The notes beneath the pieces were generated by a model that was given only the letters and a program-made list of their open reading frames with translations, was not told where the DNA came from and did no database searches. From positions 399 through 64,398 of the forward strand of contig CAZKMS010000008.1 in NCBI GenBank assembly GCA_964553805.1: 64,000 bases of DNA, in the 5' to 3' direction. Positions 1 through 64,000 of this stretch are shown piece after piece. Both the position numbers and the translations under genes were made by a program. The stretch is from an uncultured Verrucomicrobiaceae bacterium. Lineage in GTDB: Bacteria > Verrucomicrobiota > Verrucomicrobiia > Verrucomicrobiales > Verrucomicrobiaceae. The number at the start of each line of letters is the position of its first letter. Position 1 is the first letter of the stretch.

Positions 1-20
1 GATCGAGCGTCGGCATGGTA

Positions 21-1040
21 TCAGTGGGCAGCGGGCAATTCCTTGGCATGGATCACCGGCGGGCGGCGGCGCACGGCGATGAACACCGGCGACCGCTGCC
101 GCTCCAGGCGCGGATGCGGCAGGTCCAGCCGTGTGTTGAAGGCGTTGAAATGCCAGGGGCCGTCCTCGGTGCGCACACTGTATTGCAGGGCGCGTCCGCC
201 ATCGAGCAGCGTGGCATGCTGCACCGCCAGTTTGTGGGCGATGTCGGTGACCTCTTTGACATTCATGACGCCGCCATCCCCGGAGAGGACAAAAACCACC
301 TCGCCGTTCTGCCGCATGCCCGCCAGGGAGCGGTAGGTGACACGCGGGCCGTCGAAGAACTTGTCCGGCGCATTGAAGACGTAATCGAAGACCGTGTGGT
401 TTTTCATCACGGAGGGATAAACCTGCGCGCCCTCGGTGATGAATCCCGGCACCTCGTCCAGCAGGGATTTTGGCCCGAACCAGGGCCGGCCTTCCTTGAC
501 AAAAAACACCCCGCTCCACTCTGGAAAGGCGCGGTTGACCTGCCGTCCCTCATGCCAGACCCAGCCCATCGGCTCGCCGGTCGGCTCACGAAAATTGGCC
601 GTCACCGCGAACTGGAGATCCTCCGCCAGCAAGCGCTCGCGCGCGGTCGTCCCCTCAAAACCGGGGCGATAGGTGGTGCTGAACTCGAACCGCTCCGGTG
701 AGACCACCAGCACATGCACTTCCGCGCCGTAGATCGTTTGCAGCACACGGGCCAGCTTTCCCGCCGGCCGCCGCACCCGCAGCTTTTTCCACGACAGGCC
801 GTTCTCATGATAACGCTCGACCAGCGCGCCCTGCAGTTCCAACGCCGTGGTTTGCTCCAGCGGTTTCCATTCACCGCCCCGCAACCGCACCTGCAAAGCC
901 CCGGAGCTGCCGGCCACCGACCACATCACGGCGTTGCTGTTCAGATTGAGCACCCACTCCGCCGCCACATACAGCGCGGCGCCGCCCACCAGCGCGACGA
1001 GCAGCAGCAGCTTGAGCAGGCGGGGCAGTCGTTGAATCAT
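21..1040 (-). CDS. phosphodiester glycosidase family protein (NAGPA/DUF2233-like) with N-terminal membrane anchor
   Basis: ORF 21..1328(-). The in-frame ATG at 1040 gives MIQRLPRLLKLLLLVALVGGAALYV, a hydrophobic anchor. The C-terminal stretch VFVLSGDGGVMNVKEVTDIAHKLAVQHATLLDGGRALQY resembles the NAGPA-type core. The 96 codons upstream of 1040 look non-coding. Confidence 0.55.
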   Translation of the reverse strand: MIQRLPRLLKLLLLVALVGGAALYVAAEWVLNLNSNAVMWSVAGSSGALQVRLRGGEWKPLEQTTALELQGALVERYHENGLSWKKLRVRRPAGKLARVLQTIYGAEVHVLVVSPERFEFSTTYRPGFEGTTARERLLAEDLQFAVTANFREPTGEPMGWVWHEGRQVNRAFPEWSGVFFVKEGRPWFGPKSLLDEVPGFITEGAQVYPSVMKNHTVFDYVFNAPDKFFDGPRVTYRSLAGMRQNGEVVFVLSGDGGVMNVKEVTDIAHKLAVQHATLLDGGRALQYSVRTEDGPWHFNAFNTRLDLPHPRLERQRSPVFIAVRRRPPVIHAKELPAAH

Positions 1041-1108
1041 CGGGAGCGTGTCAAAATGCGCCGCTGGCAGCCGGGCGCAAGCCTGCAACGCAGCCTGCGC
1101 AGCCGTCA

Positions 1109-1136
1109 TTGCCAATGCAGGTCCGCGCGCTATGCT
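1109..1136 (+). promoter_or_regulatory. sigma70-like promoter candidate for the FeoA-like gene (possibly a leaderless transcript)
   Basis: TTGCCA (1109-1114), 16 nt spacer, TATGCT (1131-1136). The ATG at 1143 lies 6 nt after the -10 hexamer and has no Shine-Dalgarno. Confidence 0.3.
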
Positions 1137-1142
1137 CGAAAC

Positions 1143-1379
1143 ATGCCAGCACCCGCCACGCTCGCCGAACTCCCCGCCGGAACCTCCGCCGTGGTGCGCG
1201 ATTTCCTCAGCTCGAAACCCAGCCTCACCCGCCTGCGCGAGCTTGGGCTCGTGCCCGGCGTGCGCGTCGAGGTGGTTCGCCGCGCGCCCTTCGGCGAGCC
1301 GATCGAGATCCGCCTGCGCGGCTCCCATTTTGCCATGCGCAACAGCGACGCCGCCTTCATCGCCATCGAGGGCGCCTAG
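1143..1379 (+). CDS. FeoA-family small protein (SH3-like); no feoB nearby
   Basis: 78 aa, MPAPATLAELPAGTSAVVRDFLSSKPSLTRLRELGLVPGVRVEVVRRAPFGEPIEIRLRGSHFAMRNSDAAFIAIEGA, a typical FeoA pattern. It is in frame inside track ORF 714..1379. Confidence 0.75.
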   Translation: MPAPATLAELPAGTSAVVRDFLSSKPSLTRLRELGLVPGVRVEVVRRAPFGEPIEIRLRGSHFAMRNSDAAFIAIEGA

Positions 1380-1744
1380 CCGGCGTGACGCACCACGCGC
1401 ACCGCCACATCATCCACACCAGGCAGGATGCGTTTGCGCAGGGTGACGCTGACTCCGGCCAGGCAGCCGTTTTGCAGCAGCAGCGCGGCGATCTCGCCCG
1501 CCAGCGTTTCAATCAAACAGCGCGGCTGCCCGGCCGCCAGAGCGCGCACCTGACGGGCCACCGCATCGTAGTCCACCGTGGCGGAAAGCTCGTCGTTCAT
1601 CGACTCCACCCGTGTCCTCAACCTCAGCTCCAAATCGACACGCAAGGTCTGCCAGCCTGCCCGCTCCTCGTCCGGCACGCCAATTCGCACCGGCAGCTCC
1701 AGGCCGTTGATCAAAATGCTGTCCGGGGGTGGTTCGGCGCTCAT
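1376..1744 (-). CDS. folB: dihydroneopterin aldolase
   Basis: MSAEPPPDSILINGLELPVRIGVPDEERAGWQTLRVDLEL...TVDYDAVARQV matches the FolB pattern. The ATG at 1744 overlaps the stop of the upstream gene (ATGA at 1741-1744). Confidence 0.8.
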   Translation of the reverse strand: MSAEPPPDSILINGLELPVRIGVPDEERAGWQTLRVDLELRLRTRVESMNDELSATVDYDAVARQVRALAAGQPRCLIETLAGEIAALLLQNGCLAGVSVTLRKRILPGVDDVAVRVVRHAG

Positions 1745-2799
1745 TCGGCAGGCAGCATACCACGGCGCAGGCATTCTTCCAGCAGCACGCGTGTGGGTTG
1801 ATTGAGGTCCAGGCGCAACGCCTCAGCCGGCGTGACCCAGCAGAACTCCTGCGCTTCCTCATTGAGCCGCACCTGGGGTTCAGGCAGCGGGCAGGCGGCC
1901 ACGTAATTGAGCAGCAGAAAATGCGCCGAGCGCTGAAACTCCGGCGGCTCAATGCAGTCCTGCACCAGCACAAATGCCGGCTCGAGCAACGGCAGTCCCG
2001 TCTCCTCCAGCACCTCGCGCCGCAGCGCCTGCTCACAGGTCTCACCGCGCTGAATCTTGCCGCCTGGAATGCCCCAGCGATGACTCCACTTGTGGGTGCG
2101 GATCATCAAGCAGCGCCGGCGCGACTCGTCCGTGATGAGCGCTCCCACGGTGGCCACCGGCTGCATTCCTTCCCTGGCCTGCCAGCCGCCGAGCAGCCTG
2201 GGCAATGGAGCCAAATTCCTCAGCAGCACCTCCGGCGCGGATTGCATCAGCACCGGAACCGATTCGTAACCCGTGGCCACCGCCACGCTGATGACTCCCG
2301 CGGCATGCGCGGCGTCAATGTCATGCCTCATGTCGCCAATGAACGCCGTCTCCTCCGCCGCCATGTCCAGCTCCGCCAGCAGGCGCACCAACGCTTCACG
2401 TTTGTCCACCACGCCACAGGCGGCGCGCTCAAAAAAATCAAGCACACCGAGCGCGCGCGCCTGCTTTTCAAAGTGCTCCTGCGGCGCGCTGCTGAGCAAC
2501 ACCAGCCGCCTGCCCGTGGCGGCGCCGTATTCCAGCATCTCCCGCGCATGATCGAGCAATGGCACCACCCCATCCTCGGGAAAATGGCGCAGGTAAAGCT
2601 GCTTCAGTTCGGCAATGTCCACGCCTGGCAGCATCTCGTCGTAGAACTCCGTGAATGGCAGCCGGAACCGCAAACGGAAATCCGCTTCCGTCATCGGCTC
2701 CCGGCCGAAGTGCTGCAACATGGTGTTGGTGGTGCGCAGCACGCAGGGCAAATCGTCCGCCAAGGTGCCTGACCAATCGAAGATCAAGTTTTTGATCAT
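1741..2799 (-). CDS. HAD-superfamily hydrolase / Nudix hydrolase fusion protein
   Basis: N-terminal HAD motif I is FDWSGTL; a later GDMRHDIDAAHAAG is the motif IV region. The C-terminal half has a perfect Nudix box, GKIQRGETCEQALRREVLEETGL (Gx5Ex7REUxEExGU). Confidence 0.8.
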   Translation of the reverse strand: MIKNLIFDWSGTLADDLPCVLRTTNTMLQHFGREPMTEADFRLRFRLPFTEFYDEMLPGVDIAELKQLYLRHFPEDGVVPLLDHAREMLEYGAATGRRLVLLSSAPQEHFEKQARALGVLDFFERAACGVVDKREALVRLLAELDMAAEETAFIGDMRHDIDAAHAAGVISVAVATGYESVPVLMQSAPEVLLRNLAPLPRLLGGWQAREGMQPVATVGALITDESRRRCLMIRTHKWSHRWGIPGGKIQRGETCEQALRREVLEETGLPLLEPAFVLVQDCIEPPEFQRSAHFLLLNYVAACPLPEPQVRLNEEAQEFCWVTPAEALRLDLNQPTRVLLEECLRRGMLPAE

Positions 2800-3674
2800 G
2801 CCACGCGCCGCACCCGAACCTCCACCGTCATGTCCTGCGTGCCGCGTCCGAGAAAGCGCCCGCCAACCGGCCGCACATCCGCGTAGTCGCGCCCCACCGC
2901 CAGCTTGATGTAGCGCGGATCGGACTCGCGATTGTGCGTGGGGTCAAAGCCCTTCCAGCCGTAACCCGGGATGAAAATTTCGACCCAGGCGTGAGATGCC
3001 TCGATCTCGTAGTCCTCCGTTTTGCCGTTGTAAAAGTAGCCGCTCACGTAGCGGGCTGGAATGCCGCGGCTGCGGCACAAGGCAATCATGACATTGGCGA
3101 AATCCTGGCACACACCGCGCCGGGCCGCCAACGCTTCAGCCACGGGCGTGCGCGAGTCGGTGGCACCGGGCACATACGAGAACGTGTCATGCACATGATG
3201 GCCGAGGGCCACGGCGTTTCGCCACAGATCACTGACCCCTTCGCCGATGACCGAGCGCGCCTCCTCACTGATGGCGGCCGGCGTTTGAATGAGCTGCGAC
3301 TCCACCTGAAAATCAAACACCGACACATCCACCTCCGGCGCGTCCAATGCCTTCAATGTAAGTCCCTCCGGCACTTCGCCGCGCATCTCCGCCCGGGTTT
3401 CCACGACTGCGGAGGACACAATCTCCAGCGTCTCGTGCGGCCGCATGACATCGACGTAATCGACGCGGTTGAGGAAAAAATCACTGCGGGTGATGATTTT
3501 CACCTCAGGCGTGACGCGCAACTCGAACGAGGCGCAGCGCTGCAAGGGATCGCTGATCGGGCACAGCCTCACTTCGTTATGACTCTCCAGCACTTCGCCG
3601 TGGTAGCGGAAGCGGGTCAAATGCACGACTTTCAGGGTCATGCCTTCGATGAGTTGTGGAACGGACAAGGTCAT
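2796..3674 (-). CDS. transglutaminase-family protein (N-terminal Bact_transglu_N-like plus transglutaminase core)
   Basis: RRGVCQDFANVMIALCRSRGIPARYVSGY...SHAWVEIFIPGYGWKGFDPTH shows the Cys/His/Asp core. The stop overlaps the next start (ATGA at 2796-2799). Confidence 0.8.
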   Translation of the reverse strand: MTLSVPQLIEGMTLKVVHLTRFRYHGEVLESHNEVRLCPISDPLQRCASFELRVTPEVKIITRSDFFLNRVDYVDVMRPHETLEIVSSAVVETRAEMRGEVPEGLTLKALDAPEVDVSVFDFQVESQLIQTPAAISEEARSVIGEGVSDLWRNAVALGHHVHDTFSYVPGATDSRTPVAEALAARRGVCQDFANVMIALCRSRGIPARYVSGYFYNGKTEDYEIEASHAWVEIFIPGYGWKGFDPTHNRESDPRYIKLAVGRDYADVRPVGGRFLGRGTQDMTVEVRVRRVA

Positions 3675-3739
3675 GCGGCGGCACTTGGCAGCCTGACTTG
3701 GCCGCTACTGGGAACTGGGTCAAGCAGCGGTTGCAAACC

Positions 3740-4864
3740 TTAACGCTCAACCCCGTTCTGTTGCTGCTGTTCCTGCTGCTGATGGAAGCGGATTTCCGCC
3801 TGCATGTCCACCGGCGGACTGTACATGTAGATGTCGTAAAGATATTGCGCCACTGCTGCCAGCTCCTCCTGCACCTCGGTCACAAACTCGTGCAGCCCCT
3901 GCTGAAAGACATCGTCGGCGGTGAGAAATTTCAGGCTGCTGGCGAACTTGCCAAAACGGCGCACGCCGGTGCTGTGCGTGCCGCCCTCGCGGCCTTCGCT
4001 GATGAGCATGACAAACTGCCGGAGCTGGTCCACGCAGAAAAAAATCGAGCGCGGAAAGGATGCCTGGAAGATCAAAAACTCGGCGACTTTCCATGGCAGA
4101 ATGTCAGCCACGTAAAAGCGGCGGTAGGCCTCCAGCGCGCTGGTGGAGCGCAGCACTGCCTGCCACTGGGCGGCATCCACCGCGCCACCGACATCCGTGA
4201 CCTTCGGCAGCAAAATGTGATACTTCACATCGAGCAGGCGGCTGGTTTTGTCCGCCCGCTCCAGGTATTTGCCGAACTGAATGAACTCAAAACCCTCGTT
4301 GCGAGCGAACGTGGAAACCGTGATGCCCTGGAACAAGTGGGAGAACTGCTTGATCTGATCGTAAAACTCCCCGACGTCGCCGTCCCACACCTTGCGGATG
4401 TCGTGGCGTTTGATGAAGTGGTAGGCGTCGTTGAGCACCGTCCACATCTCGCTGGAGATCTGATCACGCACCTGGCGGGCGTTTTCACGCGCATTGGAGA
4501 GGCAGCACAGCAGCGAATTTGGGTTGCCCAGGTTGAAGGTGATGAAATCCGTGACGCTTTCGCTGTCGGCGGTTTCGTAGAGCTGAAAAAAGAGATCCTC
4601 GTCACCGATGGTGCTCAAGATCGGCCCCCAGTGCTCCTTGAGCGACTCGTCATCGAGGTCGCCAAAATCGAGCAAAAGCTGCAGGTTCACGTCGAGCAGT
4701 CGGGCCACGTTTTCAGCGCGCTCCAAGTAACGGCTCATCCAATACAAACTGCCCGCCACGCGCGACAGCATGACATTGCCTTGTTTGGCGCGGGCGATCT
4801 CTTCCTTGAACATGGGAGCTACGGTGGTGACTGGCATAATGGAAGCGTTTTGATCCTGCCTCAA
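3740..4864 (-). CDS. alpha-E domain-containing protein
   Basis: [29 protein letters not shown] and a second half [23 protein letters not shown] give the duplicated alpha-E ER motif. Confidence 0.8.
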
Positions 4865-6330
4865 GCGTGATTGGCGCCGCGCGCGTTCGGCTGGCGCAGA
4901 ACCCAGGTGTCCTTGGAGCCTCCACCCTGGGAGCTGTTGACGACGAGCGAGCCTTTGCGCAGCGCCACCCGGGTGAGACCGCCTGGTGTGACCGTGACCT
5001 TTTCCCCGTAGAGAATGTAGGGCCTCAAATCGATGTGGCGGCCCTCAAAGCACTCGCCCACCCAGGTGGGATGCCGGCTCAGCGAGATGGGATGCTGCGC
5101 GATGAAATTGCGCGGCTCCGCCTCAATGCTTTTGCGAAAGCACTCGATCTCGTCCTTTGAAGCCCAGGGGCCCATCAGCATGCCGTAACCGCCGGCCTCG
5201 TTGACCGATTTGACCACGAGTTTTTCGAGATTCTCCAGCATGAATTTCCGGTCATCGTCCTCGTAGGCCATGTAGGTGGGCACGTTCGGCAGGATCGGCT
5301 CCTGATCGAGATAGAACTTGATGATCTTCGGCACAAAACAGTACACCGCCTTGTCGTCGGCCACTCCGGTGCCAACCGCATTGGCCAGCGTCACATTGCC
5401 CGCGCGCGCGGCATTGAACAAACCGGGCACACCCAGCAGCGAATCCTCGCGAAACTTGGAGGGATCCAGGAAATCGTCATCGATGCGGCGGTAGATGACG
5501 TCCACGCGCATCAAACCGGCGGTGGTGCGCATGTAAACTTTTTGATCCCGCACCACGAGATCACGGCCCTCCACGATCGGGATGCCCATTTGCCGGGCCA
5601 AAAAGGCATGCTCAAAGTAGGCGCTGTTGAAAACGCCCGGCGTCAGCAGCACGACGGTGGGGTGGTCATCGCCGCCGAAGGTTTCCGGGGCGGCGTATTG
5701 CAGCGCTGCCAGCAAGTTTTGCGAATAACCGCCCACCGGCAGCGGCTTGACCGACTGGAACAGATCCGGAAAGGCGCGCTTCAGCGCGGCGCGATTCTCC
5801 AGCATGTAACTGGCGCCGGAGGGACAGCGCAGGTTGTCCTCAAGCACAAGGTAACGGCCCTCGTGATCGCGAATGAGGTCGGTGCCGCAAATGTGCACGT
5901 AGATGTCCTTGGCCACGTTCATGCCGGCGCATTCCCGGCGGAAGTGCTTGGCGCCCAGGATGTAGCGCGCCGGAATCACCCGCTCCTTGAGGATGCGCTG
6001 CTCGTGATAAAGATCGTGCAGAAAAAGATTGAGGGCCGTGATGCGCTGAATCAGCCCTGCCTCGATGTGCGCCCACTCTTCAGCGGAGATGACGCGCGGC
6101 ACGCAGTCGAAAGGAAAAATCCGCTCGGTGCCCTGGTCGTCTGAATACACGGTGAAGGTCACCCCATGGCGCATGAAGGAGGCGTCCACAGCGGTCTGCT
6201 TGTTGCGATATTCGTCGGTGGTGACTTCATTCAAGCCGGCCGCCACTGCCTCGTAGTGCGGCCTGATTTTACCATCCACCCCGACCATCTCGTCGAAGAA
6301 GTTTTCCGTCTGGTAGTTTTCCAAAAGCAT
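4861..6330 (-). CDS. circularly permuted type-2 ATP-grasp protein
   Basis: 489 aa, with ...[24 protein letters not shown]...[20 protein letters not shown]...[17 protein letters not shown]... This is the usual partner of alpha-E and transglutaminase genes. It has a 4-nt overlap with the alpha-E gene. Confidence 0.85.
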
Positions 6331-6476
6331 ACGGGTTGGCGGACCGGTTGAAAGCCCGACAAGTCACTTAGCAGGAGTCGGGCCAGTTTCCAAGACCGTT
6401 GTGCGACACTTCACACGAACGGCATCGTCACCTTGACTTGGCCCGCCAACCGCGGACACATGCCCCGCCTACCCGC

Positions 6477-7115
6477 GTGATTCGCCTCGAAAACATTTCC
6501 TGGAAAGCCGGCCCCTTCCAATTGCAGAACATCTCGTTTGAGGTTCCGGCCGGTTGTTATGCCGTGCTGATGGGACGCACCGGCAGCGGCAAAACCTCGC
6601 TGGTGGAGATGATCTGCGGCCTGCGCGCTCCGGATGCAGGCCGCATCTGGCTGAATGGCCGCGACGTCACCCAAACGCCGCCCGGCCGCCGCGGACTGGG
6701 TTTTGTGCCTCAAGACGGCGCGCTTTTCCCGACGCAAACCGTCTCCCGCCAGATCGGCTTTGCGCTGCGCATGAAAAAGGCGCCTGCCGGCGAAATCGAT
6801 TCCACCGTGCGCCGCCTGGCGGCCGAAATGAGTATCGGACACTTGCTCGAGCGCAAACCCGCCGGTCTCTCCGGCGGCGAAAAACAGCGCGTTGCGCTGG
6901 CGCGCGCCCTCGCGGCCAATCCGGGGGTGCTGCTGCTGGATGAGCCGCTTGCCGCTGTCGATGAGGACACCCAGACCGGCCTCATCCAGCTTCTGCAACG
7001 CACCCAGCGCCAGCATGGCATCACCGTGCTCCACGTCACCCACTCCCGGCGCGAGGCCGAAATGCTCGCAGACCTGCGACTGCGCATCGAAGATCACCGC
7101 GTGGTTGCCATTTGA
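6477..7115 (+). CDS. ABC transporter ATP-binding protein (ModC/CysA-like); no permease gene adjacent
   Basis: Walker A GRTGSGKTS, signature LSGGEKQRVALARAL, Walker B LLLDEP. The track ORF opens at TTG 6399. GTG 6477 (VIRLENISW) fits the usual N-terminus, but the start is uncertain. Confidence 0.8.
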   Translation: MIRLENISWKAGPFQLQNISFEVPAGCYAVLMGRTGSGKTSLVEMICGLRAPDAGRIWLNGRDVTQTPPGRRGLGFVPQDGALFPTQTVSRQIGFALRMKKAPAGEIDSTVRRLAAEMSIGHLLERKPAGLSGGEKQRVALARALAANPGVLLLDEPLAAVDEDTQTGLIQLLQRTQRQHGITVLHVTHSRREAEMLADLRLRIEDHRVVAI

Positions 7116-7189
7116 CAGGAAGTGGCCTGTTCTTCGCGTCCCCGCGTTGACCCGGCCCGACTTTGCGCCAAATTGGCAGCCCCCAAGCG

Positions 7190-7612
7190 ATGAATCCCCT
7201 CTTTGCGCAAGCCGTCCAGCACGCCCTCCAGCGTGATGAACGCTACCGCCCGGAGGCCTACGAACTGGTGCGCCTGGCGCTGAATCACGCCGCCGAGTTG
7301 TTTCGCAAGGACCAGGAGGACCAGCACGTCACCGGCCAGGAATTGCTGGAAGGTTTTCGCCAGTATGTGCTGAAGGAATTCGGACCGATGAGCCTCACCA
7401 CCCTGCATCAGTGGGGATTGACCGAAGGCCTCGATGTCGGCCACGTGGTGTACAATCTGATCGAGGTCGGCTATTTCGGCAAAAACGACGGCGACTCCCT
7501 GGAGGACTTTGGCGGCGGCTACGACTTCGAACCCGCCTTCATCGAGCCCTTTCTGCCGCGCGCCGCCAGTCAAACGTGCAATGGCACGTCCCCTTCCAAC
7601 GATCCCTCATGA
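7190..7612 (+). CDS. Minf_1886-like conserved PVC-group protein of unknown function
   Basis: YRPEAYELVRLALNHAAELF...HVTGQELLEGFRQYVLKEFGPMSLTTLHQWGLTEGLDVGHVVYNLIEVGYFGKNDGDSLEDF matches my recollection of this family. The stop overlaps the next start (ATGA at 7609-7612). Confidence 0.6.
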   Translation: MNPLFAQAVQHALQRDERYRPEAYELVRLALNHAAELFRKDQEDQHVTGQELLEGFRQYVLKEFGPMSLTTLHQWGLTEGLDVGHVVYNLIEVGYFGKNDGDSLEDFGGGYDFEPAFIEPFLPRAASQTCNGTSPSNDPS

Positions 7613-10188
7613 GCCAGCCACCAGCGTCCGCCCGCCAGTTGAACACCACCGCCTCCAGCCCAGACATCCCGCGCCTCGACGCTCGCGTTCATACCCTGCC
7701 AAACGGCCTGGAGATCATCTTGCGCGAGGATCACGATCACCCGCTGGTTTCCGTGCAAATTTGGGTGCGCGCCGGATCCATTCATGAGGAAGGCTGGACC
7801 GGAGCCGGCCTGGCCCACTGCGTCGAGCACATGCTCTTCAAAGGCACCGCCAAACGCTCTGCTGAGGACATCACCCGCGCCATTCAGGAGCACGGCGGCC
7901 AGGTCAACGCTTACACCTCCTTCAACCGCACCGTCTATTGGATCGACGGCCTCGCCGCTCACGCCGCCGACTATCTTGAGGTGCTGGCTGACATGGTCCG
8001 CCATGCCAGGCTCGACCCCGAGGAGTTTGCGCGCGAGCAGGATGTCATCCGCCGTGAGATGGCCATGGATGACGATGATCCCGACTCCGCTCTCCACCAC
8101 CTCATGCAGGGCACCGCCTTCCGCCGTCATCCCTTGCGCCAGCCGGTCATTGGCCACCGCCAAGTCTTTGACCAAGTCGGCCACGCCGATGTCAAAGCCT
8201 TCATTGATCGCCACTACGTGCCAAACAACTGCTTCGTGGTGATCGCCGGTGCGATCGACTCAAAGAAGCTGCTCAAAGACGCCACCCGCTTGCTCGCTGA
8301 CTGGCCGCGCCGCCGCTACGAGCCGGTCCTGCTTCCTTCCGAACCACCACTCAAAGGCCGCCGTGAAGAGTTCCGCGCCTTCCCCACCGATCTCACCCGC
8401 GTCTCCCTCGGCTGGCAGGCTCCCGGCGAGGCCCATCCCGACAAGGCCGCACTCGATGTGATTGGTTTCCTGCTCGGCAGCGGCCGCAGCTCCCGGCTCA
8501 ACCAGGAACTCAAAGAAAAACGCCAGATCGCCCACGACGTTTGGGCGGGCGCTTGGAGCGTCCAGGAATGCGGCCTTTTCCAAGCCGAAGTCGAGTGCGA
8601 CCCATCCGACGCAGAAGCGGCGCGCGATGGTCTTTTCGACGTGGTGGAAACGCTGCAACGCGAAGGGCCTCAGGCGGATGAGCTGGACAAAGCGGTGCGC
8701 GCCACCCTCGCGGGCCAGCTCCGCAGCCTCATCACCACCAAAGGCCAGGCCGGAGCGCTCGGCCACTCCTGGCTGGTCTCCGGCACGCTTGAACTCTCCA
8801 GCCAGTATCTGCAAGCCGTGCGCTCGCTCACCGTCGAGCGCGTGCGCGACGCCGCCCGCCACTACCTGCCGGCGGACAATGTCTGCGTCGTCAGTGTCGG
8901 CCCCAAAGCCAAAGACAAGACCAATGCCAGGCGCAAACGCTCACGTTCACGCTCCACCAGCGCTGACTTGCAACGCCATGACCTCGACGGGCTCACCCTG
9001 CTCGTCCGGCCCAACACCCGCCTGCCCCTCGTCTCCATCCGCGCCCAATTTCTCGGCGGCGTCCTCGCTGAGAGCGATTGCGAGGCCGGCGTCTCCCTCG
9101 CCTCCAGCCGCCTGCTTTTGAAGGGCACCACCAGCCGCGATGCCACCCGCGTGCAGTCCGAGTTGGAAAACCTCGGCGGCAGCTTGCAATGCACCGCAGA
9201 CGCCCATCGCCGCCTGCTCGGCGCCGATGTCATGCGCGGCGATGAAGCCACCGCGCTCGACCTCATTTCCGATCTCATCCTGCGTCCCAGCCTGCCGGAG
9301 AGCGGCCTGACTCAGGTCAAAAAGAACCAGATTGCAAGCATTCGTGAAGAGCGTGAGGACCCGCTCACCGTCGCCCTGCGCCGCGCGCGCGCCGCCATCT
9401 TTGCCGGCAAACCTTTCGCGCGCACCGCGCTCGGCACCGAAGAAAGCGTCGCCGCGCTCGATCTCGCCGCCTGCCGCCGCTCGTTGAGCCGCACGCTGAA
9501 TCGAGGCAACGCCGTGGTCACCATCTTCGGCGATGTCGATCCCGCTGCGATGCGTGACCAGGTGGCCGCCGCTTTGCACGATCTCAAGCCCGGCAAGCCC
9601 GCTTACGATCCCAAGCGCTCGCTGCCTTCGCGCGCCAAGCCTGTCCGCATTCAGGAAAAGCTCGACAAGGAGCAAGCCGTGCTCGTCATCGGCTTCCGCA
9701 CCGCCGACCTGCATCACCACGACACGCCAATCCTGAACCTGATCGACGAAGCCTGCAGTGACATGGGCTCCCGCCTTTTCAACCGCATCCGCGAGGAGCT
9801 CGGTCTCGCTTATTACGTCGGCGCCCAGGCATTCAGCGCACTCTCCGGTGGCGCCTTTTATTTCTACGTCGGCACCTCGCCGCAGCAGCTTGACCAAGCC
9901 GAAGCGGAGATGCTTTCTCTCATCGGCGGCCTCGCCCAAAATGGCCTCAGCGCAGACGAACTCGGGCGCGCCCGCACCACGTGGCAGGCCTCCTGGCTGC
10001 GTTCGCAACAAGGCAACGGACCGCTCGCCGATGTGACCGGTTGGAACGAACTCAACGGCCTCGGCCATGACTACTTTGAGCGTCTGCCTGCCATCATGAG
10101 TGCCATCACCCAGGAGCAAGTCAAAGCCGTTGCCGGCACTTGGCTGCAGCCCTCTCAGGCCTTTACCGTGCGCGTCACTCGCGCCTGA
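7609..10188 (+). CDS. M16-family (pitrilysin/insulinase) zinc peptidase, two tandem M16 units in one polypeptide
   Basis: HxxEH motif in GLAHCVEHMLFKGT. A second inactive-type M16 half follows (...LLLKGTTSRDATRVQSELENLGGSL...). The ATG at 7609 is in frame in track ORF 7411..10188. Confidence 0.85.
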   Translation: MSQPPASARQLNTTASSPDIPRLDARVHTLPNGLEIILREDHDHPLVSVQIWVRAGSIHEEGWTGAGLAHCVEHMLFKGTAKRSAEDITRAIQEHGGQVNAYTSFNRTVYWIDGLAAHAADYLEVLADMVRHARLDPEEFAREQDVIRREMAMDDDDPDSALHHLMQGTAFRRHPLRQPVIGHRQVFDQVGHADVKAFIDRHYVPNNCFVVIAGAIDSKKLLKDATRLLADWPRRRYEPVLLPSEPPLKGRREEFRAFPTDLTRVSLGWQAPGEAHPDKAALDVIGFLLGSGRSSRLNQELKEKRQIAHDVWAGAWSVQECGLFQAEVECDPSDAEAARDGLFDVVETLQREGPQADELDKAVRATLAGQLRSLITTKGQAGALGHSWLVSGTLELSSQYLQAVRSLTVERVRDAARHYLPADNVCVVSVGPKAKDKTNARRKRSRSRSTSADLQRHDLDGLTLLVRPNTRLPLVSIRAQFLGGVLAESDCEAGVSLASSRLLLKGTTSRDATRVQSELENLGGSLQCTADAHRRLLGADVMRGDEATALDLISDLILRPSLPESGLTQVKKNQIASIREEREDPLTVALRRARAAIFAGKPFARTALGTEESVAALDLAACRRSLSRTLNRGNAVVTIFGDVDPAAMRDQVAAALHDLKPGKPAYDPKRSLPSRAKPVRIQEKLDKEQAVLVIGFRTADLHHHDTPILNLIDEACSDMGSRLFNRIREELGLAYYVGAQAFSALSGGAFYFYVGTSPQQLDQAEAEMLSLIGGLAQNGLSADELGRARTTWQASWLRSQQGNGPLADVTGWNELNGLGHDYFERLPAIMSAITQEQVKAVAGTWLQPSQAFTVRVTRA

Positions 10189-10819
10189 GCGCCCCGGCCA
10201 GTTCGGGATAGCGCCGCAAAATCGCCTGCATCCCGGCAGCGACCTCCGCCTGCCAAGCACGGAGGCCCGCCAGATCCGCATTCTCCAAACGGGACTCAAC
10301 AGCCGCGCTGAAGTCCTCATGCCAATGACAGTGAAACTCGGCCAGTTTCTTTTTCCAATGGCCCTCCGCTGCCTCGCAACGCTGCTCGCCCTCCCAAAAC
10401 AACGCCGCAGGCTGGTAGGAGCCGCCCTGCGCGTGCCCGGTCGTTCTTGCCAGAATGGCGGCGAGCCCCCGGTGCCCCTGCCCTTCCAGCGCCCGCAGTT
10501 TGGCCGGCACTCGGGTCATCTCATCCGCCAGCAGCCAGTCGATCCGGATCACGAGCGCCTCACCCAGCGTCTCCAGAAACAGCAACCGCAGCTTGGCACG
10601 CAAGCGTTCGACGCGTGGATTGACCTTTGTCTCGATGACCTCGCGTTGCACCGCGCTGATGCAGTCCAGATGAGGAGCAATCTGCTCATCCCATTCCGCG
10701 AGCACCAGCCGCACCTTCTCTGGAGAGACCCCGTCACCCCCTGGCAGCGTGAACCAGCTCATCATCTCGGCAAAACGGGCAAAGGCCTCCCCAAGCTCCC
10801 GGCGTGAACTGCTGCTCAT
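10175..10819 (-). CDS. hypothetical protein
   Basis: ORF 10175..10876(-), likely starting at MSSSSRRELGEAF. I recognised no family. Its 3' end overlaps the convergent M16 gene by 14 nt. Confidence 0.4.
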   Translation of the reverse strand: MSSSSRRELGEAFARFAEMMSWFTLPGGDGVSPEKVRLVLAEWDEQIAPHLDCISAVQREVIETKVNPRVERLRAKLRLLFLETLGEALVIRIDWLLADEMTRVPAKLRALEGQGHRGLAAILARTTGHAQGGSYQPAALFWEGEQRCEAAEGHWKKKLAEFHCHWHEDFSAAVESRLENADLAGLRAWQAEVAAGMQAILRRYPELAGALRRE

Positions 10820-11004
10820 GCTCGCCACCGTACAACCAGACGCAGGATCCTGCAAGCAGCACGCTTCCCGCATCACCTTCTCAACCGGCGAACCCCTCGC
10901 GCCGCGCGCGCGAGCTGTGGAACATCGACATCACCGTCCGCCCAGACAAGCCGCTCCGTTTTCGCCGGAACAAGGCGCCTTCAGCGTTGGTTGCCTTGGC
11001 GAAG

Positions 11005-13110
11005 CTATTGTCGTGATGGATTCCCAATGATCTCGCCGGCGAACCGGGTGACTTTCTCCTCCTCAGGAGTGTCCAGCGCTTTGTAAATCTCCCAGGCTGG
11101 TTTTTTGTCGCCATAGGCGCGGCCGTTCTCCGGCAATTTCCGCAGTCCCAACAGCAGCCCGCCTTCATTCGGATGATCAATCCAGCGATGATTGTGAAAG
11201 GCTTCGATGGTTTTGAGGCCGCGCAACTGGCGCCACATGTAAACAAACGCCGCCGCCTGGGACTGCAAGTTTTCCTCCGAATAGTCGGGCGTGTTGAACC
11301 CTTGTTCCGACAGAAGAACACCGCGCGTTCGCCCGGTTGAATCCAGCATGACAGGTTCTTGCATCCAGCGATCCAGAACGCCAATGTTCTTTGGGGTGAT
11401 GAGTGGCGTGGTGAACTCGTTGGTCACCTGCGTGTCATTCCAGGCATCGGGCCGCCGCAAATTCTGCGGATAAGGATGATAGGCCACGCCCCAGGCAAAA
11501 TCGCCTTCGACACGACTCGACTCGGCGAGACGGTTGAGCAGATCAAGGTTCGAATAGGCCTTCCAGGACGGATCAGCCGGGGTGTTCCAATGGTGCGTGA
11601 GGGAGATGAACACACGCGAATGCGGATCGTGCCGCCGCGTGATGTTGTGCACCAGCCGCATCGACCGCAGGTAATGCTCCATGAACAGCATCGGCGGCTG
11701 CTTTCCCATGTTCGTCCATTCCCACCCGTAGCCGATCTCGTTGTGAATGATCCAGTTGGCGATTCTTCCATGCGGCGAGCCTGGAGCGGCATAGCGGCGC
11801 GCAATGAACTCCATCACCGCCTCATAGGCTGCCACGCCTTCGGCGTTGGTGAGGTTCGGCATCGCGTAATGCCCTGCCCGGTCCGCCTCGGGATGCACCA
11901 GCATTCTTCCAAAGACGCTGTCGGCAAAGCTCACCAGGACAATCCCGCTGGCGATGATTTCGTGGTCCGAGCAGAATTTGGCGAGCTTGTCATAACCATC
12001 CAACGACACCGGATTGACGAACCAGGTGCGGCCGCCGTACGCGAACGGGATCCAGCCAGGATGCGACACCGCATCCATCAACACGGTAATCGAAAGGTTG
12101 ATTGTGATGTGGCGCACGCCGAGTTCGAGCAGTTCCTCCAGCGGCAGCCCGTTGCCCACACCGCCCATGCCTTTCACGCCTGCAGCACTCAAACGCGGCA
12201 GGTCATTGGCGCCGGCGGCTGACAAATCGGTGGCGTATTTCCAGTGCGAGCGAAGTCTCCATTTCCCCGCGACTGCCGGCTCAGCCACGGCCCAGCGTGC
12301 CGTGGTGCGGTCGGAAGACCCGTTCGTTCGTTTCAAACGCACCTCAAAAACGCCGCCCGCTGGCAGCAGCGCCACCTCCCGGACGCCCTCCTGAGGATCA
12401 AGTGCAAACTCGCCCGGTTCGGCCGTTGCCTGGGTGGCGATGGATGCTTCTGGCAGCAGCTCGATCAGCCGCGCGTTCCTCGCCGCCGATTCCAACCGGC
12501 CTTGAATCAACACTTCCTCATGGTCAACCGACACACCATCAATGTGGTTGGGAAATTTTGCCGTGTAAAAGGCATTCACCCGCGCCTCACGTGCGAGTTT
12601 TTCGCGCCGCATCGTCTCAATCTCGGCGCGCGATCTCAATTCCTCGCTGTTGGGTTCGCGCAACCGCAGATCCCGAATTCGCAGTGTCGCTCCCTGGCGA
12701 TGCCCGAAGTCCAGCCGCAGCAAATTGCTCGCTGGCGACCACTTTCCGCCGGACAAAGATCGCAGATCAATGGCCGCTGGCAGCCAGGACTCCGCACGAC
12801 CAAGCGCACCCGCCGCAAATTGCCTTTCGCTCGTGATCGGCGGCCCGTAATAAACCTCCAGGCCCTCAACTCCCTCCGGACAAAAATACTCGAATGCCAG
12901 CACGGTCTGCCCGCCCCCCGCCTCGGCAGGCTCGAAACGCCGCAGCAGAATCCAGGGATCCTCTCCCTGCGTGCTCACTTCCAGTGAACCATCACCGGCC
13001 GGCGTGACGAGCACGTGATGCGTGTTTTGAAGATCAAACGCGAGCGGAACCTCCGCGGCCGGCAACGCCGTCAACGCGAATGCTGGCAGACACCTCAAAA
13101 TGGCTCTCAT
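11005..13110 (-). CDS. secreted glycoside-hydrolase-like TIM-barrel protein (best recollection: DUF5722-like)
   Basis: Signal peptide MRAILRCLPAFALTALPAAEV. Segments IIHNEIGYGWEWTNMG and VLLSEQGFNTPDYS...AFHNHRWIDHPNEGGLLLGLRK resemble GH-type TIM-barrel catalytic strands. The family assignment is uncertain. Confidence 0.45.
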   Translation of the reverse strand: MRAILRCLPAFALTALPAAEVPLAFDLQNTHHVLVTPAGDGSLEVSTQGEDPWILLRRFEPAEAGGGQTVLAFEYFCPEGVEGLEVYYGPPITSERQFAAGALGRAESWLPAAIDLRSLSGGKWSPASNLLRLDFGHRQGATLRIRDLRLREPNSEELRSRAEIETMRREKLAREARVNAFYTAKFPNHIDGVSVDHEEVLIQGRLESAARNARLIELLPEASIATQATAEPGEFALDPQEGVREVALLPAGGVFEVRLKRTNGSSDRTTARWAVAEPAVAGKWRLRSHWKYATDLSAAGANDLPRLSAAGVKGMGGVGNGLPLEELLELGVRHITINLSITVLMDAVSHPGWIPFAYGGRTWFVNPVSLDGYDKLAKFCSDHEIIASGIVLVSFADSVFGRMLVHPEADRAGHYAMPNLTNAEGVAAYEAVMEFIARRYAAPGSPHGRIANWIIHNEIGYGWEWTNMGKQPPMLFMEHYLRSMRLVHNITRRHDPHSRVFISLTHHWNTPADPSWKAYSNLDLLNRLAESSRVEGDFAWGVAYHPYPQNLRRPDAWNDTQVTNEFTTPLITPKNIGVLDRWMQEPVMLDSTGRTRGVLLSEQGFNTPDYSEENLQSQAAAFVYMWRQLRGLKTIEAFHNHRWIDHPNEGGLLLGLRKLPENGRAYGDKKPAWEIYKALDTPEEEKVTRFAGEIIGNPSRQ

Positions 13111-13431
13111 GGCTGTTACCCCGCCACACCATGAGCGGGGCAATAACAACGCTTCCTTTCTCGCACGCTTTCGGTTGGTTGATCGAACAGATCGACCTCG
13201 CTGTCGAATTTGTTGATCTGTGTGAGGCCGGCTTCCTTCATGACGCGCTTGATGATGTCAAGCGGGCCGCTTTGCTGGCGCATGGCGGATGATCGTTAAA
13301 ACATGCTCGCGTTCGGCTCCGCTAACCGGAAGGCGCGGTTCGCGCACCCATTCTTTGCCGAGGCCAGGGCGCCTGGCAGAGCAGCTTTTCGCGTTTTGTG
13401 TTGACCGCAGGATTCAGCCCAACGCGCAAAC

Positions 13432-13507
13432 TGGTGGAGCATAGCGGATTCGAACCGCTGACCTTCTCATTGCGAACGAGACGCTCTACCAACTGAGCTA
13501 ATGCCCC
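13432..13507 (-). tRNA. tRNA-Ala (anticodon CGC), CCA encoded
   Basis: The reverse complement GGGGCATTAGCTCAGTTGGTAGAGCGTCTCGTTCGCAATGAGAAGGTCAGCGGTTCGAATCCGCTATGCTCCACCA folds as a cloverleaf. It has the G3:U70 alanine identity pair and anticodon loop TTCGCAA. Confidence 0.93.
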
Positions 13508-13624
13508 CCGATCCAGTGCGCTAGTTTTATCCAGTGCCCGCACGCTGTCGAGCGGGATTTTTCGCCTTGTTCCATTGCTGGTTTCACCAGGGCAAGATTC
13601 GCGCCCGCAGACCGTAAGTGGTGC

Positions 13625-15154
13625 ATGCTGGAGCGGCGGGAGTTCATCAAAAAGTCGGCGGGAGCGGTGTTGACTGCTGGCTCCTCGGTTGAGCGGGCGC
13701 GAGCCGAACAGCGGCAGCCTGAATGGATCAAGCGGGAGAACACCCGGCCAGGCGCGGACTTTCAACTGACCCGCGTCCGGCCAGACAACAACGCATCCTT
13801 CCGCAGTTCGGTGATCGAAGGTTATTGCTCGCGGCAATCGGTGACGGTGGGGGAGTCGCTCGACATCTTTGTCAGCACCAAACCGGCGGCCCGCTTCACG
13901 CTGGACCTCTTTCGCATGGGCTATTACGGCGGCGCCGGCGCGCGCCTGATGACGCAACTCGGCCCGCTGCAAGGCAGGCCGCAGCCGGAACCGGAGATGG
14001 GTGACGAGCGACTGATGGAGTGCGCATGGGAGCCGAGCGTTTCCCTTCTCATCCCGGAGGACTGGCCAAGCGGGGTTTACCTCGGCAGGCTGACCACCAC
14101 TCCAGACTCCCGCAGCCAGCCCTGCTGGCAGAGCTATGTCATCTTCATTGTGCGCGACGACCGGCCCGCGGATGTGCTGTTTCAATGCAGTGACAACACC
14201 TGGCAGGCTTACAACCGCTGGCCCGTCAATGCGAGTCTTTACACCGACCCGCGCGCCGCCCATGCGCCTGGCGTCAGTGTGAGCTTTGACCGCCCCTACG
14301 GCTCGATGGCTCAACCCGCCATCGTTAACAACGCGCTCAGCATGGGCAGCGGCGAGTTCCTGCTTTGGGAGTATCCCCTGCTCTACTGGCTGGAGCAGGA
14401 GGGCTGCGACGTGAGCTACTGCTCCAACTCTGACAACCTGCGCCTGGAAAACCTCTCACGCTGCCGTGCCCTCCTCAGCGTTGGTCACGACGAATACTGG
14501 GACCTGCGACAGTATGAAAACGTCAGGCGTGCCATTGATGAGGGCATGAGCGTGCTCTGGCTTTCCGCCAACGATGTCTACATGGTCACTCCGTTCACCG
14601 CCAACTCACGCGGCGTCCCGAACCGGCGGCTGACCCGGGAGACTTGCTACGGTGAGTTTCGCGAGGAGGAAAAAGAAGCCTACGCCAAGGTGCTGGGACC
14701 CTTTGAAAATCCCGGCCCGGATGAGCGGACCATCATCGGCGCGCGCACCGTGGTGCCCTTCAATGGCGGCGGCGACTGGACCTGCGCGCTGCCGGAGCAC
14801 TGGCTGTTTGAGGGCACTGGGATGAAAAAGGGCGACAGCATTCCTGGATTGGTCGGCTGGGAATACCACGGCGATCCAGATGTCAACCGTCCTGGCCTTG
14901 AGGTAGTGGCTGAAGGTCCGGTTTGGGCGGGCGGCACGCGTCTTGGACATTATGCCGCGACGGTTTTTCCCGGTCCCAAAGGCAACTTTGTTTTCAATGC
15001 CAGCACCATTTTCTGGAGCCAGGGCTTGGCCAACCCCCCTGGGCACATGCTGCCCTTCAGCCATTTCTCACGCCCTCATGGGCCGGACAAACGTGTCCAG
15101 CGCATCACCACCAACGCGCTGGCTCGCGCGCTTGGCAGGAGCGCGGTGCGCTGA
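13625..15154 (+). CDS. N,N-dimethylformamidase beta-subunit-like family protein with a Tat-type signal
   Basis: N-terminus MLERREFIKKSAGAVLTAGSS has a twin-arginine motif. LFQCSDNTWQAYNRW is a characteristic motif of this family as I recall it. Confidence 0.6.
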   Translation: MLERREFIKKSAGAVLTAGSSVERARAEQRQPEWIKRENTRPGADFQLTRVRPDNNASFRSSVIEGYCSRQSVTVGESLDIFVSTKPAARFTLDLFRMGYYGGAGARLMTQLGPLQGRPQPEPEMGDERLMECAWEPSVSLLIPEDWPSGVYLGRLTTTPDSRSQPCWQSYVIFIVRDDRPADVLFQCSDNTWQAYNRWPVNASLYTDPRAAHAPGVSVSFDRPYGSMAQPAIVNNALSMGSGEFLLWEYPLLYWLEQEGCDVSYCSNSDNLRLENLSRCRALLSVGHDEYWDLRQYENVRRAIDEGMSVLWLSANDVYMVTPFTANSRGVPNRRLTRETCYGEFREEEKEAYAKVLGPFENPGPDERTIIGARTVVPFNGGGDWTCALPEHWLFEGTGMKKGDSIPGLVGWEYHGDPDVNRPGLEVVAEGPVWAGGTRLGHYAATVFPGPKGNFVFNASTIFWSQGLANPPGHMLPFSHFSRPHGPDKRVQRITTNALARALGRSAVR

Positions 15155-15171
15155 TCCGGCAGCATCCCCAA

Positions 15172-16476
15172 TCACTTGCCGTCCAGGAAATCGCACACCG
15201 CCGCCGCCATCGCCGCGACGCCGGTTTTGAGGCACTCCTCGTCCACCTCGAAGAGCGGAGTGTGAATCTCCCCGGTGATGTCCTTGTCGGGGTTGCTGAC
15301 GCCGAGCCGAAAATAGAACCCGGGCACCACCTGCGCGAAATACGAAAAGTCTTCACCGCCCATGCCCGGCACCATTTCAAGCACATTGGCGCCGCCCAGC
15401 AAGCGCTGGAAACCCGGCAATGTGGCCCGCGCCAGTTCAGCGTCATTGATCGTACTGGGATAACCCTTGCGGTAATCCATTTCAAACTCCGCGCCATGCG
15501 CGAGGCACACTCCCTTCAACACCTGGCGCATTTTCTCAATCACCTCGTCGCGGAAAGCCGCGTCATAAGTCCGCACGGTGCCGCCAAAGCTGACCTCGTC
15601 GGCGATGATGTTCTGCCGCTGTCCGCCTTGAATCACACCGACGCTGATCACCAGGGGCTGGCGCGTGTCGGTCATGCGGCTGCGGATCGTTTGCAAAGCC
15701 GTGATCGCCTCCGCCGCCGCCACGATCGCGTCCACGCCCCGGTGCGGCGCCGAGCCGTGAGCCATCACTCCTTTGACCGTCACCATGAAGCTGTCGCTGT
15801 TCGCGCTGTCCGGCCCGATGGCGTAGGCGAGCTGCCCCGCGCGCAGAAATTTCACGGCATCACCAGACACGCCTGCTGGCGTGATGGTGGGGCGGCAGTG
15901 CAGGGCAAAGATGGCCGCGGGGCGCGGGTTTTCCAAAGCTCCCTCAGCGATCATGAGCTTCGCGCCCCACTCGCCTTTGAAGCTGCTCGGCATCGACTCC
16001 TCCGCGGGTTGGAACAGGAACTTCACCGAGCCGCGCCAGTGCTCTTTCCTGGCTGCGAGCAGTTCCGCCACGCCCAAGCCGACGGTGGTGTGCACATCAT
16101 GACCGCAGGCATGCATGACACCTGGATTCTGCGAGCGATAGGGCGTGGCGCGCAGCTCTTTGATTGGCAGCGCATCCATGTCGGCGCGCACCGCCACACA
16201 GGGACCAGGCTTGTCACTGTCCAGCAACGCCACCACCCCATGCTTGGCAACCCCTGTCTTCACAGTGAGCCCGGCCGCGCGCAGCCTCTCCGCCACCAGC
16301 GCTGCCGTGCGCTCCTCCTCATTGGAGAGTTCAGGGTGCGCGTGGATGTCCCGTCTTGTCTCCACCAGCCGCGGAAACATCGCCTCGATCTCCCGGGCAA
16401 ACACCGCATCGCGCTCCGTTTCAGCAGCCAGCACGGAGCCAAGCAGGAAAAAATTCGTCAAGACAAGCATCTTCAT
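15172..16476 (-). CDS. M20-family amidohydrolase (M20D, hippurate hydrolase/aminoacylase-like), secreted
   Basis: Signal peptide MKMLVLTNFFLLGSVLAAE. Motifs RRDIHAHPELSNEE...MHACGHDVHT...FQPAEE are typical of M20D. Confidence 0.85.
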   Translation of the reverse strand: MKMLVLTNFFLLGSVLAAETERDAVFAREIEAMFPRLVETRRDIHAHPELSNEEERTAALVAERLRAAGLTVKTGVAKHGVVALLDSDKPGPCVAVRADMDALPIKELRATPYRSQNPGVMHACGHDVHTTVGLGVAELLAARKEHWRGSVKFLFQPAEESMPSSFKGEWGAKLMIAEGALENPRPAAIFALHCRPTITPAGVSGDAVKFLRAGQLAYAIGPDSANSDSFMVTVKGVMAHGSAPHRGVDAIVAAAEAITALQTIRSRMTDTRQPLVISVGVIQGGQRQNIIADEVSFGGTVRTYDAAFRDEVIEKMRQVLKGVCLAHGAEFEMDYRKGYPSTINDAELARATLPGFQRLLGGANVLEMVPGMGGEDFSYFAQVVPGFYFRLGVSNPDKDITGEIHTPLFEVDEECLKTGVAAMAAAVCDFLDGK

Positions 16477-16559
16477 CCAGCAGCTTGTATCAAATCCGGC
16501 GCGGTCTGGCAAGCAGAGCTAGCAAGACTTGCCTGCCCTCCGCGTTATCAGCCTCAACC

Positions 16560-17975
16560 ATGCGTCGTCTGCTCTCCCTCCTGTTTGCCCCGCTACTCGC
16601 CTCCGCCGCTGACAACCGCCCGAACGTCGTGATCGTGTACATGGATGACATGGGCTACGGCGATGTCAGTTGTTTCGGAGCTGAAGGCTACAGCACCCCG
16701 AACATCGACCGCCTCGCCGCCGGGGGCCGCAAGTTCACCAGCTTCCATGTCGCTCAGGCCGTTTGTTCCGCCTCGCGCACCGCCTTGATGACCGGCTGCT
16801 ACCCAAACCGCATCGGCATCCACGGCGCGCTCGGACCCAAGTCAAACCACGGCATCCACGCCGATGAAATGACCCTGGCCGAAGTCTTCAAGCAAAAAGG
16901 CTACGCCACCGCCTGCTTCGGCAAATGGCACCTCGGCCATCACCCGCAGTTCCTGCCGCCGAATCACGGCTTCGACGAATACTACGGCATCCCCTACTCC
17001 AACGACATGTGGCCGCATCACCCGCAGGCCAAGCCGGGCAGTTATCCCGATCTCCCCCTCATCGAAGGCACTCAAATTGTCCACACCCCCGTCACCCCGG
17101 ACGATCAAAAGCAGTTCACCAAAAACTTCACCGAGCGCGCCGTCCAGTTCATCGAGAAATCGAAGGACAAACCCTTCTTCCTCTACCTGCCGCATCCGAT
17201 GGTCCACGTGCCGCTGTTCTGCAGCCCGGAGTTTGAAGGCAAATCCGGCCAGGGGCTGTTCGCCGATGTCATGCTTGAGATCGACTGGTCCATCGGCCGC
17301 CTCATGGAGACACTCAAAAAACACGGCCTCGAAGAAAACACGCTCGTCATTTACAGCTCCGACAACGGCCCCTGGCTCTCCTATGGCGAGCACGCCGGCT
17401 CCGCCGCCGGCTTGCGGGAAGGCAAAGGCACCTCCTGGGAGGGCGGCAAGCGCGTCACCGGCATCATGCGCTGGCCCGGCAAAATCCCCGCCGGCACCAC
17501 CAGCAACGCCATGCTCATGACCATCGATCTGCTGCCCACCCTGGCAGCCCACATCGGCGCCGAACTGCCCGCCCATCCCATCGACGGCCGCGATGTCATG
17601 CCGCTCATCACGGGACCGGAAACCACGCCCAACCCGCATCCCTATTACGCCTTTTATTACGCCCAAAACGAGTTGCAGGCCATCGTCTCCGGCGACGGTC
17701 AATGGAAGCTCGTTTTCCCGCACAGCTATCGCACCCTCGCTGGCCGCCCCGGCGGCACGGACGGCAAACCCACAGCCTACGAAAACGCCAAAGTCGAACA
17801 ACTGGAGCTTTACAACCTTCATCAAGATCGCGCCGAATCCCGCAACGTCGCCGCTGACCACCCCGAAATCGTCAAGCAGTTGCAGGCCCACGCCGGCGAC
17901 ATTCGCGCCCAGATCGGCGACCGTCTCACCCAAGTTCAAGGCAGCGCCACCCGCGAGCCTGGGCGTATCCAATGA
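16560..17975 (+). CDS. arylsulfatase-family sulfatase, secreted
   Basis: MRRLLSLLFAPLLASAADNRPNVVIVYMDDMGYGDVSCFG...CSASRTALMTG has the C-x-A-x-R formylglycine motif; also GKWHLG. Confidence 0.9.
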   Translation: MRRLLSLLFAPLLASAADNRPNVVIVYMDDMGYGDVSCFGAEGYSTPNIDRLAAGGRKFTSFHVAQAVCSASRTALMTGCYPNRIGIHGALGPKSNHGIHADEMTLAEVFKQKGYATACFGKWHLGHHPQFLPPNHGFDEYYGIPYSNDMWPHHPQAKPGSYPDLPLIEGTQIVHTPVTPDDQKQFTKNFTERAVQFIEKSKDKPFFLYLPHPMVHVPLFCSPEFEGKSGQGLFADVMLEIDWSIGRLMETLKKHGLEENTLVIYSSDNGPWLSYGEHAGSAAGLREGKGTSWEGGKRVTGIMRWPGKIPAGTTSNAMLMTIDLLPTLAAHIGAELPAHPIDGRDVMPLITGPETTPNPHPYYAFYYAQNELQAIVSGDGQWKLVFPHSYRTLAGRPGGTDGKPTAYENAKVEQLELYNLHQDRAESRNVAADHPEIVKQLQAHAGDIRAQIGDRLTQVQGSATREPGRIQ

Positions 17976-18370
17976 TGCTCACTTCCACTGCCATGAAAAA
18001 GTTTCTCTGTCTCCTCGCCACTCTCGCTTTCACCGCTGCCAGCGCTGAAGAAGTCAAACACGTCCAATCAAAGGAAGCTGCCGCGCTTCTTGCCAAGGGC
18101 GGCATCGTCGTGCTCGATGTGCGCACCAGTGACGAATTCGCCGAAGGCCACATCAAAGGCGCCAAAAACATCGACTTCCTCGATGAAGCCCAGTTCAAAG
18201 CCGAGGCGGCGAAACTCGACAAGGACAAGACTTACCTCGTGCATTGCCAGGCTGGCGGGCGCAGCAGCAAGTCGCTGAAACCACTGCAGGACCTCGGGAT
18301 TAAGAACCTCATCCACCTCGACGACGGTTTCGGCGGCTGGCAGGAGGCCGGGCTGCCGGTGGAGAAGTGA
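17972..18370 (+). CDS. rhodanese-like domain protein, secreted
   Basis: Signal peptide ...MKKFLCLLATLAFTAASAEE. Active-site loop HCQAGGRS. The ATG overlaps the sulfatase stop (ATGA at 17972-17975). Confidence 0.85.
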   Translation: MMLTSTAMKKFLCLLATLAFTAASAEEVKHVQSKEAAALLAKGGIVVLDVRTSDEFAEGHIKGAKNIDFLDEAQFKAEAAKLDKDKTYLVHCQAGGRSSKSLKPLQDLGIKNLIHLDDGFGGWQEAGLPVEK

Positions 18371-18431
18371 GCCAGCGGCGCTGGTCACAGTCCGGCTTGC
18401 AGTCCCTCCAAGCCCGTTGGATGCTGCGCCC

Positions 18432-19187
18432 GTGAAAGCACCCCTCCAACTCGGCGTGAATGTCGATCACGTCGCCACTTTGCGGCAGGCACGCTACCGC
18501 ACCATGCCGGACGCGCACAATGTCGAGCCCTCCGTTTTGGCGGCTGCCCGGCAGGCGCTGGCCGCAGGCGCGCACAGCATCACCGTCCACCTGCGCGCCG
18601 ATCGCCGTCACATTCAGGACGCCGATGTCGAGAGCCTGCGCGCGGAGCCCGGAATGCTGCTCAACTTCGAGATGGGCAACACGCCGGAAATCGCTGACAT
18701 CGCTCTCCGCCTGCGTCCCGACTATGCCTGCCTGGTGCCGGAGAACCGGGAGGAGGTCACCACCGAGGGCGGTCTGGACGCCGTCGCCAACAAAGAAGCA
18801 CTCGCTCTGCTGGTGCGCGCTTTGGAGGGAAATGGAACCCGCGTCAGTCTCTTCATCGATCCTGATTCCGATCAAGTGCGCGCCGCCGCCGAACTCGGCG
18901 CCAGCATGATCGAGCTGCACACGGGCACCTTTGCCAATCACCTGCCAGGCGCGGGCCGCGAACAGGAGACCCGGCGCCTGCGCGAGGCGGCCGAGCTGGG
19001 GCACAGCCTCGGTTTGCAAATCAACGCCGGCCACGGCCTCACGGTGAAAAACCTGCCGGATCTATTCACGGTGCCGCATCTGGCGGAACTGAACATCGGC
19101 CACTCCCTCGTCGCCCGCGCTCTCAGTGTCGGGCTCGAAGCTTCGGTGCGTGAAATGCTGGCCGCGATGGCCCCCTACCCCGGCTGA
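18432..19187 (+). CDS. pdxJ: pyridoxine 5'-phosphate synthase
   Basis: LGVNVDHVATLRQAR...ITVHLRADRRHI...ELHTG...INAGHGL is the canonical PdxJ pattern. The track ORF opens at TTG 18417. I prefer GVG-free GTG 18432 by length, but the start is uncertain. Confidence 0.9.
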   Translation: MKAPLQLGVNVDHVATLRQARYRTMPDAHNVEPSVLAAARQALAAGAHSITVHLRADRRHIQDADVESLRAEPGMLLNFEMGNTPEIADIALRLRPDYACLVPENREEVTTEGGLDAVANKEALALLVRALEGNGTRVSLFIDPDSDQVRAAAELGASMIELHTGTFANHLPGAGREQETRRLREAAELGHSLGLQINAGHGLTVKNLPDLFTVPHLAELNIGHSLVARALSVGLEASVREMLAAMAPYPG

Positions 19188-19189
19188 GC

Positions 19190-19594
19190 ATGGCCGTCGT
19201 GGGCATCGGCATCGATCTCGTTGAAGTCGCGCGCGTGCGCGAGCTGCTTGATCGCCACAGCGAGCGTTTCAAGGCCAGGACCTTCACCGAAGGCGAGCGC
19301 GCCTACTGCGATGCCTGCGCCGATCCTGCCATGCATTATGCCGCCCGCTTCGCCGCCAAAGAGGCCGCCGCCAAGGCGCTCGGCACCGGCTTTGCCGATG
19401 GCGTGAGCTGGCTCGATTTGGAGATTGTCCGCAGCCCCAATGGCCGCCCCGTGCTGCGCCTGCACGGAGGCGCTTTGGATCGATCCCGCCTGCTCGGCGT
19501 GACCCACACCCACCTCTCGCTGAGCCACACTCGCGAGCTTGCCCAGGCCCAGGTCCTGTTGGAGAAGCTTGAATCCAATCGGCTGTTTAGCTGA
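19190..19594 (+). CDS. acpS: holo-[acyl-carrier-protein] synthase
   Basis: MAVVGIGIDLVEVARV...FAAKEAAAKALG...LSLSHTRELA is the canonical AcpS pattern. Confidence 0.9.
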   Translation: MAVVGIGIDLVEVARVRELLDRHSERFKARTFTEGERAYCDACADPAMHYAARFAAKEAAAKALGTGFADGVSWLDLEIVRSPNGRPVLRLHGGALDRSRLLGVTHTHLSLSHTRELAQAQVLLEKLESNRLFS

Positions 19595-19650
19595 TGCCGT
19601 CTCACTTCCTACTGGCATTTTTCATCCCTTGAATACATTCGGCGTCGGCC

Positions 19651-21024
19651 ATGCCGACTCCGATGCCAGCCATCGACCTTCTTTTCGCCGCTCTGCCTGC
19701 TTTCCTGACCGAGTGGAACTGGCTTCCGCTTGCGGGGATTGCTTGCATCGGCGCCAGCCTGTTGATGCTGCAGCGCGCGCGTGGCATCCAGGCGGAAGCC
19801 GGGCGCAAACTGCTGAGCGCCGAGGAAGCCATCGGCGCCAACGAGCAACGCTGGCGCCTGCTCTTTGAACAAAGCCCGCTCAGCATCCAGATTTTTTCCC
19901 CGAATGGCCAGACCCGCCAGTTCAACCAAGCTTGGCGCGATCTCTTCCGGCTCAGCGACGAGCAAGGCCTCTCTTTCAATGTGCTGCAGGCTCCCGACTT
20001 GGCTGCCTCCGGTGCGACCCAATTGATTCGCCGCGCCTTCGATGGCGAGCCTGTGTCGGTGCCGCCGGTTTTGTTTCCTGTAAACACCGACCCGCCGCAG
20101 CAGCGCTGGATCGGTGGTGTGCTCTACCCCGTCAAAGACAAGGCGGGCAAGGTTTTGGAGGTTGTCGTCATTCATCATGACATCACGGAGATGAAGCGCG
20201 CAGAGGAGGCCATGCAGGCCCTCAATCAAACCCTGGAAAACCGCGTCGCAAAGCGGACCACCGAACTTGAGGCGGCTCAGGTCGGCCTGGCGCGCGCGCT
20301 GGAGGCGGAGCGCGAATTGGGAAATCTCAAAAGCCGCTTCGTCAGCATGGTCAGCCACGAATTTCGCACCCCGCTGGGTGTGATCATGTCAGCCGTTGAA
20401 TTGCTTCAGCACTACGAGGACCGGCTGCCAGCGGAGCAAAAGGCGGAGCTTTTGTCCGACATTCGCGGCGCCACGACTGCCATGGCGGGCCTGATGGAGC
20501 AGGTGCTGCTGCTGGGGCGCGTCGAGGCTGGCAAGTTGGGCTTCCGCCCCGTGCTGGTGGACCTGCCCGTTTTTGCCCAGAAACTGGCCGCCGAAACCTG
20601 CGCAGCCACCCGCAACCGCTGTCCCATTGTCGTCGAATGCGGTCCGGATCTTTTTGGCTCGCAAGCCGACGAAACCCTGCTGCGGCACATCCTCAGCAAC
20701 CTGCTCAGCAACGCCGTCAAGTATTCGCCGCCTGGCAGCGAGATTCTGTTTCGTCTTGAGCGCGCAAATGACGACGCCCTCTGCTTGGTGAAGGATCATG
20801 GCATCGGCATCCCGGAAATGGATCGCCCGCATTTGTACGAGGCCTTCCACCGCTGCGAAAACGTTGGCGAAATTCAGGGCACCGGCCTGGGCTTGGTCAT
20901 CGTCAAACGCTGCGTTGAGATGCACAGCGGCCACATCAGCTTCGAGTCCGAGACCGGGCAAGGCACCACCTTCACGGTGAGACTGCCCCTCTTTGCCCAA
21001 GCCGCTGCCGTCAGCGCGGCTTAG
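19651..21024 (+). CDS. PAS-domain sensor histidine kinase
   Basis: N-terminal TM segment and a PAS-like region (RWRLLFEQSPLSIQIF...). H-box SHEFRTPL, N-box LSNLLSNAVKYS, G-boxes DHGIGI and GTGLGL. Confidence 0.85.
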   Translation: MPTPMPAIDLLFAALPAFLTEWNWLPLAGIACIGASLLMLQRARGIQAEAGRKLLSAEEAIGANEQRWRLLFEQSPLSIQIFSPNGQTRQFNQAWRDLFRLSDEQGLSFNVLQAPDLAASGATQLIRRAFDGEPVSVPPVLFPVNTDPPQQRWIGGVLYPVKDKAGKVLEVVVIHHDITEMKRAEEAMQALNQTLENRVAKRTTELEAAQVGLARALEAERELGNLKSRFVSMVSHEFRTPLGVIMSAVELLQHYEDRLPAEQKAELLSDIRGATTAMAGLMEQVLLLGRVEAGKLGFRPVLVDLPVFAQKLAAETCAATRNRCPIVVECGPDLFGSQADETLLRHILSNLLSNAVKYSPPGSEILFRLERANDDALCLVKDHGIGIPEMDRPHLYEAFHRCENVGEIQGTGLGLVIVKRCVEMHSGHISFESETGQGTTFTVRLPLFAQAAAVSAA

Positions 21025-21060
21025 CCGTTTTGCCGCGAAAAAAGTTCGTGGGCTGCCTGG

Positions 21061-23148
21061 GTGCGATCTCGTTTGATCGTGCTCATGCCCTCTCTCTTCC
21101 GACCAGTTCTTGCCTCCACCCTCCTGCTGCCCTTCGGACCGGCCTTCAGCCAGGAAGCCGTTGTGGCTGCCCAATCCGGCTCGGAATTGCCCGCCATCGT
21201 GGTCGAGGGCAAGGCTGAAAGCCTGCTGGGCACCGCCCCCGCCGCCTCCAAAGGCCAGGCCAGCCGTGAGGAACTTTTGCTGCGGCCCATCTCCCGCCGC
21301 GGCGAATTGCTCGAAACCGTGCCCGGCGTCGTCATCACCCAGCACGCGGGCGACGGCAAAGCCAACCAGTACTTTGTGCGTGGCTCCAACCTCGATCACG
21401 GCACGGACTTCGCCATTCAAGTCGAGGGCATGCCCGTCAATTTTCGCAATCACGCCCACGGCCAGGGCTACGCCGACCTCAACTTTATCATCCCGGAGAT
21501 GGTGCAGCAGCTCGACTACTGGAAGGGCAACTACTACGCCTTCCTCGGCGACCTCAGTTCGAACGGCGCCGCCCGCTTTCATCTCGTCGATCGACTCGAC
21601 CAGGGTCTCGCCACCTTCACTTGGGGCGAATACGATTACTACCGGGGCCTGCTCGCCGACTCCTTCGCCGCCGGACCCGGCAGCCTCACCTTTGCGCTGG
21701 AGTACACCTATTACGACGGACCCTGGGAACTGTCGCAAGGCAGCGAGCGTTGGAATGGCTTCTTGCGTTACCATTGGACCGACGGCACCGACACCATTCG
21801 TGTCACGGCGCTCGGCTATCACGCCGACTGGACTTCCAGCGACCAAATCCCCCTGCGCGCAGTGCAAAACGGCAGCCTTGGCCGTTTTGGTTACGTCGAT
21901 CCCACCAACGGCGGCGAATCGCAGCGTTATTCCCTCTCTGCTGCCTGGGAGCGCCTGGATGGCGGCACCCGCACTTATGCCGATGTCTATGCCGGCTATT
22001 ATGATCTCGACCTCTTCTCCAACTTCACTTACTTCCTGAACGAACCGGTGCGCGGGGATCAGTTCGAGCAGAAGGACAGCCGCTGGTTTGCCGGCGTCAA
22101 CGCGGGACGCGACTGGCAGTTTGAGGCCGGCGGACAGACTCAGCGCCTCAGCGCCGGCTTTCAAACCTATCATGAATGGATCGACGGCATCGGCCTTTAC
22201 CTGACCCAGGCCCGCCGCCGCTTCCAAACCACGCGCGAGGATGACATCTATCAGGGCACCTACGGTCTTTTCGCCGAACTCGAATGGCGGTTCAACGATT
22301 GGCTGCGCGTCACACCCGGCCTGCGCGGCGACCTTTTTCACTCCGATGTTTCCAGCGATCTTGCCGCCAACTCCGGCGACGCCGTGGACGGCATTGTCAA
22401 TCCGAAGCTCGGCATCGTCTTCGGCCCCTGGGCGGACACGGAGTTCTATCTCAATGGCGGCCTCGGCTTTCATAGCAATGACGCGCGCGGCGTCACCATC
22501 TCGCGTGATCCCGTCACCGGCGAAAGCGTGCCCGGAGCCGATCCGCTCGTGCGCACTTACGGCGCCGAGTTCGGCATTCGCAATGAGTCCGTGACCAAGC
22601 TCGTCAACACCCTTAGCTTCTGGTGGCTGCGCAGCGACTCGGAACTCATCTACGTTGGCGATGCCGGCACCAGCGAGCCCGGACCCGCCTCGCAAAAATA
22701 TGGCATCGAGCTGGCCAGCTACTGGCGTCCCACGGACTGGACCATGGTCGATGTCGAAGCCACCGCCACTTATGCGGAATTACTGGACGAACCTGCGGGC
22801 CGTTACATTCCCGGCAGCGTGCCCTACACGATCAACGGCGGCTTCACATTGGGCAAAGCGGAGGGCCTCTTCGCCTCCCTGCGCGCCCGTTATTTCGGTC
22901 CGCGCCCGCTCATCGAAGACGGCAGCATCGACTCCCGCGAATCGTTTCAGGTCAATGCCCGCGTCGGCTACCGCCGGAAAAACTGGGAGCTGGCAGTCGA
23001 CTGCCTTAACCTCTTCGACCGCGACGACAACGACATCGAGTACTTCTACGAATCGCAATTGCGCGACGAGGCCAGATCACGCGAAGACCGTCACTTCCAC
23101 CCGATCGAGCCGCGCATGTTCCGCGTTTCCCTGACTTACCGCTGGTAA
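21061..23148 (+). CDS. TonB-dependent receptor
   Basis: Signal peptide, plug region (ELLETVPGVVITQHAGDGKANQYFVRGSNLDHGTDFAIQVEGMPVN), and C-terminal beta-barrel ending ...RMFRVSLTYRW. An alternative start is ATG 21085. Confidence 0.85.
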   Translation: MRSRLIVLMPSLFRPVLASTLLLPFGPAFSQEAVVAAQSGSELPAIVVEGKAESLLGTAPAASKGQASREELLLRPISRRGELLETVPGVVITQHAGDGKANQYFVRGSNLDHGTDFAIQVEGMPVNFRNHAHGQGYADLNFIIPEMVQQLDYWKGNYYAFLGDLSSNGAARFHLVDRLDQGLATFTWGEYDYYRGLLADSFAAGPGSLTFALEYTYYDGPWELSQGSERWNGFLRYHWTDGTDTIRVTALGYHADWTSSDQIPLRAVQNGSLGRFGYVDPTNGGESQRYSLSAAWERLDGGTRTYADVYAGYYDLDLFSNFTYFLNEPVRGDQFEQKDSRWFAGVNAGRDWQFEAGGQTQRLSAGFQTYHEWIDGIGLYLTQARRRFQTTREDDIYQGTYGLFAELEWRFNDWLRVTPGLRGDLFHSDVSSDLAANSGDAVDGIVNPKLGIVFGPWADTEFYLNGGLGFHSNDARGVTISRDPVTGESVPGADPLVRTYGAEFGIRNESVTKLVNTLSFWWLRSDSELIYVGDAGTSEPGPASQKYGIELASYWRPTDWTMVDVEATATYAELLDEPAGRYIPGSVPYTINGGFTLGKAEGLFASLRARYFGPRPLIEDGSIDSRESFQVNARVGYRRKNWELAVDCLNLFDRDDNDIEYFYESQLRDEARSREDRHFHPIEPRMFRVSLTYRW

Positions 23149-23156
23149 AAAGCGGC

Positions 23157-23933
23157 TCAGCCCGCGATCAACCAGACCGCGGCCACCAAAGTGAGTGCAA
23201 ACAACAGGCGCTCGAATGCCTGCTGAGGCAGCCGCTTCAGCACCCACCAGCCGATCACGACCCCAAGCACCACTGACGGCAGCAGTGTCAAATTCGTGGC
23301 CAGCGAGCGGGCGTTGATGATGCCCAAGTTGGCGCTGAACGGCACCTTGAAGAGATTGATGAACAAAAAGAAGCGGGTAAAAACACCGACGTGCTCGCGC
23401 TTGTCCAGGTGCCGCGAGAGCAGGTAGATCGTCATTACCGGCCCTGCTGCGTTGGCCAGCATGGTGGTGATTCCAGCCGTGAACCCCATGCCCCAAGCGA
23501 AGCTGGTGTGCTCGGTCAGCGCCAGCAACTCCTGCCGTTTCCAGTCAAGCAGCAGCTTGAAGGCGAGCAGGCCGATGATGAGCCAGCCAATGACGACGCG
23601 CGCCGTGGCGTTGTCGATCAAGTCCAAACACCACCAGCCGGCAATGACGCCGGCGATCGCCGGAGGAGCCATCGCCCACACCGGCCGCCAACTGCCCGCA
23701 CGGCGATTGATCCAATAACCCATGAAATCCGCCGCAATGAGCAGCGGCAGCACCAGTCCCACTGAAGCTTTGGCGCCAAAAATCTTCGCCATGATGACCA
23801 CATTGAGCGTGCTGGTTCCGGACAAGCCGCTTTTGGAAAGCCCGATGCACATGGCTCCCACGCACGCCAGCGACAGTGCGGTCAAATTGGCGGGCAGCAG
23901 GGTGTGTTCGTGCAACCAATCGAGAAACATCAT
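23157..23933 (-). CDS. TauE/SafE-family sulfite/anion exporter
   Basis: 258-aa polytopic membrane protein with the duplicated 4-TM pattern typical of TauE/SafE. The ATG overlaps the upstream stop (23930-23933). Confidence 0.8.
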   Translation of the reverse strand: MMFLDWLHEHTLLPANLTALSLACVGAMCIGLSKSGLSGTSTLNVVIMAKIFGAKASVGLVLPLLIAADFMGYWINRRAGSWRPVWAMAPPAIAGVIAGWWCLDLIDNATARVVIGWLIIGLLAFKLLLDWKRQELLALTEHTSFAWGMGFTAGITTMLANAAGPVMTIYLLSRHLDKREHVGVFTRFFLFINLFKVPFSANLGIINARSLATNLTLLPSVVLGVVIGWWVLKRLPQQAFERLLFALTLVAAVWLIAG

Positions 23934-25009
23934 GACTCAGTTTTAACCGGCGCCGGTTTGGGCTCAAGCAGCCACTCCCGGCGCTGCTGCGGATTCATCT
24001 TATGCAGCGGCTTCAGGGTTTGGAAGAACCGCTCGAAATCACCCGCGCAGTCTTCCACCAAAAGCCGTTCGAAGCCGGGAACCAAGTCGTAATACGTCGC
24101 GATCGAGTTCAAGCGCGCGTTGTTGACCGGTTTGGCGAACCAGTGGTCGATCTTCAAGCCGCCACCGTGCTGTTCGTTCAGCGCATCCGCGCGTCTGCGC
24201 AAGCGGGCAAAAACACCAGCCTTCGCTTTTCGCACCGCGTCCGGAGCCAGCCCGGCGCGCGCGTAGAGCGCCGCGAGTTCAACGCGCGCGCGGCTTAACT
24301 CACGCAAAAAGCCAGCCAGGATCACCTCGTCACGCTCAAAAGCATTCAACTCTTCGCCGCGTCCGCTTTCACGCAGCCACAACCGGGCTCCAGCCCGGCC
24401 CACGGCCGTGGCCAGCGCTTCATTGAACTCCGTGTCGCCCCGCAAATAGAGTCGTTGATGCGTCAGCTCGTGGAAGATCAGCTCGGCCAAATCGCGCTCC
24501 GGCAGATCGATGAAGGTGTTCAGCACCGGATCGGAAAACCAGCCCAGCGTCGAATAGGCATCCACCTCGCCGACAAAGACATCGTCACCGCCGGCTCGCA
24601 GGCGCTCCGCCAGCTTCTCCGCGTCCGCTGACTTGAAGTAGCCACGGTAGTTGAGGCTGCCGAGAAAGGGATAACGCCAGGTGCGCGCCGCCAGTGAAAA
24701 CTCAGGCGCGGCGAACACCACCCACACCACATGCTCGCGCCGCAGGTCCGCGTAGCGATGATACTGCCGCCGGGAGGGCAAGGCGAGACGCTGGCTGGCG
24801 AAGCTGCGCAACTCCTCGACCACGCCGAGCTTCTGCCGCAGCGACTCGCTCGTGTTTGCGTCAGCACGGATTCGATCGTTCGCCCGCGCATGCCGCAGGA
24901 TCTGCCACTGGCCCGCCGCCGCCTGCTGGTAAAAGTGCACCGTCTCGCACTGGCACAGCAACAGCATCAGCGCCAGCGCGAGTCCCGGCTTCATCAAGCA
25001 ACGTGTCAT
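23930..25009 (-). CDS. putative zinc aminopeptidase (Aminopep/DUF2265-like, HExxH), lipoprotein-type signal
   Basis: MTRCLMKPGLALALMLLLCQC is lipobox-like. Also ...YPFLGSLNYRGYF...AYSTLGWFSDPVLNTF...LIFHELTHQRLYLRGDTEFNEALAT. The ATG at 25009 overlaps the upstream stop. Confidence 0.75.
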   Translation of the reverse strand: MTRCLMKPGLALALMLLLCQCETVHFYQQAAAGQWQILRHARANDRIRADANTSESLRQKLGVVEELRSFASQRLALPSRRQYHRYADLRREHVVWVVFAAPEFSLAARTWRYPFLGSLNYRGYFKSADAEKLAERLRAGGDDVFVGEVDAYSTLGWFSDPVLNTFIDLPERDLAELIFHELTHQRLYLRGDTEFNEALATAVGRAGARLWLRESGRGEELNAFERDEVILAGFLRELSRARVELAALYARAGLAPDAVRKAKAGVFARLRRRADALNEQHGGGLKIDHWFAKPVNNARLNSIATYYDLVPGFERLLVEDCAGDFERFFQTLKPLHKMNPQQRREWLLEPKPAPVKTES

Positions 25010-25653
25010 TCCTCCAGCAGCCGCGGCTGATGATTCAGCAGTTCCAGCTCCACCACATGCCGCTTTTCCGGCAGCACCTCCACCACGCTGATGCTGCCGT
25101 ATTCGATGTTGAAATGCGCCATGCGTGACAACGGCAAGTCCAGCAGCAGCGACAACATCACACGAATGATGCCACCGTGGCAAAACACCACCGCACGTCC
25201 GCTCTCATTGTCCTCAAGAATGCGATCCAGGCATGGCCGGACCCGCTCATGCAAACGAGCGGCATCCTCGCCGCGCGGCAGCTCCCCGCGTTCCATCACC
25301 TCCAGCCAGTCGAAGGCGCTGATGCCAAAAATCTCCTTCACCTCATCCCAGCGCAGGCCTGTCCAATCGCCAAAATCCACTTCGCGCAGGTCATTCAGAA
25401 ACATCGGCTGCAAGTCACGCGACTGCAGCAGCGGCTCCATGGTCTGGCACACCCGCTTCATGGGGCTGGCGTACACCGCCTCAATGCGCTCGTCACCGAA
25501 CCATTGGCGCACCGCCTCCGCCTGTCTGCGTCCGCGCGGGGACAATTCCATGTCGATCCTCGAACCGCCAAAAACTTGATGATAACGCTCCTCCACCTCG
25601 CCATGACGGATGAGAACGAGTTGGACAGGACGGTGGGGCAGATGGAATCGCAT
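25006..25653 (-). CDS. histidine phosphatase family protein (phosphoglycerate-mutase-like)
   Basis: The RHG motif is in LVLIRHGEVE, with a downstream ...FCHGGIIRV histidine motif. The start was chosen at MRFHLPH. Confidence 0.8.
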   Translation of the reverse strand: MRFHLPHRPVQLVLIRHGEVEERYHQVFGGSRIDMELSPRGRRQAEAVRQWFGDERIEAVYASPMKRVCQTMEPLLQSRDLQPMFLNDLREVDFGDWTGLRWDEVKEIFGISAFDWLEVMERGELPRGEDAARLHERVRPCLDRILEDNESGRAVVFCHGGIIRVMLSLLLDLPLSRMAHFNIEYGSISVVEVLPEKRHVVELELLNHQPRLLEE

Positions 25654-25753
25654 GCGCGGCCATTTTGGCGTGAAAGCCTGCCAGATCAATGCGCAGCCTC
25701 GACTGTCCATGCTTTCACTTGCGCGCCCGCCCTGGCAGGCTAGAGGGGCGGTA

Positions 25754-26965
25754 ATGAAGGCCTTGTACCTGACCAATGAGTTCCCCCCCCACATCTACGG
25801 CGGCGCCGGCGTGCACGTTGATTACCTGACCCGCGAGATGTCCAAACTCATCGACGTCGAGGTGCGCTGCTTTGGCGATCAACGAATGGAGCAGCCGCAT
25901 TTGAAGGCGGCCGGGGTTGGCCTCGACAACGCCGCCTGGACCGCGCCTAAAAATCTCCACTCCGTCTTCGGCGCCGTGCAGCGCTGCCTGCATTTCAACA
26001 CCGACGCCATCGACGCCGATCTCGTTCACTTGCACACCTGGTATTCGCATTTCGGCGGCATCCTGGCCAAGTTGAACTACGGCATTCCGATGGCACTCAC
26101 CGTTCACTCGCTGGAACCTTTGCGCCCCTGGAAACGCGAGCAACTCGGCGGCGGCTATGACTTCTCCGTCTGGCTCGAGCGCACCGCCATTGAGATGGCG
26201 GACGCGGTGATCGCCGTCTCCGAAGAGACCAAGGCCGACGTGCTGCGTCTCTTCAATGTCAACCCTCACCGTGTTCACGTCATCCACAATGGCATCGATC
26301 CCGAGGAGTATCACAAGGTGGACCGGCCCGACCTGCTGCAAAAGCATGGCATCGATCCCGCCCAGCCCTACGTGTTGTTTGTCGGCCGCCTCACCCGCCA
26401 AAAAGGCATCGTCCACCTCGTGCGCGCGATTCAGCACTTCTCTCCTGATTTTCAAGTCGTCCTCTGCGCCGGCGCCCCGGACACACCGGAGATTGCGGAG
26501 GAAATGCACCGTGCTGTCGCCGCTGCCCAAGCCGCACGGCCCGGCATCGTCTGGATTGATCAAATGGTCTCCATAGAGGAAAAGATCGCCTTCTACTCGC
26601 ACGCTGACGTGTTCTGCTGCCCGTCCATTTACGAACCCTTCGGCATCATCAATCTCGAAGCCATGGCCTGTGAAACCGCCGTGGTGGCCAGTGCCGTCGG
26701 CGGCATCAAGGAAGTCGTCGTCAATGGCAGCACCGGCTTCCTGGTGAACCTGCAGCAGCAGGCGGAGAGCCCCTTCGAAGCGCTTGATCCCGAGCAGTTC
26801 GCACGCGATCTGGCCGAGTCCGTCAACCTCCTCATGTCCCATCCCGAGATGCGTCATGGCATGGCCCGCGCAGGCCGCCAGCGCACCGTCGATCACTTCA
26901 GTTGGAAGGCCATCGCCAAACGCACGCATTCCCTCTACCAAACCCTGGCCCGCGACCCTGCGTGA
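25754..26965 (+). CDS. glgA: GT4-family glycogen synthase-like glycosyltransferase (actinobacterial GlgA type)
   Basis: MKALYLTNEFPPHIYGGAGVHVDYLTREM... and the C-terminal EPFGIINLEAMACETAVVASAVGGIKEVV (E-x7-E). Confidence 0.7.
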   Translation: MKALYLTNEFPPHIYGGAGVHVDYLTREMSKLIDVEVRCFGDQRMEQPHLKAAGVGLDNAAWTAPKNLHSVFGAVQRCLHFNTDAIDADLVHLHTWYSHFGGILAKLNYGIPMALTVHSLEPLRPWKREQLGGGYDFSVWLERTAIEMADAVIAVSEETKADVLRLFNVNPHRVHVIHNGIDPEEYHKVDRPDLLQKHGIDPAQPYVLFVGRLTRQKGIVHLVRAIQHFSPDFQVVLCAGAPDTPEIAEEMHRAVAAAQAARPGIVWIDQMVSIEEKIAFYSHADVFCCPSIYEPFGIINLEAMACETAVVASAVGGIKEVVVNGSTGFLVNLQQQAESPFEALDPEQFARDLAESVNLLMSHPEMRHGMARAGRQRTVDHFSWKAIAKRTHSLYQTLARDPA

Positions 26966-28389
26966 GCGCCTTCGACTACGACTTCACCGTCATCGGCGGC
27001 GGCAGCGCTGGCTACGCCGCGGCCCGCACCGCCGCTGACCTCGGCTTGAAGACGGCGGTCATCGATGGCGCCGGGGAGCTGGGCGGTCTCTGCATTCTGC
27101 GCGGCTGCATGCCAAGCAAAGCGCTGATCGAATCCGCCAACCGCGCCCTTACTCTGCGCCGCGCCTCCGAGTTTGGCCTGAGTTCAAACCCAGCCGCGCC
27201 CGATCTGCACGCCATCCGTGATCGCAAACGCGCTCTCATCACCGACTTCGCGAGTTACCGCCAGCAGCAGTTGGCGAGCGGCCGCTTCGGCCTCGTTCGC
27301 GCGCACGCGACGTTTGTGGACGCCCACACCCTGCGTCTCCAGCCAGTCGATGGCGAATCCAGCCGCACCCTGACTTCGCGCTTTTTCCTCATCGCAACCG
27401 GCTCCGAAGCCAGCATCCCACCCATCCCTGGTTTGGCTGGCAGCGGGTTTTGGACCAGCGATGATGTGCTCGACACCGATCAATTGCCCGCCTCCATCAC
27501 CATCCTCGGCGGCGGGGCCATCGCGTTGGAAATGGCGCATTACCTGAACGCGCTCGGCACTGCGGTCACGCTCATCCAACGCAGCCGGCAGCTCCTGGCC
27601 GGGGTCGATCCCGAAGCCAGCGATGTCATTGTCCGCGCCTACCGCGCACGCGGCATGACCGTTCATTGTGGCACCAAGATTCACCGTGTCGCCAGTGATG
27701 GCGGCAGCAAAAGGGTTCATTTTGCTGACAGCGACGGCAAGGAACATCACGCCACTTCGGCGCAGATCCTCGTCGCATTGGGCCGTCAGCCAGCCACCGG
27801 CAATCTGGGCCTCAATCATGCCGGCGTTCGTCTCGACGGCAAAAAAATCGCCGTCCGTGCCAGTCAACAGAGCAGCCAGGCGCACATCTTTGCCGCTGGC
27901 GACGTGTGCAGTCCTCTGGACGTCGTGCATCTCGCCATTCAGCAGGGCGAGACCGCCGCCCGCAATGCTGCGCGCCTGCATGCCTCCCGTCCAGAGCCGC
28001 TCGAAGAAATGGACTACCGCCTGCAGCTCTTCGGCGTCTTTTCCCATCCGCAGGTCGCCGCCGTTGGCGCCAGCGAGGAGGAACTGCGCAGAGCCAATAC
28101 GCCCTACGCTGCCGCCAGCCACCCCTTCGACGATCATGGCAAGTCGATGGTCATTGGGGAGACTGAAGGCTTTGTCAAACTGCTCGCCCACCGGGAAACC
28201 GGCGAAATCCTCGGCGGTCTTTGCGTCGGCCCTGAAGCGACCGAACTCATTCATGAAATCGTGGTCGCCATGCATTATCGCGCCACCGCAGCCGCTCTGG
28301 CCGCCATTCCGCATTACCATCCCACGCTTTCGGAAATCTGGACCTACCCCGCCGAAGAGCTGGCACTGCTTCCCACGTCAACGAACTGA
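26962..28389 (+). CDS. FAD-dependent pyridine nucleotide-disulfide oxidoreductase (dihydrolipoyl dehydrogenase / mercuric reductase-like)
   Basis: FTVIGGGSAGYAAA, redox-active disulfide GGLCILRGCMPSK, second Rossmann ITILGGGAIALEMA, dimerisation HYHPTLSE. The GTG start overlaps the glgA stop (GTGA at 26962-26965). Confidence 0.85.
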   Translation: MSAFDYDFTVIGGGSAGYAAARTAADLGLKTAVIDGAGELGGLCILRGCMPSKALIESANRALTLRRASEFGLSSNPAAPDLHAIRDRKRALITDFASYRQQQLASGRFGLVRAHATFVDAHTLRLQPVDGESSRTLTSRFFLIATGSEASIPPIPGLAGSGFWTSDDVLDTDQLPASITILGGGAIALEMAHYLNALGTAVTLIQRSRQLLAGVDPEASDVIVRAYRARGMTVHCGTKIHRVASDGGSKRVHFADSDGKEHHATSAQILVALGRQPATGNLGLNHAGVRLDGKKIAVRASQQSSQAHIFAAGDVCSPLDVVHLAIQQGETAARNAARLHASRPEPLEEMDYRLQLFGVFSHPQVAAVGASEEELRRANTPYAAASHPFDDHGKSMVIGETEGFVKLLAHRETGEILGGLCVGPEATELIHEIVVAMHYRATAAALAAIPHYHPTLSEIWTYPAEELALLPTSTN

Positions 28390-28428
28390 CAATGAACGGG
28401 CCGTGACGCGAAAATTTCCAGCGGAGCA

Positions 28429-28458
28429 TTGACAGCCTAGTGATTTCATCGGTAAATA
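28429..28458 (+). promoter_or_regulatory. sigma70-like promoter candidate for the bactofilin gene
   Basis: TTGACA (28429-28434), 18 nt spacer, TAAATA (28453-28458). The ATG at 28467 lies 8 nt downstream. Confidence 0.3.
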
Positions 28459-28466
28459 GCCGTCTC

Positions 28467-28988
28467 ATGTTACGAAAAATCATCGGCGACCCCAACGAAG
28501 GAGCGGCCCAGGCCGCCCCCAAACCGCCTCAGGCTCCCAGCGCTGAGCGCGCCCCCCTGATCTCTCCCCCCCCTGCCTCGCAACCTCAACGCGCCTCCAT
28601 CCACTCCCCGTCCATGACCTCCACCAAAAACGTGCTCTCCAACGACGTCGAAATCAAAGGCTCGATCAAGTTCTCCCATGACCTCATCATTGACGGCCGC
28701 ATCGAGGGTGAAGTGATTTCCGATGGCGCTTTGACCGTCGGCGAAAACGCCGTCATCAAGGGCGAAATCAAGACCCGCACGGTTGTCATTTTCGGCAAGG
28801 TGGAGGGCAACGTCGTCGTCGTCGAGCGCTGCGAATTGAAGAGCAACGCCACCCTCATCGGCGACATCACCGCTGGCACCCTTTCCATTGAGGAAGGCGC
28901 CACCTTCGACGGCCGGTCCGCCGTGGGTCGCAAACCCGACGCCAATCGCCCCTCCGCTCCGGCGCCGGCCCCCAAACCCCAGGGCTGA
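28467..28988 (+). CDS. bactofilin-family cytoskeletal protein
   Basis: Beta-helical repeat core VEIKGSIKFSHDLIIDGRIEGEVISDGALTVGENAVIKGEIKTRTVVIFGKVEGNVVVVERCELKSNATLIGDITAGTLSIEEGATFDG with Pro/Ala-rich tails. The track ORF opens at 28440. Confidence 0.85.
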   Translation: MLRKIIGDPNEGAAQAAPKPPQAPSAERAPLISPPPASQPQRASIHSPSMTSTKNVLSNDVEIKGSIKFSHDLIIDGRIEGEVISDGALTVGENAVIKGEIKTRTVVIFGKVEGNVVVVERCELKSNATLIGDITAGTLSIEEGATFDGRSAVGRKPDANRPSAPAPAPKPQG

Positions 28989-29020
28989 CCCCGCGTCCGC
29001 CCGCAACTTCGTAGCCGCTC

Positions 29021-30139
29021 GTGCTCAAGGGGCTCTTTGGCACCCCAAAATCCATCCTGCCGCCGCCACCGAAGAATCAAATCGAGGTGGCCTGTCCGGC
29101 TTGTGGCGCTGCCCAATACGAGCCCAAGCTCGTCGTCTCGACTTTTTGCAAGTCCTGCGGCGTCCATTTGAGCATTCACAAACGCAAGGTCACAGCTTCC
29201 AGCGTGACGCGCAGTGGCGCGGTCGGCGTCAACGATCTTTGGGACAAAGCCATGCCGCCCGGCAGCAAGAAAGCGGCAGAGCCTCCCGTTGTCGCGGCGC
29301 CGGCCCAGGTTGCCAGCCCGCTTCCCTCGCCGGCACCCGTATCGAAGTTGGAACCGCTGACGGAATCAGCTCCCGCGCCCCCCGGGCAGCCAAGCGCGGA
29401 GGATGCGGCCCAAGCCGGTTTCGGGGCGTTTCTGCAAGCCGTTTCGCCGTCCCCTTCCACGCTGCCTCAGCGCCAGCCGGTTGAAGCGCCGGCGCCCGTG
29501 CCGCAGGCACCCGTCGAGCCGCTCATTCCCTCGACTCCCGCGCCGCCGCCAAACTCCACCCTGGAGAAAATGAAGTCGCAGAGCGTTTACCGGCAGCAGT
29601 ATTTCAAGGACGTCGAATGCTTTGAGTGCCGGCATGTGTTCAAAGTCAGCCGCTCCATGCGGTCCGCCGAGTGCACCAGTTGCGGCGCAACGGTCTGCAT
29701 TGAGGATATCGACATCAACCTCTACGTCACGGCTCCTGTCCGCACCCGCGGTGATGTCATCATTCGCAAGCCCGGACATGTCGCCACCGAATTCATCGAG
29801 TGCCGAGACCTCCGCTGCCTCGGCATCATCGACGCGGCCGTGCGCTGCCAGAATGAAGCTGTTTTCCGCACCGAAGGCACCATCAAAGGCCCGGTCAATT
29901 GCCGCAAACTCACCATCGAAAAAGGCGCCGATGTCACCTTCCTCGATCCCGTTCATGCCGGCGACATGCACATCAATTCCCGCGTCACCGGCGAACTCCG
30001 CGCCACCGGCAAAATCGTCATCGGACCTTATGGCTCGGTGAATGGTGATGTCACCGCCCGCTCTGTCGCCATCGAACCCGGAGGCGAGCTCAATGGCGGC
30101 ATGAACATCGTTCGCGGCGGCGCATCTCCCACCGCCTGA
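29021..30139 (+). CDS. double zinc-ribbon protein with a C-terminal bactofilin-like beta-helix
   Basis: CPACGAAQYEPKLVVSTFCKSCG, then a P/A-rich linker, then CFECRHVFKVSRSMRSAECTSCG. The C-terminus has bactofilin-like repeats: VRTRGDVIIRKPGHV...VNCRKLTIEKGADV...RVTGELRATGKIVIGPYGSVNGDVTARSVAIEPGGELNG. Confidence 0.6.
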   Translation: MLKGLFGTPKSILPPPPKNQIEVACPACGAAQYEPKLVVSTFCKSCGVHLSIHKRKVTASSVTRSGAVGVNDLWDKAMPPGSKKAAEPPVVAAPAQVASPLPSPAPVSKLEPLTESAPAPPGQPSAEDAAQAGFGAFLQAVSPSPSTLPQRQPVEAPAPVPQAPVEPLIPSTPAPPPNSTLEKMKSQSVYRQQYFKDVECFECRHVFKVSRSMRSAECTSCGATVCIEDIDINLYVTAPVRTRGDVIIRKPGHVATEFIECRDLRCLGIIDAAVRCQNEAVFRTEGTIKGPVNCRKLTIEKGADVTFLDPVHAGDMHINSRVTGELRATGKIVIGPYGSVNGDVTARSVAIEPGGELNGGMNIVRGGASPTA

Positions 30140-30159
30140 CCGGCGTTCCTTTTTATATT

Positions 30160-31101
30160 ATGGCCGTTCTCAGCGCCCCCTCGATTCAGGATGAAATCTT
30201 GCGCCTCAAAAAGGAGCGCAACGCGGTCATTCTCGCGCACAACTATCAAAGCCGCGATATTCAGGAAATCGCCGATTTTGTCGGTGACTCGCTCGGCCTC
30301 TCCTACCACGCCAAAGAGGCCGACGCCGACGTGATCGCCTTTTGCGGCGTGCATTTCATGGCCGAGACTGCCAAGATCGTCAATCCCGGCAAAATCGTCG
30401 TCCTTCCGGACGCGGACGCTGGTTGTTCACTTGAGCAAAGCTGCCCTGGCCCGCAGTTGGAGGCCTTCCTCAAAGCCAACGCCGACAAGAACTACTACGT
30501 CATCGCCTACATCAACTGCTCCGCTCACGTGAAAGCGCTGAGCGACTGCATCTGCACCAGCGGCAACGCCATCAAAATTGTTGAAGCCGCCCCTGCCGAC
30601 CGGCCGATTCTTTTCGTGCCCGACCAAAACCTCGGCTCCTGGGTCATGGAGAAAACCGGCCGCCAGATGGAGCTTTGGAAGGGCGCCTGCTACGTCCATG
30701 TCGAGTTCACCCGCGACAGCATCGCCGCCATCCAGGAGCAGTATCCCATGGCGCCGGTCGTTGCCCACCCGGAGTGCACCTACGCCGTGCGTCTGCTGGC
30801 CGACGAGGTCTGCTCCACCGAGAAGATGGTGCACTACTGCCGCGACCATCCCGCCGACACCTTCATCATCGTCACCGAGTCCGGCATGCTGCACCGTCTC
30901 GAGCGCGAGGTGCCCGGCAAAAAGTTCATCCCCGGCCCCACCGGCCACTGCGCCTGCGCCGACTGCCGCTACATGAAGATGAACACCCTGCAAAAGCTGC
31001 ACGACGCCCTGCTCCATCTTCAGCCCCGCGTCGAATTGCCTGAGGACATTCGTGCCCGTGCGGAGAAGCCCATTCTGCGCATGCTGGAGCTCAGCCGTTG
31101 A
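30160..31101 (+). CDS. nadA: quinolinate synthase
   Basis: ILAHNYQSRDIQEIADFVGDSL...FCGVHFMAETAKI...AYINCSA...VAHPEC...VTESGM is the canonical NadA pattern. Confidence 0.92.
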   Translation: MAVLSAPSIQDEILRLKKERNAVILAHNYQSRDIQEIADFVGDSLGLSYHAKEADADVIAFCGVHFMAETAKIVNPGKIVVLPDADAGCSLEQSCPGPQLEAFLKANADKNYYVIAYINCSAHVKALSDCICTSGNAIKIVEAAPADRPILFVPDQNLGSWVMEKTGRQMELWKGACYVHVEFTRDSIAAIQEQYPMAPVVAHPECTYAVRLLADEVCSTEKMVHYCRDHPADTFIIVTESGMLHRLEREVPGKKFIPGPTGHCACADCRYMKMNTLQKLHDALLHLQPRVELPEDIRARAEKPILRMLELSR

Positions 31102-31314
31102 ACTCCAAAAAGGCGCCTCCTCTCGCCTTTCCAACCGCACCATCTTAGAGGCTCGTTTCAACAAGGTTGAAGAGTCTGCAAGGAAAGCCCCCTCTTGAGG
31201 GTCTCCTTTCCCCGCTACAACCCTTCCCTCCTCTGTGTCCCTCCGTGGTAATTTGATCCCCCTCAAAATCGCCATTTTCAAATTTCAAATCGCCGATTTC
31301 CGTATTCCTCCCCC

Positions 31315-32913
31315 GTGTCCCTCCGCCGCGAAAAACCCGACTTCCGCGCCCGCCTGCGCGACGTGCCGCACCAGCCCGGCGTCTACGTCATGCGCGACCG
31401 GTTGAACCGCGTGATTTACGTCGGCAAAGCGCGCGACTTGCGCAAGCGACTCTCCAACTACTTCCAGCCCGCTCGCTCCAAGCTAGCCGACCGCAAGACC
31501 CGCGCGCTCATCGACAGCATCTGGGACTTCGACCTCCATCTCGTCCGCAACGAGCCCGAGGCGCTGCTGCTGGAGGGCCGCCTCATCAAAGAATTCCGCC
31601 CGCGCTACAATGTCAGCTTCCGCGATGACAAGCGCTTCCTCCTTGTCCGCCTGCACCCTGGCGACCCGTTTCCGCGCTTCTCCTTTACACGCTTGAAAAA
31701 GGACGATGGCGCCCGCTACTTCGGTCCCTTCGCCCACTCCGGCGCCCTGCGCACCACCATCAACTGGCTGAACAAACGCTTCGGCCTTCGCGTCTGCCGC
31801 CCTCAGCGTCCGGACGAGGATGACTACAAGCACTGCTCCAACGACATCATCAAAAACTGCTCCGCGCCCTGCATCGGCCGCATCAGCCGCGACGGCTATC
31901 TCGCGCGCATTGAGCAAGCCTGCGACTTCCTTGCCGGCAAATCCAAGGACCTCCTGCCGGCCTTGGAGAAGGAAATGCAGCACTACGCCGCAAAACTCGA
32001 CTTCGAGCGCGCCGCCGAACTGCGCGACATGATCGCCGACCTCAAAAAGACGCTGGAGCCCGCACGCGCCTTTGAGCGCGGTGCGCGCGCCCGGGTCGTC
32101 TCCACCCTCGACCCGATGGCGGACGTGCGCGAGTTGCAGGAGGAGCTGCATCTGGAACGCCCGCCGCTGGTGATGGAATGCTTCGACATCGCCAACATCG
32201 GCGCCACCCACTGCGTCGCCTCCATGGTGCGCTTCAAAAACGGCGTGCCGGACAACGCCAATTACCGCCGGTACCGCATCCGTACCACCAGCGGTCAGAA
32301 CGATTTTGTCGCCATGGCTGAGGTCATCCGCCGGCGCTTCTCCCGCATTCTGCTGGAAGGCCGCAAAGCGCTCGGCGAAGACGCCGATGTCACAGATGAA
32401 TCGCCCGTCGAAGTCATGCGGCGCTTGGAATCGCAAAATCAGCCGGCGATCCGAAACCCAAAATTCGTCACCCTTCCCGACTTGATCATCGTCGATGGCG
32501 GCAAAGGCCAGCTCTCCATGGCCATGCAGGAACTGCAGCGCCTCGGCCTGAGCGATTTGCCTGTCATCGGCCTCGCCAAGGAGCGCGAAGAGATTTACCG
32601 GCCCGGAGCAAGCGAACCGCTGCTCATTCCGCATGACCGCGGCGCTTTGAAATTGCTGCAGCGCATCCGCGACGAGGCGCACCGCTGGGCCAATGGCTAT
32701 CATCAACTGCTGCTGCGCCGCCGGGTGGACGCGAGCCTGCTCGATGACTGCCCCGGCGTGTCACAAAACCGCAAGGCCGCGCTCCTGAAAACATTCGGCT
32801 CCGTCGTTCGCCTGCGCGCCGCCACCCCTGAAGCCATCGCTGACGTTCCGGGCATTTCGAGCACTCTTGCCAGGCAAATCCACGAGTTCCTGGCTTCACG
32901 CAGGTCCTCTTGA
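31315..32913 (+). CDS. uvrC: excinuclease ABC subunit C
   Basis: GIY-YIG module PGVYVMRDRLNRVIYVGKARDLRKRL...EALLLEGRLIKEFRPRYN, UVR motif (EKEMQHYAAKLDFERAAELRDMI), and C-terminal endonuclease and HhH regions. GTG start. Confidence 0.92.
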   Translation: MSLRREKPDFRARLRDVPHQPGVYVMRDRLNRVIYVGKARDLRKRLSNYFQPARSKLADRKTRALIDSIWDFDLHLVRNEPEALLLEGRLIKEFRPRYNVSFRDDKRFLLVRLHPGDPFPRFSFTRLKKDDGARYFGPFAHSGALRTTINWLNKRFGLRVCRPQRPDEDDYKHCSNDIIKNCSAPCIGRISRDGYLARIEQACDFLAGKSKDLLPALEKEMQHYAAKLDFERAAELRDMIADLKKTLEPARAFERGARARVVSTLDPMADVRELQEELHLERPPLVMECFDIANIGATHCVASMVRFKNGVPDNANYRRYRIRTTSGQNDFVAMAEVIRRRFSRILLEGRKALGEDADVTDESPVEVMRRLESQNQPAIRNPKFVTLPDLIIVDGGKGQLSMAMQELQRLGLSDLPVIGLAKEREEIYRPGASEPLLIPHDRGALKLLQRIRDEAHRWANGYHQLLLRRRVDASLLDDCPGVSQNRKAALLKTFGSVVRLRAATPEAIADVPGISSTLARQIHEFLASRRSS

Positions 32914-32917
32914 GAAC

Positions 32918-33035
32918 CTGTCCGGCAAAGGATCAAATCGAGAGCGGCATGCCACTGCAGTCCAGGTAGAAAAGCTGGTGCGGCGCGCGGGGCAGCCGGC
33001 CTCACAGAGGCCGGCCACAGCATTTTGCCGGACAG
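32918..33035 (+). repeat. nested-hairpin (REP/MITE-like) element, copy A
   Basis: The outer arms ctgtccggcaaa (32918-32929) and tttgccggacag (33024-33035) are perfect 12-bp inverted repeats. The inner hairpin is gccggcctc-aca-gaggccggc (32995-33015). It begins 5 nt after the uvrC stop. Confidence 0.75.
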
Positions 33036-33099
33036 ACCTCAAGCCGCCATTCGACCACGCTTGCCAGCCGCGCAAGTGCGCCTAGTATGCGCGCGCCGC

Positions 33100-34689
33100 A
33101 TGAGCCATTACTTCACCACCCTCGACTGGTTTGTCCTCTTCGGTTACTTGGCGCTGACCACCTGGGTGGGGCATCGTATGCGCGGTACTCAGTCGAGCAT
33201 TCGCGACTTCTTTCTCGGCGGCCGCAAGCTGCCTTGGATGGCCGTCACCGGCTCCATCATCGCCACCGAGATCTCCGGTGTCACCTTCATCGGCGTGCCG
33301 GGTGGCGTGATGGCGGCAAACGGCGACTTCACCTACCTGCAGTGGGCCATCGGCTCCATCCTCGCCCGCGTCGTCGTCGGCCTCGTCTTTGTTCGCGTCT
33401 TCTACGAACGGGAGATCTACAGTCCCTACGACTACATGAGCCACCGCCTGGGCAAGCCGGTCAAGACCCTGGCCACCGTGTTCTTTTTCATGGGGTCCAT
33501 CCTCGGCCAAAGCGTGCGCGTGCTCGTTGCGGCTCTGCCGCTGCGCGTCGTCACCGGCATGCCGTTTGAATGGTGCATCATCACCATCGGTGTCTTCGCC
33601 CTGATCTGGACGCTGATGGGCGGCATGACCACCGTCATTTGGACGGACGTGATTCAATTCGCCCTGTTCACCTTTGGCGGCCTCCTGGCTCTGGGCTGGA
33701 TCTGCGCCCAGATGGAGGGCGGTTTCGGAGCCATTTGGCAAATCGCCAGCGAGGCCGGCAAGACCCGCTTTTGGAACTTCGAGTGGGGCTTTGGAGCGGA
33801 GCTGGAGTTCACCTTCTGGGTCGCGGTCCTCGCCGTGCCCTTCCAAAACCTCACCGCCTTCGGTGTGGATCAACTCAACGCCCAGCGCATGTTCTGCTGC
33901 AAAAACGCGGGCGACGCCTCCAAGGCCATCATCTGGAGTTCGGTTGGCCAGTTGCTCACGCTGCTGATGCTGCTCGTCGGCGCGGCTCTCTACGCCTGGT
34001 ATCAAACACATCCACCTGCTGGCATGCTGGCGGATTTCGTGCAATGGGATGCCGCCAGTGGAATCCCGGGAGCGCGTGACAATGTCTTTCCTGCCTGGAT
34101 CGTCACCGAACTGCCACCCGGCATCAGCGGTCTGGTCCTCTCTGCCATCTTCGCCGCCAGCATCTCCAGCCTCGACTCCATCCTCGCCGCGCTCAGCCAG
34201 ACCACGCTCTCGCTTTGGCACCATCCAGAGCATGGCGACCATGACCAGCTCGACCATGACCGGCTTGTGCTGCAGTCCAAAATCCTCGTTGTTGTCTGGG
34301 GCCTGCTGCTCACCGGTTTTACCGCCTTGCTTTATGCCATCAAGGACGAGATTGCGATCCTGCCGCTCGCCTTCGGCATGACCACCTACACCATGGGGCC
34401 GCTGCTCGGCATGTTCCTCTGCGCCTTGCTTGGCAAAGGCAGCTTCCGCGGGCTCTTGCTCGGCTCGCTGCTTTCTTTTTTGCTCACCATGATGTTCCGC
34501 AATGATGTCTGGGGCCTTCTCATCAAACTGGATTGGATGACTCCGGAGACGCTCGCCTGGCTGCCCACCATGGTCATCGAGGACGGTGTGCTCAAACCGC
34601 GCTTCTCTTATGTCTGGATGTGGCCTGTCACCGCGCTACTGACCTTCCTCTGCGGGAGGTTCGTTCCCGGCAACAGCAAACGGCGCTAA
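33100..34689 (+). CDS. sodium:solute symporter (SSS) family transporter
   Basis: MSHYFTTLDWFVLFGYLALTTWVGHRMRG...FFLGGRKLPWMAVTGSIIATEISGVTFIGVPG is a typical SSS N-terminus, followed by about 13 TM segments. Confidence 0.85.
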   Translation: MSHYFTTLDWFVLFGYLALTTWVGHRMRGTQSSIRDFFLGGRKLPWMAVTGSIIATEISGVTFIGVPGGVMAANGDFTYLQWAIGSILARVVVGLVFVRVFYEREIYSPYDYMSHRLGKPVKTLATVFFFMGSILGQSVRVLVAALPLRVVTGMPFEWCIITIGVFALIWTLMGGMTTVIWTDVIQFALFTFGGLLALGWICAQMEGGFGAIWQIASEAGKTRFWNFEWGFGAELEFTFWVAVLAVPFQNLTAFGVDQLNAQRMFCCKNAGDASKAIIWSSVGQLLTLLMLLVGAALYAWYQTHPPAGMLADFVQWDAASGIPGARDNVFPAWIVTELPPGISGLVLSAIFAASISSLDSILAALSQTTLSLWHHPEHGDHDQLDHDRLVLQSKILVVVWGLLLTGFTALLYAIKDEIAILPLAFGMTTYTMGPLLGMFLCALLGKGSFRGLLLGSLLSFLLTMMFRNDVWGLLIKLDWMTPETLAWLPTMVIEDGVLKPRFSYVWMWPVTALLTFLCGRFVPGNSKRR

Positions 34690-34693
34690 GAGC

Positions 34694-34758
34694 CTATCCG
34701 GCAAATGAGCGGCCGGCCTCACAGAGGCCAGCTACAGCAGGAAGCATTTGCCGGACAG
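34694..34758 (+). repeat. nested-hairpin (REP/MITE-like) element, copy B
   Basis: Arms ctatccggcaaatg (34694-34707) and catttgccggacag (34745-34758) pair over 14 bp with one mismatch. The inner ggccggcctcacagaggccagc (34711-34732) matches copy A. It lies between the convergent stops at 34689 and 34772. Confidence 0.75.
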
Positions 34759-34771
34759 GCGCGCTAAGGAA

Positions 34772-37700
34772 TCACTCCACCTTCATCACGCCGTTCATTA
34801 CCATCCAGTGACCGGGGAAGGTGCATAGGTAGGGGTAGTCGCCCGGCTTCTGCGGCGCGGCAAAGTGAATGGTAAACTCACCCTGTGGATTCACCATGTC
34901 GGTGTAGGCGATCACGTCGTCGCTGTCAGGCACGTAGTGCTTTGCCAGGCCATCCAGGTCGGTGATCATGAGATTGCACTTGTCGCCGAGTTTTTGCAGC
35001 GAGCCGGGCTTCGCGAGCAGCCAGTTGTGCGGCACGACGTCGGGATTTTTGAAAACGATGGCCAGTTTTTCGCCCGCTTTGACCGTGAGTTGTTTTTGCA
35101 CGAATTGCAAACCGAGAGCGGCGTCGATGATGATCTCACGGCCGCCTTCGCCCTTGGCCCAGGGGTTCGGTTTGCCCGGCGTGGGCGCGGTCAAGCCGGC
35201 TTGCGCGGTGTGATTCGTCTTGGCGATCTTCGTGTAACCGGGGAAGGCAGTGAAAGGTTCGGCGAGCGCGTGCGCGGTGAGGAAAAGGTCGTGACCGGTA
35301 CTCAGATGCAAATGCACCTGGCTGGCGGGAACGAGCTGCGGGATTTCGAGGAAGAGCGTTTTGCCGCCATCCAGCTTCTGCACGCTGCGCACCTCCAGCG
35401 GATCGTGGCCGGGAGTGTCGGCAAACTTCACGGAATACTCCGGCGATCCATACTGCGGACCGTAGCGGTAGTTCCAGCACTGCGCGAAGCACGTGGAGGC
35501 TTCCGCTTCCTCCACGGGCTGGTTGAAACGGATGAGCACGCCGTTGTCGCGCACTTCGAAGCCGACGGGCACCGGTTTCCCGCCACCGGTGAAGCGCACG
35601 CGCTGGAAGCAGCCGTCCCTCGGCGTGTAGCTGCCCCAGCCCTGCATGCCGTTCACATAGAGATGGCCATCCTTTGGATTGAAGCGCGCCGCCTGCGGTC
35701 CGGAGTCGAAATTGCCGCTGATCTTCACTGCCGCAGCCTGCCAGCAGCCCTTCACGTTCTGCCGCATGACCAGCCACGCGCTGCCACTGCCAGAGGAGAG
35801 ATGGACGAAGTTGTTGTCGCCCTTGAGACCGGCCCATTCTTCGCCGGTGATGAAAGTTTGCGAGCTGGCGCTGTTGTCCTCGCCGCGCGGAAGGTAAAGC
35901 AACACGGGCTCCGGCGGCTTGCCATCCTTTGGACCGCCCGCGCCGAAATGGGCGCCGAGATTGTGATCGAGTTCGATCTGGCAAATCGAGGTCGCCGGCG
36001 TCCAGTCGCCCTCCTGCACGCTGGTGGTGACGAAGCGGCCATCCGCTGAGATGCCGAGGCCGTTTGGATTGCGGAAGCCGGTGGCGAGGACTTGTAGGGC
36101 GGGCGTCCCGCCTGCCTCGTGTGAACCGGGCATCCTGTCCGGATCTGCGGAGGCGGGCAGAATGCCCGCGGCACTCGTGACAGGCAGGATGCCTGTCCTA
36201 CACAAGCCTTGATTCCCGGACGCGAAATAAAACCGCCCCTCCGCATCCACTTCGAGCCCCACGATGAAATCGTGCCCGCCGGGGGAGGTTTGCATCGCGT
36301 TCGTCACGCACTCATAAAAGTCCGCCTCGTCATCGCCATTGAGGTCATGCAAACAGGTGATTTGATCGCGACCGAGCACATAGAGCTTGTCCTTCACGAT
36401 CTTCATGCCGAGCGGCTGATGCAGCCCGGTGGCAAAACGTTTCCAGCGCAGATTCCCCAGCTTTTCATCAATGCCGCGCACCAGCCACACCTCGCCCGTC
36501 ATCGTGGCAATGGCCGCAGTGCCGTCGCTGAAGAAATCATGCGTCGTGATGAAAAACAACGTGCCATACGGATTCTCAAACGGCAGCGTGAGGCGATCGG
36601 TTGCGAATGGCGTTTGCGTTCCGAGCTCACCCTTGGTTTCGATCCACTTGGGCCATTGGGCCGGGCCGCCCTTGGTGAGCCTGGTCAGATCCCTGCCGTG
36701 ATCGTAGGCAGTCACGAGCTGGTCTCCCGACTGGTTTGAGAAAGAGAAGATCACTTCGTCGCCATGACGGTGGAAACCGCGATACACACCACTCTGCTTG
36801 CGTTCGTTTTTATTGACGACTTTCCCTTCCATCGCGGCCCCACCCATGAAACCATGCCGATGATCGGTGAGCTTGATGAATCCGCCGGTCCAACTGACCG
36901 GAAACGAAAGCGTTTCGGGATCGAAGACATACGACGTGCCGTCTTTTCGAACACACACCGCCTTCGGGATCGTCAAACCCGCGCCTTTGAAGACGCAACT
37001 GAACACGCTGCCGAGATCGCTCGCTGCGAAGCGGCCGTCTTTCCAGGTGACTTGGTCGTTTTGATTGCCCCAGTGGCCCTGCTGGCCGCCATCGAGACCG
37101 GAGAAAGCGGGGATGAGTTCCGGCAAAGGCTTCTGCTTCATGAAGTGCCGCGCCTGCTTGCCGTAGTAGTCGAACACGCGTTCGCGATTCACGAATTCCT
37201 GCCAGTGCATGTTGTCCTCGGTGCGCAGCGGGTTGCGATCCGGCGTGAAGGCGGCCGGTGCGGGCGCGGGCGCGGGCAAAAACCAGCCGAGATCGTCGAA
37301 GTTCCAAAGGCCCAACGTGTTGTCCATGCGCAGACGTGGCGAGTCGCGTTTGCGCGGCTTCATCACGCCGCGTGAGATGCGCACATCGTCGAGAATGCCG
37401 TCGCAACCGCTGTTGCCTTCGACCAGACGGCCAAACGCGATGCCTTCGCTTGCTTTCGTGGCGCCATTGAGCGGTTTGATGGCACGCTCGAGCACCTGTT
37501 TGCCATCGATCCAGAGCACGACGCCTTTGTCGTCGATGCTGGCGAGAAAATCGTGCCATGCGCCATCACAGACGTTCACCTGCGAATCGTAGTCGCCACC
37601 GCGGCCGGGCAGGTAGAGCGCGAGCGTGCCGCGTTTCGCGTGCGTGTAGAGCTCCCAATGGGTGGCGGACGATTTGGTGTCGGACGCAATGAGGATGTTG

Positions 37701-38758
37701 AAGCGATCCTTGCCGTTGATTTTGGCGCGGCACTCGATGCTGAGCGGCAGCGTGCGATACGGTTCGTTGTCGAGTTGGAAATAGCCGCCCTTGAGCGCTT
37801 CGCCGAATTCCTTGCTTAACGAAGGCACACCTTGGCCGATGATTTGCAGCTTGGATTGCACGTTAGCCGTCGGCGCGGCCGGTTGGTCGCTCCACGTGCG
37901 ATACTTCGGCTTCGGGCCGGGCGGATTGTCGTCAAGCTGAGGCACCAGCCACTTGAGGCCGTCAAGGTTGTCGAGCAGGCGGCCTTCGGCGTCCTCGTTC
38001 GTGTGATTGAGGATGCCAATCGGGCCGCTGTAACCGCTGGCGCGGATCTGGCGCAGCACCTTCACATCCTGCGTGCCGACGCCGAGCGGCAGGATTTTGC
38101 GGCCCTTGGTGTCGCCCGCGATGTCCATGCCGTTGAGGTTGAGACAGAGCAGCCAGGGCTTCATCGCTTCGAGCGCCTGCGGCAGGCGGTCGAGGTGATC
38201 GTGGCCGTGGTGGAGGTTGTAAACGATGCCGATGTTGTCCGTGCCGTGGTTCCTCTTCAGGTGTTCGCACACAGCCACCATGTTCTCCGGCTCGCCGCCC
38301 CAGCCGCCGTGGTTGTAGATGCCCACCCGGCTGCCGAGCTTCTTCGCCGTCGCCAAAACCGGCAGCAGACCTTCCGCAGCCGACATGATCTTCGCTTCAT
38401 CGGTGTTGCCCGCGGGCTTCAGCATCATCCAAAGCTGCGGCTGGAGCTTGTGCTTCTCAAACAGCCGGAACGCCTCGTCATGCACACCCCAGAACGCAAA
38501 GAACTCGATGTCGTGCTTTTGATAAGCCAGGACCTCCCGCTCAAACTCCGTCACATGCTCCGCCCGCCAGTCATACGCGATTTTGTGAATGCCCATCTTC
38601 GCGACCATTTCCGCCCGTTCCTCCGGCGAGCGCTTCTTCGCGTCAAAAGGCACGATGCACCACGCGACGAGGTTGGGTTTGTCGAAGAGGTCCGCGGAGT
38701 GGCCCACGAAACACACGGAAAGCATGGAGAGGATCAATAGCAGCGGGCGGTGGAGCAT
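34772..38758 (-). CDS. 1328-aa secreted multidomain protein: xylose-isomerase-like TIM barrel, LamG-like domain, PVC-type 'membrane-bound dehydrogenase' beta-propeller, cupredoxin (azurin/plastocyanin-like)
   Basis: Signal MLHRPLLLILSMLSVCFVGHSADL. TIM-barrel IGIVYNLHHGHDHLDRL. LamG-like ...WHDFLASIDDKGVVLWIDGKQV. Propeller LATGFRNPNGLGISADGRF. C-terminal copper-site pattern VVPHNWLL...YLCTFPGHWMVMNGVMKVE. The ATG at 38758 is in frame in track ORF 34772..38932. Confidence 0.75.
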   Translation of the reverse strand: MLHRPLLLILSMLSVCFVGHSADLFDKPNLVAWCIVPFDAKKRSPEERAEMVAKMGIHKIAYDWRAEHVTEFEREVLAYQKHDIEFFAFWGVHDEAFRLFEKHKLQPQLWMMLKPAGNTDEAKIMSAAEGLLPVLATAKKLGSRVGIYNHGGWGGEPENMVAVCEHLKRNHGTDNIGIVYNLHHGHDHLDRLPQALEAMKPWLLCLNLNGMDIAGDTKGRKILPLGVGTQDVKVLRQIRASGYSGPIGILNHTNEDAEGRLLDNLDGLKWLVPQLDDNPPGPKPKYRTWSDQPAAPTANVQSKLQIIGQGVPSLSKEFGEALKGGYFQLDNEPYRTLPLSIECRAKINGKDRFNILIASDTKSSATHWELYTHAKRGTLALYLPGRGGDYDSQVNVCDGAWHDFLASIDDKGVVLWIDGKQVLERAIKPLNGATKASEGIAFGRLVEGNSGCDGILDDVRISRGVMKPRKRDSPRLRMDNTLGLWNFDDLGWFLPAPAPAPAAFTPDRNPLRTEDNMHWQEFVNRERVFDYYGKQARHFMKQKPLPELIPAFSGLDGGQQGHWGNQNDQVTWKDGRFAASDLGSVFSCVFKGAGLTIPKAVCVRKDGTSYVFDPETLSFPVSWTGGFIKLTDHRHGFMGGAAMEGKVVNKNERKQSGVYRGFHRHGDEVIFSFSNQSGDQLVTAYDHGRDLTRLTKGGPAQWPKWIETKGELGTQTPFATDRLTLPFENPYGTLFFITTHDFFSDGTAAIATMTGEVWLVRGIDEKLGNLRWKRFATGLHQPLGMKIVKDKLYVLGRDQITCLHDLNGDDEADFYECVTNAMQTSPGGHDFIVGLEVDAEGRFYFASGNQGLCRTGILPVTSAAGILPASADPDRMPGSHEAGGTPALQVLATGFRNPNGLGISADGRFVTTSVQEGDWTPATSICQIELDHNLGAHFGAGGPKDGKPPEPVLLYLPRGEDNSASSQTFITGEEWAGLKGDNNFVHLSSGSGSAWLVMRQNVKGCWQAAAVKISGNFDSGPQAARFNPKDGHLYVNGMQGWGSYTPRDGCFQRVRFTGGGKPVPVGFEVRDNGVLIRFNQPVEEAEASTCFAQCWNYRYGPQYGSPEYSVKFADTPGHDPLEVRSVQKLDGGKTLFLEIPQLVPASQVHLHLSTGHDLFLTAHALAEPFTAFPGYTKIAKTNHTAQAGLTAPTPGKPNPWAKGEGGREIIIDAALGLQFVQKQLTVKAGEKLAIVFKNPDVVPHNWLLAKPGSLQKLGDKCNLMITDLDGLAKHYVPDSDDVIAYTDMVNPQGEFTIHFAAPQKPGDYPYLCTFPGHWMVMNGVMKVE
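36092..36202 (-). repeat. 111-nt block of four GC-rich hairpin units lying in frame inside the dehydrogenase gene
   Basis: Plus-strand hairpins: ggcggg-cgt-cccgcc (36098-36112), ccgg(g)-catcctgt-ccgg (36126-36142), gcgggc-agaat-gcccgc (36153-36169), gacagg-caggatg-cctgtc (36179-36197). Translated on the minus strand as CRTGILPVTSAAGILPASADPDRMPGSHEAGGTPALQ. Confidence 0.7.
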
Positions 38759-38912
38759 GCGGGGGGCGGAGATGAATGACAGCCATGCCGGAACCAGGCG
38801 GCCCGGATGGAACAAAAACGGCAGAGCCTGGAATGAACGCGGCCCGAGCGGGTCGCATTGCAGAGGAGCACGGGCCAGGCACGTGCCCAGGCGGCAGGCC
38901 GGCTCCGGCTTC

Positions 38913-41900
38913 TTACTCCAGAGTGATCTCAAACACCAGCCGCAGCACCCCGCCGCGTTGCACCGTGAAGCCGGCGGGCTTCTTTTTCTTATCTGGAAGG
39001 CCAGTCGGGTTCAGCACCAGCAGGCCGTAGTCCCGCGCGTGGCTCCAACAGGGGCGGGAACTCTGCGGCGCTGCCGCGATGCGAATGGCAGCCTTGTCTG
39101 TGCCGTAGCGCCACCATTCCGCCTGCCTGCCCCACAGGGCTTTTTCATCGCTGCGGCCCTCGCTGCTGGTGATGCGGCCTTTGCCATCGCGCACGCTCAA
39201 CCCGGCGGCCATGCGCATGCCGAGGCCCGCCTCCTCCTGGCCGTCGAAGCGCAGATCCTGCTTCTCGCTGCCAATCTCCGTGTGCCATCGTAATGTGATC
39301 CGCTCATTGACGAGGTGGCATGAGAGCCGCGTGGTGTCCCGGCAAATTTCATCACCTTGCTCGCTGAGCCAGCGGCTTTCGGCGGTGAAGCCATCAGAGG
39401 ACGCCCCCAGACTCACCACCTCCACCCGGCCGCGGTTGCGCCAGAAGTCGGTGCCATTGATGCCGCCAAAGGCCAGCCACAATCCCGGGTGCATGTCGGC
39501 GTGGTCACCGGGTTCGTCCTTGGCGGGCGGGAAAGCGCGCGTCAGCCGTGTGCCGCCGCGGTTGTGCAGGTGCGCCAAAAAGGGTCGGCGCACCTGCGGA
39601 TGCGCGCGGACGTAGGTGGCGAATTCCCTGCCATCGAGCTTGAGCACCAGGCCGGCCTCATGCTCCCCGATGCAAAATCCACGGGCCGCATCACCATGAA
39701 CGCGGACGGGTTTTCCGAGCGCGAAAGGCGCCGTGTCCTCCTCTTTGTCCTTCTTGCTCTTTGCGGTTTTTGCAGACTCGCCCTGCAGGAGGTAGGCCAC
39801 GATGTCGGCGCAGCTTTGCGCATCGAGGATGGAACTGAAGGGCGGCATGGCGGAGACGGGCAGCGTCTCGTGCTTTACGATGTCCGCGCGCATGACGCGG
39901 CTGCGCTGGCCGCTGGGCAGGCCGAGGGTGACGGCCAGCCCGCTTTCCTCCAGCAGCACACCAGTTTGCACGCCCGCCTTGGTGGTGATGACATGGGAAT
40001 TGAAACCCTCGGTGATGACAACGCTCGGCTCGAGGATGCTCTGCACGAGGTGCAGCGCGTCGGCGCGTTTGCCGATGCCCGTCAGCTCGGGACCAAAGTC
40101 GTTGCCGCGCCCGGCGTAACGATGACAGGCCGCGCAGGTCGCGCCGGCTGGATGCAGGATAAGCAGGCGGCCGCGCTCGCGATCGGCCTGAGGCAGCGCG
40201 GCGAGGACGGCCTCGACGGTGGTGGGCGCGGCGGGCGGGATGAGCTTCGACGGATCGCCCGCCAGCGGCGCCAGATCCGCCTCTGAAATGGCCTTGTCCT
40301 TCACCAGAAGGCGCGGTCCTTCGCCGCTGGTGATGCGCGCCCAGGACCCGGCTAACTGGCGGGTCTCCTGGTCGGGATCGTTTTGAAAACGCGCGACCTC
40401 CTCCGCTGCCAGCGCGCCGTCCTCCAGCAGGGCGAGCAAGGCGGCCCGGCGCACCCCGGAGCGGGAGTCGCCGAGGAGATTTTTCAAAGCGTCCGTGCCA
40501 GCCAGGTCGCGCAAGGCGCGCCAGGCGCTGTAAAACGTCAGGCGATCTTTTTCGCTGGCGGCGACCTCGATCAACGCGGTCACCACCGTGGCGTCGCGCG
40601 ACTGCCAGAGCGCCTGCACGGCTTCAAAGCGAGTCTTGGCGTCGGGATCGCGGGTGAAGGGAATCAGCAGCGCGGTCTGCTTTTGCTCACCCAGGATGCG
40701 CAGGGCTTGCAGCCGCCGGTTGCCCACTCGTTCAATCTGGCCGGCAAACCAGGACCGCTCACCCATGCGGTGCAGCGTCCACATCAGCCAGGTCTCATCG
40801 GCGACGCTCAGGTCATCGGCATCGAGCGCTGCGAGGACAGCCTGCCTGTCACCGCGGCGGACGAGTGCGTCCTGCTGGTCAATGCGTTGCACGGGCAGCA
40901 CGGTTTTTTCACCGCCGCTTTGCTTCGTCGTGATCCGATAAATGCGGCCCTCATTGGTCATCTGCCCGTCTTGAAATTCCGCGCCGTAACCCCGGCTCCA
41001 GCTCAGGCACCAGAGCGCGCCATCGGGGCCGAAGGCGATGTCGGTGGGGCGGAAGAGCGATTTGCCGCCTCCGATGAAGGGCCGCCACTCGCCGCCTTCG
41101 CAAGTCATGAGCGCGCCCTTCCAGGCGGGTTTGAAAATGAAGGTGGTCTTGTTCAGCCAGTCGTTGATGAAAAAGACATCGCGCTGTGCGCCGAGGCTGC
41201 CGAAGACAATGCCGGTGCCGCTGCCGTGAAACACGTCATGGCTCAGCGGCACGGTGGGCGGGTGTTTTTCACCCGTCCAGGAACTGCTCCAGGGATGGTT
41301 CCAGCCGAAGTGCGCGCCGTAAAACGGCATCAACACGCGGTCGCCCTCGTTTTGATCGTTGTCGGTGCCGAGCCAGTTAAAGGCGTTGTCGTGGGCGATG
41401 TCCCAGGGATTGCGCAGGCCACGCGCAACGATCTGCAAATCCGAGCCGTCCGCCTCGCAGCGCAAGACGCCGCCGGTGACGCCCCAGTCGTCCTTGGGAT
41501 CTTGATAGGTTAGTTTGTAATCCTCCGCTTTGAACGCCCTCGGCGGCGTGGCGGGCGTCTGCGTGGACTGGCCGAACAACTCGCGAAACGCGGCCGGCGC
41601 GATGCGATCCGGCTGCGCGGGATCGTTGAGGCCCTTGGAGTTTCCTTTGCTCATGTAGAGCCGTCCGTCCGGCGCGAAGACCAGCCCGTGCAGGCCGTGC
41701 TCCAGATTGCCCAGGTCCGTGAACAGCTTCACGTATTCATCGGCGATGTCATCGCCATCGAGATCGCGGACGATGGTGAGGTCCGGCGCGTTGGCGATGT
41801 AGAGATCACGCCCGCGCCACGCCATGCCCTGGATGGTGTTCAAGCCCGTGGCGAAGACGTGCGTTTTGTCCGCGGTGCCGTCGCCATTTTCATCGGTGAC

Positions 41901-42149
41901 GATGACCACGCTGTCGCCGGGCGTCTCGGGCGTGGGATTGCGATACTGCGGTCCCATGCCGACGAAAAGACGCCCCTTGGCATCAAAGGCCATGCTGCAC
42001 GGCTGCCGCACCAGCGGTTCACTGGCGAAAATGGAGATGACGAAACCTCCCGGCACCCTGGGCAGGGCTTGCAAATCGGCGGAGGCATCCTCCATTTTGC
42101 CTGCGGCACTGGCGGTGACGCAAAAGAAGGGCAGCAGGAAACGCTTCAT
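38913..42149 (-). CDS. 1078-aa PVC-type heme-binding (CxxCH) protein: dehydrogenase-type beta-propeller, HEAT-like repeats, cytochrome c domain, PmoA/DUF6807-like C-terminal domain
   Basis: Signal MKRFLLPFFCVTASAAG. Propeller FASEPLVRQPCSMAFDAKGRLFVG...GLRNPWDIA. Heme motif CAACHRYAGRGNDFGPEL. C-terminal DHADMHPGLWLAFGGINGTDFW resembles the stand-alone PmoA-like protein at 45385-46353. Confidence 0.8.
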   Translation of the reverse strand: MKRFLLPFFCVTASAAGKMEDASADLQALPRVPGGFVISIFASEPLVRQPCSMAFDAKGRLFVGMGPQYRNPTPETPGDSVVIVTDENGDGTADKTHVFATGLNTIQGMAWRGRDLYIANAPDLTIVRDLDGDDIADEYVKLFTDLGNLEHGLHGLVFAPDGRLYMSKGNSKGLNDPAQPDRIAPAAFRELFGQSTQTPATPPRAFKAEDYKLTYQDPKDDWGVTGGVLRCEADGSDLQIVARGLRNPWDIAHDNAFNWLGTDNDQNEGDRVLMPFYGAHFGWNHPWSSSWTGEKHPPTVPLSHDVFHGSGTGIVFGSLGAQRDVFFINDWLNKTTFIFKPAWKGALMTCEGGEWRPFIGGGKSLFRPTDIAFGPDGALWCLSWSRGYGAEFQDGQMTNEGRIYRITTKQSGGEKTVLPVQRIDQQDALVRRGDRQAVLAALDADDLSVADETWLMWTLHRMGERSWFAGQIERVGNRRLQALRILGEQKQTALLIPFTRDPDAKTRFEAVQALWQSRDATVVTALIEVAASEKDRLTFYSAWRALRDLAGTDALKNLLGDSRSGVRRAALLALLEDGALAAEEVARFQNDPDQETRQLAGSWARITSGEGPRLLVKDKAISEADLAPLAGDPSKLIPPAAPTTVEAVLAALPQADRERGRLLILHPAGATCAACHRYAGRGNDFGPELTGIGKRADALHLVQSILEPSVVITEGFNSHVITTKAGVQTGVLLEESGLAVTLGLPSGQRSRVMRADIVKHETLPVSAMPPFSSILDAQSCADIVAYLLQGESAKTAKSKKDKEEDTAPFALGKPVRVHGDAARGFCIGEHEAGLVLKLDGREFATYVRAHPQVRRPFLAHLHNRGGTRLTRAFPPAKDEPGDHADMHPGLWLAFGGINGTDFWRNRGRVEVVSLGASSDGFTAESRWLSEQGDEICRDTTRLSCHLVNERITLRWHTEIGSEKQDLRFDGQEEAGLGMRMAAGLSVRDGKGRITSSEGRSDEKALWGRQAEWWRYGTDKAAIRIAAAPQSSRPCWSHARDYGLLVLNPTGLPDKKKKPAGFTVQRGGVLRLVFEITLE

Positions 42150-42353
42150 AAGCAGAGGTGCGGACTCACAGGGCGAACAATGATTCCGCCAGCCACCGGC
42201 GCGGCGGTGAGCAACGACGCCGCGGGCAGAAAAGCTCCGGCAGTGAGAAAACGGCGGCGGTCGAGCGGCTTCATGGTCAGATGGGAACAAACAGGAAAAC
42301 GACCCCCAGGCCGGTGATTCCGCCAGATGACCTGCGAAAAATGCCAAAGCCGC

Positions 42354-43199
42354 TCACCTGAGCAGCACCTCGCGGAAGGCGGACGGCGTCTGGCCGGTGT
42401 GGCGGCGGAACCAATGGCTGAAGTAGTCTTCGCCGCGGAAGTCGAGACGGCGCGCGGCTTCTTTGATGGAGAGGCGGCTGTCGGCCAGAAGCAGTCGGGC
42501 TTGGTCCAGGCGGGTGCGCTGGAGGAAGTCCTGCAGCGTCTCCTGCTGCACCTGCCGGAACAAGGCGCGCAGGCCGGAGTAGCTGACGCGCGCCACCTCC
42601 GCCAGTTCGGCGGCGCGCCAGGCGCGCAGGGGACTGGCGAGCACGGTGTCGAGCACGCGCTTCACCGGCGGCGGCACGGGCTGGCCGGTGCTGGGCCAGG
42701 CCTTGCGATGCTCGATCAAAGCGCCGACGACGCGCGTCAGCGTCTCATGCACCTGCCATTCCCAGCCAGCCGGGCGGCGGGCGACCAGGCCGGCCAGCGT
42801 CTCGTAGGCTTGGATGAAAGCGGCAAGCGCCTTGCTGCGCGAGGCAAAGGCAAACTCGCCGGGAAGCAGCACCTCCCGCCAGGCATCCAGGGCCGCGTGA
42901 TTGAAGCGGATGCCGCAGGTCGCCAGTTTGCGGTTTTTTCCCGGCACATAAATTCGCGGCGCCGCCATGTCCGCCAGCCAACAGCGCGGACCGGGAGCGA
43001 GCGGCCAGAGTTGGCCGTCGTGCCGCAGCTCGCCGCTGCCGGAGACGATCCAAAACAGAAACAGCCCCGCTTTGTCCTGCCCCTCATGCCGCTCTGGCTC
43101 GTCACGCCAGGCCCGGCCCAGCGACAGCACATGCCACCACAACCGCCGCGCCGTGGCGGAAGGCTCGACCAGTTGCAGGGCCTCGTGGTGAACGGGCAT
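42354..43199 (-). CDS. AraC-family transcriptional regulator
   Basis: C-terminal HTH pair: ...AELAEVARVSYSGLRALFRQ... and SIKEAARRLDFRGEDYFSHWFRRHTGQTPSAFR. Confidence 0.85.
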   Translation of the reverse strand: MPVHHEALQLVEPSATARRLWWHVLSLGRAWRDEPERHEGQDKAGLFLFWIVSGSGELRHDGQLWPLAPGPRCWLADMAAPRIYVPGKNRKLATCGIRFNHAALDAWREVLLPGEFAFASRSKALAAFIQAYETLAGLVARRPAGWEWQVHETLTRVVGALIEHRKAWPSTGQPVPPPVKRVLDTVLASPLRAWRAAELAEVARVSYSGLRALFRQVQQETLQDFLQRTRLDQARLLLADSRLSIKEAARRLDFRGEDYFSHWFRRHTGQTPSAFREVLLR

Positions 43200-43246
43200 C
43201 GGTCAAAATGAACTGCCCCGGCGCCAAGGCCACTCTCTTTTCCAGT

Positions 43247-44488
43247 TCAGCATCCGTTTTTGTCTCCGCCCTTTGCGTCTGCCGGCAGCAGCCAGACCGC
43301 CAGGATGCCGAGCGCATAGATCAGCGAGCAGAGCGTGCCAACCTTGGGATAATCTCCGCCGAGCAGGGTGAACAACGCCCCCGCCAGCAGCACGCCGCCC
43401 GCCGTGGCGAAGCGGCCGAAATTGTAGGCGAGGCCGCAGCCGGTGGCACGCACCTGGGTGGGGAACATCTGCGGCAGGCACAACGCCAGCCAGCCGAAGA
43501 ACAGCGTGCCAAAGATACCCTGCGTGAACACCACGCCATGGAAGCCCGGCCGCAAGGGCGCGGTGAGCTGGAACATCGCCACCGTCAGCAGCACCGCTGC
43601 GGCACTGATGAGGAGGTAGCTGCGCCGTCTGCCCAGACGCGCCGCGAGCTGCGCGCCAAAAAGACTGCCTAGCACGGCGCCGAGCGCCCACCAGCCCTGC
43701 GTGGCCGCCTTATAGCCGGCGTCCGTGCTGCCCGCCACCGCGTCCGCCCAGGGGATCATCCATTTGCTCGCCGCCCAGGCGCCAACCATCGGGATGCTGC
43801 TGAGCAGGATGCTGGTGAGCGTGACAAGGCGCAGATCAGGAGCAAAAAGATCGCGCAACGGCGTCACCGCTTTCGTTTTTTCAACGGCACGGCTGCGCAG
43901 CCATTCCGGCGACTCCGGCAGCAGCAGCAAAACCAGCACGCCGAGCAGCGCCGGCGCGCCCGCGATTTGGAAAAGCCAGCGCCACGAATCCGGCGTGATC
44001 TCCCATGCGCGCGCAAACTGGGAGAGCGCCACGATGCCCGCGTTCAGCCCAGCCATCATCACGCCGGAGACCACCGGCTTTGACGCGCCGCCCCAGCACT
44101 CGCTCACCAGCGCCATGCCGTTCGGCCACATGCCGCCCACACCCAGCCCGACCAGGAACCGCAGCACCAGCATCTGCTCCTGCGTCGTCACCCAGCCGCC
44201 GAGGGCGGCGAAGCAGGAGTAAAACAGGATGCTCACCCCCATCGCCCGCGCCCGGCCGATGCGGTCGCCCAGCGCGCCGAGGAAAATGCCCCCGAGCGCC
44301 GCGCCCAGCATCAGCGCCGCCGTGAACCGCGCGAACCAAGCGCCGCCCAGCGCGGGCGTGAACGCCTCCCCCAGCAGGCTCTTGGTGATGGAGAGCGAGG
44401 CCACCGGCATCAACCCCAGCTCCACGCCGTCGAAGACGAGGCCGAGAAAGGCGGCGGCGAGCACCCAGAGACGCTTGGACTTAGTCAT
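43247..44488 (-). CDS. MFS transporter
   Basis: 12-TM pattern with an MFS loop motif GALGDRIGRARAM. The start was chosen at MTKSKRLWVLAAAFL and overlaps the upstream gene end by 8 nt. Confidence 0.85.
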   Translation of the reverse strand: MTKSKRLWVLAAAFLGLVFDGVELGLMPVASLSITKSLLGEAFTPALGGAWFARFTAALMLGAALGGIFLGALGDRIGRARAMGVSILFYSCFAALGGWVTTQEQMLVLRFLVGLGVGGMWPNGMALVSECWGGASKPVVSGVMMAGLNAGIVALSQFARAWEITPDSWRWLFQIAGAPALLGVLVLLLLPESPEWLRSRAVEKTKAVTPLRDLFAPDLRLVTLTSILLSSIPMVGAWAASKWMIPWADAVAGSTDAGYKAATQGWWALGAVLGSLFGAQLAARLGRRRSYLLISAAAVLLTVAMFQLTAPLRPGFHGVVFTQGIFGTLFFGWLALCLPQMFPTQVRATGCGLAYNFGRFATAGGVLLAGALFTLLGGDYPKVGTLCSLIYALGILAVWLLPADAKGGDKNGC

Positions 44489-45311
44489 AGGCGCGAATGA
44501 TGGCGCTGTTGTCGAGCGCGCCGCAGCCCAGGCGCTCCGCTTTTTCAAGAAGACCGCGATGTGCCTCGCTCAGCGGCAGGGGTTTCGCGGAGGCGGCGAG
44601 CATCAGGCGCACGTCCTTGAGATGCTGCGAAAGCCGGCCCTGTGGAGTGAACTCACCGGCGAGCATTTTTTCGCCCTTCACCTCCATGATGCGCGAGGCG
44701 GCGGGACTGGCGCGGAGCACATGCAGGGCGAAGGCAGGGTCAAGTCCGAGTTCGCCCGCCAGCACCAGTCCCTCCGCCAGCGCGGCGCGGTTGAGACCCA
44801 GCACCAGATTCGTCACCAGCTTCATCTTTGCCGCGTCATCCGCGCCGCCGCCGACGTGCAGCCACTGCCCGCCGAAAGCGCGCCAAAGGTCTTCGCAGCC
44901 GCCCGCGAGGTCTGCCGCCCCGCTGACCAGCGTCAGCGCCCGGCCCTGGCGCAGCAGCTCGCTGCTGCCGGAGACGGTAGCAGCCAGGTAATGCGCTTGT
45001 TTCCCGCGCATCAGCTCCGCCATCGCCAGCGCGTCCTGCGGATCGCCCGTGGTGGTGTCAATAATGATCTGCCCGGCTCGAACCGCCGCGCCCTCCAGCA
45101 CCCGCATGGCGATGCGCGAGTCCGGCAGGCTCAGCACGACGCGGCCGCACTCCGCGAACACCTGCTCCGCCGTGGCCGCGCCGAGGCAGCGCTCCGGCAG
45201 CAGGTCCCAGCCAGCCACCTCCATGCCCGCCAGCCCCAGCCGCTCCGCCAGCGCGCCGCCCATCAGGCCCAGCCCGATGAGGCCGACGCGGGGTTCACGA
45301 TCTGAGGTCAT
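44481..45311 (-). CDS. NAD(P)-dependent oxidoreductase, 3-hydroxyisobutyrate / 6-phosphogluconate dehydrogenase-like
   Basis: N-terminal Rossmann motif VGLIGLGLMGGALAERL and a C-terminal helical domain (...KMKLVTNLVLGLNRAALAEGL...). Confidence 0.85.
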   Translation of the reverse strand: MTSDREPRVGLIGLGLMGGALAERLGLAGMEVAGWDLLPERCLGAATAEQVFAECGRVVLSLPDSRIAMRVLEGAAVRAGQIIIDTTTGDPQDALAMAELMRGKQAHYLAATVSGSSELLRQGRALTLVSGAADLAGGCEDLWRAFGGQWLHVGGGADDAAKMKLVTNLVLGLNRAALAEGLVLAGELGLDPAFALHVLRASPAASRIMEVKGEKMLAGEFTPQGRLSQHLKDVRLMLAASAKPLPLSEAHRGLLEKAERLGCGALDNSAIIRAYD

Positions 45312-45384
45312 GACTCATGGAACGGCACCGCCCCCGGATTCTCTGCCAGAGGGAATGCGATTCCTGCCAGGACTTGCGCGCCAA

Positions 45385-46353
45385 TCACTCGCCAGCATAT
45401 GCCCGCCACTGCGCCATGATCCACGCCGCGTCAGGTTTGCCGTCGAAGACGAGCAGGCGGTACTTGGAGACATAGGGCTTGCCGGGTTCGATGGCCCAAT
45501 CGCCATCCTGGGACGGAGCAATGCAAAGCTGCGGGTTTTTCGGATTCAGGCGCAGCGGCTGCGGGAAACGGAAATTCGAAGGATGCATGAGGATCACCAT
45601 GCCGGTCGGCCCGCCATCCACCATGCCGCCGATGTGGACCCACTTGCCCTTGGTGCTGTCGCCTGTCTTGCGGTCATGGCCCTCGCTGGTGAGCATGGTC
45701 ACCGCCTCCACCGGATTCCAAAGCAGATTGCCGCGCACGCCGAGGCCGCCGTAGTGGTATTCGGGCAGCTTGAGCGGCTTGCCGCTCGCGCAGGTTTGCG
45801 TGCTGGTGAGGTCGATGATGTTCGCGAGCGTGCCGTCGAGCGTCTTTTGAGAAACCGCGACCTCCCAGGTTTCATTCAGCACCTTTTCGTCCGGCGCATG
45901 GCTGTGATCGAGAAACAGATGCCTGCTGAGGAAACCGGCGCTTTCGGGACCGTCCCACGTTTTTTCGAGCTTTTCAAAGCGCACCTCGGCGAGGACCTTG
46001 TCGCCGCTCTTGTCCTTGCCGCCGCCCTTGCCCTGGTTCCAGAAATCCGGATGCGAGTCGCCAAACTCCGTCTTCGTCCACGCCATCCAAACGCCGCGAT
46101 GCCAGCGATGATCCTCCGGATGGTTGCCGGTGACGAGCTTGCCGCTTGGAGAGTAAATGGGATGCAGATGGGCGCCGTGTTTGAAGACAGGATCGACGCC
46201 CTCCGGCACCTCGCCGGCTTCCATCTGGTAGTCGCAGATGACTTGCCCGTCGGCGCTGACGCGCAGGATGGAGTCGGTTTGTTCGGTTTTCAGTTCCGCG
46301 GCGAAGCCTGGTCCCACAGTGAGGAGAGCGAAGAAAAGAGGTCGGATCTTCAT
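45385..46353 (-). CDS. PmoA/DUF6807-family protein, secreted
   Basis: Signal MKIRPLFFALLTVGPGFAAE. Motif HPEDHRWHRGVWMAWTKTEFGDSHPDFWN is as I recall for this family. The ATG at 46353 is in frame in track ORF 45385..46569. Confidence 0.65.
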   Translation of the reverse strand: MKIRPLFFALLTVGPGFAAELKTEQTDSILRVSADGQVICDYQMEAGEVPEGVDPVFKHGAHLHPIYSPSGKLVTGNHPEDHRWHRGVWMAWTKTEFGDSHPDFWNQGKGGGKDKSGDKVLAEVRFEKLEKTWDGPESAGFLSRHLFLDHSHAPDEKVLNETWEVAVSQKTLDGTLANIIDLTSTQTCASGKPLKLPEYHYGGLGVRGNLLWNPVEAVTMLTSEGHDRKTGDSTKGKWVHIGGMVDGGPTGMVILMHPSNFRFPQPLRLNPKNPQLCIAPSQDGDWAIEPGKPYVSKYRLLVFDGKPDAAWIMAQWRAYAGE

Positions 46354-46589
46354 GACTGGGTTTAAACGCGCCAGCGGTCGCGATATTCCATTCGAGCGCG
46401 CTCCCGCCACCCCAGCAGAAAAAGACATCTGCGCGGCAAAGCCGCCAAAATCCATGCTTTGCGGCGAAAGAACGGCATTTTTTTCTTGTTCCCTTGCCCG
46501 CAACTGCCTACAAACACGCCTTGCTTCCCGCATGCAGGCGGCAGGCAGGGCATCAACCCTCACTCCCACCCGAACTCAAGCATCCAACC

Positions 46590-48158
46590 ATGTCCGCATC
46601 CACCGAAGGCATTCAACACAACGCATCCCGGCTCCTCTGGGCTGGTTTCATGGCCATCCTGGCCGCCGGAGTCGGCTTCTCCATCCGGGCCGGCCTCCTT
46701 GGACAATGGGCTGAAAAATATGGATTCACCATGACTGAGCTGGGTTTGATCACCGGCGGCGGCCTGGTTGGCTTCGGTGTGATTATTTTGCTCAGCTCCT
46801 TGATCGCTGACGCGTTAGGCTACGGAAAATTGATGTTTATTGCGTTTTTGACGCACCTGATTTCCGCCGTGCTCACCCTGAGCGCCGGCTACGCTTTCGC
46901 CTCGGGGGGCAAGGAGGCCGCCTTCCAGTGCCTTTACTGGGGCATGTTCCTTTTTGCCGTCGGCAACGGCGTTTGCGAGGCGGTGGTCAACCCTCTGGTT
47001 GCGACCCTGTATCCCAACAACAAAGCTCATTACTTGAATATTCTGCATGCAGGCTGGCCGGGCGGCCTGATCGTGGGCGGTTTGGCCTCCTATGCGATGT
47101 CTGGAGCCTTTTCCGGAGGCAAGCCGGTCACGTGGGAAATTCAAATGGCCTTGTTCCTTGTTCCCGTGCTGCTCTACGGAATCATGATCATGGGCCAGAA
47201 AATGCCGAAATCCGAGGCCAGCCAGGCTGGTGTTGGGTACGGTGAAATGCTTTCCCAGCTCTTTCGTCCCTTGATGATCGTTCTGCTCATCTTGCAAGCC
47301 CTGGTTGGTTATGTCGAACTTGGAACCGACTCCTGGATTGGGAAAATTACCGGAGCGATCATGGAGTCCCCGCAAAAGGGGCTTCTGCTTTTCGTTTACA
47401 CCTCGGGGCTGATGTTTGTTTTAAGGTTCTTCGCCGGTCCGATTGTTGAAAAAATCTCCCCGCTCGGATTGCTCTGCCTCAGCGCTGTTCTCGGTTTCAT
47501 CGGCCTGCAACTGCTCGGGGCAGCGACCAGCGTCGTCCTGTGTGTCATTGCCGCCACCATTTACGGCTGTGGCAAAACCTTTCTGTGGCCCACAATGCTG
47601 GCCGTAGTGTCCGAGCGCTTTCCAAAAGGCGGCGCCATCACCATCGGAGCCATTGGCGGAGTTGGCATGCTCTCGGCGGGATTGCTGGGAGGTCCGGGCA
47701 TCGGCTTCAAGCAGGACGCGAACGCCTCTGCGCAGCTCCAGTCTGAAAATCCGGCGGTGTATGAACGCTACAAGGCTGGGAATGAAAACAAATTCCTCAC
47801 CTTTAAAACGGTGGGCCTGGACGGAGCCAAAGTCGGCGTTCTGGAGGATGACGGCAAGGAACTGGCACGCGCGGGGGACATCCTTGCCAGGGAAAATAAA
47901 ACCGATGCCAATCATGCCGCGCTCGCGGAATGGTGGAAAAATGCGTCGGTCACAGCCGAGGCAGACAAGGCGCCCGTCACTGCCGCCGCGCTCCATGGCG
48001 GCCGGATGGCCCTCAAATTGACTTCCTATGCGCCCTTGGCGATGGCCATCATTTATTTCCTGCTGATTCTTTTCTTCAAAGCCACCGGCGGCTACAAAGC
48101 CATTCGTGTTTCAGGCGAGCAAATGACCGGAGGCACAGAAGGCCCCATGGAAGCATGA
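46590..48158 (+). CDS. MFS-type transporter (sugar/FucP-like topology) with a long C-terminal hydrophilic insert
   Basis: MSASTEGIQHNASRLLWAGFMAILAAGVGFSIRAG..., multiple TM segments, ATG at 46590. Confidence 0.65.
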   Translation: MSASTEGIQHNASRLLWAGFMAILAAGVGFSIRAGLLGQWAEKYGFTMTELGLITGGGLVGFGVIILLSSLIADALGYGKLMFIAFLTHLISAVLTLSAGYAFASGGKEAAFQCLYWGMFLFAVGNGVCEAVVNPLVATLYPNNKAHYLNILHAGWPGGLIVGGLASYAMSGAFSGGKPVTWEIQMALFLVPVLLYGIMIMGQKMPKSEASQAGVGYGEMLSQLFRPLMIVLLILQALVGYVELGTDSWIGKITGAIMESPQKGLLLFVYTSGLMFVLRFFAGPIVEKISPLGLLCLSAVLGFIGLQLLGAATSVVLCVIAATIYGCGKTFLWPTMLAVVSERFPKGGAITIGAIGGVGMLSAGLLGGPGIGFKQDANASAQLQSENPAVYERYKAGNENKFLTFKTVGLDGAKVGVLEDDGKELARAGDILARENKTDANHAALAEWWKNASVTAEADKAPVTAAALHGGRMALKLTSYAPLAMAIIYFLLILFFKATGGYKAIRVSGEQMTGGTEGPMEA

Positions 48159-48179
48159 GTTCAACGCTCTAATTGCCCG

Positions 48180-48211
48180 CGCGGCATCCCACCCGGGGTG
48201 CCGCGTTTTTT
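48180..48211 (+). terminator. rho-independent terminator after the MFS gene
   Basis: Stem cgcggca (48180-48186) pairs with tgccgcg (48199-48205), followed by tttttt (48206-48211). Confidence 0.7.
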
Positions 48212-48247
48212 GTTTCCCCGCTCGCCTTCGACCGGCATAATCCCCGC

Positions 48248-48934
48248 ATGAGATTCCTGTGCTGGACTTGCCTCCTTGGTCTGTTCGTTTCCACTGTGCC
48301 GGGAGCGGACGCTGTCAGCTTGGAGGAAACCCGCCAGTTGACCGCGCAGTGGCTGCGGCAGTCCGGCCAGTTCAAGACCCTGGAAATCGACTTTGTACAG
48401 GAGCGCCAGTTGCGGGCCCTGCGCCAGCCCCTCAGTAAGCAGGGCAAACTCTGGGTCGCGCGCGACGGCCGCCTGCGCTGGCAGATCGACGAGCCGCCCG
48501 CCCTGCTGCTGGTGCGCGCGGGCCAGGACGCGCCGCTGCTGTGGATCGACTTCAAAAAACAAAGCTGGCGGCAACTGCGGCCCGAGGACGACGCCTCTCA
48601 GGGCAACGCTCAGGCCATGCAAATGTTGCTGCAATCCCAGGGCGCTGATCTCGCCACCTTTGAAGCCGCCTTCACCCTGCGCGCGGCCAGGCCAGTGGAC
48701 AGCGCGGAGGGGCGCTGGCGCCTCGAACTCGATCTCAAGGACCGGCGTGCCTCGCTCGCAGTCAAAGACGTCTTCTTTGAGATCGAGCCGCGCACCGGCG
48801 CCCTGCACCTGATGGAGTTCCAGCTTCGCGACGGCTCCCTGCTGCGCACCCGCGTCACCCGGGTCGTCAAAAACCCCGCGCTTGCCGCCGTCCTTTTTCA
48901 GCCCGAACTCAGCGGCCTGAGCAAGGCGCCGTGA
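48248..48934 (+). CDS. LolA-like outer-membrane lipoprotein carrier family protein
   Basis: Signal MRFLCWTCLLGLFVSTVPGADA, then ...FKTLEIDFVQERQLRALRQPLSKQGKLWVARDGRLRWQI..., a LolA/LolB-fold pattern. Confidence 0.6.
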   Translation: MRFLCWTCLLGLFVSTVPGADAVSLEETRQLTAQWLRQSGQFKTLEIDFVQERQLRALRQPLSKQGKLWVARDGRLRWQIDEPPALLLVRAGQDAPLLWIDFKKQSWRQLRPEDDASQGNAQAMQMLLQSQGADLATFEAAFTLRAARPVDSAEGRWRLELDLKDRRASLAVKDVFFEIEPRTGALHLMEFQLRDGSLLRTRVTRVVKNPALAAVLFQPELSGLSKAP

Positions 48935-48982
48935 CCGGCTTTTCCTTTGCCAAGCCGCCCGTCCGCGCTCTATGCTGGCGGC

Positions 48983-49702
48983 ATGACCCGGCGCGTGCTC
49001 GTAGTCGAAGACGAACCCTCCATCGCGGAAACCATCTGGTACGCCCTGCGCACGGAGGGCTTTGAAGTGACCCCCGCCGCCACCGGAGCGGAAGCCCTGC
49101 AACAGCTCGAGTCGGCCGCCTTCGACTGCGTCATCCTCGATGTCGGCCTGCCGGACATGAGCGGCTTCGACGTCTGCCGTCAGGCGCGCCAGCACTCGCA
49201 GGTACCCATCCTTTTTCTCACCGCGCGCGATGGCGAGATCGACCGCGTCGTCGGCCTTGAGCTCGGCGCCGACGACTACGTGCCCAAGCCTTTCAGCCCG
49301 CGCGAGCTGGCCGCCCGGGTGCGCGCCATCCTGCGCCGCGTCCATGGCAATGGAAACGGCGCCCAGACTCCGCCGGGCGCGCCCGCTCCGGCAGCCGCAA
49401 ACACGCTCGAGCACGACCGCGACCGCATGATCATCCGCTGCGCCGGCCAGCCGCTGGAGTTGTCCCGCAACGAATACCACCTGCTGCTCGCGCTCATGCG
49501 CCATCCCGGCCGCGTGCTCAGCCGCGACCAGCTCATGGACCTGGCCTGGCCGGATCCCGGCGCCGCCTCCGACCGCACCGTCGATGCCCACATCAAGTCC
49601 CTGCGCGCCAAAATCCGCGCGCTGGCGTCGGACTTTGACCCCATCGAGACCCGGCGCGGCCTGGGCTACGCCCTGCGGGAGGACACCGCCGCCCGCGCAT
49701 GA
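48983..49702 (+). CDS. OmpR-family response regulator (CreB-like)
   Basis: Receiver RVLVVEDEPSIAE...DCVILDVGLPDMSGFDV and winged helix LSRNEYHLLLALMRHPGRVLSRDQLMD...TVDAHIKSLRAKI. Confidence 0.9.
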   Translation: MTRRVLVVEDEPSIAETIWYALRTEGFEVTPAATGAEALQQLESAAFDCVILDVGLPDMSGFDVCRQARQHSQVPILFLTARDGEIDRVVGLELGADDYVPKPFSPRELAARVRAILRRVHGNGNGAQTPPGAPAPAAANTLEHDRDRMIIRCAGQPLELSRNEYHLLLALMRHPGRVLSRDQLMDLAWPDPGAASDRTVDAHIKSLRAKIRALASDFDPIETRRGLGYALREDTAARA

Positions 49703-51147
49703 GGCTCACCCTCGTCAGTCTGGCACTCATCGCCGCCATCGTGGTGGCGGGTTTCGCCCTGCTCATCGATCAATCGTTGCGCGCCCTTTCGCGCGAGGTC
49801 TTCCAGGCCACCGAAGAGGTGCTGGTGGACAGCGCCAACCTGCTCGCCGCCACCGCCGAATCGCATGTCAAGGACGGTCAAATCGATATCGAATGGCTGC
49901 GCGAGAGCTTTCCCAAGGCGCTCGAACGCCGCTTCCACGCCCCCATTTACGAGATCATCAAAAAGCGCGTTGGCTGCCATGTTTATGTCGCCGACCGCCA
50001 GGGCGTTGTGATCTACGATTCCGATGAAGGCAAACTGGAGGGCGCCTCTCTGGCTGGCATGCGCGACGTGGCGCTGACCTTGCGCGGCGTGTATGGAGCG
50101 CGCTCCACCCGTGCCGATGCCGCCTTGGAAAAAAGCTCGGTGCTGCACATCGCCGCCCCCATCCGCGACGGCGACGAAATCATTGGCGTCCTCACGCTGC
50201 GCAAACCCAAGCTGGACCAGTGGGACATGCTGGAGCGCCGCCGCCTGCGCATCATCCTGTCCTCCGCGCTGATCGCGCTCGGCATCCTGCTGTTTTGCGC
50301 CGCCGTGCTCTTCTGGGTGCTGCGGCCGCTGCGCCGTTTGACGGATTACACCCTGGAAGTCAGCGCCGGCAAACGGCCGCCGCTGCCGGAGCTGGGCGGC
50401 GGCATGGAGGTGGGCACGCTTGGCTCCGCCATCGAGACCATGCGCGAGGAGCTGGAAGGCCGTGACTACGCCACCGCCTACGTGCAAACCCTGACCCACG
50501 AGTTGAAAAGCCCGCTGGCCGCCATCCGCGGCGCCGCGGAGCTGCTGCAGGAGCCCGGCATGCCCGAGGCCGACCGCCAGCGTTTCCTGGCCAACCTGCA
50601 AGCCGAGTCCGACCGCGCCGAGCGCCTGCTGCGCCAGCTTCTGCGGCTGAGCGAGGTGGAGCGCAAAAAAACACTGCAGCAGCATGATTCCCTGGACTGG
50701 AGACAGCTCATCAGCGATGCCGTCGCGGAATCCGCCGCGCAAGCCGCTCCCCGGCAGGTGCGCGTTGACTGGGATGCCGCCCGCGCGCCAGCCTGCACGG
50801 TCACCGGCGAGCGCGCGCTGCTGCATCGCGCCGTGCTCAACCTGCTGGAGAACGCCATCGATTTCTCCCCTCCAGGCGGCACCGTGAGCGTGCTTCTGCG
50901 CCTGGAAAAAGGGCGCGCGGTGCTCAGCGTCCGCGACCACGGCCCCGGCCTGCCCGAATACGCCCTGCCCCGCCTCTTCGAGCGTTTTTATTCCCTCAAG
51001 CACCAGCTCACTGGCCGCAAAGGCACCGGCCTCGGTCTCTGCTTTGTCCAGGAGGCCGCCGCGCTGCACGGCGGCGAGATCCGCCTCGAAAACCACCCGG
51101 AGGGCGGCGCGCTGGCCAGCCTTGTTCTGCCATGGGCCTCGCCCTGA
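49699..51147 (+). CDS. two-component sensor histidine kinase (CreC-like)
   Basis: Two TM segments, a HAMP-like region, H-box LTHELKSPLAAIRG, N-box LLENAIDFSP, G-boxes DHGPGL and GTGLGL. The ATG overlaps the regulator stop (49699-49702). Confidence 0.85.
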   Translation: MRLTLVSLALIAAIVVAGFALLIDQSLRALSREVFQATEEVLVDSANLLAATAESHVKDGQIDIEWLRESFPKALERRFHAPIYEIIKKRVGCHVYVADRQGVVIYDSDEGKLEGASLAGMRDVALTLRGVYGARSTRADAALEKSSVLHIAAPIRDGDEIIGVLTLRKPKLDQWDMLERRRLRIILSSALIALGILLFCAAVLFWVLRPLRRLTDYTLEVSAGKRPPLPELGGGMEVGTLGSAIETMREELEGRDYATAYVQTLTHELKSPLAAIRGAAELLQEPGMPEADRQRFLANLQAESDRAERLLRQLLRLSEVERKKTLQQHDSLDWRQLISDAVAESAAQAAPRQVRVDWDAARAPACTVTGERALLHRAVLNLLENAIDFSPPGGTVSVLLRLEKGRAVLSVRDHGPGLPEYALPRLFERFYSLKHQLTGRKGTGLGLCFVQEAAALHGGEIRLENHPEGGALASLVLPWASP

Positions 51148-51154
51148 TCTCCAA

Positions 51155-53029
51155 TTACCGGCTGTTCCCCGGGATCACAGGCAGCACGATGGCGGAGGGG
51201 TGGGCGGCATCGTGACGAATGGTGTTTTCCGCTTTCACCATTCGGCGGTGATCGTTCAAAGGCTCGCCCGTGTTTGGATTCACGTCAAAGCGCGGGAAGT
51301 TGCTGCTGCTGATCTCGACCCGGATGCGGTGGCCTTTTTTGAACACATTGCTGCTGGGGTAAAGCCGGATGGCAAACGGATAAGTCTTGCCAGGTTCCAT
51401 CAACTTTTCCTCCTTCAAGCTGTCCCGAAAACGAGCGCGCACGATGCCTTCGGTGATTTTCAGATCAAACCCGCCCGGCCAATCGGAGCTGGCAGGATAA
51501 ACATCCACCAGCTTGACAGTGACGTCCGTGTCCACAGCGCTGGATGAAGCCCACAGCCTCGCTTCAATTTCCCCGGTCACTTCCACGTCCTGCTCCAGCG
51601 GCTCGGTTTGGAACACCAGCACGTCATTGCGGGCGCTCAGGGGAATCGGACTTTGCCAATTCCAGATGTGCTCGCCGCCACGCTGATCCCAGGCGCCCTG
51701 GAGCATGATGCCATCACCGCTGGAGATATTGCCGCCGATGGTGGGCACCGGATCACGCGGATCAAAGGTGAATGTCGTCGAACCGCCCTTGGCGTCTGGT
51801 TGGACCGTATCCAGCCGGCCCTCCCGGCCGAAATAGAACGAAGTGAGCTGCTGGCGTTCCAAGGGCCAGGCCGCTTCATCCCGCCATTCGCCACCGTGGT
51901 AAAGCAACCCCTTCTCCGTTTTGCGCCCGTCGCCGCCCCCCATGACGAAAAGCCTGACCTTGCTGGCGAAAGGCGCCGCCTTGCCCACGCTGTTGTCCAG
52001 GCCTTTCAACCAATGGTCATACCATTCCAACCGCCAGGCCAGCTCGTCCGGAATCGCCGCAGCCTCCCCGAACTCGACCTGGCCATGATGCGAACTTCCC
52101 TGTTTTCCATGAATCCACGGCCCCATGATCAAATACACATCGCTCTTTAATGCTTTGCTCAGCGCGCCGTAGTTCGCCGTCGTGTTACCCGCCCACGAGT
52201 CATACCAGCCGCCCACCAAATAGGCCGGGATGTCCTTGTAATTCGCCGCCTGTTCCAGGATGTGGTTTTGCGACCAATACTCGTCGTTTTTGCCATGGCT
52301 CATCGCACCGACCAGCCACTCCTCATACTCGGGGGCGAATTGCAATGGCGTGGCGCCCCGGCGCAGCGGCAGATTCGCCAGGTAGTGGAAACGATTGTCC
52401 GCCATCTCCTTCAGCATCGCCGCGGATGCCTCGTCCTTCACTGAGCGGCTGCCACGCCCGGCATTCAGCATGATCCAGTTCCAAAAACGCAGTTCGAAAG
52501 CGCCGGCATTCCGCATCGACTGCACCCCGCAATTCGACACCGCATCGACCGGAATCACCGTGGCCAATTCCTTGGCGCCGGCCAGCGCCATCGCGTGCTG
52601 GGTTCCTCCCACATAGGAGGTGCCAATCATGCCGACCTTGCCGTTGCTCCAGGGCTGCGAGCCAATCCAAGCCGAGCAATCCACCCCGTCGTCGCCGTCA
52701 TCGCTCATCCAATGCCAGATCCCCTCGCTGCCGTAGCGGCCCCGGCAGTCCTGCGCCACAAACACGTAACCGTTCCCGGCAAAGTAGTCTCCCAGCTTTT
52801 TTGCACCGGTTTTGTTGTAGGGTGTCCGGGTCAGGATGACCGGAAAACGCCCCTCCACCCGGCTCCCCGCCTTGGCCGGAAAATAGATGTCCGTCGCCAG
52901 CTTGATTCCGTCGCGCATGGAAACCATGACATCGGACTCCACGACAGGCATCTCATTCCCCGACAGATTGAACCCGCTGACCAGCAGGAGCGCCATCAAC
53001 CCTTTCACTTTGCACGAAAACATCCGCAC
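51155..53029 (-). CDS. CocE/NonD-family hydrolase (S15 X-Pro dipeptidyl-peptidase-like), secreted
   Basis: Signal peptide. PVILTRTPYNK...AQDCRGRYGSEGIW...VGMIGTSYVGGTQ contains the nucleophile elbow. The C-terminal beta-sandwich has ...IRHDAAHPSAIVLPV. Confidence 0.85.
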   Translation of the reverse strand: MRMFSCKVKGLMALLLVSGFNLSGNEMPVVESDVMVSMRDGIKLATDIYFPAKAGSRVEGRFPVILTRTPYNKTGAKKLGDYFAGNGYVFVAQDCRGRYGSEGIWHWMSDDGDDGVDCSAWIGSQPWSNGKVGMIGTSYVGGTQHAMALAGAKELATVIPVDAVSNCGVQSMRNAGAFELRFWNWIMLNAGRGSRSVKDEASAAMLKEMADNRFHYLANLPLRRGATPLQFAPEYEEWLVGAMSHGKNDEYWSQNHILEQAANYKDIPAYLVGGWYDSWAGNTTANYGALSKALKSDVYLIMGPWIHGKQGSSHHGQVEFGEAAAIPDELAWRLEWYDHWLKGLDNSVGKAAPFASKVRLFVMGGGDGRKTEKGLLYHGGEWRDEAAWPLERQQLTSFYFGREGRLDTVQPDAKGGSTTFTFDPRDPVPTIGGNISSGDGIMLQGAWDQRGGEHIWNWQSPIPLSARNDVLVFQTEPLEQDVEVTGEIEARLWASSSAVDTDVTVKLVDVYPASSDWPGGFDLKITEGIVRARFRDSLKEEKLMEPGKTYPFAIRLYPSSNVFKKGHRIRVEISSSNFPRFDVNPNTGEPLNDHRRMVKAENTIRHDAAHPSAIVLPVIPGNSR

Positions 53030-53069
53030 ACTACGGAATCCGGCCGGGTCATCTGTCAGCCACGTCGGC

Positions 53070-54008
53070 TCACAGCCCGGCCAGCCAAAGCGACTTCAAA
53101 TAAGGTGGCGCGGTAAAATCCGGCGGCATTGGCAGCAGGGTCGCGCCATCGGAGGCGCTCCGGCCAGCTCGCGCCATGCCCGTGTCCACTCCTTGCCCGA
53201 ATTCTTCCACGCTCAGCCGGTGCGTGTTGGCGCAGACCAGCAGCCAGCCTCCAGGCGCCACCACGGCCGCAGCAAGCGCCACCAGCTCCGCCAAATCACG
53301 CTCCAGGCGGAACACTTTTTTGCGGGTGCCTCGCGAGAAAGTCGGGGGATCCAGCACCACGCCGTCGAAGGTTCGGCCCTTTTTGGCAAAAGCAGTCAGC
53401 CAGTCGAAGGAGTCGCCGCGAATCCAGTGATGAGCCGCCGCGTCCAGATTGTTGAGCGCGAAATTGCGCCGGCCCCAATCCAGATAACCTGCGCTCAAAT
53501 CGACGCTCGTCGTCACCGCCCCGCCCAGCGCCGCCGCCACGGAAAATGAGCAGGTGTAGGCGAACAGGTTGAGCACACGCGCCGCCGGTTTCGCGGCCGT
53601 GCGCACCCGCCCGCGGTTGTCCCGCTGGTCGAGAAACAAACCGCAGGAGTAGCCCGCCGCCGGTTCGATCTCAAAGCGCATGCCTGCCTCCGTCACCACG
53701 AATCGCTGCGGAGCGTCTCCTGCAATGCATTGCGGTGGCTCCTTGCTGTCGCGGCTCAGTTGTTTTTCCCAAAGCGAGCCGCAAACGCCTTGCTCCGGCA
53801 AATCCAGCCAGGCCCGCGGCACACCGCGCTGCTTGATTTGCGCCAGCCAATGCCGGCCATAGACATCGACGTGGAGCCCGGGCATGCCGTCTCCTTCCCC
53901 ATCCACCAGTCTGAATGCTTCAGTCACTGTGCCCGACCTAGCGAGCAGTTCCTGGCGCGCTTGCAGAAGCGCGATGGGAGAGGCGGGAATCGAAGCGCGT
54001 TCAGGCAC
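53070..54008 (-). CDS. class I SAM-dependent methyltransferase (RlmI/RlmK-type rRNA methyltransferase-like)
   Basis: ...GLFLDQRDNR...VLNLFAYTCSFSVAAALGGA...TSVDLS...FDGVVLDPPTFSR... are typical SAM-binding and catalytic motifs. Confidence 0.8.
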   Translation of the reverse strand: MPERASIPASPIALLQARQELLARSGTVTEAFRLVDGEGDGMPGLHVDVYGRHWLAQIKQRGVPRAWLDLPEQGVCGSLWEKQLSRDSKEPPQCIAGDAPQRFVVTEAGMRFEIEPAAGYSCGLFLDQRDNRGRVRTAAKPAARVLNLFAYTCSFSVAAALGGAVTTSVDLSAGYLDWGRRNFALNNLDAAAHHWIRGDSFDWLTAFAKKGRTFDGVVLDPPTFSRGTRKKVFRLERDLAELVALAAAVVAPGGWLLVCANTHRLSVEEFGQGVDTGMARAGRSASDGATLLPMPPDFTAPPYLKSLWLAGL

Positions 54009-54050
54009 GCTCCTGGTTTGGCCCGGATTGTGAAAACATGCAAATTCAAG

Positions 54051-54078
54051 TTGTCAGGGCAGTCGAATGCGCTAGTCT
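54051..54078 (+). promoter_or_regulatory. sigma70-like promoter candidate for tRNA-Ala(GGC)
   Basis: TTGTCA (54051-54056), 16 nt spacer, TAGTCT (54073-54078), about 38 nt upstream of the tRNA 5' end. Confidence 0.3.
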
Positions 54079-54116
54079 CATGCCCTCCTGAATCGCGTCT
54101 ATGGCGCGGTGAGCAT

Positions 54117-54192
54117 GGGGCATTAGCTCAGTTGGTAGAGCGTCTCAATGGCATTGAGAAGGTCAGCGGTTCGAATCCGCTATGCTCCACCA
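54117..54192 (+). tRNA. tRNA-Ala (anticodon GGC), CCA encoded
   Basis: GGGGCATTAGCTCAGTTGGTAGAGCGTCTCAATGGCATTGAGAAGGTCAGCGGTTCGAATCCGCTATGCTCCACCA forms a cloverleaf with G3:U70 and anticodon loop ATGGCAT. Confidence 0.93.
54180..54192 (+). repeat. att core, tRNA-proximal copy (the last 13 nt of tRNA-Ala)
   Basis: ctatgctccacca, identical to 59683-59695. Confidence 0.7.
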
Positions 54193-54201
54193 GTCCGTTT
54201 C

Positions 54202-54225
54202 GCCCGGTTTTCACCGGGCTTTTTT
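54202..54225 (+). terminator. rho-independent terminator after tRNA-Ala(GGC)
   Basis: gcccgg (54202-54207), loop ttttca, ccgggc (54214-54219), followed by tttttt (54220-54225). Confidence 0.7.
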
Positions 54226-54295
54226 GTGCTTTTGAATCGCTCTGGAACCCTTTTTGCACAAGGTTTTGAACTTCTTTTTTGGGTTTGGTGAATTC

Positions 54296-54364
54296 ATTTG
54301 GACTCAGGTGTAATTTATTTGGACTTTGTGGCTCGGGCCCCCTTTTTGTGGCTAGCTTTGTGGC
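54296..54364 (+). repeat. reiterated short direct repeats (candidate integrase/Xis arm-type binding sites)
   Basis: atttggact at 54296-54304 and 54317-54325 (21-nt period). tttgtggc at 54325-54332, 54345-54352 and 54357-54364. All lie between the att core and the integrase-like start. Confidence 0.45.
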
Positions 54365-55461
54365 ATGGCCTCAGTCTTCCAACGCAGCAGATCGGACGTT
54401 TTGGGTGGCCACATACCGCGTCTGGGACGCGACGGCCGGCAAATGGCGCTGGCGCCAGAAGGGTACGGGCACCACGGACCGGTCGCGCGCGGCAGGCATC
54501 GCGGCCAGGCTGGAGCAGGGCAGCGCCGCCGCTGATCGACGGCGGCGAACTGCGGATTCGCACCCATCGCGAGGTCGGGGCGGCCATCTGCCAAAGTGAT
54601 CTTGAAAACCTGTTTGCGGCCTTGCGGGTAAACGCCGGTGACGGTCGAGGACTGGCTGTCGGGACCGTTGACGGCAGCGCCGATGGCGAGGCTACCGATG
54701 GGTCGCCAGCCGTCCGGGGTGGCGACGGCGGAATCGAGAGGCTGGGCATGGCCTTGAGCCGGCGGCGCTGGCGGCTGATCGGCGTAGGAGTAGCGACCTT
54801 CGTCGGCATCTTGTGCTGCTTCCAGGTCTTCGATTGCCTTTTGGCGGTCGAGGTCGTTTTCAAACTGGTAGTGGAAGTCGATGGGGTAAATCTCGCCGTT
54901 GGCAGTCTCGATGGCATTGGCTGGTTTCACGTCCACCATCTTGATGTCGTGCTCCTGTTTGTCCATCCATGCCCGCAAAGCCTCCTTGGTTGGGTGCTTG
55001 CCGGGAATCCATGGTTGTGAGATGACGATGTGGAGGGCGCCGCTGTCAGGATCGTGAAAGAAGCCCTCCAGCGTGATGTCGTCGTTATACAGAAGGTTGC
55101 TGATGAGATGGTCCGTGAGGTAGGCGTAGGGCGTCGAGGGGGCCATCTGGCCATCTGGTCCGACGGTTTTCAATTGGTTCACGCCGACGGTCTTGACCGC
55201 CCTCGGCGAATGACCGTCTTTGGCCAAAGCGACACGATGCTCTCTGCCGGGTTCGATCTTGTTGGCTTCCATCCAGGCGGCGACTTTCTCGCCATCCATG
55301 ACCAGTCCTGAGCGGTAGGCAAACTCTAGGAGCTTCTGTCTCTGAATTCCGGCGCTGTCTTCTGCTGCGCGCGCGCTTGGTCCAGTGTCACCGGGCCGTG
55401 CTCCGCGAGGTACTGGAGATACGCTCTCTGCCGCGGCCCGGGTGATGTCCTCCCTCCCCAA
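54352..55461 (-). CDS. polyvalent-protein fragment: atypical protein-kinase-like domain plus the N-terminal half of a Hint domain
   Basis: Kinase-like: RAVKTV (beta3 Lys), DVKPANAI (catalytic loop), IYPIDFHY (DFG-like). Hint-like: ATPDGWRPIGSLAIGAAV...VTGVYPQGRKQVFKITLADGR. Beyond ~54533 the frame runs antisense through the integrase remnant to a fortuitous stop. Confidence 0.55.
   Translation of the reverse strand: MGREDITRAAAESVSPVPRGARPGDTGPSARAAEDSAGIQRQKLLEFAYRSGLVMDGEKVAAWMEANKIEPGREHRVALAKDGHSPRAVKTVGVNQLKTVGPDGQMAPSTPYAYLTDHLISNLLYNDDITLEGFFHDPDSGALHIVISQPWIPGKHPTKEALRAWMDKQEHDIKMVDVKPANAIETANGEIYPIDFHYQFENDLDRQKAIEDLEAAQDADEGRYSYADQPPAPPAQGHAQPLDSAVATPDGWRPIGSLAIGAAVNGPDSQSSTVTGVYPQGRKQVFKITLADGRPDLAMGANPQFAAVDQRRRCPAPAWPRCLPRATGPWCPYPSGASAICRPSRPRRGMWPPKTSDLLRWKTEAMPQS
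54360..54533 (+). pseudogene. 5' remnant (~58 codons) of a tyrosine recombinase/integrase gene
   Basis: From GTG 54360: AWPQSSNAADRTFWVATYRVWDATAGKWRWRQKGTGTTDRSRAAGIAARLEQGSAAA. This resembles the arm-binding N-terminus of phage-type integrases (W..Y....GK.R..STGT.D...A......LE). No catalytic domain follows. Confidence 0.5.
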
Positions 55462-58400
55462 AGCTTCGGCTGCCGCTGGTAAAGCTCGGTCAGCTTGCGA
55501 AAAATCTCCTGGGGCGTGCCGCCGTCCTCAACGATGCGCCGCGCGGCGAGGGTGGTGCCGAGTTCAATCGCCTCGTCCATGTCCTTTGGGGTGAAGCCTT
55601 CCGGGTGCAGTTGTTTGCGGTCGCTTGCGGTGATCGTCCCGCCGCCCAAGAGCTTGTCGCGCACTGATTCCGCCACGCGCAAGGTCGCGACGGCGGTATC
55701 ATTTGATACCTCTGCGCTCGTGTTCACCGCCGCGACAGGTTCTGTTGACGTGTCGCCGGTTTCGCTTTCCTGCGACATTGCTGCGCCGTCAATGCTGCCG
55801 TACACCGCGTTCCAGTCCGGGTTTTCCTCCAGGGAGGAATCAAAACCGCTCATCAGCCGCCAGAACGAGCGTGAGTATGGGCGCAGCGCGCCGCCGGGGG
55901 CCAGCTTGTCGAGCCGGCGGGCGAGTTCTTCGGGGGATTTTACACCGATGTCGATGAGGACGCCCGCCGCCTTTAGCATGGCCTCGCGGCGATCTTTAGG
56001 CAGGTCTTGCTGGGTGGGAGCCGGGGCAGAGAATAGACCCCTCAGCCCTCCGTCCTTAACATACGCACGGCCCCAACGTCGAAAGTTTTCCAGTAGTCGG
56101 GATTGTTCTTCGCTCGTTGCTGATACAAGGGACTGGAGGAAAACAATTCGGCGGTTTGTTGTCTCACCCGGTCGCGCTCCTTCAAAATCTCCGCCCTCGG
56201 CCTCTCGTCCCCGCCGTAGCGGTAGCCCATCAGGGCGAAGTCGGCGCGGGTCAGAATTCTCCCCTGCGGCGTCAACTCGCCCGGGGGCATCTCGGAATAC
56301 TCCTGTATCGAAATCGTAGGTGGCATCGGTCGTGTCAGGGTAAAGGTTGCGGGCGGTGCTGAGGAAGGATTCAATCAGCGCCTTGACCTTGTCCTGATAA
56401 TTGCCTGTCCACCGCAGGGGCGCAATGCCTTTTTCCGGTTTGCCGTCCAGTTGCTCTCGCGCCGGCTCGATGTGTCGCGTCGTCCCGTATCGAAGGGCGA
56501 GCGAAAGCATGTGGCTGGTGCGCCTGATAATCGCAGGGTCACTCAGTCCCGCGGGGTCTCCCACGAAGGCCTTGTCCGCATTAAAGGCATAGTTGCCCAC
56601 CGCTGCGTAAATGGCCGCACCACCATCGCCCTCCTCAAGACGGCTGACATCAATCCAAACTTCGTCGCCGGTAGTGTAAACATAGAATTCCTTGCCATTT
56701 GGAGTTTGGAACATCTGCCGCCTGTCCGCCGTGCTTTCATCCCTTTCATCGGGCCTGGTTGCATCCCCAAGGTATCGAGACCCCGGAAACACTTGGGTTA
56801 CGATCTCGCTCAAGGAACTGGTGCCTGTCACTACGGGGAAGCGAAACAATTCGTCGTTCTCCGCGAGCGTGCGCAGAGCCGCCACCACCGGGTCTGGCGC
56901 TGGCGCCGAAAACAGCCCGTCAAACGCCTCGGCCAAAGCCTCGTCGCCAGCGTCGCGTTCCTGGGCCGGTTCTTCAATCAGACGCAGGCGCTCGTTGGGG
57001 ACATGATCCACGCGGCCAATCGGCACGCCTCCGGCGCTGGCAAACTGGTCTGTCTTGATGCGTGATTCGTCGCGCCCCGCCGAAGTCACCGTACCCGTGT
57101 AAGTCCGCCCGCCGCTTGTCCAGGTCACGCGGTCGCCCTCTTTGAGGGCTGGTTGCGCCGTCGTTTCCGCCTCAGTGTCACTTTTCGATGTTGCCTCAAC
57201 CTCTGTATTTACGGGGCTTGGCTCGCTATCCTTGGGCTGTTTTGACGCTTCTGGAGTGACATTCATTTCCTGCGCAGGGACGGAAACGACGCTGGTGATG
57301 TGGCGGGCCTGGATGGTGCCGCCGCGCTTGGTGCCGCTGAATTCGGCGGGATACTGAATGTCTCCGTGCTCGTTTTTGCTGGCGGGACCGGTGATGGTGA
57401 TTTCGCCCTCGCCCCGGTAGGTGTCGCTGCGCACCACGGAGCCGGGGGGCAGGGATTCGATGGCGGGCGTCTCGGTGGGCTGTTGGCTTTCAGTGGCAGG
57501 GCTTTTTGCGGCGGCCTCCGCGTTTTTTTTCGCCCTCGGCTTGGCGGGCTTCTTCGGCGCGTCCGGCTTCACCTGCCCGTTCTCGTAGCCGAACTCTTTC
57601 AACACCGCCTGAATCGCCTCGATCTCGCGCTTCACGATGGGGGTGGCGGCGTCGAACGCCTCGCGCAGCACTTGGATGACGGCCTCCAGATGGCGCAAGA
57701 CGGCCTCGGTGATGGAGCCGGTGGCGCGAAGCTGGTCGAGCATTCGCAACCCCTCCATCGCCTTCTTCCAGTCCGGCATCTGCGCCATCGTGTCTCCGTA
57801 GGCTTCCTCCACACGAGCGCGCATGTCGAAGGGCTGCCAGATGAAGTTGCCTTTGGCATCCACGCCGGCGGCCTCCAGGCGGGCGGCGACGGGGAGCAGC
57901 TCGGCTTGGAAACGCTTCCACCGCCGCCACACGGCGGGGCGGCGCCACCAGGCGGGATAGCCGAAGCCTTTCTTGGCGCGCTCGTGCAGGTTTTGGAACA
58001 GGCCGTTGACGGCGGCGCGGGCCAGCGCCATCTGGCGCTCGGTGTCCAGCCAGATGTTGCGGAAGCCGGGGGCGTAGTGCTCGATGCGGTCGATGTTGCC
58101 GGAGACGAAGTTGGCCCACATCTCGCGGGCGTCCCGCGCCAGGCGCTCGCGCTGGCGCAGGGCGGTGGTCAGCGGGGTGGAGCGCTGGGTGGCGGATGCG
58201 CGCGCCTGCTGGGCGTCCGCCTCGGCGCTGGCGGCGGCGTAGCCGCTCAGGGGGCTGGAGCCGGCGGGACGGGGGGCGTGGAGAGGACCGGGCCGACCCG
58301 GGTCAATGCCGCGCGCTGCTAGGACTTGTGCAGCAGATGGGCGGCGTGTTTCTGAAAATACTCCCGGCTGTGCTGCGCGGAGGCTTTCAAGTCCTGCCTC

Positions 58401-59696
58401 AAAGAGTCGATCTCTTGCGGCGTCAAGGGACCCGGCACGAAGGAGCGTGCGGGCTTCGGACTCGGTGAGGGCGCGGTATTCGCCTCCGTAGAGGTTTTCT
58501 GCTTCGAGGAACTCACGAAGCGGAGTTTCGCCGAATTTCTCCACCAACGCAAGCCGTGTTTGCTCGGAAAGCGCTATGTTGGTGGAAAATTGGGCGTACC
58601 CCATCGTGCTCATGGCGGTCACGCGCCCGCCGCGCGCCTCAATGTAACGGCGCAGCTCGCCGAGGCTGCCGCCGCCCGTCACGATGTCATCCACGAGAAT
58701 GTAATCGCGCCCGGCCTTCACCGGGCCGTCGAATTGCGGGCGGAAGGCCAGCCGGTGCCACGCCCCTTTTCCGGTGCGGCCCACTTTGTTGGCCTGCACG
58801 ATGCCTTCATGGACCTCCAATCCGGTGACGGCTCCGAAGAAAACGGCGAATTTGGCGGGGATTTGGTTTTTCCCCGCCGCTTCCTCGGCGTGGACGGGAA
58901 CCACGATGGCGTTGGGGAACTGCCGCGCCAGGGCGCGCAGTTTGTCCGGTTTGGCAAGGTCCAGCACCAGCCGCGCGGCGGCGTCCTGATCGCCCGCCTT
59001 GGCGGCGGCATGATCGGGATGGCTGGAGACGGCGCTCCCTGTGCTCATGGGGAGGACGTTGGGGAAACCTGCGGGCCAAGCACCGCCGGAAGAGACGCCG
59101 CTCGGAGTGCCCCCCGCCGGCCTCGGCGCGCCCAGCGGCACGCGCCGGCCATCGAGTGGGGCGGCGGCGCGGGGACTTTGCGCCCAGCTTTTGAAGACTT
59201 CCCAGGGCATGGCCTGGATGGAGTGCCCACCCTGCCAGCCGGGTTCGTAGTGGGCGCGATACAGCGCGGCGGCGGCTTCGCGGCTGTCGATGCCCTGGCC
59301 GAAAACGGCCTTATGCTCGTCGAAGCGGCGGCCGTCCGGGGTGGTCTGCTCGACCACATAAACGGTGCCGCGGAAGTCCGGGCGGGTGCCGGGGGCGATG
59401 AACACGTCCACATGGTCGCCGTCCGGTCCCTCGGTGCCGCGCACGTACCCATAGTGCGCGGTCATGTGGGTTTCCCACGGTTTGCCATTGGCAGACGTGC
59501 CGCGGCGGGTGCTGCCGCCGGGGTTCTCGATGCTGATGTCCAGCCCGCCGATGCGGACATGGCCCTTGGCATAATTCCCCGCCTCCTGCTGGGCAGGGGT
59601 GGGGTCCGGCTTGGTGTTCGCGGGTGAGGTGGCGGCTTCCTGCGCGGCGCGGTCAACGGAACCCGCTGGGCGGTGAGACTTTCTATGCTCCACCAC
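55326..59696 (-). CDS. large polyvalent-type protein (pyrophosphatase-like, ComF-like PRTase, helical region, two SH3-like modules, further uncharacterised modules)
   Basis: Track ORF 55326..59795. The first starts inside the element are GTG 59696 and GTG 59693, at or inside the att core. Pyrophosphatase-like: ISIENPGGSTRRG...AHYGYVRGTEGPDGDHVDVFIAPG. PRPP loop: DYILVDDIVTGGGSLGEL. The start and intactness are uncertain. Confidence 0.65.
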   Translation of the reverse strand: MVEHRKSHRPAGSVDRAAQEAATSPANTKPDPTPAQQEAGNYAKGHVRIGGLDISIENPGGSTRRGTSANGKPWETHMTAHYGYVRGTEGPDGDHVDVFIAPGTRPDFRGTVYVVEQTTPDGRRFDEHKAVFGQGIDSREAAAALYRAHYEPGWQGGHSIQAMPWEVFKSWAQSPRAAAPLDGRRVPLGAPRPAGGTPSGVSSGGAWPAGFPNVLPMSTGSAVSSHPDHAAAKAGDQDAAARLVLDLAKPDKLRALARQFPNAIVVPVHAEEAAGKNQIPAKFAVFFGAVTGLEVHEGIVQANKVGRTGKGAWHRLAFRPQFDGPVKAGRDYILVDDIVTGGGSLGELRRYIEARGGRVTAMSTMGYAQFSTNIALSEQTRLALVEKFGETPLREFLEAENLYGGEYRALTESEARTLLRAGSLDAARDRLFEAGLESLRAAQPGVFSETRRPSAAQVLAARGIDPGRPGPLHAPRPAGSSPLSGYAAASAEADAQQARASATQRSTPLTTALRQRERLARDAREMWANFVSGNIDRIEHYAPGFRNIWLDTERQMALARAAVNGLFQNLHERAKKGFGYPAWWRRPAVWRRWKRFQAELLPVAARLEAAGVDAKGNFIWQPFDMRARVEEAYGDTMAQMPDWKKAMEGLRMLDQLRATGSITEAVLRHLEAVIQVLREAFDAATPIVKREIEAIQAVLKEFGYENGQVKPDAPKKPAKPRAKKNAEAAAKSPATESQQPTETPAIESLPPGSVVRSDTYRGEGEITITGPASKNEHGDIQYPAEFSGTKRGGTIQARHITSVVSVPAQEMNVTPEASKQPKDSEPSPVNTEVEATSKSDTEAETTAQPALKEGDRVTWTSGGRTYTGTVTSAGRDESRIKTDQFASAGGVPIGRVDHVPNERLRLIEEPAQERDAGDEALAEAFDGLFSAPAPDPVVAALRTLAENDELFRFPVVTGTSSLSEIVTQVFPGSRYLGDATRPDERDESTADRRQMFQTPNGKEFYVYTTGDEVWIDVSRLEEGDGGAAIYAAVGNYAFNADKAFVGDPAGLSDPAIIRRTSHMLSLALRYGTTRHIEPAREQLDGKPEKGIAPLRWTGNYQDKVKALIESFLSTARNLYPDTTDATYDFDTGVFRDAPGRVDAAGENSDPRRLRPDGLPLRRGREAEGGDFEGARPGETTNRRIVFLQSLVSATSEEQSRLLENFRRWGRAYVKDGGLRGLFSAPAPTQQDLPKDRREAMLKAAGVLIDIGVKSPEELARRLDKLAPGGALRPYSRSFWRLMSGFDSSLEENPDWNAVYGSIDGAAMSQESETGDTSTEPVAAVNTSAEVSNDTAVATLRVAESVRDKLLGGGTITASDRKQLHPEGFTPKDMDEAIELGTTLAARRIVEDGGTPQEIFRKLTELYQRQPKLWGGRTSPGPRQRAYLQYLAEHGPVTLDQARAQQKTAPEFRDRSS
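59683..59695 (+). repeat. att core, distal copy (orphan copy of the tRNA-Ala 3' end)
   Basis: ctatgctccacca with no tRNA body upstream (the preceding 19 nt are unrelated to the T-arm). Confidence 0.7.
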
Positions 59697-59749
59697 ACGA
59701 AGTGGAACTTCCGCTTCCCTCAGCCAGCTTCTCTCCTTATGCTGCGGTG

Positions 59750-61150
59750 ATGAAAATTCGCTTCTGTGGCGCGGCAGGCACCACCACCGGCTCACAGCAC
59801 CTCATTGAAGTCAATGGCCAGCGCATCCTGCTGGATTGTGGTTTGTATCAGGGACGCCGCGTCGATGCCTACGAGCGCAACAGCAAGTTTCCTTTCAACC
59901 CCGCTTCCATCGACTGCGTGGTGCTTTCCCATGCCCACATCGATCACAGCGGCAACCTGCCGCAACTGCACCGCAACGGCTTCAACGGCAACATCTATGC
60001 CACATCCGCCACACGCGATCTCTGCAGCATCATGCTGCCGGACGCGGCCCACATCCATGGCATGGACATCAAGTGGCTCAACAAGCATCGCAAACGCGAC
60101 GACCTGCCGCTGCTCACTCCCGGTTACACCCTCGTCGATGCCGAGAACGTCCTGCGCCAGTTCGTCACCATCAGCTACCACCGGCCGATTTCAATCGCCC
60201 GCGGCGTCACCCTCACCTTCATTGACGCCGGCCACATTCTCGGCTCCGCGCAAGTCGTGCTCGACATCGAGGATGAGGCGGGCAAAAAATCCTGCCGCTT
60301 GCTCTTCTCCGGTGATGTCGGCAGGCCGGGCAACGATCTCCTCGATCAAGCGGAAAGCTGCGCTGAGGTGGACTATGTGATCATGGAAAGCACCTACGGC
60401 GGCCGCAGACATGAGAACGCCGCGCAAACCTCCGATCACATCTGTCATATCATCAATCGGGTGCGCGAACGCGGCGCCCGCTTGATCATCCCCGCCTTTG
60501 CGGTCGAGCGCACCCAGCAACTGCTCTACAAACTGGATCAACTCGTGGCCGAAGGCTGTTTCGAAGCCACGCCAACCTACGTGGACAGCCCGCTCGCCGT
60601 GCGCGCCACCGAGATTTTCCGCCTCCACCTCGAGGACCTGCGCGAAGAGGTGCGCAACGCGGTGTTCATGCGCGACGACCCCTTCGGCTTCGAGGGGCTG
60701 CGGCTGGTGCGCAGCGTGGAGGAATCCAAGTCCCTCAACTTTCTGAACGGCCCCGCCATCATCATTTCCGCCTCCGGCATGGCCGAGTCCGGCCGCATCC
60801 TGCATCACCTGCGCAACAACCTCACCAACCCGGACAACGTGATCCTCTTCGTCGGTTACTGCGCGGAGAACACCCTGGGCTGGAAGCTGCGCTCCGGGCA
60901 TAAACGGGTCGCCATCCTTGGCGATGAATTCGCCGTCAATGCCGAAATCGAGACGCTCGACTCCTTCTCTGGCCACGCCGATCACGACGAGTTGCTGGAC
61001 TACTTTGAGCGCGTCACCGGGCCCAAAAAACGCGTCTTCCTGGTGCATGGCGAACGCGAGCGCAGCGAGGCCCTGGCCGCCGCGCTCACACAGCATTGGC
61101 CGGGCAGGCAAATCGACATCCCGGTCCATCGCCAGGCGTTCGACCTTTAG
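59750..61150 (+). CDS. MBL-fold metallo-hydrolase of the beta-CASP (RNA-metabolising) type
   Basis: MKIRFCGAAGTTTGSQHLIEVNGQRILLDCG...VLSHAHIDHSGNLP (HxHxDH). Later beta-CASP motifs ...ESTYGGR..., ...FSGHADHDEL..., ...VHGE. Confidence 0.85.
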   Translation: MKIRFCGAAGTTTGSQHLIEVNGQRILLDCGLYQGRRVDAYERNSKFPFNPASIDCVVLSHAHIDHSGNLPQLHRNGFNGNIYATSATRDLCSIMLPDAAHIHGMDIKWLNKHRKRDDLPLLTPGYTLVDAENVLRQFVTISYHRPISIARGVTLTFIDAGHILGSAQVVLDIEDEAGKKSCRLLFSGDVGRPGNDLLDQAESCAEVDYVIMESTYGGRRHENAAQTSDHICHIINRVRERGARLIIPAFAVERTQQLLYKLDQLVAEGCFEATPTYVDSPLAVRATEIFRLHLEDLREEVRNAVFMRDDPFGFEGLRLVRSVEESKSLNFLNGPAIIISASGMAESGRILHHLRNNLTNPDNVILFVGYCAENTLGWKLRSGHKRVAILGDEFAVNAEIETLDSFSGHADHDELLDYFERVTGPKKRVFLVHGERERSEALAAALTQHWPGRQIDIPVHRQAFDL

Positions 61151-61476
61151 AGACTGCCGTCACGAGATTGCTTGAAAGATGATCAAGATTCATTAAAGGG
61201 CGCCTCTGGATAGGGATCTTTTTTTGAGAGGGCTTAAGGAGTGAAGAAATCGCCGTTTGACCGTTTCGCCCGGCATGAGACGGCGGGATGGATTCATCTC
61301 AAGGGGCTTGGGGGGCGTTTTGCCATCCTTTGGGCTCTCTTGGGGCTTCTTTGCCTCCCTCAACGGGCCAGGCAGGCATAGCGGTCCACACTCTCTAAGC
61401 CTGGATGAGAACGATCATTGAAACAAGCCACCCGGCGGAGGCGTGATGGTGGTCTCAGGAAAGCTACACCAACCTG

Positions 61477-62796
61477 ATGCGACTGCCATTATTCCATTTC
61501 GCCGCCAGCCTAGCCGCCGCCTTTCCGTCCCACGCGGAAGCCAGAGCAGCTCCCAACATCCTGTTCATCCTGGCCGACGATCTGGGCTATGGCGACCTCG
61601 GCTGCTATGGCTGTCCAGACATCAAAACACCCCGCCTTGACGCCTTGGCCGCGGACGGCGTACGATTCACGAACTTTTACGCCAACGATGCTGTTTGCTC
61701 GCCGACACGCGCCGCCTTTCTGACCGGACGCTGGCAGCAGCGCATCGGCATGGACAACGCGCTGGTTTATCAGGAGAAGGGCGCCGGGCTTCCAGAGAAC
61801 GGCCTCACCCTGGCGGACGCGTTGCGCTCCGCGGGTTACGTGACGGGATTGTCGGGCAAATGGCATCTCGGTTATGACTTCGAGCGGCGGCCTTGTCAGC
61901 AGGGGTTTGATCACTTTTTCGGTCTGCTGGGCGGCAATCACCATTACTTCGAGCACATGGATCGTATCGGCACCCCGGATCTCTGGCGCGACAACGAAGC
62001 CATCGAGAAAGCGGGCTACACCACCGACCTGATCACAGAGGATGCGCTCACCTTTCTGGAAAAGCATCGCGAGGAGCGCTTTTTCCTTTATCTCTCGCAT
62101 GCCGCCCCGCATTTCCCGTGGCAGGGGCCGGAAGACGCCGGCAAACTTGTGCGGCCTAAAACAGCGAGTTGGCAGCAGGGCGATCGCGCCACTTACGCAG
62201 CCATGGTTGAGCGCATGGATCAGGGCATCGGCGCGGTGCTCGACAAACTGGACGAGTTCAACCTGCGTCAGAACACCTTGGTGGTGTTCTCGTCCGACAA
62301 CGGCGGCCACACCTGGTCGCGCAATCTTCCACTGCGCGATTTCAAAAGCAGCCTCTGGGAAGGTGGCATCCGTGTTCCCTGCCTGGTGCGCTGGCCCGGC
62401 GTGATATCGGCGGGAGCCACCACTTCGCAGGTGGCCATCACCCTGGATTGGACGACCACCTTTCGACGGCTGGCCGGACTGCCCGAAGATCCGGCATTGG
62501 AGGATGGCATCGACCTGTTGCCATTGTTGACAGGGACGGCGAGCCCGCAAGAGCGCACCTTGTACTGGCGGCATCGCAAGTCCCCCGGCCGCCAAACCGT
62601 GGTCGAAGGCCGCGCCGTCCGCCAGGGCCATTGGAAGCTCATCGAGTTCAGTGAGGGGGAGCGTCACCTTTTCCATCTGAGTGACGACCCCGGCGAAACG
62701 CAGGACCGAATCAAGTCGGAAACGCAACGGGCAGACGACCTGGCCAAATGCCTGGACGCCTGGGAGAAAGAAGTCAGCCCACCGCCGGCGTCGTGA
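61477..62796 (+). CDS. arylsulfatase-family sulfatase, secreted
   Basis: Signal MRLPLFHFAASLAAAFPSHAEA. NILFILADDLGYGDLGCYG...CSPTRAAFLTGR (C-x-P-x-R)...GKWHLG. Confidence 0.9.
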   Translation: MRLPLFHFAASLAAAFPSHAEARAAPNILFILADDLGYGDLGCYGCPDIKTPRLDALAADGVRFTNFYANDAVCSPTRAAFLTGRWQQRIGMDNALVYQEKGAGLPENGLTLADALRSAGYVTGLSGKWHLGYDFERRPCQQGFDHFFGLLGGNHHYFEHMDRIGTPDLWRDNEAIEKAGYTTDLITEDALTFLEKHREERFFLYLSHAAPHFPWQGPEDAGKLVRPKTASWQQGDRATYAAMVERMDQGIGAVLDKLDEFNLRQNTLVVFSSDNGGHTWSRNLPLRDFKSSLWEGGIRVPCLVRWPGVISAGATTSQVAITLDWTTTFRRLAGLPEDPALEDGIDLLPLLTGTASPQERTLYWRHRKSPGRQTVVEGRAVRQGHWKLIEFSEGERHLFHLSDDPGETQDRIKSETQRADDLAKCLDAWEKEVSPPPAS

Positions 62797-62811
62797 AAAA
62801 GCAGACGCGCC

Positions 62812-63999
62812 TCAACGTGCCAGCAAAGTCTGTGCACGGTAAACCACGCGTGTCACCAAGCCTTTCAGAGTCTGATTCAAGAACGGCGTGTTTTGGCTCT
62901 TTGAGCGCATGAACTCGCGGATGAAAATGCTGCTTTTCTTTGGATCGAAGAGAACGAACTCAGCCGCGTTGCCTTCTGTAATTTCGGCATCCGGCAGTTT
63001 GAGCAAACGGCGCGGCTCATTGGCGAAGCGTTTGACCAGCAAGTCCCAGCCGAACACGCCCGTGGCAACGAAGTGGTGGAACATCGACGGCAGCGCGGTT
63101 TCCAAGCCCGTGACACCAAAAGGCGCGCTGGCAAAATCCTGGTTCTTCTCAAACTCGGTGTGCGGTGCGTGGTCGGTGGCAATCACGTCAAACACGCCAT
63201 CAATCAACGCCTGCAACAGCGCTGCGTTGTCCTCCGCGGTGCGCAACGGCGGGTTCATTTTGTAGTGCGTGTCGTAGTCGCCAATGTGACTGTGATTGAA
63301 AATGAGATGGTGCGGCGCCACCTCGCAGGTGACCTGGATGCCGCGCTCCTTGGCGCGCCGAATGGTTTCCATTCCCCTGGCCGTGGAAACATGCTGAATG
63401 TGGAGGCGCACCCCAACGTATTCGGCGATGCGAATGTCCCGGGCGATGCAGATTTCCTCGCTGATGGCCGGAATGCCCTGCAGCCCGAGGCTGTAGGAGA
63501 CGCTGCCTTCATGCATGCTGCCCTTGCCTGAAAGCTCCTTGACCTCGCAGTGACTGGCCAGCGGCAGGTCAAATTGTTTGGCGTACTCCATGGCACGGCG
63601 CAGCACCTGCGGATTGGAGACAGAATCGCCGTCATCCGTCAGATAAACCGCGCCGCGCGCTTTCATTCCGGCAATCCCCGCCAGTTCCTCGCCCTTGCGT
63701 CCTTTGGTGATGGCCCCGGCAACGAAGACGGAAGGCCAAATGGCGGATTTCTCGCGCGCGATGTCGAGCACGTTCTGGACCGCGCCACCACTGTCGATGG
63801 CGGGCAACGTGTTGGGTTGCAGGACCAAGCCGGTGACGCCGCCATTGATCGCAGCTTCCGAGCAAGTCCGAATGGTCTCTTTGTCTTCGCGCCCAGGCTC
63901 GCGGGCGTGCACGTGAACATCAAAGAGCGAGGGCAGCAGGATCTGCCCGCTGCAATCGATCACCTCCGCATTGGATACACCTTCAATCCGCTCCGCCAC
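62812..63999 (-). CDS. pyrC: dihydroorotase (5' end lies beyond the window edge)
   Basis: LLPSLFDVHVHAREPGRED...HIQHVST...VTCEVAPHHL...ATDHAPH are canonical DHOase metal ligands. The frame stays open to the window end, so the gene is partial. Confidence 0.85.
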   Translation of the reverse strand: MAERIEGVSNAEVIDCSGQILLPSLFDVHVHAREPGREDKETIRTCSEAAINGGVTGLVLQPNTLPAIDSGGAVQNVLDIAREKSAIWPSVFVAGAITKGRKGEELAGIAGMKARGAVYLTDDGDSVSNPQVLRRAMEYAKQFDLPLASHCEVKELSGKGSMHEGSVSYSLGLQGIPAISEEICIARDIRIAEYVGVRLHIQHVSTARGMETIRRAKERGIQVTCEVAPHHLIFNHSHIGDYDTHYKMNPPLRTAEDNAALLQALIDGVFDVIATDHAPHTEFEKNQDFASAPFGVTGLETALPSMFHHFVATGVFGWDLLVKRFANEPRRLLKLPDAEITEGNAAEFVLFDPKKSSIFIREFMRSKSQNTPFLNQTLKGLVTRVVYRAQTLLAR

Positions 64000-64000
64000 T

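Follow-up and report, generated by a model that had tools for sequence, protein, structure and literature searches.

In the window, the 64,000-nt stretch of DNA from an uncultured Verrucomicrobiaceae bacterium that was analysed here, a gene for a HAD-Nudix fusion protein overlaps folB. The HAD-Nudix protein and FolB probably form a dedicated module that converts 7,8-dihydroneopterin triphosphate (DHNTP) via 7,8-dihydroneopterin (DHN) to 6-hydroxymethyl-dihydropterin, with candidate roles predicted for each domain. Since, across Verrucomicrobiota, the HAD domain is nearly always found beside or fused with FolB, it is a strong candidate for taking off phosphates in folate synthesis, where one of the two dephosphorylations lacks an assigned enzyme.

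Gene organization at the HAD-Nudix/folB locus

The first-pass annotation of this DNA had described a 352-aa protein joining a HAD hydrolase to a Nudix domain whose Nudix box is perfect, a HAD motif I in which the second Asp is replaced, and an overlap of the stop codon with the folB start, and all of these can be read directly at the locus (Table 1). The Pfam matches are HAD_2 over residues 5-174 (E 1.9e-19) and, further along, NUDIX over residues 216-341 (E 2e-21), and the AlphaFold2 model of the protein has a mean pLDDT of 94.7 and a pTM of 0.75.

Table 1. Features of the HAD-Nudix/folB locus, in positions of the window.
Feature	Position	Strand	Basis
HAD-Nudix fusion gene (P0001), 352 aa	1741..2799	minus	ORF; Pfam HAD_2 + NUDIX; AlphaFold2 model
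HAD domain, aa 1-205, class IA, helical C1-type cap	2185..2799	minus	Pfam, alignments, structural matches
HAD motif I DWSGT, nucleophile Asp8, Ser10 replacing the expected general acid/base Asp	2764..2778	minus	sequence
Nudix domain, aa 206-352	1744..2184	minus	Pfam NUDIX (E 2e-21); PDB matches
Nudix box, aa 247-269, perfect GX5EX7REUXEEXGU	1993..2061	minus	translation; kept in alignment A1
ATGA stop/start overlap of the HAD-Nudix gene and folB	1741..1744	minus	sequence
folB, dihydroneopterin aldolase, 122 aa (P0002)	1376..1744	minus	Pfam FolB; TIGR00526; only FolB found in the genome
Transglutaminase-like gene, upstream of the HAD-Nudix gene	2796..3674	minus	Pfam

The TGA stop of the HAD-Nudix gene (1743-1741) overlaps the ATG of folB (1744-1742). 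folB could alternatively start at an in-frame ATG at 1774; the start at 1744 is favoured because relatives share ATGA overlaps at the HAD/folB junction (L020, L026-L030 and L032). The 122-aa product passes the cut-offs of PF02152 (FolB; 82.2 bits versus 31.8) and of the TIGR00526 FolB domain model (52.2 versus 45.05), and misses that of the stricter FolB equivalog TIGR00525 (62.2 versus 72.15). Its residues E27, Y59, E79 and K104 align with the conserved E, Y, E and K of Mycobacterium tuberculosis FolB (1nbu/1z9w), and we take these to be the catalytic positions by reference to the Staphylococcus aureus and Escherichia coli enzymes. This protein is the single FolB match in the whole genome.

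At its other end, the ATG of the HAD-Nudix gene (2799-2797) overlaps the stop codon of the transglutaminase-like gene in a further ATGA (2799-2796), which the earlier annotation did not mention. The upstream gene is the last of a CP-ATP-grasp / alpha-E / transglutaminase triad (3740-6330) recognized with Pfam. None of the three proteins was seen in 109 other HAD loci, and the triad was therefore rejected as part of the conserved module.

Domains and catalytic residues of the HAD-Nudix protein

The catalytic motifs of the HAD domain are intact except at one position. Motif I is D8-W9-S10-G11-T12, motif II lies at S103/S104, motif III at K133 and motif IV at G155-D156...D160, giving the nucleophile Asp, the Ser/Thr, the Lys and the (G)DxxxD of class IA HADs, with Ser10 at the position two residues after the nucleophile (Asp+2) where these enzymes carry their general acid/base. 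D8 is unchanged throughout alignments A1, A2 and A3; W9, S10, G11, K133, G155 and D156 are invariant across A2 and A3, and T12, D16 and D160 in A3 only. S103/S104 are invariant among close relatives only (A1); certain distant members carry Thr or Ala instead. The substitution in motif I is a property of the family: 133 of the top 150 representatives carry DWSG[TV], only one of the 150 has Asp at +2, and all 30 loci from the phylum show the motif as well.

In the AlphaFold2 model, a Rossmann-like core carries a helical C1 cap inserted after motif I, with predicted helices at residues 17-30, 38-44, 49-56 and 62-72 between strand 1 and motif II. The fold search returned generic HAD-IA and Nudix neighbours only. 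Its top matches to the HAD domain were the phosphoglycolate-phosphatase-like HADs 2hsz, 2ah5 and 3mc1 (target-normalised TM-scores 0.75-0.85) and the pyrophosphatase BT2127. A sequence search of the PDB gave weak best matches to PtkA (6f2x), 3sd7 and 2hsz (about 1e-7), all of which carry DxD, and found no solved structure of a DWSG-family member. By sequence and fold, the best neighbours are class IA HADs of the phosphoglycolate phosphatase / PpaX / BT2127 type (COG0546-like), which share the C1 helical cap, and two pyrophosphatases, PpaX and BT2127, are among the closest curated families; however, these enzymes carry DxD, and the HAD domain scores far below their equivalog cut-offs. The name in the source annotation, phosphoglycolate phosphatase (Gph), should be corrected because the score for TIGR01449 is far below the family cut-off (53.6 bits versus 180); PRK13222 and PRK13225 are also far from being reached. 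Neither the HAD half, the Nudix half nor the standalone relatives score above the cut-off of any NCBIfam model, and the DWSG HAD family is without a curated name.

Canonical HAD monoesterases need the Asp at +2. LHPP, the one characterised precedent for Ser at this position, is a eukaryotic enzyme of another HAD subfamily (NagD-like, with a C2 cap) and was not among the sequence or fold matches of the HAD domain. It nevertheless shares the D-x-S-G-[TV] substitution in motif I, and it hydrolyses pyrophosphate, imidodiphosphate and phospho-Lys/His rather than monoesters (PMC11277029). The family-wide Ser at +2, with a precedent that concerns pyrophosphate and P-N bonds, is the main caveat to reading the HAD domain as the monophosphatase.

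More distant DWSGV-type relatives adjoin genes for dCMP deaminase, ThyA, DHFR, dNMP-kinase-like and CYTH proteins, that is, thymidylate and nucleotide neighbourhoods, and a metagenome scan saw no FolB beside HADs of this clade. These neighbourhoods inform the chemistry of the HAD family, not the HAD-Nudix/folB locus. Distant standalone HADs lie mostly on short contigs with no consistent folate context, and CYTH neighbours occur in two representatives.

The Nudix half belongs to the Nudix superfamily (Pfam NUDIX, 76.9 bits versus a cut-off of 21.1), and its box, G247-x5-E253-x7-R261-E262-V-x-E265-E266-x-G268-L269, fits the consensus exactly. By fold it matches NudI, NUDX1 and Ndx1, and its best PDB matches are NudI (3n77/6dt3) and AtNUDX1 (5gp0), whereas the match to 2o1c reaches only E 8e-5. 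With 23.2 bits against a cut-off of 103 for the NudB equivalog (NCBIfam NF006961) it is not a NudB ortholog, and a search with this model gave no match over cut-off in the whole genome or in four relatives. The subfamily is essentially confined to the HAD/FolB module. Having NudI and AtNUDX1 as nearest relatives neither supports nor refutes specificity for DHNTP; the known DHNTP Nudix enzymes make up more than one sequence family (PMC1971073), and the specificity cannot be read from homology.

Association with FolB across Verrucomicrobiota

The first-pass annotation had proposed surveying genomes for co-occurrence with folate genes, its reading being refuted if the fusion mostly lay away from them; the outcome does not refute it. 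In a sample of 400 Verrucomicrobiota genomes, the loci of 29 relatives were scored for the position of FolB, which lies directly downstream of the HAD in 28. The same holds for 71 of 80 species-representative loci, drawn from Akkermansiaceae, Luteolibacter, Haloferula, Terrimicrobiaceae, Chthoniobacter and others, and of the nine exceptions no fewer than three are loci truncated by the end of a contig. Recurring in this way in independent loci, the adjacency is not due to chance, and several families, from two or more classes of the phylum, share it. In an Akkermansia-type genus (g4 of the sample), HAD and FolB are missing together: three genomes have no HAD, and these are also the three without FolB. 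One clade (G327, Luteolibacter sp. Populi and Haloferula BvORR071) departs from the pattern in that its folB lies apart from the HAD-Nudix gene.

The domains occur in several layouts: HAD and FolB as separate neighbours, HAD fused to FolB (about 330 aa, in Akkermansia-type genomes), HAD-Nudix next to FolB, a HAD-Nudix-FolB fusion (about 460-515 aa, in other genomes), and Nudix next to FolB. In loci of the last kind, a Nudix gene of the same subfamily overlaps folB without any HAD. The Nudix domain is missing from about half of the HAD loci, and in a quick tree it was gained or lost repeatedly while HAD-FolB was retained. Genomes with HAD-FolB only yielded no ortholog of the fused Nudix, only matches at the level of the Nudix box. 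A two-step division between Nudix and HAD is therefore not valid everywhere. The earlier proposal of a dedicated module feeding FolB stands in its core, for which the conserved synteny and repeated fusions with FolB provide strong support at the level of predicted function; it needs amending in one respect, as what constantly accompanies FolB is the HAD domain rather than the HAD-Nudix fusion.

The commonest upstream neighbour of the HAD/FolB pair is DciA, and no other folate gene recurs nearby, indicating that HAD, Nudix and FolB form a self-contained unit. In the genome studied here, FolE2 (283 bits versus a cut-off of 215), FolK (110 versus 54) and FolP are all encoded elsewhere than the HAD-Nudix/folB locus, and a profile search did not find FolE-IA. 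With these enzymes and a single FolB present and the NudB equivalog not found, the module sits at the gap between DHNTP and DHN: the sole unassigned steps in the pterin branch of this genome are the two dephosphorylations just before FolB.

Proposed pathway and competing readings

In the proposed scheme, the HAD-Nudix protein would convert the FolE2 product, 7,8-dihydroneopterin triphosphate, into 7,8-dihydroneopterin. The Nudix domain would take off pyrophosphate to leave DHNMP, and the Ser-variant HAD, forming an aspartyl-phosphate on Asp8 as intermediate, would release the phosphate that is left and may also assist with anhydride phosphates. FolB would then cleave 7,8-dihydroneopterin to 6-hydroxymethyl-dihydropterin for FolK and FolP. 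Translational coupling here, and fusion in relatives, would hold the three activities in fixed proportion and may also bring them near one another. The domain identities, the motifs, the conserved adjacency and fusion with FolB and the pathway context are observed; we infer the substrates, with HAD as monophosphatase and Nudix as pyrophosphatase, the order in which the steps occur and any channelling.

Several known systems bear comparison with this scheme. FolQ/YlgG of Lactococcus lactis, NudB of E. coli and AtNUDT1/NUDX1 of Arabidopsis have the Nudix fold and an intact Nudix box in common with the HAD-Nudix protein, and AtNUDX1 (5gp0) is among its structural matches. In L. lactis, folQ is clustered in folKEPQC (PMC1971073), so that clustering with a folate gene is also common to the two. 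Unlike NudB, to which it is not orthologous, the Nudix half with its candidate DHNTP role is fused to a HAD and belongs to a subfamily that hardly occurs outside the module. Removal of the last phosphate in the pterin branch is called non-specific in reviews (PMC1971073; PMC4161248), and the literature searched contained no HAD assigned to the DHNMP phosphatase step. Chemical dephosphorylation of DHNTP has also been reported. Whereas the textbook DHNMP step has no dedicated gene, the candidate here is a conserved, specific HAD subfamily that lacks the usual Asp+2 and occupies the place where such an activity would be required, just ahead of FolB and in many cases in one polypeptide with it. 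Like the eukaryotic FolB-FolK-FolP proteins, in which consecutive pterin-branch steps are fused (PMC4224340), the module joins consecutive steps of this branch, but the set of fused steps differs. HAD and Nudix partners of FolB were not described in the literature searched.

The family-wide Ser at Asp+2, together with the LHPP precedent for substrates with good leaving groups (PMC11277029), also suggests a different division of labour, in which the HAD is a phosphoanhydride hydrolase that strips the gamma and then the beta phosphate of DHNTP, as an analogue of FolQ redundant with or alternative to the Nudix domain, and an unrelated phosphatase removes the last phosphate. That HAD-FolB and Nudix-FolB each occur alone, as if interchangeable, fits this reading, as do the HAD-FolB genomes without an ortholog of the fused Nudix, the CYTH-family triphosphatase-type and nucleotide-metabolism genes beside distant relatives, and the pyrophosphatases PpaX and BT2127 among the nearest curated families. 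We nevertheless regard it as rather unlikely: to retain, in dozens of species, two domains with one and the same task on a single polypeptide would be a less economical arrangement than complementary steps, and the step just before FolB would be left outside a module otherwise fused to FolB. Quite improbable is a HAD that clears a by-product, either pyrophosphate from the Nudix step or, if the divergent FolB cleaves phosphorylated dihydroneopterin directly, glycolaldehyde phosphate. Its place in the phosphoglycolate-phosphatase / PpaX clade by sequence and fold and a Ser at +2 that suits pyrophosphate would agree with such a role; the pairing of CYTH with HAD that distant relatives show would be consistent with a stepwise breakdown of PPPi to PPi to Pi, and the score below the TIGR00525 cut-off is what a divergent FolB would give. 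However, HAD-FolB fusions without Nudix have no local source of pyrophosphate, FolB retains its canonical catalytic residues, and we know of no established use of phosphorylated substrates by FolB-type aldolases.

Two further readings detach the HAD from the pathway or from catalysis. The NTP pyrophosphohydrolases NudI and NUDT15 as best Nudix matches, the dNMP/thymidylate neighbourhoods of DWSGV relatives and the generic names given to the HAD-Nudix protein in source annotations could point to a general nucleotide house-cleaning enzyme (NudI- or MutT-like plus a nucleotidase), close to folB through shared regulation or history. Without a functional link it would be hard to account for covalent FolB fusions that arose independently with both domains, or for an adjacency that persists across families and classes, and we consider this reading very improbable. 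Loss of the general acid/base could likewise mean that the HAD has no hydrolytic turnover and serves FolB as a pterin-phosphate binding, regulatory or scaffolding domain. This seems the least probable of all: among sequences sharing as little as about 27% identity, the nucleophile, the Asp residues that bind Mg and the Lys of motif III never vary, the motif II position is Ser/Thr in nearly all members, and the overall pattern is typical of an active enzyme.

The proposal of a dedicated HAD-Nudix/FolB module bears on a pathway that is both textbook biochemistry and an antibiotic target, the pterin branch of folate synthesis, in which the last phosphate of DHNMP is still taken to be removed by a non-specific phosphatase. 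With a conserved HAD that is joined to FolB, also in Akkermansia genomes of human-gut origin, a few assays could address this question directly, and the DWSG HAD offers a naturally occurring case in which to study how HADs work when the Asp+2 general acid/base is missing. More speculatively, and with rather low confidence, the DWSG[TV] HADs might be a distinct phosphohydrolase family for nucleotide-like polyphosphates, tuned by the loss of Asp+2, one Verrucomicrobiota branch of which became a dedicated enzyme converting DHNTP to DHN, even without Nudix in the Akkermansia-type HAD-FolB fusions, where a labile product would pass directly to FolB. If that is true, the long-unassigned folate phosphatase would be named and an unusual HAD mechanism would be revealed.

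The HAD-Nudix gene and the folate pathway of its genome

The first-pass annotation described a fusion of a HAD domain with a Nudix domain bearing a perfect Nudix box, a HAD motif I in which the second Asp is replaced, and a stop codon overlapping the folB start. Pfam and the sequence itself bear out all three, and the feature is real. The AlphaFold2 model of the protein is confident (pLDDT 94.7); its HAD half resembles C1-capped class IA HADs, among them the pyrophosphatase BT2127, and its Nudix half resembles NudI and AtNUDX1. Upstream lies a known conserved triad (ATP-grasp, alpha-E and transglutaminase-like proteins), whose last gene meets the HAD-Nudix gene through an ATGA overlap. At 109 other HAD loci, no protein of the triad was found next to the HAD; therefore the five-gene arrangement of triad, HAD-Nudix and folB appears specific to the lineage of the window. 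On the 3' side of folB, a convergent FeoA-domain ORF overlaps an opposite-strand NAGPA-domain ORF, whose true start is probably internal.

Features of the window, and CYTH-domain genes at other HAD loci
Feature	Position	Strand	Remark
HAD-Nudix ORF	2799..1741	minus	352 residues
HAD_2 domain	residues 5-174		Pfam
NUDIX domain	residues 216-341		Pfam
HAD motif I, DWSGT	nt 2778-2764	minus	sequence
Nudix box	residues 247-269		exact consensus fit
HAD-Nudix TGA stop / folB ATG overlap	1743-1741 / 1744-1742	minus
FolB		minus	122 residues; Pfam 82.2 bits
HAD-Nudix start / transglutaminase-like stop overlap	2799-2796	minus	ATGA
ATP-grasp (circularly permuted), alpha-E, transglutaminase-like	2796-6330	minus	489, 374 and 292 aa
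FeoA-domain ORF	714-1379	plus	221 aa; domain C-terminal
NAGPA (phosphodiester glycosidase) ORF	21-1328	minus	435 aa
CYTH-domain gene	L048:4472-4999		directly upstream of HAD
CYTH-domain gene	L050:1-441		directly upstream of HAD
CYTH-domain gene	L047:1495-2115		one small gene between CYTH and HAD

The source genome (about 91% complete) encodes a single FolB, the gene downstream of HAD-Nudix, together with FolK (HPPK; 110 bits against a cut-off of 54), FolP and a bona fide FolE2 (283 bits against 215); no GTP cyclohydrolase IA was found in it, and none of its seven Nudix loci reached the NudB equivalog cut-off. Therefore, the pterin pathway is complete except for the two dephosphorylations that lead from dihydroneopterin triphosphate (DHNTP), the FolE2 product, to dihydroneopterin (DHN), the FolB substrate. 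The window FolB falls below the TIGR00525 equivalog cut-off; aligned with M. tuberculosis FolB, it carries the catalytic residues Glu, Tyr, Glu and Lys. In the phylum sample, HAD-partnered FolBs tend to score lower in Pfam, at E values of about 1e-15 to 1e-27; for most other verrucomicrobial FolBs the values often lie at 1e-28 to 1e-40. This is a tendency only, as the ranges overlap.

Linkage of HAD and Nudix to FolB

Hundreds of HAD-Nudix proteins with 58-86% identity to the window protein occur in Verrucomicrobiaceae, and in several forms, of about 498 aa, FolB is the third domain. Of 400 genomes sampled evenly across the phylum, 46 have the HAD; DWSGT is present at 30 of 30 loci, and FolB lies immediately 3' in 28 of 29 fetched loci. 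The synteny with folate genes that the earlier annotation had proposed to survey holds for FolB; no further folate gene recurs around these loci, whose commonest neighbour is DciA. The junction takes three forms: HAD-Nudix followed by FolB; HAD without Nudix, joined to a downstream FolB by an ATGA overlap; and, in Akkermansia, an in-frame HAD-FolB fusion of about 330 aa. FolB itself was found in 367 of 401 sampled genomes, and the three HAD-less genomes of Akkermansia are its three FolB-less ones. In one clade HAD-Nudix and folB are both retained, unlinked.

A second scan, with one genome per species, added 80 loci, 79 of them labelled Verrucomicrobiota, a verrucomicrobial group or "uncultured bacterium". 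HAD was followed by FolB in 36 and by Nudix and FolB in 35; one HAD stood alone, and eight HAD-Nudix loci had no detected FolB, at least three of these being terminated by a contig edge. A 3 kb contig labelled as a Candidatus Poseidoniaceae archaeon MAG carries HAD, Nudix and FolB in this order (39% identity to the verrucomicrobial query); the label probably reflects misbinning rather than a true archaeal source.

Without any HAD, Nudix domains of this subfamily are also found as standalone genes that overlap FolB. HAD and Nudix are each tied to FolB, separately and more than once, both as neighbours and as covalent fusions. Such a pattern is classical Rosetta-stone evidence that the steps are consecutive in one pathway, and the connection of HAD-Nudix with folate synthesis has good support. 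The constant partner of FolB is the HAD, not the Nudix domain. A quick HAD-domain tree requires the Nudix domain to have been gained or lost at least six times on well-supported branches, with one loss inside the window's own family. No ortholog of the fused Nudix was found in the genomes with only HAD-FolB, though each has 3-9 other Nudix genes.

The DWSG HAD family

Searched exhaustively, 1.8 billion representatives yielded 5430 relatives, with E below 1e-30 for 63. Among the best 150, 133 have DWSG[TV]; 111 are standalone HADs, 17 are joined to Nudix, 16 to FolB and six to both. Invariant across the family are D8, W9, S10, G11, P48 (a Pro in the cap), the Lys of motif III and the G-D of motif IV. 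The aspartyl-phosphate and Mg2+ machinery is thus kept, while the acid/base at Asp+2 is systematically Ser. No curated family covering these HADs was found, and the source name "phosphoglycolate phosphatase" was rejected, the protein scoring far below the cut-off of that family.

Distant DWSGV-type relatives lie on low-GC metagenome contigs (loci L146-L225, including L155, L157, L158, L163 and L164; median GC 35%). The genes near the standalone members encode dCMP deaminase (19/80 loci), thymidylate synthase (8/80), DHFR (7/80) and a dNMP-kinase-like P-loop protein (5/80; directly adjacent in both loci checked), suggesting that this branch has a role related to nucleotides or thymidylate. Because distant relatives adjoin these genes or CYTH-family genes, the DWSG family as a whole is suggested to act on nucleotide-like phosphates. 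In two unrelated representatives, CYTH-domain genes (triphosphate-tunnel family) stand 5' of the standalone DWSG HAD; at locus L048 the CYTH gene is preceded by a phosphoribosyltransferase/radical-SAM fusion.

Proposed assignment of the two dephosphorylations

We consider it rather probable that HAD-Nudix and FolB form a dedicated module converting DHNTP through DHN to 6-hydroxymethyl-dihydropterin. The Nudix domain would remove pyrophosphate from DHNTP, the HAD the last phosphate to give DHN, and FolB would complete the conversion; which domain takes which step is inferred. Such a division would make the two domains complementary and place the HAD directly before FolB, its frequent fusion partner. 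By analogy, the Nudix domain would act like FolQ, NudB and AtNUDT1, although NudB is not its ortholog.

The strongest ground for doubting that the HAD is a simple monoesterase is LHPP, the one characterised HAD that shares Ser at +2. Its substrates are pyrophosphate, imidodiphosphate, phospholysine and phosphohistidine (PMC11277029), all with a leaving group not requiring protonation. The HAD might instead be an anhydride-directed analogue of FolQ, interchangeable with Nudix, which we regard as unlikely. That it clears pyrophosphate, as LHPP can, or glycolaldehyde phosphate seems improbable. Slightly more improbable is a general nucleotide-sanitising enzyme whose position beside folB is non-functional; the context of the distant relatives is set here against the repeated ties to FolB. 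A non-catalytic binding domain, which the Ser might suggest and the conserved machinery does not, is the least credible of all.

Pyrophosphate is reported to leave DHNTP chemically, in a cation-dependent reaction, which if true would explain why the Nudix domain can be dispensed with but the phosphatase cannot. Removal of the last phosphate before FolB is still called non-specific in reviews (PMC1971073; PMC4161248), and our literature search found no paper assigning a HAD to this step of the pterin branch; the window HAD is a candidate to fill it. The present analysis adds the family-wide Ser at Asp+2 with its LHPP precedent, the repeated Nudix loss, the Nudix-FolB form without HAD, the nucleotide/thymidylate context of distant relatives and the apparently lineage-specific five-gene operon. 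The module would be a variant of known enzyme kinds, and with it the old question of the last phosphate is now testable.
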